28,418 nt of DNA from Terriglobia bacterium (GTDB lineage: Bacteria; Acidobacteriota; Terriglobia; Acidiferrales; UBA7541), in contig JBGQJJ010000001.1 of assembly GCA_041498955.1 (NCBI GenBank), positions 1 to 28,418 on the forward strand, read 5' to 3'. The position numbers and the translations under genes were made by a program. The notes under the pieces are model-generated. The model had not been told where the DNA came from. It saw only the letters and a program-made list of their open reading frames with translations, and searched no databases. Shown here in pieces: positions 1-28,418 of the stretch; position 1 is the first letter of the stretch, and every line of letters begins with the position of its first letter.

Positions 1-42
1 GCATAGCGCGAAAAAGCAGTAGCTGGCGGCTTCGAAGAATCA

Positions 43-116
43 GTAGCACGGGCTTCAGCCTGTGGATTTTGGGTTGACTGAGATAGGAAAAGCACACAGG
101 CTGAAGCGTGTGCCAC
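43..116. repeat. REP doublet (REPIN-like), GTRG foot + hairpin with TTCA loop
   Basis: GTAGCACGGGCTTCAGCCTGTG at 43-64 and inverted copy (rc GTGGCACACGCTTCAGCCTGTG) at 95-116, just downstream of the response-regulator stop. Confidence 0.8.
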
Positions 117-126
117 TGGAGGAGCA

Positions 127-1515
127 TCAGTTTTCCAGGCCGAGCAGGCGGATTTTATTCAGCAAAGTTTTGTAGGAAACACCGAGCTGTTCGGCGGCGC
201 GCGTCTTATTCCATTTTGAAGATTTCAGCGCGGATTCGATTTTGAATCGTTCCACGTAGGACACCGCTCGCGTTCCCACTTCCTGCAACGTGCCGCCCCA
301 ATCGAACGCTTCCGCCAGCATTCCCGCGGGCATATCGCCATCGGGGGGACGCGGCGCCGGAAGCTGTAAATCCGCCGCTTCGATCGTTTCGGAGTCCGTC
401 AGGATCGCGGCGCGCTCGATGGTGTTCTGAAGCTCGCGGACGTTTCCGGGCCACGAATAGCCGCGCAACGCGGCGCGGGCGCTCGAGGCAAATTTCAGAT
501 TGGGCTTGCGAAATTCGCGGCGGAAACGCTCCAGGAAATGGTCCGCCAGCATGACAACATCATCGCCTCGTTCACTGAGGGCGGGAATCGTGATGGGGAC
601 CGCGGCGATACGGAAGTACAAATCCTCGCGAAACGTTTTGGAAGCGACGGCTTCGCGAAGATCCTTGTTCGTGGCCGCCAGAATGCGCACGTCGATGTCG
701 ACGAGTTGCGTGCCGCCGACGCGCTCGAAGCTCCGCTCCTCGAGCACGCGCAAAAGTTTGGCCTGCGTGCTGAGCGGGAGCTCGGCGATTTCATCCAGAA
801 AAATCGTGCCGCGGTTGGCCAGCTCCATTTTGCCGACCTTGCGCGAACCGGCGCCCGTATACGCGCCGCGTTCGTGGCCAAACAGCTCGTTTTCGACGAG
901 GCCCTCCGGAATCGCGGCGCAGTTCAACGCGACGAAGGCATGCTGCCGCCGGGGAGAAAGATGATGAATCGCTCGCGCAAACAATTCCTTTCCCGTGCCG
1001 CTTTGTCCCAGCAGCAAAACGGTGGAATCGGTGGCGGCCACGCGCTGCACCTGGTGCGTGGCTTCCTGCATGCTTTTGTGTTCGCCGACGATTCGCGGGA
1101 AGCCGTATCGTTCCGCGTATTCCTCGCGGAGCAGAAGATTTTCGCGCAGGAGTTCCTGCTGCTGGGAAGCGCGCTCGACCAGCAGATTCAAGTGGTCCAG
1201 GTCCACCGGCTTCTGAATAAAATCGTAGGCGCCTTCCTTCATCGCCGTCACGGCCTCTTCCACCGAGCCGTAGGCGGTGATCAGGATGACGGGAATGGTC
1301 GGGTCGGCCTGCTTGGTTTCACGGAGGACTTCGAGCCCGGAACAGCCGGGAAGCTTCAAATCCGTGAGGACGAGCATGTATCGGCGCGCGCGAACTTTGG
1401 CCACGGCGGAGGAGCCGTCCGGGGCTTCGTCGACCGTGTGCCCGGCGCGCTCCAGGGCTTTCTTGAGCATGGCGCGCAGCTCGGGTTTATCTTCGACCAG
1501 AAGCAGGGGTTCCAT
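127..1515 (-). CDS. Sigma54-dependent response regulator (receiver + AAA+ + HTH; NtrC/PilR/AtoC family)
   Basis: Receiver domain (LLLVEDK...LTDLKLPG...ITAYG...KP), Walker A GQSGTGKE, ELFGHERGAYTGA loop, Walker B FLDEI, WPGNVREL, C-terminal HTH (WNKTRAAEQLGVSYKTL). ATG at 1515 preferred to the GTG at 1533. Confidence 0.93.
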   Translation of the reverse strand: MEPLLLVEDKPELRAMLKKALERAGHTVDEAPDGSSAVAKVRARRYMLVLTDLKLPGCSGLEVLRETKQADPTIPVILITAYGSVEEAVTAMKEGAYDFIQKPVDLDHLNLLVERASQQQELLRENLLLREEYAERYGFPRIVGEHKSMQEATHQVQRVAATDSTVLLLGQSGTGKELFARAIHHLSPRRQHAFVALNCAAIPEGLVENELFGHERGAYTGAGSRKVGKMELANRGTIFLDEIAELPLSTQAKLLRVLEERSFERVGGTQLVDIDVRILAATNKDLREAVASKTFREDLYFRIAAVPITIPALSERGDDVVMLADHFLERFRREFRKPNLKFASSARAALRGYSWPGNVRELQNTIERAAILTDSETIEAADLQLPAPRPPDGDMPAGMLAEAFDWGGTLQEVGTRAVSYVERFKIESALKSSKWNKTRAAEQLGVSYKTLLNKIRLLGLEN

Positions 1516-1635
1516 CAATTTTTCTTGTATCACGATTTCCAGCCGCGAAGTGACCGGCCATGCGGCCTTGTGCGGAGTTCGCTATCGGACGAATACTAAA
1601 TGCTTGGATCGAACCGCAGCGTCGATTTCCGCGAG

Positions 1636-2310
1636 CTACGGTTGCGGAGTTGGAGCGGGCGCCGGCGCCGGTTGCGCCGCTGCAGGCTGTTCCGGAGCGG
1701 ACTCTCCCGGAGCGGGCTGTGCCGGCGGTGTGGCCCAACCCGGATCGCCGCCCGCTTGACGCAATTCGTCTTCGAGATTGGCGATGTCCGTTTTGTCTTG
1801 CTCGACTGCCGCTCTTTTATCGTCGATCTTCGTTTTCGTATCGTTCAAGTCCTGCCGGGAATATTCCTGCTTCAGGGAAGCATTCGGGTCGGCGTAAAAC
1901 TGCTGCTGCTTTAAATTGAATTCGCGTTGCGTGATGTCGAGTTCGTGCTCATCGTCGGCGAGTTTCTTGTTTGCCGCGGCGAATTTGTCCCGCCAGTAGG
2001 CTTGATCCTTGACCGGCGCTTTCTCTCCCGGCACTGCGGTCTTGGGCGTTTTGTCGCCTTCGGCCTTATTGGTTTGGTCCTCGGATGGGGCCGGCTGCTG
2101 GCCCACGACGCTGACGGTGCCGGTCAGGGTGCCAAGATTGTCGTTATCGATCGTCATCTTGGCTTTCGTGCCCGGTTTTTTCTCTGCCTGGGCTTTGCGA
2201 GCCGCATCGGCAACGCTCACCTGATCCTGGTCCTGCCGGGCCGCGAGATTGGCTGTTGGGGCTAGGATCACGCATCCCAGGGCCAGTGTGATAAGTCTGT
2301 TTGTATTCAT
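1636..2310 (-). CDS. Secreted coiled-coil hypothetical protein
   Basis: 224 aa ORF co-oriented between kinase and regulator; Sec-type N-terminus (MNTNRLITLALGCVILAPTANLAA), charged helical middle, Pro/Ala/Gln-rich tail. Confidence 0.8.
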   Translation of the reverse strand: MNTNRLITLALGCVILAPTANLAARQDQDQVSVADAARKAQAEKKPGTKAKMTIDNDNLGTLTGTVSVVGQQPAPSEDQTNKAEGDKTPKTAVPGEKAPVKDQAYWRDKFAAANKKLADDEHELDITQREFNLKQQQFYADPNASLKQEYSRQDLNDTKTKIDDKRAAVEQDKTDIANLEDELRQAGGDPGWATPPAQPAPGESAPEQPAAAQPAPAPAPTPQP

Positions 2311-2361
2311 TGTAATTGCCCGCCTTTCGGTGGAGAAACGGCGGATCTGAGCACCACTAGT

Positions 2362-3735
2362 TTAGATGCGCGCGGCGGCCGAATCAATCGCTCTGACGGA
2401 GTCGCGTACAAAGGGTAACCATACGATGAATTCGGCGCCGCCCAGGGGCTGGTTGCGCGCCTCGATGGATCCCCCATGCTGGACTATGATTTTTTGCACG
2501 ACGGCCAGCCCGAGGCCGGTTCCATTGGTTTTCGTGGTGTAAAAGGGCATGAAAATCTTGGTCAAGGCTTCGGCGGGAATGCCGGGCCCGTTATCCGTAA
2601 TGGATATTCGTTGTCCTTGCAGGGGGCCGGATTTGTCGATCTCGCCGCGAATGATCACGCGCCCGCCGGCGGGATTGTCGGTTGCGGCTTCCGCGGCGTT
2701 GCGCGCCAGATTGAGAATCGCCTGCCGCAGCAGGGCATCATCGCCTGAGACATCGCCGAACTCACCCATGGTCACGAAGGGAACACCCGGCACGGCCTCG
2801 CCAATTTCCGCCACGATGCGCTCGATCATAGGACTGATTGAAACTTGTTCGTCGGCGAGGTCCAGCGGGCGCGCAAACTTCAGGAATTCCGTGACCACGT
2901 GGGTCAACGACCGCGTTTGACGGAGGATGAGTTCGCCGTGCTCGTGCAAATCGGTGCCGGGTTGCGCCTCGCTCCGGATCATTTGGGCGTAACCGGAAAT
3001 CGTCGCGAGGGCGTTTTTAAATTCGTGCGCGATGCCCGCGGAGAGCTCGCCCAGCGCGGCCAGATTTTCCTTCATGTGAATCTGCTTTTGCAGCGCGGCG
3101 AGTTCGGTCAGATCGCTCAAAAGGCAAATCGCGCCGGTGATTTCATTGGCGTTGTTCTGGATCGGAGAAATGGTCACGCCGAGCTGCCGCAATTCGTGCG
3201 ACGGTGTCAGGTATTCGACTTCCTCGCGGCGAAACGTGCGGCCGTGTTCCAGGCACCCGGCTACGAGCTCGGTGAGGCGCGATCCGGCCCCCAGGACTTC
3301 GTTGCACCGGCGATAGGCGAGGGATTTCACGCCGAGGGCGGCTTCCGCCGCGGGATTCGCGCTGGTGATCAGGCCGGCGGAATTCACCAGCAGCAAGCCC
3401 GCGGGCATGTTGCGCGTGACGGCTTCGCTCATGCGCTCGGTCTGTTGCGCGCGTTCGCGTTCGGCGCGGTGCAGGGCTTCGAGTTCTTTTTCCTGCTCCT
3501 TGAGCTTCTTGATGACGGCTTGCATGGAAGCCGTCATGAACGCCGCGGGGTTGTCGCTGCGCGGCGTCTCGGCGCCAGATCCACCCGGGGATTGTGATCC
3601 GCCGTGGAAATAACGCCGCGCCATGACGAGCGCAACGATCGCCGCGACCAACAGAACGATCAGCAGGACTCCCGAGAGAACCCACAGCGTGTTGACCGTG
3701 GGAGCCGCAGCCGCAATTAGAAATTCAAATTTCAA
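2362..3735 (-). CDS. PAS-domain sensor histidine kinase
   Basis: One N-terminal TM helix, coiled coil, PAS (MPAGLLLVNSAGLITSANPAA), H-box AGIAHEFKNAL, N-box NLARNA, G1 DNGPGI, F/G2 FMPFYTTKTNGTGLGL; TTG start 3 nt after the pilD stop. Confidence 0.92.
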   Translation of the reverse strand: MKFEFLIAAAAPTVNTLWVLSGVLLIVLLVAAIVALVMARRYFHGGSQSPGGSGAETPRSDNPAAFMTASMQAVIKKLKEQEKELEALHRAERERAQQTERMSEAVTRNMPAGLLLVNSAGLITSANPAAEAALGVKSLAYRRCNEVLGAGSRLTELVAGCLEHGRTFRREEVEYLTPSHELRQLGVTISPIQNNANEITGAICLLSDLTELAALQKQIHMKENLAALGELSAGIAHEFKNALATISGYAQMIRSEAQPGTDLHEHGELILRQTRSLTHVVTEFLKFARPLDLADEQVSISPMIERIVAEIGEAVPGVPFVTMGEFGDVSGDDALLRQAILNLARNAAEAATDNPAGGRVIIRGEIDKSGPLQGQRISITDNGPGIPAEALTKIFMPFYTTKTNGTGLGLAVVQKIIVQHGGSIEARNQPLGGAEFIVWLPFVRDSVRAIDSAAARI

Positions 3736-3738
3736 AGG

Positions 3739-4647
3739 TCACTTCACCGCCAGAAGCGATTGGTACCACAGCAATGCGGGAGTCCCGAAAAACACAGTCG
3801 CCAGTCCGCCCATCCCGAGATACGTTCCGAAGGGAAGCTGGTAGCGCCTCGCAAGAGCGAAGCGAAGTTTATTTACTGTTCCCATTCCTCGCCTTGCCGC
3901 GCGGATGGCGACCTCCTTTTTGTATCCAAACAAATATAAAAAGACGATGTTCACAATTCCTATCACGCTTCCGATCAGTGAACCAACCAAAATAGTCAGG
4001 AAGGTTCTCTTTGTCCCTAAAAACGCTCCGATCATTGCCATCATCTTTACATCGCCGAAGCCCATCCCTTCTCGCCGGAACAGCCGGAACCATCCTTCGG
4101 CAACCGCCCACAGAATTCCGCCGCCGACCAGAACTCCAAGAACGGAATCTACGAACGAAAGCACGATCTGCGGAGGAGGAAAGTCAAACCAACGGTTTGC
4201 AAGCCAGGAAGCCGTTCCATCAATTGGGGTGCTAAAAAAACTGAAAAGCAATCCCGCACCAAGCCCAAAGAAGTTGACTTCGTCGGGAAGAATGCGCTCG
4301 CGAAGGTCGGTAATGGCCAGCACGACGAGCAGCGCCGCGAAGACGGCCCACTTCAGAGCATCCACGGTCAGGCCAAAAATAAAATAGCAGGCCAGGAACA
4401 GGAGCCCGGTGAGCAATTCGACGGCCGGATACATCGCCGAGATCTTCGTCTTGCAGTTGCGACATTTGCCGCCAAGGAAGACCCAGCTCAGGACGGGAAT
4501 ATTGTCGTAAGGCGCGATCGCCTTTCCGCACTTCGTGCAACTCGAGGAGGGAAGCACGATGGACTTGTCCGCGGGAATCCGCAGAATGCAGACATTCAGA
4601 AAACTTCCGATGACCAGGCCAAGTAAAAACGCGCCAAGAGGGATCAC
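3739..4647 (-). CDS. pilD: Type IV prepilin peptidase/N-methyltransferase (A24)
   Basis: GSFLNVCILRIP, two CxxC (CTKC, CRNC), ITDL and MGFGDVKM aspartate motifs, LPFGTYL, multiple TMs. Start placed at GTG 4647; start uncertain. Confidence 0.9.
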   Translation of the reverse strand: MIPLGAFLLGLVIGSFLNVCILRIPADKSIVLPSSSCTKCGKAIAPYDNIPVLSWVFLGGKCRNCKTKISAMYPAVELLTGLLFLACYFIFGLTVDALKWAVFAALLVVLAITDLRERILPDEVNFFGLGAGLLFSFFSTPIDGTASWLANRWFDFPPPQIVLSFVDSVLGVLVGGGILWAVAEGWFRLFRREGMGFGDVKMMAMIGAFLGTKRTFLTILVGSLIGSVIGIVNIVFLYLFGYKKEVAIRAARRGMGTVNKLRFALARRYQLPFGTYLGMGGLATVFFGTPALLWYQSLLAVK

Positions 4648-4718
4648 CCCACGACTCTGCCACACCTGCACCGCGCCGACAACGCTTGCCGCAAGCAGCA
4701 GGAAGCAATCAGGTAACA

Positions 4719-4820
4719 GTGGGACAGCCACTCTTGGCTGTCCTTTTCTTTCTTCTAATTGCCCTGTTCCATCTCTCCCGGGAGGGCCACAGAGAGGACA
4801 GCCAAGAGTGGCTGTCCCAC
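4719..4820. repeat. REP doublet, GTGG foot, stem GGACAGCCA/TGGCTGTCC, CTCT loop
   Basis: GTGGGACAGCCACTCTTGGCTGTCC at 4719-4743 and exact inverted copy at 4796-4820; same class at 21278-21352. Confidence 0.9.
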
Positions 4821-4879
4821 AATGACGCAGCTCGTTTGACACCCTTTCCGCGCGTCCCTATATTCAAGATTCGTGATTT

Positions 4880-5917
4880 ATGTCCTGGCTGGAACAAAAA
4901 ATACGCCGCTACGAGCACGCCCGGTGGACCACCGATGACAATCGGCGGGTCTATCCCTTTGAATGGGGCCTCGAGCATATCGGGGGCAGGGCCGACGAGC
5001 CCGACCCGCGCGCATTTCTAAATGCTTGGGTTGAGGAAACGCTCGCGCACAGCGACGAATGGTTTGCCACAACTCCCGCCGATGATTACTCGCTGCATCC
5101 TCCGCAGAACGGCGCTTCGGGAGGGCAGGTGCTCACGTTTACCAGCCAGATTGCGTCTCCGTGGGCGAACAACAATCTCGTGCACGCGCGCTTTTTCCGC
5201 GCTAGGGCAACCGGGCCAGCGGTTGTGCTGCTGCCCAATTGGAACGCCAAGTGGCATGGCCAGGTCAACCTCTGCCGCTGGCTGACGAAGCTCGGCATCA
5301 GCGTCTTGCGCCTCTCGATGCCGTACCACGATTACCGCGTCGCGCCGGGACATGAACGGGCCGATCAACTGGTTGGCTCGAACGTGGGACTGACGATTCA
5401 GGCCACGCGCCAGGCGGTCACGGACACGCGCCGGTGCCTCCTGTGGCTCGGGCAGCAAGGATACGGGCGGCTGGGCCTGGTCGGGACGAGCATCGGCTCG
5501 GCGATCGGGTCGATCACCATGGCGCACGACCAGACCGCGCGCGCAGGCGCGTTTCTGCATGTATCCACCTACTTCGCCGATGTCGTTCGAACGGGGATGA
5601 CGACGATGCACGTGTGGGAGGGTCTCCGGACAAAGGTGACCGAGGACGAATTGCGCCATTATTGGGCGCCTATCAGTCCCGTCCCTTATTTGGACAGGCT
5701 TCGAAATACCGGACAGCGCATGCTGATGATCAGCGGACGGTACGATCCGACGTTCTGGTATGAGTTTACCGAGGAAATGTTTCAGACCATGCGGCAAAAA
5801 GGAGTTCAGCTCGAAACGCTGACGCTGCCGTGCGGGCACTATTCCCTGGAGCTTGCGCCCTTCGCGTTTTCGGCGGGATTGCGGCTGGGGCTTTTTTTAT
5901 TTGAGGCGCTTGCATGA
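4880..5917 (+). CDS. Alpha/beta-hydrolase family protein
   Basis: Nucleophile elbow LVGTSIGS, candidate Asp (GRYDP) and His (CGHYS) in canonical order; substrate unknown. Confidence 0.8.
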   Translation: MSWLEQKIRRYEHARWTTDDNRRVYPFEWGLEHIGGRADEPDPRAFLNAWVEETLAHSDEWFATTPADDYSLHPPQNGASGGQVLTFTSQIASPWANNNLVHARFFRARATGPAVVLLPNWNAKWHGQVNLCRWLTKLGISVLRLSMPYHDYRVAPGHERADQLVGSNVGLTIQATRQAVTDTRRCLLWLGQQGYGRLGLVGTSIGSAIGSITMAHDQTARAGAFLHVSTYFADVVRTGMTTMHVWEGLRTKVTEDELRHYWAPISPVPYLDRLRNTGQRMLMISGRYDPTFWYEFTEEMFQTMRQKGVQLETLTLPCGHYSLELAPFAFSAGLRLGLFLFEALA

Positions 5918-5985
5918 CCCCGGGAACGCCAATCTCCCGATTGGCGCGGCGCAAGCCGCCAATCGGGAGATTGGCGTTCCCGGGG
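5918..5985. repeat. REP doublet, class CC(C/T)GGGAACGCCAATCTCCCGATTGGCG
   Basis: 29-bp perfect inverted arms 5918-5946 and 5957-5985, each with an internal 8-bp hairpin; 10-nt spacer containing GCAA; between convergent genes; same class at 11952 and 17255. Confidence 0.9.
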
Positions 5986-6002
5986 GATTTCAAATCGTAA
6001 TT

Positions 6003-6024
6003 GCCGGCGGGACGCCGGCGCTAC
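6003..6024 (-). repeat. Single GTAG-foot REP
   Basis: rc reads GTAG-C-GCCGGCG-TCC-CGCCGGC; lies 2 nt beyond the thioesterase stop. Confidence 0.7.
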
Positions 6025-6026
6025 CG

Positions 6027-6467
6027 TCAATCTTCCGCTGAGACCGAGGGCGATTCCGCTTTTTCAAAATCGAAATAGCGGCGATACTTTTCCGGCAACG
6101 GCTTGGGGCGGCCGTTGCTGTCGCAGACGACGTGGATCGATTCGCCGGTGGCCAGCAACTCTTCAGTTTCATTGTGGCGAATCTCGTAGCCGAAGGTAAT
6201 CGTGCGGCGCCTGGCCGAGGTCACGCGCGTGCGAATGCGCAGCGGATCGTCGTAGCGGGCGGGGCGGCGGTAGCGGCATTTGGCTTCGGCGACGACGGTG
6301 AAACTGTCATCGTCGAGTTCCATGCGCCGGTAATCGAGTCCGCGCTGGCGCAGATATTCGACGCGCCCAATCTCAAAATAAATGAAGTAGTTTGCGTAAT
6401 AGACGATGCCCATCTTGTCCGTCTCGGCGTAGCGGACGCGCACCACGGTGTCGATGAATTCGCTCAT
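6027..6467 (-). CDS. Acyl-CoA thioesterase, 4HBT/YbgC hotdog family
   Basis: RVRYAETDKMGIVYYANYFIYFEIGR signature; ATG at 6467 (ORF track over-extends upstream). Confidence 0.9.
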   Translation of the reverse strand: MSEFIDTVVRVRYAETDKMGIVYYANYFIYFEIGRVEYLRQRGLDYRRMELDDDSFTVVAEAKCRYRRPARYDDPLRIRTRVTSARRRTITFGYEIRHNETEELLATGESIHVVCDSNGRPKPLPEKYRRYFDFEKAESPSVSAED

Positions 6468-6522
6468 CGGGAGGGAAATTGTAGCAGAAGGGAAGCGCGG
6501 CGCGCTCGGGCGCGGAAACCAT

Positions 6523-7305
6523 TCATTTGCCGCTCCAGCGAGGCGCGCGCTTTTCGAGGAAAGAGGCGAGGCCCTCGTGAAAATCCTGCGTGGTCCGGAT
6601 ATGCGCGCTCTCCGATTTGGCCAATTCGAGTTCGCGATCGATTTCCGGCTTGGCAAAATCGCAAAGCAGCTTCTTGGTCATGTGCAGGCTGACGGGGCTG
6701 CACTGGAGCAAACTTGCCGCCAGGATTTGCGCCGCAATCATCAATTCCTTCGCAGGCACGATTTGCGTAACGAGCCCCAGGCGATGCGCTTCGGCTGCGT
6801 CGATGGTCCTGCCCGTGAGGAGCAGTTCCCGCGCGCGCTTTTCACCGATTTGGCGTACGAGAAAAATCGATACCACGGCCGGCAGAAAACCGATGCGAAC
6901 CTCCGGGTATCCAAATATTGCCTCGGGCACGGACACCGTGAAGTCGCACAGCGTGGCGATGCCGCACCCGCCGGCAATGGCGTGCCCATTTACGGCGGCG
7001 ATGGTCGGCTTCGGGAAACTCCAGATGCGCAGGAAAAGACGGGCCAGGCGGTCCGCGTCTTCGCGTTGTTCGGCGAGGGATTGCGTGGCGAGCGCCTTCA
7101 AGGCTTCCAGATCCATGCCGGAGCAGAATGCTTTGCCTGCACCGGTCAGGAGCAAGACGCGCGCGGGGCTCGCTTCGACCTCCCCAAGAGCGGAGAGAAT
7201 TTCCTCGATCATTTCCGGGGAAATGGCGTTGCGTTTCTCCGGGCGGCTGAGCGTAATCATGGCGATTTCGCCGGTGAGTTCGAGATGGAGCGTGCGGTAT
7301 GTCAT
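6523..7305 (-). CDS. Enoyl-CoA hydratase/isomerase, probable methylglutaconyl-CoA hydratase (LiuC-like)
   Basis: ITLSRPEKRNA, FCSGMDL, AAVNGHAIAGGCG, YPEVRIG; Gly at the first catalytic-Glu position; directly downstream of HMG-CoA lyase. Confidence 0.85.
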   Translation of the reverse strand: MTYRTLHLELTGEIAMITLSRPEKRNAISPEMIEEILSALGEVEASPARVLLLTGAGKAFCSGMDLEALKALATQSLAEQREDADRLARLFLRIWSFPKPTIAAVNGHAIAGGCGIATLCDFTVSVPEAIFGYPEVRIGFLPAVVSIFLVRQIGEKRARELLLTGRTIDAAEAHRLGLVTQIVPAKELMIAAQILAASLLQCSPVSLHMTKKLLCDFAKPEIDRELELAKSESAHIRTTQDFHEGLASFLEKRAPRWSGK

Positions 7306-7325
7306 CTTGGCGTTGAGCCGTTCAT

Positions 7326-7390
7326 GTAGCGCTCGCCTTCAGGCGAGCATGTGCTCGAATGTACGATGCCCGCCTGAAGGCGGGCTCTAC
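7326..7390. repeat. REP doublet, GTAG foot, TTCA loop
   Basis: GTAG-C-GCTCGCC-TTCA-GGCGAGC at 7326-7348; inverted GTAG-A-GCCCGCC-TTCA-GGCGGGC at 7368-7390. Confidence 0.85.
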
Positions 7391-7400
7391 AAAAGCCTCT

Positions 7401-8297
7401 TCACTGCGCTTGCGCCGCGTGCGAATATTTGGCGCGAATTTCCTCGGTCATCGCGAGGACTGGTCCCAGCGCTTCGGGGGAAACTCCCGCGTCCGCGCCG
7501 CGTGAGGCGAGCGCCTGGAGAATCGTTTCCGTGGCGATGTTGCCTACCAACTCGTCGCCCGCGAAGGGACAACCGCCGAGTCCTGTGAGCGCTCCATCGA
7601 ATCGACGGCAACCGGCATCGTAGGCGGCGAGAACTTTTTCCGCCGCGCCCTCGGCCCGGCTGTGCAGATGAACGCCCAACTCGAGGCCCGCTACGCAATT
7701 TTTAACGGTGTTATACAGCGCGCCCACGTATTCGGGAGGAGTGGTTCCGACCGTATCGGCGAGCGATACAATTCGCACTCCAATGTCCTTGAGCCAGACC
7801 AGCGCGTCTTCGACAATTTCGGCGCCCCAGGGTTCCTCGTACGGATTGCCGAACGCCATCGAAATGTAGACTACCAACCCGTGTCCGGATGCTTTCGTGG
7901 CCTTTCGCAATTTCTCCACGAGGGCGCGCGACTCTCCCCGGCTCATATTCGCATTCGCCCGGCGAAAATAGGCGGATATGGAATAGGGATATCCAATCGC
8001 CGTAACGCCAGGAGTGGCAAGCGCGCGTTCCATGCCTCTTTCATTCACGACGATTCCGATGATTTCGGGCTGCGTCACCCCTGCGGGAAGGCCAGCAAGA
8101 AATCCTTTCATCACGTCTTCACTGTCGGACATTTGCTTTACATGTTGAGGCGAAACGAAGCTGACGGCGTCAATATGTCTGAAGCCCGCGGCAACCAATT
8201 TCAACAGGTAATCAATTTTCACATGCGCGGGAATAATTTCCGGCAATCCCTGCCAGGCATCCCTCGGGCATTCGACAATCTTTACGGTTTCAATCAA
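7401..8297 (-). CDS. hmgL: Hydroxymethylglutaryl-CoA lyase
   Basis: ECPRDAWQG, SLADTVG, metal-binding HLH, catalytic-Cys motif GLGGCPFA. TTG at 8297 with AGGA 6 nt upstream preferred; the GTG at 8324 lies inside a repeat arm. Confidence 0.88.
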   Translation of the reverse strand: MIETVKIVECPRDAWQGLPEIIPAHVKIDYLLKLVAAGFRHIDAVSFVSPQHVKQMSDSEDVMKGFLAGLPAGVTQPEIIGIVVNERGMERALATPGVTAIGYPYSISAYFRRANANMSRGESRALVEKLRKATKASGHGLVVYISMAFGNPYEEPWGAEIVEDALVWLKDIGVRIVSLADTVGTTPPEYVGALYNTVKNCVAGLELGVHLHSRAEGAAEKVLAAYDAGCRRFDGALTGLGGCPFAGDELVGNIATETILQALASRGADAGVSPEALGPVLAMTEEIRAKYSHAAQAQ

Positions 8298-8310
8298 CGG
8301 AGGTCCTATA

Positions 8311-8345
8311 AGTTGAAAGTCCACAGTTTAGAGTTGAGAGTTAAG
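8311..8345. repeat. Left arm: five AGTNNNN heptamers
   Basis: AGTTGAA AGTCCAC AGTTTAG AGTTGAG AGTTAAG. Confidence 0.85.
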
Positions 8346-8384
8346 AACAAAATATCCTTCGCCATGCAATAGTTGACGATTTCC

Positions 8385-8744
8385 TCACTGAGCTTTACTG
8401 ACTTTGGCCCGCAGGGCATGGAGCATCTTTGCTATTTCATCAGCCTCGGTGAGTAAAGGCTTCGTAATAGTCGCCGGCAAGTATCCCAAATCCCGGCTTA
8501 CCATGAGTAAATATTCAGTTTCCGCCAGAGAGCCCTCGGCAATATTCAGAAAACGAGCGTACTCCGCGTTGGTCAGCCGTTTTGAACCCTCCGCAATATT
8601 CGTTGGCACCGACAACGTGGACCGCCGAATCTGTGATGTGAGCCCGTATCGCTCTTCTGGCGGGAATGTCTTCGTCAGCCGATACACTTGCAGCACGAGC
8701 GCATGACCCCTTTGCCAAACCTTCAACTCCGTGAACCTTTGCAC
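8385..8744 (-). CDS. Four-helix-bundle protein (23S rRNA IVS protein / bAvd-like family)
   Basis: FTELKVWQ...FPPEERYGLTSQIRRS..SVPTNIAEG...FLNIAEGSLAETEYLL...DLGY family pattern; GTG start with GAGGT RBS. Confidence 0.93.
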   Translation of the reverse strand: MQRFTELKVWQRGHALVLQVYRLTKTFPPEERYGLTSQIRRSTLSVPTNIAEGSKRLTNAEYARFLNIAEGSLAETEYLLMVSRDLGYLPATITKPLLTEADEIAKMLHALRAKVSKAQ

Positions 8745-8779
8745 AGCTACCTCAGTGGCCCGGCGGCTCGGAGTTTCTG

Positions 8780-8821
8780 ACTTTTGACTCTCAACTCTAA
8801 ACTGTCGACTCTCAACTCGAA
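8780..8821. repeat. Right arm: six ACTNNNN heptamers (inverted relative to the left arm)
   Basis: ACTTTTG ACTCTCA ACTCTAA ACTGTCG ACTCTCA ACTCGAA. Confidence 0.85.
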
Positions 8822-8822
8822 C

Positions 8823-10499
8823 CTAGGTTTGTAAAACGCCGGTCTTGAATTCTTTCACATCGGGATTTAATGCTGCCGCCTCTAACGCCCAAATCAAAGC
8901 CTCGCGTGTTTGCGCCGGATCCAGGATGGCATCGACCCACAGGCGCGCCGCGGCGTAGCGCGGATCGGTCTGATGTTCGTACGTGGCGAGGATGGACTCT
9001 TTTAATTCCTTCTTGTCCGCCTCGGAGAGCTTTTTTCCTTGGCGTTCGAGCTGTTTAATTTTGATCTCGACAAGAGTGGACGCAGCGGAATCGCCGCTCA
9101 TTACGGCGTAGCGCGCCGTGGGCCAGGCGAAAATGAATCGCGGGTCGTAGGCTTTGCCGCACATGGCGTAGTGGCCCGCGCCGAAACTTCCGCCGCAGAT
9201 CACCGTGATTTTCGGCACGACGCTATTCGAGACGGCGTTCACCATTTTTGCGCCCGCGCGGATGATTCCGCTCCACTCGGCTTCCTTGCCGACCATGAAT
9301 CCGTTGACGTCGTGCAGGAAAATCAGCGGCACGAGATTCTGGTTGCAGTCCATGATGAAACGCGCGGCCTTTTCCGCCGATTCGGTATAGATGACTCCGC
9401 CAAATTCGATGCGGCGCTCTCCCGTCGCGGCGTCGATCGTGGGGACATGCTTCTTGTTGTTGGCGACGATGCCAACGGCCCAGCCGCCGATTCGCGCGTA
9501 GCCGCAAAGCACGGTCTTGCCGTATTCCGCGCGGTACTCCTCGAATTTGCTGCCATCGACGATGCGCGCGATCACTTCGTGCATGTCGTATTGGCGCGCC
9601 GGGTCGGAAGAAAAAATGCCGTAGATTTCCTCGGGCGGGAACGACGGATTCTCGGATTCCTTGTAATCAAACCGCGCGGCTAGTGGATGCCCCATCTTGT
9701 CCACAAGAGCGCGGATGCGCGCGAGGCAAGACTCGTCGTCCGGCTCGCGAAAATCGACCGTGCCGCTGATTTCCGCGTGCATTTTCGCGCCGCCCAGCTC
9801 TTCGGCGGAAACTTTCTGCCCGATGGCCGCCTGCACGAGCGCCGGCCCCGCAAGGAAAAGTCCCGAACCTTCCGTCATCAGGATGTGATCGCACATCACA
9901 GGCAGATACGCTCCGCCCGCGACGCACATCCCCATGATGGCCGTGATTTGGGGAATGTGCATGGCGCTCATGACGGCGTTGTTGCGAAAGACGCGGCCGA
10001 AATCGTCGGTGTCGGGGAACACATCTTCTTGCAGCGGCAGAAAAACGCCTGCGGAATCGACCAGGTAAATCGTGGGAATGTGATTGTCAATGGAAATATT
10101 TTGCGCGCGAATCACTTTTTTCGCGGTGAGAGGGAAGAAAGCCCCGGCTTTCACTGTCGCGTCGTTGGCAATGATCATCACGAGACGCCCGCAGATTCGC
10201 GCGAGGCCCGTGATCGCTCCCGCGGCCGGCGCGCCGCCCCACTCTTCGTACATTTCGTGCGCGGCGTAAATTCCCAGCTCGAAAAACGAAGTGTGCGGAT
10301 CGATCAGCTTGGCGATGCGCTCGCGAGCGGTCAGGCGGCTCTTCTTGTGCTGCGCTTCGATGGCTTTCGCGCCGCCGCCCTGCTGGATCACGGTTTCCTG
10401 GTTCTTGATTTCGGTGAGGAGATCCACCATGCGGCGGGTATTCTTCTCGAAGTCGGGCGAGTTTCGGTTGACCTTGGTTTCAACGGCGGAACTCGTCAA
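8823..10499 (-). CDS. Acyl-CoA carboxylase carboxyltransferase subunit, probable 3-methylcrotonyl-CoA carboxylase beta (LiuB/MccB-like)
   Basis: LTARERIAKLIDP, ANDATVKAG, VDSAGVFLP, QIT..MGMCVAGGAY, GGSFGAGHYAMCG, ARLWVDAILDP; TTG start with GGAGGAG RBS; context with hmgL and the hydratase. Confidence 0.88.
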   Translation of the reverse strand: MTSSAVETKVNRNSPDFEKNTRRMVDLLTEIKNQETVIQQGGGAKAIEAQHKKSRLTARERIAKLIDPHTSFFELGIYAAHEMYEEWGGAPAAGAITGLARICGRLVMIIANDATVKAGAFFPLTAKKVIRAQNISIDNHIPTIYLVDSAGVFLPLQEDVFPDTDDFGRVFRNNAVMSAMHIPQITAIMGMCVAGGAYLPVMCDHILMTEGSGLFLAGPALVQAAIGQKVSAEELGGAKMHAEISGTVDFREPDDESCLARIRALVDKMGHPLAARFDYKESENPSFPPEEIYGIFSSDPARQYDMHEVIARIVDGSKFEEYRAEYGKTVLCGYARIGGWAVGIVANNKKHVPTIDAATGERRIEFGGVIYTESAEKAARFIMDCNQNLVPLIFLHDVNGFMVGKEAEWSGIIRAGAKMVNAVSNSVVPKITVICGGSFGAGHYAMCGKAYDPRFIFAWPTARYAVMSGDSAASTLVEIKIKQLERQGKKLSEADKKELKESILATYEHQTDPRYAAARLWVDAILDPAQTREALIWALEAAALNPDVKEFKTGVLQT

Positions 10500-10695
10500 G
10501 TGGAACTCCTCCAGACCTATTTCTCGATATTCACACTAAAGACGGCGAAGCGACAGTATAAGCCGATTTCCTCCGGTCCTGCATGGTTTGCGAAGTCCCG
10601 TGTCACCCAATCCACACAGGGATCGAACTCGCCGATAGTGAGAGGGTTACCGATAATGCCTCTTCTCGTGAGACAGGACGGAGTGTTTGCTGAGA

Positions 10696-11835
10696 TTAGA
10701 TTTTCAGAATTTTCGCCGCTGTTCCACCCAAGATCATCTTGCGCTGCTCTGAATTCAGGCGGAGTTCTTCGACGACTTCCACCGGGCGATCGTAGCCCAC
10801 GGGAAAGCAATAGTCGCTGCCCATCATGATTCGCTCGACGCCTACCTGCGAGATGATGTACTCCATCAGCGGCTTGGAATGCGCGATGGTGTCGTACATG
10901 AAGCGGTGCAGATACGCGCTGGGCGGTTGCGCGGAATGCTTGGCCGCGGGGATCGCGTTCCAGCCGTGGTCGAGCCGGCCAACGATATTTAGCAGCGCGC
11001 CGCCGGCGTGCGGCAGGACGATCAGGAGATTGGGATGGCGGTCGAGCACGCCGCCAAAGATGAGATGAGAGGCGGCGACCGTGGTGTCCAGCGGATAAGC
11101 AAGCAGGTTGGTAAGGGAAAGGGGCTGGAGCCGCTTGCCGCCGAGGATGGGCGGCAAAGGATGCAGAAAGACCGGGAGGCCGAGCGCCTCGATTCGTGTG
11201 AATATCGGCTCGAACAGCGGATCGTCGAGGTCGCGCCCTTCGATATTCGTGCCCATGTAAACGCCGCGCACTCCTGGGAGCTTGCTCACGCGGTTGAGTT
11301 CGTCAAGGGCGCGGTCGGGATCGAGCATGGGCAGAGTCGCGAGGACCACGAACCTGTCGGGATTGGCCTGGTGCGCCGCGACCGCGGCGTCGTTCCAGGT
11401 GCTGGCGAGCTTGTGCGAGAATTCGCCCTCCGCCCAATAAACCATCGGGCCGGTGAGCGACAGGGCTTGGACGGCCACGCCTTGTGCGTGCATGTCGGCC
11501 AGGCGCTGCTTCAGGTCGATGAATTTCGCTGGCAACGGGCCGTTCGATTCCGCGGGAGTTTTGAAGAAGAAGCCTTGCTCGGTCATGCGAAACTCGGCGT
11601 TGTAACGCTGGCCTTCGGAATTGAATAGATCGAGGTAGGTCTGGGGAAAATAATGGGCGTGAATGTCGATCGGGCGCGCTCCGGTCGTTTTGAGCGCGGA
11701 GGGTACGGCAGGTTCAGCGAGCAGCGTATCGCTCACGCCGCTCATCGAGCTTACTGCTGCCGCGGCAAGCCCTCCTTGCAGAACTCTTCGGCGCGATACT
11801 CCATGATTGCAACCGCACACTGCGTCTTTCTTCAT
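10696..11835 (-). CDS. Amidohydrolase_2 family protein (ACMSD/LigW-like metal-dependent decarboxylase/hydrolase) with Tat signal
   Basis: SRRRVLQGG twin-arginine motif plus hydrophobic stretch; DIHAH, FLHP, PHAGG, MGSDY metal-site motifs. Confidence 0.85.
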   Translation of the reverse strand: MKKDAVCGCNHGVSRRRVLQGGLAAAAVSSMSGVSDTLLAEPAVPSALKTTGARPIDIHAHYFPQTYLDLFNSEGQRYNAEFRMTEQGFFFKTPAESNGPLPAKFIDLKQRLADMHAQGVAVQALSLTGPMVYWAEGEFSHKLASTWNDAAVAAHQANPDRFVVLATLPMLDPDRALDELNRVSKLPGVRGVYMGTNIEGRDLDDPLFEPIFTRIEALGLPVFLHPLPPILGGKRLQPLSLTNLLAYPLDTTVAASHLIFGGVLDRHPNLLIVLPHAGGALLNIVGRLDHGWNAIPAAKHSAQPPSAYLHRFMYDTIAHSKPLMEYIISQVGVERIMMGSDYCFPVGYDRPVEVVEELRLNSEQRKMILGGTAAKILKI

Positions 11836-11951
11836 GGCATAGTCCTTTTAGGAACAGGAATCTCCGATTTGGATGGGTCTCGCGAATCGTACGCTTTTCC
11901 TGCGCTGGGCACAACGAACATGCCTTCAAAGGCCTCAGGCACAGCAGGTTT

Positions 11952-12017
11952 CCTGGGAACGCCAATCTCCCGATTGGCGTTGCGCAAACCGCCAATCGGG
12001 AGATTGGCGTTCCCGGG
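11952..12017. repeat. REP doublet, CC(C/T)GGGAA class
   Basis: Arms 11952-11979 and 11990-12017, near-identical to those at 5918-5985; spacer TTGCGCAAAC. Confidence 0.9.
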
Positions 12018-12115
12018 TTTCAAAGGTATCTTAATAATGTTTTGCGATGCGATGCAGCCGAATGACCGCAAATTGCGTCTGATACAGGGTGGGACAATCG
12101 TTGAGGAGAGTCGGA

Positions 12116-14992
12116 ATGAATTCCGCGCTACGCAGCCGTTTGCTGATCTTGTGCCTTTCCATCGCTGTCGCGACGCTATCGGTTTTCAGCCAGGAGACGG
12201 CGAAGAAGACGCCGCTCAAAAAGGTTCCAGTGAACGTAGCCTCTCCCTCCGCGGGAACATCCGCGGAAATCGCGCTGCCCACCATAAGGTTTGAGAAATA
12301 CACGTTGCCGAACGGCCTTGTCGTGATCCTGTCCGAAGATCATCGCCTGCCCCTCGTCTCCACGAATATCTGGTACCACGTTGGCCCGGCCAACGAAGTG
12401 CCCGGGCGCACCGGCTTCGCTCACCTCTTCGAGCACATGATGTTCGAGGGCTCGAAGCATGTTCCAGGAAACTCCCACATTCGCTTCCTGGAGGCGGCCG
12501 GCGCTTCCGACTTGAATGGCACGACCGATTTTGACCGCACGAATTATTTTGAAACGCTCCCCTCGAATCAACTGGAGCTCGCGCTGTGGCTCGAATCCGA
12601 CCGCATGGGGTATCTACCTGACAAGCTGGACCAGGCCAGCCTGACGAACCAGCAGGACGTCGTGCGCAACGAGCGCCGCCAGAGTATTGAGAACAGCCCT
12701 TACGGGATCGTGGAAGAAGGCATGTTTCACCTGCTCTTTCCGAAGAGCCATCCGTATCATGCCGATGTGATGGGCTCGCACGCGGATATCCAGGCGGCGA
12801 AACTGGAAGACGTGCGCAATTTTTTCAAGCTCTACTACGCGCCTAATAATGCGAGCCTGGCCATCGTCGGCGATTTTGATCCGGCGCAGGCCAAGCAGTA
12901 TGTCGAAAAGTATTTTGGGCCGCTGAAGCGCGGCGCGCCCGTGCCGAAGATTTCCGCTGTAACTCCGCCCATCCCTTCCGAGCGCCGCGCGATCATCCAC
13001 GATCAGGTGGAACTGCCGCGCGTGTATATGGCCTGGCTGACGTCTTCTATTTTCAAGTCGGGTGATGCGGACGCCGATCTGGCATCGGAAATTCTCGGGG
13101 GAGGGAAGTCGAGCCGCCTCTACAAGAAATTAGTCTACGAAAAACAGATTGCATTGGACGTCAGCGCGTCGCAGCAATCGTTGACTCTCGGGTCGATCTT
13201 CGAAATTGTGGTTACGGCGCGGCCCGGGCACACGGCCGGCGAAATGGAGAAAGCGGTTGACGAAGAGCTGGCTGCGTTCCGCAAGAGCGGCCCCAGTGCC
13301 GTCGAACTCGAGCGCGCGCGAAACGGAATTGAAACAGGAATGATTCAGGGACTCGAACGGCTGGGCGGATTCGGAGGCGTGGCGGACCGCTTGAACGAGT
13401 ACAACCACTATCTTGGGAATCCCGGCTACTTCCCGCAGGACGTGAATCGCTACCAATCGGCTACAACGGATTCGATCCGCGCCTTCGCGGTGGCGCAACT
13501 GAAGCCGGCCGCGCGCGCCGTCGTCTTCGGAATCCCCGGCAAGCCGGATCTTGGTCCGGATGTGCCCACGCCCAAAAATCAGCAGAAGGGCCAGAGCACG
13601 GGCGGGGAATCGGTCAATCCCGACGCGGCCTGGCGCAAGAATCCTCCAAAGCCCGGGGAGATGCACGCACTGAATCTTCCCGTCCCCGATATTTTCAAGC
13701 TTTCAAACGGGTTGACCGTTTATTACCACTACCGCCCCGGCCTTCCCGTGGCGGCGGCGAATCTTGTTTTCAATACGGGCAGCGGAGCGAATCCCGTCGA
13801 GAAGCCGGGCCTGGCGAGTTTTACCGCGAATATGTTGCAGCAGGGAACGGAAACGCGGAACGCCATACAGATTGCCGACGAAGCGGCGCTCCTCGGTACT
13901 GCGCTTTCTTCCGGCGCGAGCATGGATTCGTCCAGCGTAGGCGCGAGCTCGCTCACCAAGAATTTCCCCGGAGTTCTCGATCTGATTTCGGACATTGTCT
14001 TGCATCCGACGTTTCCGCCGGACGAAGTGGAGCGCCGTCGCGCATCGCGTCTGGCCGCGTTCACGGATGAGCGGTCCGACCCTGAGACCATCGTCTCCCG
14101 GACCGGCGTGTCCGCGCTCTTCGGGCCGCACAATCCGTTTGGGTATGACAATTCGGGCACGGAGCCTTCGATCAAGGCGATGACGCGCCAAGACATGATG
14201 AATTTCTGGAAAACAAATTACGTGCCGAACAACGCGGCCCTGGTAGTTTCCGGCAATATTCCTGTCGACGATTTGAGGGCTCTGGCCGAGAGCAAGTTTG
14301 GCGCGTGGAAGAGCGGGGAGTTTTCGGTGCCGCCGATCGGCGCTCCCGAAACCACCAAGGCCAAAATCGTCATCGTGGACCGGCCCGGCGCGCAGCAGAC
14401 CATGGTGCGCTTGCTGCAACTCGGAGTCGACCGAGCGACGCCCGACTATCCCGCGCTGGAAGTGATGAATTCCGAACTGGGCGGTCTTTTTTCGAGCCGT
14501 ATCAATCTGAACCTTCGTGAGGAGCATGGATACACGTACGGCGCGAGTTCTGTTTTTGTGTACCGGCGCTCGCTTGGATATTTCGCCGCCGGAGGCGGCA
14601 TCCGGACCGACGCCACGGCGCCCGCCGTGACAGAAATCCTCAAGGAAATTCATCGGATGATGGACACATCGATGAAACCCGACGAACTCGCCCTGGCGAA
14701 AGATTCCCAATCGCGTTCCTTGCCGGGACTTTTTGAATCGAATAGCGGCGAAGCGGGCGCGCTCTCCGAAATTTTCGTGTACAACCTGGCGCGCGACTAT
14801 TTCTCCAGCTTGCCGGACCGGTTGAATGCCGTGACCGCGGAGGACGCGCAGGCAGTTGCGAAGAAATACCTGCACCCCGACCAGCTGATTTTGGTTTGCG
14901 TCGGCGATCGCGCCAAGATCGGGCCGGAACTTCTGAAGCTCGACCTCGGCGTCGTTGAAATACGGGACGCTGACGGAAACGTGGTGAAGTAG
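12116..14992 (+). CDS. Secreted M16 (pitrilysin/insulinase-family) zinc peptidase, fused four-domain form
   Basis: GAGGAG RBS, ATG 12116, signal peptide; inverted zincin motif GFAHLFEHMMF, NGTT, LWLESDRM; C-half lacks HxxEH but has the R/Y pair (LREEHGYTYG). Confidence 0.92.
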   Translation: MNSALRSRLLILCLSIAVATLSVFSQETAKKTPLKKVPVNVASPSAGTSAEIALPTIRFEKYTLPNGLVVILSEDHRLPLVSTNIWYHVGPANEVPGRTGFAHLFEHMMFEGSKHVPGNSHIRFLEAAGASDLNGTTDFDRTNYFETLPSNQLELALWLESDRMGYLPDKLDQASLTNQQDVVRNERRQSIENSPYGIVEEGMFHLLFPKSHPYHADVMGSHADIQAAKLEDVRNFFKLYYAPNNASLAIVGDFDPAQAKQYVEKYFGPLKRGAPVPKISAVTPPIPSERRAIIHDQVELPRVYMAWLTSSIFKSGDADADLASEILGGGKSSRLYKKLVYEKQIALDVSASQQSLTLGSIFEIVVTARPGHTAGEMEKAVDEELAAFRKSGPSAVELERARNGIETGMIQGLERLGGFGGVADRLNEYNHYLGNPGYFPQDVNRYQSATTDSIRAFAVAQLKPAARAVVFGIPGKPDLGPDVPTPKNQQKGQSTGGESVNPDAAWRKNPPKPGEMHALNLPVPDIFKLSNGLTVYYHYRPGLPVAAANLVFNTGSGANPVEKPGLASFTANMLQQGTETRNAIQIADEAALLGTALSSGASMDSSSVGASSLTKNFPGVLDLISDIVLHPTFPPDEVERRRASRLAAFTDERSDPETIVSRTGVSALFGPHNPFGYDNSGTEPSIKAMTRQDMMNFWKTNYVPNNAALVVSGNIPVDDLRALAESKFGAWKSGEFSVPPIGAPETTKAKIVIVDRPGAQQTMVRLLQLGVDRATPDYPALEVMNSELGGLFSSRINLNLREEHGYTYGASSVFVYRRSLGYFAAGGGIRTDATAPAVTEILKEIHRMMDTSMKPDELALAKDSQSRSLPGLFESNSGEAGALSEIFVYNLARDYFSSLPDRLNAVTAEDAQAVAKKYLHPDQLILVCVGDRAKIGPELLKLDLGVVEIRDADGNVVK

Positions 14993-15064
14993 GACAGGCT
15001 TCAGCCTGTCTGCTTTTGCGACCGTTCCCCAATGAAAAGAGCGACAGGCTGAAGCCTGTCCTAC
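14989..15064. repeat. REP doublet, GTAG foot, TTCA loop, overlapping both convergent stop codons
   Basis: GTAGGACAGGCTTCAGCCTGTC at 14989-15010 and exact inverted copy at 15043-15064. Confidence 0.9.
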
Positions 15065-15462
15065 TTTCGCGTGGCGCGCTCCCGAACGAAGTCCACAATG
15101 TTTTGCGTGGACGTGCCGGGAAGAAAAATTTCGGCCACACCCGCCTTCTTCAAGCCGGCAATATCGGCTTCCGGGATCGTTCCCCCCAGGAGCACAATCA
15201 CATCGTTCATTCCTTTTTGTTTGAGCAGGTCCAGCAACTGCGGTACGAGGGTGTTGTGCGCTCCGGAAAGAATCGATAGGCCGATCACATCGACGTCTTC
15301 CTGAACCGCGGCGGAGGCGATCATCTCCGGCGTCTGGCGCAAGCCGGTGTAAATCACTTCCATGCCGGCGTCGCGCAAGGCGCGGGCGATAATCTTCGCT
15401 CCCCGGTCGTGGCCATCCAACCCGGGTTTTGCAATCAGGACTCGTATTCTTTGCTCAGGCAT
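15061..15462 (-). CDS. Cobalamin-binding small subunit of acyl-CoA mutase (IcmB/MutB-C-terminal type)
   Basis: DxHxxG motif (LDGHDRG), [20 protein letters not shown] and F.PG motifs; GGAGG RBS. Confidence 0.92.
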
Positions 15463-15485
15463 TTGCCTCCAAAATGGCTGCAGTT

Positions 15486-17159
<1,674 letters not shown>

Positions 17160-17186
17160 AGAAAATCCATGCCTGAGCGCAGCTTG

Positions 17187-17215
17187 ATTCTAGGCGAAGC
17201 GGCAGGGTGGGACAA
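17187..17215 (-). promoter_or_regulatory. Candidate sigma70 promoter for the mutase operon
   Basis: Minus strand TTGTCC-N17-TAGAAT, 28 nt upstream of the first possible start. Confidence 0.6.
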
Positions 17216-17254
17216 GGCGGATCGAGAATGGAGTTACCGCTGCCTGGCGGCGAT

Positions 17255-17321
17255 CCCGGGAACGCCATTCTCCTGAATGGCGTTCGTGCAAACCGCCAAT
17301 CGGGAGATTGGCGGTCCCGGG
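17255..17321. repeat. REP doublet, CC(C/T)GGGAA class, variant arm
   Basis: CCCGGGAACGCCATTCTCCTGAATGGCG ... CGCCAATCGGGAGATTGGCGGTCCCGGG; downstream of the TolC-family stop. Confidence 0.85.
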
Positions 17322-17340
17322 TTCGGAGTCCGAAAAATAT

Positions 17341-19326
17341 CTATTGGCCGTTGCCGGCGCCCGAAGGACGGGTGGATGCCGCCGGAGCCGCGTCCGATGG
17401 CTTCACGTGATCTACGAACAATTGCCCGGTCACCGAAGTGCCCGGGATCAGGGTGTCCTTTGCAGGACGGCCGGACTTGGCATCGGCGATGGTGATGTTA
17501 TAGACCTCGAGCGTGCGGGCCATGGCGCGGTCAAAGTTCACTTTACCTTCCACGAGGTTGACGCGCGCTCGAACCTCGGCAGATTCGGCCGCGGCCAAAG
17601 TGTTTTGGTCTGACACGATATTGAACAGCGTGGAAGCGCCGACCTGTAATTTCTTTTGCTCGGCATCCATGGTTTGCTGATCGAGGTCGCGAGTCTTGAT
17701 CGCCGCGGCCAGGGTGATGCGCGCCTGCTCCAGCGTAATTTGCGCGTTGTGAACATCGGTGGCGGCGTTATTCACGATTTGTTGGTAGTTGGCCTGGTCC
17801 GAACGCGCAGTCAATGTCGCGATGACGTTGTTGGCTTGCGCCGCGCGATTGCGAATCGGAATCGTCAGGTTGATCGCCGCATTGTATTCCGGAAAGGCGC
17901 CGGTAAACTCCTGATTCAGGGCTGTTGCCAATCCCGTGAAAATCTGCGGGGGAGGGGTGCATGTCGTCGCGGGTGGGATGGGCGTGCAAGTTGTTATCAG
18001 CTTGGAGTTGCCCGAAAGTCCCTCGGTAGCATATTCACCGGATAAAGTCAGGACGGGAAGCAACGCGTTCTTGGTGGCGCGGACGTTGATGTCGTCTCCC
18101 TTGATTTGGAGCCCCGCCTGCAACACGTCAGGCCGCTTTGTAATGGCTTCCTTGATCAAGTCTTCCAGAGGGATTTTTTCAACTTCGGGCGGCGCCACGT
18201 CCGCAGCGTCCGTGGGGATAATCTCGGCCGTGCGCAAGATGGGAGAATTCGGGTCCTTGGAGATCAAGTTCATAAGTGTGAGCTGATCCTGAAGGACTGT
18301 GGTCTGCGCAACGATTAAGGCCTGCTGAGCGGTCGCGAGCTGTGCCTCGGCCTGGACGATTTCCAGGGGGGCAAGAGTGCCGACATCCACCTGCTTCTTA
18401 TTGTCGCTGTAGGTTTTGTCCGCCAGTGCAATTTCCTCACGCGCCACCTCCACGTTGCCGCGCGCAAATACGAGTTCCCAATACGCGTTGCCGACTGCGG
18501 TGATCGAAGTGATCACCTGCTGCATGAGAGTCTGGTCGGCGATGTTCTTGTTCACCTTTGCGATCCGGATGAAATGCTCATTGGCAAGCAGTCCGAAACC
18601 GTTCAGCAACTGCTGGCTGGCGACAAAGATGAAATTGGATTGCACGAACGGGCTGAAGAAGGTATTGGCGCTGGAAGAGGATCCGCGCAAGTTATTGAAT
18701 GTAGCTGAAAAGGAAGTACCTGTGTGAAACCCTTGTGTATACGCCAAGTCGCCAATCGTCGCATGCGTATTCAACTGGGCAAGAATCCCCGTACTCGTTC
18801 CGGTGCCAGCAGTCAGTCCGTTATTCGCCGTAATCGTCCTCTGATCCATGCTGAAAGTCGAAGTGACTTGCGGATCGAAATTCAGCGCTGGGATGGTCCC
18901 GAGCGCGCCTACCGGCCCTGATGTGGGGGCGCCGCCACTGAGCGTATGAAGGATGCTGGCTTCGGCGATCCAGGGAATGTATCGCTCGATTACGATCGCC
19001 AAATTGTTCTGAAGGGCGAGGTCCACGGCGTCCTGCAGGCTGATGCGCAGTTGGCCGTTCTGGACCATTTGCTCGATGCGCGGCGCATTCGTCAAAATAG
19101 GCTCAGGCACGGGCGTGGGGGTATAGGGGGCCAGGATACTGGGGTACCATCGTTTGCCGAAGGTGTAGTTCTGATTGGACACCTGGATCGCGCGGCTGGG
19201 AGGCTGAGCCTGCGCGGGCGGCGGGGCTTCTCCCTGTTGTTGCGCGAAAACGGGTGCGACGGGACCTAAAGCTATAAGTACGGCCAAAAATAGAGCGAAT
19301 GAGACATGGCAAAACCTTCCAATCAT
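17341..19326 (-). CDS. TolC-family outer membrane efflux protein
   Basis: Signal peptide, ISLQDAVDLALQNN, two OEP-like repeats (YWELVFARG...KKQVDVGTLAPLEIVQAE; EQKKLQVGASTLFNIV); GGAGAGG RBS. Confidence 0.85.
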   Translation of the reverse strand: MIGRFCHVSFALFLAVLIALGPVAPVFAQQQGEAPPPAQAQPPSRAIQVSNQNYTFGKRWYPSILAPYTPTPVPEPILTNAPRIEQMVQNGQLRISLQDAVDLALQNNLAIVIERYIPWIAEASILHTLSGGAPTSGPVGALGTIPALNFDPQVTSTFSMDQRTITANNGLTAGTGTSTGILAQLNTHATIGDLAYTQGFHTGTSFSATFNNLRGSSSSANTFFSPFVQSNFIFVASQQLLNGFGLLANEHFIRIAKVNKNIADQTLMQQVITSITAVGNAYWELVFARGNVEVAREEIALADKTYSDNKKQVDVGTLAPLEIVQAEAQLATAQQALIVAQTTVLQDQLTLMNLISKDPNSPILRTAEIIPTDAADVAPPEVEKIPLEDLIKEAITKRPDVLQAGLQIKGDDINVRATKNALLPVLTLSGEYATEGLSGNSKLITTCTPIPPATTCTPPPQIFTGLATALNQEFTGAFPEYNAAINLTIPIRNRAAQANNVIATLTARSDQANYQQIVNNAATDVHNAQITLEQARITLAAAIKTRDLDQQTMDAEQKKLQVGASTLFNIVSDQNTLAAAESAEVRARVNLVEGKVNFDRAMARTLEVYNITIADAKSGRPAKDTLIPGTSVTGQLFVDHVKPSDAAPAASTRPSGAGNGQ

Positions 19327-19585
19327 GTTGAGTTATCCTCTCCGAACTGTATTCCGCTTTCCTTTACGCGGCGATTAAAATGGCTTGCAGGCGCTAAGTA
19401 TTCTAAACGTCCGCCGGGATGGATATGTTTCAATTATATTTCCAGCGATAGCTGAACTTTCAGCCGCATTTTCGGCGGCCACCGTTCCAAGGCACGAAGT
19501 ATTGGACGCGAGAAAGTGCGTAAGGTCAAGGCCCGATGTCGATTGAACGGAGGAACTTCGCTATTCTTTCTTTCCGGTCAATATC

Positions 19586-19614
19586 TTGACAAGGGCGCGA
19601 GGGGCCGATAGTCT
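19586..19614 (+). promoter_or_regulatory. Candidate sigma70 promoter for pyrE-truA
   Basis: TTGACA-N17-TAGTCT; the -35 is part of a GTCAA-N4-TTGAC palindrome (19577-19590). Confidence 0.65.
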
Positions 19615-19623
19615 TGGCGCGCG

Positions 19624-20232
19624 ATGAGACCTGACGCCGCCATTCGAATCTTCGAGGAAGTAGGCGCGATCCGGCACGGCCACTTCGAGTTGACCTCGGG
19701 CCTGCATAGCGGCACGTACGTGCAATGCGCCCTCGTGCTGCAGTATCCGAAGTACGCGGAGCAATTGGGGCGGGCGCTGGCCGCGGAGTTCATGGATTTG
19801 CGCGTGGATTGCGTCGCCTCTCCGGCCATGGGCGGACTCATCATCGGCCACGAAGTGGCGCGAGCGATTCCGCCGCGTGCGGACGGCAAGACCATGCGCG
19901 CGATTTTCGTCGAGCGGGACTCCCTGGGGACGCTGACGTTGCGGCGCGGATTTCGAGTCGAGCCCGACGAGCATGTGCTGGTCGTGGAAGATGTGTGGAC
20001 CACGGGCGGCTCGACGTGCGAAACGATTCGCGTTCTGGAAGAGGCGGGCGCTCGCGTGGTCGCCGCGGGCGCGTTGATCGATCGCAGCGGGGGAAAAATC
20101 GAGTTACCCGTCCGCACCGAAGCCCTCGTGGACCTCAAGATCGAGAACTACGACGCCTCCGAATGTCCTCTGTGCCGCAGCGGTGACGTGGCCGTAAAGC
20201 CCGGCAGCCGCTATGCCCGCTCCGGCGTGTAA
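19624..20232 (+). CDS. pyrE: Orotate phosphoribosyltransferase
   Basis: GHFELTSGLHSGTY, PAMGG, FVER, PRPP-binding VLVVEDVWTTGGS, LIDRS. Confidence 0.93.
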   Translation: MRPDAAIRIFEEVGAIRHGHFELTSGLHSGTYVQCALVLQYPKYAEQLGRALAAEFMDLRVDCVASPAMGGLIIGHEVARAIPPRADGKTMRAIFVERDSLGTLTLRRGFRVEPDEHVLVVEDVWTTGGSTCETIRVLEEAGARVVAAGALIDRSGGKIELPVRTEALVDLKIENYDASECPLCRSGDVAVKPGSRYARSGV

Positions 20233-20238
20233 GTGAAT

Positions 20239-20422
20239 CCACAGATGAACACAGATAAACACTGATAAAAGAAAGAGAAAATCAAAGTAAGAGAGAACAA
20301 ATTTGAAGCGAGAAATATCCAACGCCAATTGCGCTAGTTGATGCCGATCACCGCGGAATCCATTTTCGCCCCGTCATTTTTTTCCCACTCATCGCTCTTT
20401 TCTTATCAGTGTTCATCTGTGG
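20239..20422. repeat. Miniature inverted-repeat element with decamer-periodic arms
   Basis: Left CC-ACAGATGAAC-ACAGATAAAC-ACTGATAAAA; right arm rc CC-ACAGATGAAC-ACTGATAAGA; purine-rich then pyrimidine-rich AT-rich interior. Confidence 0.7.
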
Positions 20423-20442
20423 TTCCATTGGTTTCCAATTCC

Positions 20443-21249
20443 ATGCGAAATATAAAATTCACGATCGCCTACGACGGGACCGATTTTAGCGGTTGGCAGG
20501 CTCAGCCCGGGCAGACCACTGTTCAGGGCGCGCTGGCGGATGTTCTCGAAAAACTGACCGAACGCCGGCTGACGATCTACGCCGCGGGACGCACCGACGC
20601 GGGCGTGCACGCGGCCGGGCAAGTCGTGAATTTCAGAACGCAATCCCCGCTGACCACGGAAGAGTTTCTGCGCGCCTTCAATTCCTTGCTGCCGCCCTCC
20701 ATCCGGGTGAACGCCGCGGAGGAGGTTGATCCGGACTTCCACTCGCGCTGGGACGCGCTGGCCAAGACTTACCGGTACCGGATCTTTCGCGGCCGCGTCG
20801 TTCCGCCGTTCCTGTGGAGATATGTGCAACACGATCCGCACGAGCTGAACTTTGATGCGATGGCCGAAGCGGCCCTTCTATTTGCGGGCGAACACGACTT
20901 CACCTCGTTTGCGGCCTCGACCGGTTCGGAAGAAGACGACCGCGAACGGACGACGATTCGGACGATCTATAGTTCCGAGTTGCTACGCAGCCAAAGCGGC
21001 AATTCTCAAACGGCAGCGGAGGAATGGGTTTACGTCGTTCGCGGAAAATCCTTCATGCGCCACATGGTGAGGAAGATGCTCGGCACGCTCGTAGAAGTCG
21101 GGCGAGGGAAACTCGTTCCGGCCGATTTGCGGGAACTGTTTGCGCTGCGCGATCGCTCGAAATCGGGACCGACGATGCCGCCGCACGGACTTTGCCTCGA
21201 AAGTGTGGAATATCCCGATCCGGCGAATTCGCTGGCTTCGAGCGAATAA
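20443..21249 (+). CDS. truA: tRNA pseudouridine(38-40) synthase
   Basis: IAYDGTDFSGWQ, AGRTDAGVHAAGQV, FHSRWDA..KTYRY, GKSFMRHMVR, GPTMPPHGLCL; ATG at 20443. Confidence 0.95.
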   Translation: MRNIKFTIAYDGTDFSGWQAQPGQTTVQGALADVLEKLTERRLTIYAAGRTDAGVHAAGQVVNFRTQSPLTTEEFLRAFNSLLPPSIRVNAAEEVDPDFHSRWDALAKTYRYRIFRGRVVPPFLWRYVQHDPHELNFDAMAEAALLFAGEHDFTSFAASTGSEEDDRERTTIRTIYSSELLRSQSGNSQTAAEEWVYVVRGKSFMRHMVRKMLGTLVEVGRGKLVPADLRELFALRDRSKSGPTMPPHGLCLESVEYPDPANSLASSE

Positions 21250-21277
21250 GATTTGGAGGCGCATCCAAAGGAAAACA

Positions 21278-21352
21278 GTAGGACAGCCACTCTTGGCTGT
21301 CCTCTTATGGCGTGAGGCAGCTGACAGGGACAGCCAAGAGTGGCTGTCCTAC
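21278..21352. repeat. REP doublet, GTAG foot, CTCT-loop class
   Basis: GTAGGACAGCCACTCTTGGCTGTCC at 21278-21302 and inverted copy at 21328-21352; same class as 4719-4820. Confidence 0.9.
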
Positions 21353-21363
21353 CGAAGTCGCGC

Positions 21364-21393
21364 TTGGATTCAAAGGAAGGCTTCGAGTAAGAT
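21364..21393 (+). promoter_or_regulatory. Possible sigma70 promoter for the small Cys/His protein gene
   Basis: TTGGAT-N18-TAAGAT, by eye only. Confidence 0.3.
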
Positions 21394-21455
21394 GGTTCGA
21401 GAAACAAGTGAATCGATCCTGAAAGCGGATTCCGACCAGAGAGGGGAAACGACGC

Positions 21456-21797
21456 ATGGCCGAGGAGACCACACCGCAAGACGCACCACCGGCAGCACCG
21501 CCCCCGGCGCCATCCGCAACGCCGCCGGCTGCGGCTGCGCCTCCCGCTCCCGCCGCGGCGGAATCTGCGCCACCGGAACAGAAAATCAAGGTGCGCAAAC
21601 CCAGGCAGCGCTCCTGCGATGAGAAGGATGCCAAAGGAAAACTTTGCGCCGGGCATCTCAAGCGGTGGTACGACTATCCAAAGGATGTGCAAGCCAAGAT
21701 CGGGAAGGACGCGGAAATTTATCGCTGCGAATTTTGCAAAACGCTCTACAAGCCCGACCCGAAGCAAATGCCTCACAGCTTTACGTTGCGATATTAG
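21456..21797 (+). CDS. Small hypothetical protein, Pro/Ala-rich N-terminus plus putative zinc-binding domain
   Basis: GAGGGG RBS; C-x9-C-x2-H ... C-x2-C pattern in a basic C-terminal half. Confidence 0.75.
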   Translation: MAEETTPQDAPPAAPPPAPSATPPAAAAPPAPAAAESAPPEQKIKVRKPRQRSCDEKDAKGKLCAGHLKRWYDYPKDVQAKIGKDAEIYRCEFCKTLYKPDPKQMPHSFTLRY

Positions 21798-21973
21798 TCG
21801 GCACGCAAAAGGGTGCGCACCAATAGTGTTGGCCTGATCCACATCTGGAACAAGGCGGGTTTGGCGGCTACAGGCTCCAAAGAGGTCCAATATTGTTCAA
21901 CCGTTGCGGCAATGAAGCAAGAGCGAACCACCCCTCCGAAATGAGGGCAGATGCCCGCGCGGCCGAGTGAGCC

Positions 21974-23245
21974 GTGAAACGTTTTCTCATACTACTTACG
22001 GCGGGAGTGGCAGTGACTTCGTTTATGCAAAATTTTTCTCGAAAGGCGGCCGCTTCGGATACCCCCACCGATCCCCGCATCGCACGCGTACTGGAAATCC
22101 TCCGCGGGAGCACGACCGCGACGACCGAGGAGCAAATCCGGATCACGGAAATTCCCGCGCCGCCGTTCCAGGAAAGCGTGCGCGCGGCGTACATGAAAAA
22201 GTTGTTCGCTTCCACTGGTCTGCGTGTGGAGACGGACGACACTGGAAACGTGATTGGCGAATGGGCCGGATCGTCGCCGGAGATCGTCATGGTGACGGCA
22301 CATCTGGACACGGTGTTTCCCGCGGGTACCGATGTGCGCGTCAAGCGCGAAGGGGGCAGGCTTCTGGCTCCGGGAATTTCGGATAACGGCACGGGGCTGG
22401 CGGCGCTCGTGGCCCTGTCAAAAGCTTTCCGCGAAGCAAAAATCAAGACCACCAAAACGATTTTATTCGTGGCGGACGTGGGCGAGGAAGGCGAAGGCAA
22501 TCTTCGCGGGATGCGCGCCCTCGTGGAGTCCTACAAAAAGCGCTTGAAGTATGTTCTGGCGCTGGATGGCTCGGCCACCGAGTATGTTACGACGGCCGCG
22601 CTGGCGTCCCGCCGCGTGGAAATCACCATCACCGGGCCGGGCGGACACAGCTGGTCGGACTTTGGCGCGCCGAATCCGATTCATGCGCTGGGGCGGGGAA
22701 TCGGGCGGTTTGTCACGGCGCATGTGCCGGAATCGCCGCGCACAAGCTTCAATATCGGCGAGGTCGAAGGCGGCACTTCGGTGAATTCCATTCCCTCGAG
22801 CGCGCATATGAAAGTGGATTTGCGCTCCGAATCGGAGGCGGAACTGGCCTCGCTGGAAGCACTTTTGCGCGACGCCGTAAAGGCGGGCATTGACGAAGAA
22901 ATGTCCGCGGCGCGCGAGCGCGGCATGGCCGGCGCCGCAAATCTGTTGATTCTGAAAATCAATGTTTTGGGTGTAAGACCAGCCGGGGAACTCCCCGAGA
23001 ATTCGCCGCTCCTGGCCGCTTTGCTCGCGGCCGACAGCCAGCTCGGTAACCGATCGCGCCGCGAGCGGTCTTCCACAGACGCCAATATTCCGCTGTCGTT
23101 GGGGATACCGGCGATTTCGCTGGGCGCGGGCGGACGAAGCGGCGGCGCTCACACACTCGAAGAATGGTACGACCCCGCGGGCAGGGAACTCGGCCTGCAG
23201 CGAGTCGCATTGACCGTGCTTAGCGTCGCGGGCCTGGAACAGTAA
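21974..23245 (+). CDS. M20/M25/M40 family metallopeptidase, probably exported
   Basis: Signal-like N-terminus; AHLDTV, GISDNG, VGEEGEG, GGHSW dimerisation insert, AHTLEE C-terminal His. Confidence 0.88.
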   Translation: MKRFLILLTAGVAVTSFMQNFSRKAAASDTPTDPRIARVLEILRGSTTATTEEQIRITEIPAPPFQESVRAAYMKKLFASTGLRVETDDTGNVIGEWAGSSPEIVMVTAHLDTVFPAGTDVRVKREGGRLLAPGISDNGTGLAALVALSKAFREAKIKTTKTILFVADVGEEGEGNLRGMRALVESYKKRLKYVLALDGSATEYVTTAALASRRVEITITGPGGHSWSDFGAPNPIHALGRGIGRFVTAHVPESPRTSFNIGEVEGGTSVNSIPSSAHMKVDLRSESEAELASLEALLRDAVKAGIDEEMSAARERGMAGAANLLILKINVLGVRPAGELPENSPLLAALLAADSQLGNRSRRERSSTDANIPLSLGIPAISLGAGGRSGGAHTLEEWYDPAGRELGLQRVALTVLSVAGLEQ

Positions 23246-23314
23246 GGAGATTTTTCTCTTCCCGGGTAGGATGCCTCAACAATTTTATTCGGTGAACCCT
23301 TTCGGAAGGGCAGC

Positions 23315-25297
23315 TCAAGGCGCGTTTTGGAATTCGATGGAAACAATCTCGCCATCCCACGGTTTTTGCGAAGCCAACAGGTAGCTGACTCGGGCTTTTT
23401 TACCGGCGAACTGAAGGCACGAAGGTTTTGCCGCTGCAGACTTTCCCGCTTCGGACTTAATTTCGATTTTTGCCGCGTCCGCGGCGTGTAAATGCATAAC
23501 GATCCCAGCGCTTTGTAGAGCGAATTGCATTTGCGGGGCGTCCTGGCAAGTGACCGCTGTGATTGTTCCAATCATGGAATACGGATGGGTTGGAGTAGGG
23601 GTAACTGGCGTCCCCTCGGTCGGAGCTGTAGCAGCTGGCGGATCGCGAGGAGCATCCGCGGGAGAATCGGATGGTCCCCCCGTCCTTCTTTTCATGACGG
23701 GGGCCGGACGATCAATTTCCGCTGTTTCCGCGCGCTTGACTCTGCGGCCGCTTTCTGGGCGATCAAGATTGTCCACTGCTTTCTCGTTCCTGGAATCGAA
23801 TTGCTGCGCGCGATCAATCTGCGCGAGGAATTGTGCGGCTTGCGATGCCAAAAGCCGGTCTGCGGATTTGGCAACGCCTTGTGCGATGGCGCGCGAATCG
23901 TCGAACTTTCCCATTCGCAATAGGATGACTGCCAGATTGAGCCGGTAGCGCGGCTCGCCCGGCATGTCTTTCACAGCACGCTCGGCCGCGTTCAGCGCTT
24001 TGTTCAACGCCGCCGGGTCGCTGGCGTAGAGACTCGCGAGCGCATCCCAGGCGGGGGCCAGTTCCGGCTTGAGTGCCACGGCTTTTTCGAGAGCGGTTTG
24101 CGCTTCGTCGACATCCTCCTCCGCGGCTCCGCCCGAAACCAGGAGCATTCCATCGTAGTAATAGGCCAATGCGCTTTTGGAATCGAGGGCCACGGCACGG
24201 GAAAAGTATTTCTGCGCCTCCACGCGCTTGTCTTCAAGAAAGAGAAGAAGGCCCATACTCTCCTGCGCCGCCGCCAAATTTGGATTGAGCCGCAGCGCCT
24301 CTTCGATCTTGGTTTTTCCAGCCTCCAGTTGCCTGCGGCTTACGTCGAATTCGCCCAGCGTGGCGTCTACTTCAGCGGGTGGAACGGTCCGGGCTGGAAA
24401 AGAATTGGAATCAACTGGGTCAGGGAGAGCAACGGCAAACATCGTGTACGTGGTCCTGGAAACGTAGGAGTCGAGCTCTTTCTTGAGCTGGCCCAGATCG
24501 CCGAAGGCCGCTTTCGCCGAATCGACGGGATCATCTCCGTTCTCTACCAAAGCCAAGTATTTGCTGAGTTGTTTACCTTTCTGTCTGGAAGCATCCGTCA
24601 TCAAGTAATGAATTAAGGCCCAAGACTCGGCATAAAAGACGTTCGTTTTTTCCGCCTCGTTGTAATAGGGCGAATCGTGCCCGACCCGGAACAAAACGTC
24701 CAAGGGCAGGAGCTTTGTCTGCGATAACACATAAAGCTCCGAAGCGTTGGGTTGGCCGAGCCGGCCGGATTTGTATTGGAGCGTGGCGCTCCCAAGAAAT
24801 GTCGCATATCCTTCGTTGACCCACACCGGAATATGTTGAAAGTTCAGATTGACGATCAGATGGACGTACTCGTGATAGACGGTGAGATAGGGAAATTCGC
24901 CTTCCACGTCGGTGCGTAAGGCAATGTAATTCGTTTCGGAGTTCGGCACGAACAGTCCCGCCGGGTGCGTGTTCCCCTTTTGCGCCCAATATTCGGGAAT
25001 AATTTGAGAAAGCGATTTTTCGTTCTTGGCCGCGATGATCACGATGGGAATTCCGGGATCAAGACGCAGATTTTGGGATAGCGCCCTGGAATACAGTATA
25101 CGAATCTGCTCGAACTGCTGGGCGATGCGGCGCGCGGTCTTCTCACCGTCATTGCTGAGCACATTGAAATGGGGACTCGCGACTTCCACCCAAGATTCCG
25201 GCTTATCGGCCGGGGCCGGGCTGCTCCAGAGGCTTCCCGCAATGAATAAGACGACCGCGAGGCAGGCGAGCATCCTACATGACCGCCGGGTAGGCAT
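23315..25297 (-). CDS. Secreted gluzincin-like (DUF1570-like) + TPR protein, intact HExxH
   Basis: Signal peptide; YHEYVH followed 15 residues later by (N)EG; several TPR-like repeats; Pro/Thr linker; small C-terminal beta domain with two Cys. Family name inferred. Confidence 0.85.
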   Translation of the reverse strand: MPTRRSCRMLACLAVVLFIAGSLWSSPAPADKPESWVEVASPHFNVLSNDGEKTARRIAQQFEQIRILYSRALSQNLRLDPGIPIVIIAAKNEKSLSQIIPEYWAQKGNTHPAGLFVPNSETNYIALRTDVEGEFPYLTVYHEYVHLIVNLNFQHIPVWVNEGYATFLGSATLQYKSGRLGQPNASELYVLSQTKLLPLDVLFRVGHDSPYYNEAEKTNVFYAESWALIHYLMTDASRQKGKQLSKYLALVENGDDPVDSAKAAFGDLGQLKKELDSYVSRTTYTMFAVALPDPVDSNSFPARTVPPAEVDATLGEFDVSRRQLEAGKTKIEEALRLNPNLAAAQESMGLLLFLEDKRVEAQKYFSRAVALDSKSALAYYYDGMLLVSGGAAEEDVDEAQTALEKAVALKPELAPAWDALASLYASDPAALNKALNAAERAVKDMPGEPRYRLNLAVILLRMGKFDDSRAIAQGVAKSADRLLASQAAQFLAQIDRAQQFDSRNEKAVDNLDRPESGRRVKRAETAEIDRPAPVMKRRTGGPSDSPADAPRDPPAATAPTEGTPVTPTPTHPYSMIGTITAVTCQDAPQMQFALQSAGIVMHLHAADAAKIEIKSEAGKSAAAKPSCLQFAGKKARVSYLLASQKPWDGEIVSIEFQNAP

Positions 25298-25314
25298 AGT
25301 CAGATATCTATCGC

Positions 25315-25339
25315 AGGAATTGCTAACTTGTCAATTCCT
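25315..25339. promoter_or_regulatory. Palindromic operator-like site overlapping a TTGACA -35
   Basis: AGGAATTG-N9-CAATTCCT; minus-strand TTGACA at 25329-25334; 18 nt upstream of the start at 25297. Confidence 0.45.
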
Positions 25340-25474
25340 CAATAAGCTGAATTGGAAACCGAAGGGCAAGGGTGAATTAGGTTTCGACGGTACCGGGCGC
25401 CCGATCCTTGCCATGTGAACGGAGGTGGGGATTTTCGGGCCTGAATCAGCTTTCTAAATATGGGGACAAATCTT

Positions 25475-27463
25475 TCAAGGCTGGCTGCGAAGTTCAACCG
25501 CTTGCATTTCTCCATCCCATGCTCTTCCCGAAACGAGGAGGTAGGAAATGCGCGCGTTGCGCCCGCGCAGGCTCGAGCAGGTTGTTCCTTTCGCCTCGGC
25601 GGCCGAGCCTGCGGACTTGATCGAGACTTTTTCCAGATTGGCCGCATGCAGTTTCATGGTGATATTTTGCGATTTCAGCGTGACCTGGATTTGCGGCGCG
25701 CCCACGCAATTCACATCCGTGATCGTGCCCACCATCGAATATACTTTGGAGGATTCGGCGAAAAGCGGCGGCGCCGGAGCGGGGGCCGGTTCTGTTTTGG
25801 GTGTTGCGGATACGGTTGACGTCGCGGAGGGCTTCGCTTCCGGTTCCGTTTTCCGCTCGATCCGCAGGCCGGAATCGGAAGGCGGTTTTGCCGGCGCGTT
25901 GCCGGCGGAGGCAGGCGCGACAGGAGGCTGCGGCTTGGACAATCGCGCGACCAGTTCGCCCGCCTTGTCGGCCGTGGCCCGATCGCTCGCGGATTCCTGA
26001 ACGCGCGCGGCCGTCTTGCGCGCTTCGTCGGGATGGCCCGCGCGGTCCAGCAGCGCCGCCAGCTGCAACTGGTAACGAGACTCTCCGGGCGCAAGCGAGG
26101 CCGCGCGCTGGGCGTCGGTCAGCGCCTTCTGAAGCGTCTCATCGCGTTGCGAGTAAATCATCGCCAGGTAGTACCACGCGGGTGCGAAGTCAGCGTTCAG
26201 GCCCGCAGCCTTTTCAAATGCAGCCAGAGATCCTGGCGGGACCCCAACATTGCCCGCTTTGTTCATGGCCACGAGTCCCTCGCCGTAAAAGTTGAGCGCG
26301 TCATTCGGATTGAGTTGCGCGGCGCGCTCAAAATGTTTTTGCGCCTCGTCCAGATCATCTTTTTTCAGCAGGATGTAACCGAGGCTCTGCTCCGCCTCGG
26401 CGAGCGAAGGTTCGGTCATCAGCGCTTCTTCCAGCTGGTCCTGCGCGTCCTCGCTCCTGCCACGGATGGCCTGGAAATCCGCCGTGCGCGCTTCGATTTC
26501 CGCCGCGGAAAGCGTCCGGGGAGAGCCGCCGGAATCGCTCCCGCCTGTGTCAGGAAAATCGGTTGGGGGTCCACTCACATTTTTGACGAAGGCGTCGAGT
26601 TTCGCTTGCAACTGGTTCAAATCGCCGAAGGCCTCGCGCGCCGCTTGCAAGGAGTCCGCTCCGGCCTGCACGGCGGTGACGTACCGCTCCATGGACTTCG
26701 TCCCTGCAAATTGCGGGTCGCTGATCAAAAAGTGGACCAGGACGCGCGATTCCGCAAAGTACACCGACTGCTTGTTTCCCGGGCTGTAGTAGGGCGAGGC
26801 GCGATCCACGTGCAGGACCAGATCGAGCGGCAGCAGCGGACTCTCGGACAGGACGCTCAAATCGTCGGGATCGGGCCGTTCCAGACGAACGCCGCGATCG
26901 CTGAAGGTCAAGTTGCCGTAGACCGTCGAGTAACCTTCCTCGAGCCAGGGAGGCAAGTTGCGGTAGCTGAGTTTCAGAATTTCCTTAGCGTAATTCTGAA
27001 AAATATCCGTAAAGCGAAAACGGCCGGAGGCATTGACGCGAATCCCGATATAAGTTTTCTCCGCGCCGGTAAAGATCAGCCCTGGAGGCTGGTCGTGGCG
27101 TTTGTCGTATGGAAATTCGGGAGCCACGTGGGCGAATGATTCGCCATTCCTCGCGGCGAGGATGCGCACGGGGACGCCGGTGCCGACCCGCGAATTCGGC
27201 ATGGTGGACTGGAACACGCGGAGAAGCGATTCAAACTGATCCGCAAACCGCCGGGCCGTTTTTTCTCCGCCGTCGCTGGCCACGATAAAATGGGACGTAC
27301 GAATCTCGACCCAGGGCTCGATCTTTTCCTTCTTTTCTTTTTCCGGCTTCTTGTCCTTATCTTTATCCGCAGCACGCACGATGGGGCAGAAGGGTACCGC
27401 GAGGAGAAACAGGGCTGCCAGGATGGCCTTAGCCCGAATGGAAGTACAAAGTGAGCCGATCAT
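25475..27463 (-). CDS. Secreted TPR protein, paralog of 23315-25297 with degenerate zinc motif
   Basis: Same architecture (WVE..(S/T).HF.V.S..GEKTARR; LLPLD; YSM.GTIT.V.C...WDGE), but QNYAK replaces HEYVH. Confidence 0.85.
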   Translation of the reverse strand: MIGSLCTSIRAKAILAALFLLAVPFCPIVRAADKDKDKKPEKEKKEKIEPWVEIRTSHFIVASDGGEKTARRFADQFESLLRVFQSTMPNSRVGTGVPVRILAARNGESFAHVAPEFPYDKRHDQPPGLIFTGAEKTYIGIRVNASGRFRFTDIFQNYAKEILKLSYRNLPPWLEEGYSTVYGNLTFSDRGVRLERPDPDDLSVLSESPLLPLDLVLHVDRASPYYSPGNKQSVYFAESRVLVHFLISDPQFAGTKSMERYVTAVQAGADSLQAAREAFGDLNQLQAKLDAFVKNVSGPPTDFPDTGGSDSGGSPRTLSAAEIEARTADFQAIRGRSEDAQDQLEEALMTEPSLAEAEQSLGYILLKKDDLDEAQKHFERAAQLNPNDALNFYGEGLVAMNKAGNVGVPPGSLAAFEKAAGLNADFAPAWYYLAMIYSQRDETLQKALTDAQRAASLAPGESRYQLQLAALLDRAGHPDEARKTAARVQESASDRATADKAGELVARLSKPQPPVAPASAGNAPAKPPSDSGLRIERKTEPEAKPSATSTVSATPKTEPAPAPAPPLFAESSKVYSMVGTITDVNCVGAPQIQVTLKSQNITMKLHAANLEKVSIKSAGSAAEAKGTTCSSLRGRNARISYLLVSGRAWDGEMQAVELRSQP

Positions 27464-27492
27464 GCTGTTTGAAAGCGACCCGGATCTCCGTC

Positions 27493-27501
27493 AGTTTACC
27501 A
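27493..27501 (-). promoter_or_regulatory. Possible extended -10 promoter for the TPR genes
   Basis: Minus strand TGgTAAACT, 30 nt upstream of the start; no clear -35. Confidence 0.3.
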
Positions 27502-27672
27502 GATAAGGCTTCCGGCAAGCGCCGGAATCGTCCTTCATGCGATTCCATTGAGGACGCGCAGGTTGCCTTTGTAGCCCCGGATCAATAGACTCGAACCGTC
27601 CATGAGACCTGCGCCCGCAAAAATTGGTTCTCAGGTGCGAATTCCACTCCCCGATCGGACCTCGCGGATCCG

Positions 27673-28418
27673 GTGAGCCTCCGATTCAAAGCTCATTGCG
27701 CGCTGCTGCTCTGCTCCTTTTTATGGGGTGTGACGTTCGTCGTGGTGAAGAACGCCCTCGCCGATATTTCCGTCTTCGGCTACTTGGCGGCGCGCTTCGT
27801 GTTGGGCGCCCTGCCGATGATCTGGATTTACCGGGAAGATCTCCGGAAACTCACGCGCGACGAATTGTGGGCGGGCATTCAGGTGGGGCTTTTCATGTTC
27901 GGCGGCTACGCGTTTCAAACCGCGGGGATTGCCCGCACGACTCCGTCGAAAGCCGCCTTCATCACGGGATTGAGCGTCGTGCTCGTCCCCGTTTTCCTGG
28001 CCGCGTTTTGGCGAAAGAAAATTGGCGCCTGGGCCTGGGGAGGTGCGGCGGCCTCCTTCACGGGACTTTATTTCCTCACGGTGCCAAGGGAAGGCCTTGC
28101 CGATCTCAATCGCGGCGATTTGCTGGTGATGGGCTGCGCGGTGCTCTACGCGCTGCAAATCATCTTCATTGCGCGCTACACCGGAAAATATTCGCTGGGA
28201 GCGTTGAGTTGCCTGCAGGTGATCCTTGCGGGAGTGGGTTCCACGATCGCCGTGCCCATCTTAAATGCGACGCGCTGGGAACATTTCTTTGTTCGCTTCA
28301 CATTTCAGATGGAGTTCGGCGTGATTGTTACGGCGCTTTTCACGACCGCGCTGGCCTATCCGCTTCTTGTCTGGGCACAAAGGCATACGACCGCGACGAA
28401 CACCGCGCTGATTCTTAC
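27673..28418 (+). CDS. EamA/DMT-family transporter (3' end outside the window)
   Basis: Hand translation from GTG 27673: MSLRFKAHCALLLCSFLWGVTFVVVKNAL...AARF...GYAFQTAGIARTTPSKAAFITGLSVVLVP...GDLLVMGCAVLYALQII; open to the window end; absent from the ORF track because there is no stop. Confidence 0.9.
   Translation, partial: MSLRFKAHCALLLCSFLWGVTFVVVKNALADISVFGYLAARFVLGALPMIWIYREDLRKLTRDELWAGIQVGLFMFGGYAFQTAGIARTTPSKAAFITGLSVVLVPVFLAAFWRKKIGAWAWGGAAASFTGLYFLTVPREGLADLNRGDLLVMGCAVLYALQIIFIARYTGKYSLGALSCLQVILAGVGSTIAVPILNATRWEHFFVRFTFQMEFGVIVTALFTTALAYPLLVWAQRHTTATNTALIL

Follow-up and report, generated by a model that had tools for sequence, protein, structure and literature searches.

The window, that is, the whole stretch of DNA analysed here (28,418 nt of a Terriglobia genome, G000), carries on its minus strand an operon in which a 521-bp cassette separates two leucine-breakdown genes. 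A single gene lies within the cassette between two arrays of 7-nt units, about five in each and inverted relative to each other. The features are as follows, in order of coordinates:
6027-6656, minus strand: 4HBT thioesterase gene, part of the operon remainder (6027..7305)
6523-7305, minus strand: enoyl-CoA hydratase gene, also part of the operon remainder
7401-8310, minus strand: HMG-CoA-lyase-like gene with its RBS (coding 7401-8297; PF00682 HMGL-like, E 2e-22)
8311-8344, minus strand: sense-strand 3' arm, TTA followed by ACTCTCA ACTCTAA ACTGTGG ACTTTCA ACT
8345-8384, minus strand: in-loop 3' untranslated stretch, read from the sequence
8385-8744, minus strand: four-helix-bundle protein gene of PF05635 / TIGR02436 type (119 aa, GTG start)
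8745-8775, minus strand: in-loop leader, read from the sequence, with a GAGG Shine-Dalgarno-like motif a few bases 5' of the GTG start
8776-8822, minus strand: sense-strand 5' arm, beginning right after the stop codon; GTTCG and six AGTNNNN heptamers (AGTTGAG AGTCGAC AGTTTAG AGTTGAG AGTCAAA AGTCAGA), with the pairing core at 8784-8817
8823-10499, minus strand: acyl-CoA carboxylase carboxyltransferase subunit gene (PF01039 Carboxyl_trans, E 4e-138), with its TAG stop at 8823-8825

The carboxyltransferase gene adjoins the lyase gene in 41 congeners, and the gene order of the operon is identical in two metagenome loci (L141 and L142). Both the RBS of the lyase gene (AGGA, 8304-8307) and its TTG start (8295-8297) are kept in relatives. 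The automatic ORF call starts this gene at a GTG within the arm (8324), whereas 37 relatives keep the TTG at 8297 as the start. ORF callers extend neighbouring genes into arms, which is an annotation pitfall, and the arm repeats encode the C-terminal tails of some PF05635 family members.

An earlier note, made from the letters of this DNA, had placed a four-helix-bundle gene of the IVS family between two conserved-pathway genes, and this is borne out by a Pfam profile search. The 119-aa ORF matches PF05635 (23S_rRNA_IVP) with an E-value of 2e-39 and 134.5 bits (curated cut-off 33.8 bits), covering profile positions 2-105 of 106. Its translation contains, as RSTLSVPTNIAE, the RxxxSxxxNxxE motif described for PF05635 four-helix-bundle proteins (PMC3936711), and its PDB matches are 2GSC (XCC0516, E 2.5e-23) and 2RLD (E 2e-4). 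The profile cut-off, the homology to solved members and the motif thus all assign the protein to the family; its match to the bAvd profile is weak, with 24.4 bits against a cut-off of 40. Of the homologues with a solved structure, 2GSC is the closest; it was deposited with five chains and is described as a homopentamer (PMC4990558). We retrieved 3882 homologues; this genome contains one gene-bearing cassette and a single PF05635 gene. The G+C content of the cassette is indeed below its surroundings, as the same note had stated (cassette 50.3%, gene 52.8%, window 58.6%, genome 59.6%). The G+C content of the 60 PF05635 genes of the genus is 52.0% versus 59.4%, and since all 60 are low, this is a trait of the family and no sign of recent arrival.

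The inverted heptamer arms around the gene are equally well founded. The inverted repeat (8311-8344 versus 8784-8817) extends over 34 nt with 91% complementarity, and its ungapped score of 26.5 compares with a maximum of 12.5 in 20 shuffles. The arms comprise five AGTNNNN units on the left and six on the right (the latter counted on the reverse complement), and the 7-nt period is apparent from a lag-7 identity of 0.70 against 0.19 at other lags. The sense RNA has a predicted MFE of -200.3 kcal/mol (z -4.65; 0/100 shuffles fold equally well) in which the arm stem closes the cassette. Arm mismatches on the sense strand are 55 G.U versus 42 A.C in the genus and 66 versus 68 at 70 wider loci; G.U is not in excess, and selection for pairing of the sense RNA is not evident from this comparison, a weak test as the mismatches are mostly out-of-order units. 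No transposase and no terminator-like or promoter-like site was found within the cassette, and no sigma-70-like promoter was found in 7300-10700.

At the carboxyltransferase-lyase junction (CT|hmgL), the cassette is present in 5 of the 42 species of this Terriglobia genus. A single clade of the filled species is rejected (p-AU 2.9e-5; this constraint costs 658 lnL units), and well-supported branches force five changes between the filled and empty states. Presence or absence at the orthologous site thus does not follow the phylogeny, a pattern of the MITE type. G000 nests among empty-site species whose 37-nt spacer, a single homologous sequence, is also found in distant clades, so that vertical descent alone would need lineage sorting or allele exchange. 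A possible recombination tract around the G000 cassette was looked for: within about 300 nt on either side, G000 becomes less similar to its near relatives, but these also become less similar to one another there, and the flanks of G000 next to the junction do not resemble those of the other filled lineages more closely. The 37 empty alleles include 29 short spacers of 23-50 nt, 15 of which contain in-phase ACTNNNN units (0.8 in shuffles). From their sequence, we read these units as a solo 3' arm, the shortened relic of a cassette. The 236-nt spacer of genome G041 was considered as a degraded cassette, and no arms are visible in it.

The empty site that had been predicted, with the carboxyltransferase stop overlapping the RBS of hmgL, occurs in 0/37 empty alleles. 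CCTA does lie just outside both arms (8305-8308 and 8822-8825), as had been reported. However, its interpretation as a target duplication does not hold: one copy is the stop codon plus G (TAG + G) and the other the AGGA RBS, and the four other filled alleles show TAGG...AAGG or TAAA...GAAGG at these positions, with no repeat. At 70 armed loci, the flanks share 3.20 letters versus 3.15 in permuted pairs, that is, no target duplication. A 4-nt direct repeat (GTTC) at the inner deletion boundary in G000 is absent from the other filled alleles and was treated as chance.

Compared with four sister copies, the gene shows dN values of 0.07-0.18 and saturated dS (dN/dS <=0.08), with flank dS of 0.7-1.7. 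The saturation and the low ratio identify it as an old resident under selection and not as a recent insertion. Together with the single gene-bearing copy, this contradicts the proposal of a recent or active element.

The same protein clade is found at many other junctions. The protein's 84 nearest relatives, at 58-85% identity, are spread over ~39 neighbour classes, i.e. operon junctions; 70 of them are armed, and the arms of 57 are 7-periodic, all with AGTYGAR-type units. The annotated junctions include M20 peptidase|OPT transporter, atpF|atpH, atpH|atpA, E1beta|E2 and imuB|dnaE2, along with one with aroB upstream; at others, fabH is followed by a short open frame or a cassette stands directly upstream of dnaE. 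Relatives with 66-74% identity occur in records labelled Myxococcota, Chloroflexota, Gemmatimonadota and Binatia. The occurrence of one protein clade with one AGTYGAR unit at ~39 junctions indicates that arms and gene travel together over evolutionary time. In the genus itself, where the flanks of other four-helix-bundle genes were checked as the earlier note had suggested, inverted arms with a score of >=14 (shuffle maximum about 12) flank about 46 of the 60 PF05635 genes and are mostly 7-periodic. The number of units per arm has a median of 4.7 (5') and 5.0 (3'), with a 3' mode of 5 and a range of 3 to 19. Each junction has its site-specific arm unit (CT|hmgL, atpG|atpD, atpD|atpC, sucC|sucD and sucD|ndk) and its own protein clade, with one copy per genome. 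Such one-copy, site-specific clades are also compatible with long vertical residence and were counted against the explanation favoured below. The idea of a mobile element made of arms and gene is thus upheld in part: the self-contained module, its many intercistronic junctions and its scattered presence stand, whereas recent activity, the target duplication and the predicted empty site do not.

Several reduced forms of the cassette were observed. G018 retains the two arms together with about 70 nt of the 3' end of the gene, and gene-less hairpins of 100-115 nt lie at atpD|atpC. An AGTTGAG hairpin without a gene is also present in G000, at the E1beta|E2 junction, which elsewhere holds a cassette of the AGTYGAR type. 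The arm-only hairpins of G000 (about 7 loci) are diverged, and the several near-identical copies in one genome that are typical of MITEs were not found in it. Gene-less heptamer hairpins are frequent in the operon spacers of the genus and persist in genomes without a PF05635 gene (G041, G024, G047 and G042, which are 97%, 94%, 91% and 87% complete, respectively). In five species with atpD terminal branches of only about 0.025-0.03 substitutions per site, the atp spacers form a mosaic. Within a genome, the atpG|atpD cassette and the atpD|atpC hairpin have matching arm types by eye in 11/14 cases, a comparison confounded by phylogeny and set aside. Judging from these sequences, cassettes appear to decay to gene-less hairpins and then to solo arms.

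We consider that the locus is probably best explained as an IVS-type cassette residing in an mRNA operon instead of 23S rRNA. Since neither a promoter nor a terminator was found in it, the cassette would be co-transcribed with the carboxyltransferase-lyase operon, and its arms are predicted to pair in the transcript as a 34-bp stem with a 440-nt loop containing the gene. If the cassette behaves like the rRNA intervening sequences with PF05635 genes, RNase III would cut the stem; such a cut could make the insert tolerable between essential cistrons and release a small mRNA. The module would move as a unit, as suggested by the AGTYGAR motif kept by one clade at dozens of unrelated junctions in several phyla, and it would be easily lost, an internal deletion leaving a gene-less hairpin and a further deletion a solo arm. 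The G000 copy would then be an old resident under purifying selection. As to how new sites are reached, our best guess, a tentative one, is recombination between the arm arrays and resident arrays or gene-less hairpins belonging to the same repeat family, combined with allelic exchange via the flanking genes and without a dedicated transposase. Against this, the arms (about 35 bp) are close to the lower length limit for RecA-type recombination.

No insertion event was directly observed and no mobilising enzyme linked to the arms was found. Two candidates were rejected. A RAYT/Y1 transposase gene is present in 42/45 genomes, but it is flanked by its own REP palindromes: the 12 Y1_Tnp loci have GTAG-type palindromes, and none has a flanking inverted repeat equal to a heptamer array. 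One of these loci lies beside an unrelated (GTGTGCG)n array. A reverse transcriptase as required partner is undetected in 24/45 genomes, several of which have three cassettes; no RVT_1 match was found in G000 (70% complete) and none adjoins the gene.

Among the alternatives, the one that fares best, although we regard it as unlikely, is that the arms are putative binding arrays: a pentameric ring would bind about five heptamers of ssRNA or ssDNA, one per subunit. The protein would thereby compete with hairpin formation and so regulate either its own expression or how the host operon is processed. TRAP likewise binds one repeat unit per ring subunit. The unit numbers fit such a ring (medians of 4.7 and 5.0, 3' mode of 5), each clade has its own unit, and AGTYGAR is kept across phyla despite saturated synonymous sites. 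Also in agreement are the five chains of the homopentamer 2GSC (PMC4990558) and the homology of PF05635 to Avd, a nucleic-acid-binding DGR protein (PMC10053308). However, the conservation of the motif is explicable by common descent and selection for pairing, unit numbers vary from 3 to 19, and hairpins with the same unit stay intact in genomes devoid of any PF05635 gene. In an extended form, to which we give an equally small chance, PF05635 proteins would be putative sequence-specific binders of their own heptamer arrays (one subunit per 7-nt unit), and gene and arms together would be a selfish module able to recognise itself, homing or being loaded into arrays built of its own unit.

Somewhat less probable still is an immobile resident gene in a structured spacer, inherited vertically since the genus ancestor and deleted many times, with the arms as REP-like hairpins. 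Site-specific protein clades with one copy of each type per genome, saturated dS and strong purifying selection would all be expected of such a gene; gene-less hairpins that are frequent and persist where PF05635 is missing, and solo arms whose variable lengths resemble independent deletions, are also in line with it. It accounts poorly for one clade with one arm unit at ~39 junctions and for the 66-74% identical relatives in records of four other groups, and it is opposed by the nesting of G000 among species with the shared 37-nt spacer and by the mosaic of atp spacers among five close species.

Finally, although inverted arms with CCTA on either side, a G+C content below the flanks and absence from most congeners speak for an active, recent, transposase-less miniature transposon that duplicated CCTA and whose excision would restore ...CAAACC-TAG-GACCTCCG-TTG, this proposal is very improbable and, as worded, largely refuted by the 29 short empty alleles with 3'-arm-like heptamers and without the predicted overlap, by the origin of CCTA in stop and RBS and its lack of repetition in the four other filled alleles, by the lack of excess shared flanking words at 70 loci, by the single gene-bearing copy with saturated dS, and by a low G+C common to all 60 family genes of the genus.

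The favoured explanation is an IVS-type cassette in an mRNA operon, which looks like an old movable insert in operon junctions of soil bacteria. Its protein is homologous to the DGR accessory protein Avd (bAvd), with which it would share the four-helix-bundle fold and, as the homologue 2GSC suggests, a pentameric assembly (PMC10053308; PDB 2GSC), but its bAvd score is below the cut-off, its neighbours are metabolic genes and neither the 70% complete genome nor the adjoining DNA shows an RT. REP/BIME elements with RAYT and MITEs are also short, palindromic, intergenic and present in many copies, with gene-less hairpins in operon spacers and no internal transposase. Unlike the cassettes, the RAYT genes of the genus go with GTAG-type palindromes and not with heptamer arrays (12 loci), and unlike MITEs, the cassettes show no target duplication and their gene-bearing form is single-copy per genome. 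Intergenic heptamer arrays (GGGAATC in Xanthomonas, STRR-like repeats in Nostoc, heptanucleotide hairpins in Geobacter) share the 7-nt units, typically 4-5 of them; they sit between co-directional ORFs, often as convergent stem-loop pairs, and vary in unit number (PMC4692102; PMC2700814). Those reports name no gene and read the arrays as G-quadruplex or regulator sites, whereas here the arrays bracket the PF05635 family, and their unit changes together with the clade of the protein.

Of the known kinds of element, the ORF-bearing 23S rRNA intervening sequence (Leptospira; Coxiella burnetii helix 45, S23p) comes closest. Both have a PF05635 ORF closed by terminal inverted repeats (~28-34 bp stem), tandem heptamers in the arm region whose number varies between strains, and a location inside a highly transcribed unit without a promoter of their own. 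The Coxiella IVS has a PF05635-family ORF, a stem of 28 bp and GACAGAT heptamers in tandem, and it is excised by RNase III; rRNA IVSs have been proposed to be former mobile elements (PMC4990558). The host is different: here it is the spacer of a protein-coding operon, between stop codon and RBS, and not an rRNA helix, and this position between two protein-coding genes is why we do not class the cassette as an rRNA IVS. The gene is also different, having a good RBS and being under strong purifying selection, whereas the Coxiella gene is thought to be untranslated and decaying; excision by RNase III, known there, would apply here by analogy.

To our knowledge, the function of PF05635 has been unexplained since 1993, with rRNA intervening sequences, DGRs and cas loci as the only contexts in which the family has been discussed. 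The present data give this large family a handle, in that a pair of heptamer arrays, specific to the protein clade, normally travels along with the gene. Its cassettes wedge into core operons (ATP synthase, TCA cycle, 2-oxoacid dehydrogenase, fatty-acid synthesis, leucine catabolism), and their decay would leave the genomes of the genus littered with solo arrays and gene-less heptamer hairpins. These findings suggest a probable target for the protein, a possible source of intergenic heptamer repeats and a reason for the form of the rRNA IVS. If PF05635 proteins did bind their own arrays in this way, one class of elements would comprise both the rRNA IVSs and the heptamer repeats whose excess in bacterial genomes has long lacked an explanation.

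Re-reading of the sequence bore out what the earlier note had described at positions 8305-8825 of the window, namely a four-helix-bundle gene enclosed by two inverted arms of heptamers (together, the cassette) and wedged between two genes of an operon. The features are:

8297, minus strand: conserved TTG start of the HMGL-like lyase gene (hmgL), downstream of the PF05635 gene on the coding strand
8311-8344 and 8784-8817: arms, a 34-nt inverted repeat, 91% complementary
8385-8744, minus strand: PF05635 gene, 119 aa, GTG start, matching PF05635 23S_rRNA_IVP at E 2e-39
8823-10499, minus strand: carboxyltransferase gene (CT), upstream of the PF05635 gene on the coding strand
3' of the HMGL-like gene: enoyl-CoA hydratase gene, then thioesterase gene, the rest of the operon

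The arms contain 5 and 6 heptamers and pair with an ungapped score of 26.5 (shuffle maximum 12.5); in the predicted fold of the sense RNA they form the closing stem of the segment (-200.3 kcal/mol, z -4.65). In profile searches the protein scores below the cut-off of the bAvd model, and its closest solved relative is XCC0516 of Xanthomonas (2GSC; E 2.5e-23). The cassette has 50.3% G+C versus 59.6% for the genome, a trait of the family, since G+C lies below that of the flanks in 60 of 60 PF05635 genes examined in the genus. Mechanical ORF calling stretches the lyase gene across 8298-8324, to a GTG at 8324 within the cassette arm; relatives place its true start at the TTG (8297).

The CT/hmgL junction was recovered in 42 species. 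It is filled in five (the window's genome, G000, and its congeners G022, G023, G052 and G055), while 29 have spacers of 23-50 nt and eight have spacers of 126-236 nt, most of these with a different palindromic element or remnants of one. The empty site predicted in the earlier note, with the carboxyltransferase stop overlapping the RBS, is absent from every empty allele, and the CCTA direct repeat reported there dissolves into the TAG stop plus a G on one side and the AGGA RBS on the other, unrepeated in the other filled alleles. To judge from their sequences, the empty sites resemble solo 3' arms that differ in length, because at least two in-phase (A/G)CTNNNN units stand just before the RBS in 15 of the 29 short spacers (0.8 in shuffles) and AGT arrays are found in none of the 29. 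Another palindromic insert of ~190-220 nt (TTTTGTCATTCCGAGCGAAGCGAGGAATCTCTCC ... mirror) is found at this junction in G057, G058, G049 and G021 (loci L047, L048, L052 and L069; remnants in L055 and L058); the spacer is thus a hotspot where hairpin elements of more than one kind settle.

On the flanking-gene tree, whose well-supported branches force five changes, the filled species lie dispersed, and a topology that constrains all five to a single clade is worse by 658 log-likelihood units (p-AU 2.9e-5). G000 itself clusters with empty-site species whose homologous 37-nt spacer is common to distant clades. The PF05635 gene is under purifying selection, and its copies in the five filled species are old: dN is 0.07-0.18, dS is saturated and third-position identity is 0.32-0.57, with flank dS at 0.7-1.7. 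The window's copy is therefore an old, selected resident. Its scattered distribution calls either for repeated loss combined with allele exchange or for re-insertion.

Close homologues of the window's protein at other junctions carry the AGTTGAG-type arm unit, for instance a copy immediately after fabH and another immediately before dnaE, the latter being, from a wider set of loci, an imuB/dnaE2 junction. This set comprises the 84 closest relatives (58-85% identity), 80 of them from named MAGs, mostly Acidobacteriota; some are labelled Myxococcota, Chloroflexota, Gemmatimonadota or Binatia, MAG labels that may be wrong. Most named relatives of the protein belong to Terriglobia (Acidobacteriota). 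Arms accompany 70 of the 84 (57 of them 7-periodic), with an AGTYGAR-like unit almost throughout, and the neighbours fall into ~39 classes, the annotated ones including M20 peptidase/OPT transporter (12 loci), atpF/atpH (5), atpH/atpA (3), E1beta/E2 (3), imuB/dnaE2 (2) and a class with aroB upstream (2). One such unit with related proteins in so many neighbourhoods implies that arms and gene travel together, and over evolutionary time they are shown to be mobile as a unit. Target duplication was not found at the armed loci, where flanks share 3.20 letters versus 3.15 in permuted pairs.

PF05635 genes are present in 35 of 45 genomes of the genus, and ~46 of the 60 examinable genes have significant inverted arms directly beside the ORF, most of them 7-periodic and a few 8-periodic. 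Protein clade and repeat unit are specific to each junction: AGTTGAG at carboxyltransferase/lyase, CCCGTGA at atpD/atpC, CGTGATT or GTGACTG at atpG/atpD and, both 8-periodic, GGAAGCAA at sucC/sucD and GGCAAGGA at sucD/ndk. The heptamer arrays behave like slippage-prone simple repeats, with a median of ~5 units per arm and a maximum of 19 perfect units in one species. The 5' arm has grown to 19 perfect GTGACTG units in L078 (atpG/atpD of G022) and to 8 in L032 (G015), while the 3' arm of both loci stays at ~5. In atpD/atpC cassettes and one atpG/atpD type (L018-L022, L027, L032, L035 and others) the ORF includes the 3' arm, 21-45 nt ahead of its stop, so that the repeats encode the C-terminal tail of the protein. 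The G000 assembly (a 2.04-Mb MAG of 258 contigs, ~70% complete) holds one PF05635 gene; AGTTGAG-type arms recur there at ~7 further loci as gene-less hairpins with short loops, nested among heptamers of other families. One of these hairpins (contig C36, 11880-11980) separates the genes for E1beta and E2 of a 2-oxoacid dehydrogenase. Outer inverted arrays of CCCGTGR and GTGATTC enclose such hairpins at C36:10100-10400 and 11800-12000 (L237), downstream of E2 and at the E1beta/E2 junction of this operon.

Turnover is apparent in the atpG/atpD and atpD/atpC spacers, compared across 30 species. A spacer here holds a cassette (three arm types occur), a gene-less heptamer hairpin (100-115 nt), an unrelated 98-nt palindrome or a short remnant, in a mosaic discordant with the atpD tree that persists inside a five-species clade with atpD terminal branches of ~0.025-0.03 substitutions per site. 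Decay from cassette to gene-less hairpin is shown: the G018 allele, in which ~330 nt are deleted but both arms and the final ~70 nt of the gene survive, is a direct intermediate. Intact hairpins occur in G041, G024, G047 and G042, where no PF05635 gene was detected. A chimeric cassette in G045 (L092) joins a 5' arm and N-terminus of CGTGATT type to a remainder and 3' arm of GTGACTG type. G001 (L103) has intact arms around a truncated gene of 81 aa. In 10 of the 30 species atpG/atpD is occupied instead by a conserved palindrome of 87-103 nt (GTAGGACAGGCTTCAGCCTGTCGG ... CGACAGGCTGAAGCCTGTCCTAC), which alternates with the cassette among close relatives (e.g. L116, L117, L123, L126, L129-L132, L138).

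The cassette may reach new sites by recombination through its arm arrays. We give this less than even odds but regard it as the most economical route, because solo arms at empty sites are made of the cassette's own unit, same-unit gene-less hairpins lie at junctions filled elsewhere, a chimeric cassette exists, and neither target duplication nor an enzyme was found. Separately, the putatively pentameric protein might recognise its own ~5-unit arrays, as conservation of the clade-specific unit across phyla would suggest; however, hairpins persist without the gene, which argues that they are independent of the protein. No mobilising enzyme emerged from the candidates checked, RAYT and RT: RAYT genes bear their own REPs, and RT is often undetected in the genomes. 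RAYT-like Y1 transposase genes, which 42 of the 45 genomes possess, have REP palindromes of the classic GTAG-containing kind on their flanks (L225-L236), and a ~40-unit GTGTGCG array lies alongside one Y1_Tnp locus (L234).

A search of 7300-10700 yielded no promoter-like site, nor did the cassette yield a terminator-like one; the cassette would be co-transcribed with its host operon, and RNase III would then cut the arm stem, by analogy with the 23S rRNA intervening sequences (IVS) of Coxiella and Leptospira. A wobble test on the arms gave no sense-strand signal, so their pairing in RNA stays a prediction. Those IVS carry a gene of the PF05635 family and tandem heptamers, as the window's cassette does, have a stem of 28 bp and are excised by RNase III (PMC4990558). 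Inverted heptamer arrays have been described without any associated gene (PMC4692102, PMC2700814), and PF05635-family genes wedged into cas operons with arms unmentioned (PMC3936711); no paper linking these arrays, the cas-operon genes and the IVS was found in the literature searchable. Because the cassette lies outside 23S rRNA, the location that defines an rRNA IVS, we keep it out of that class and file it as a variant of the IVS kind.
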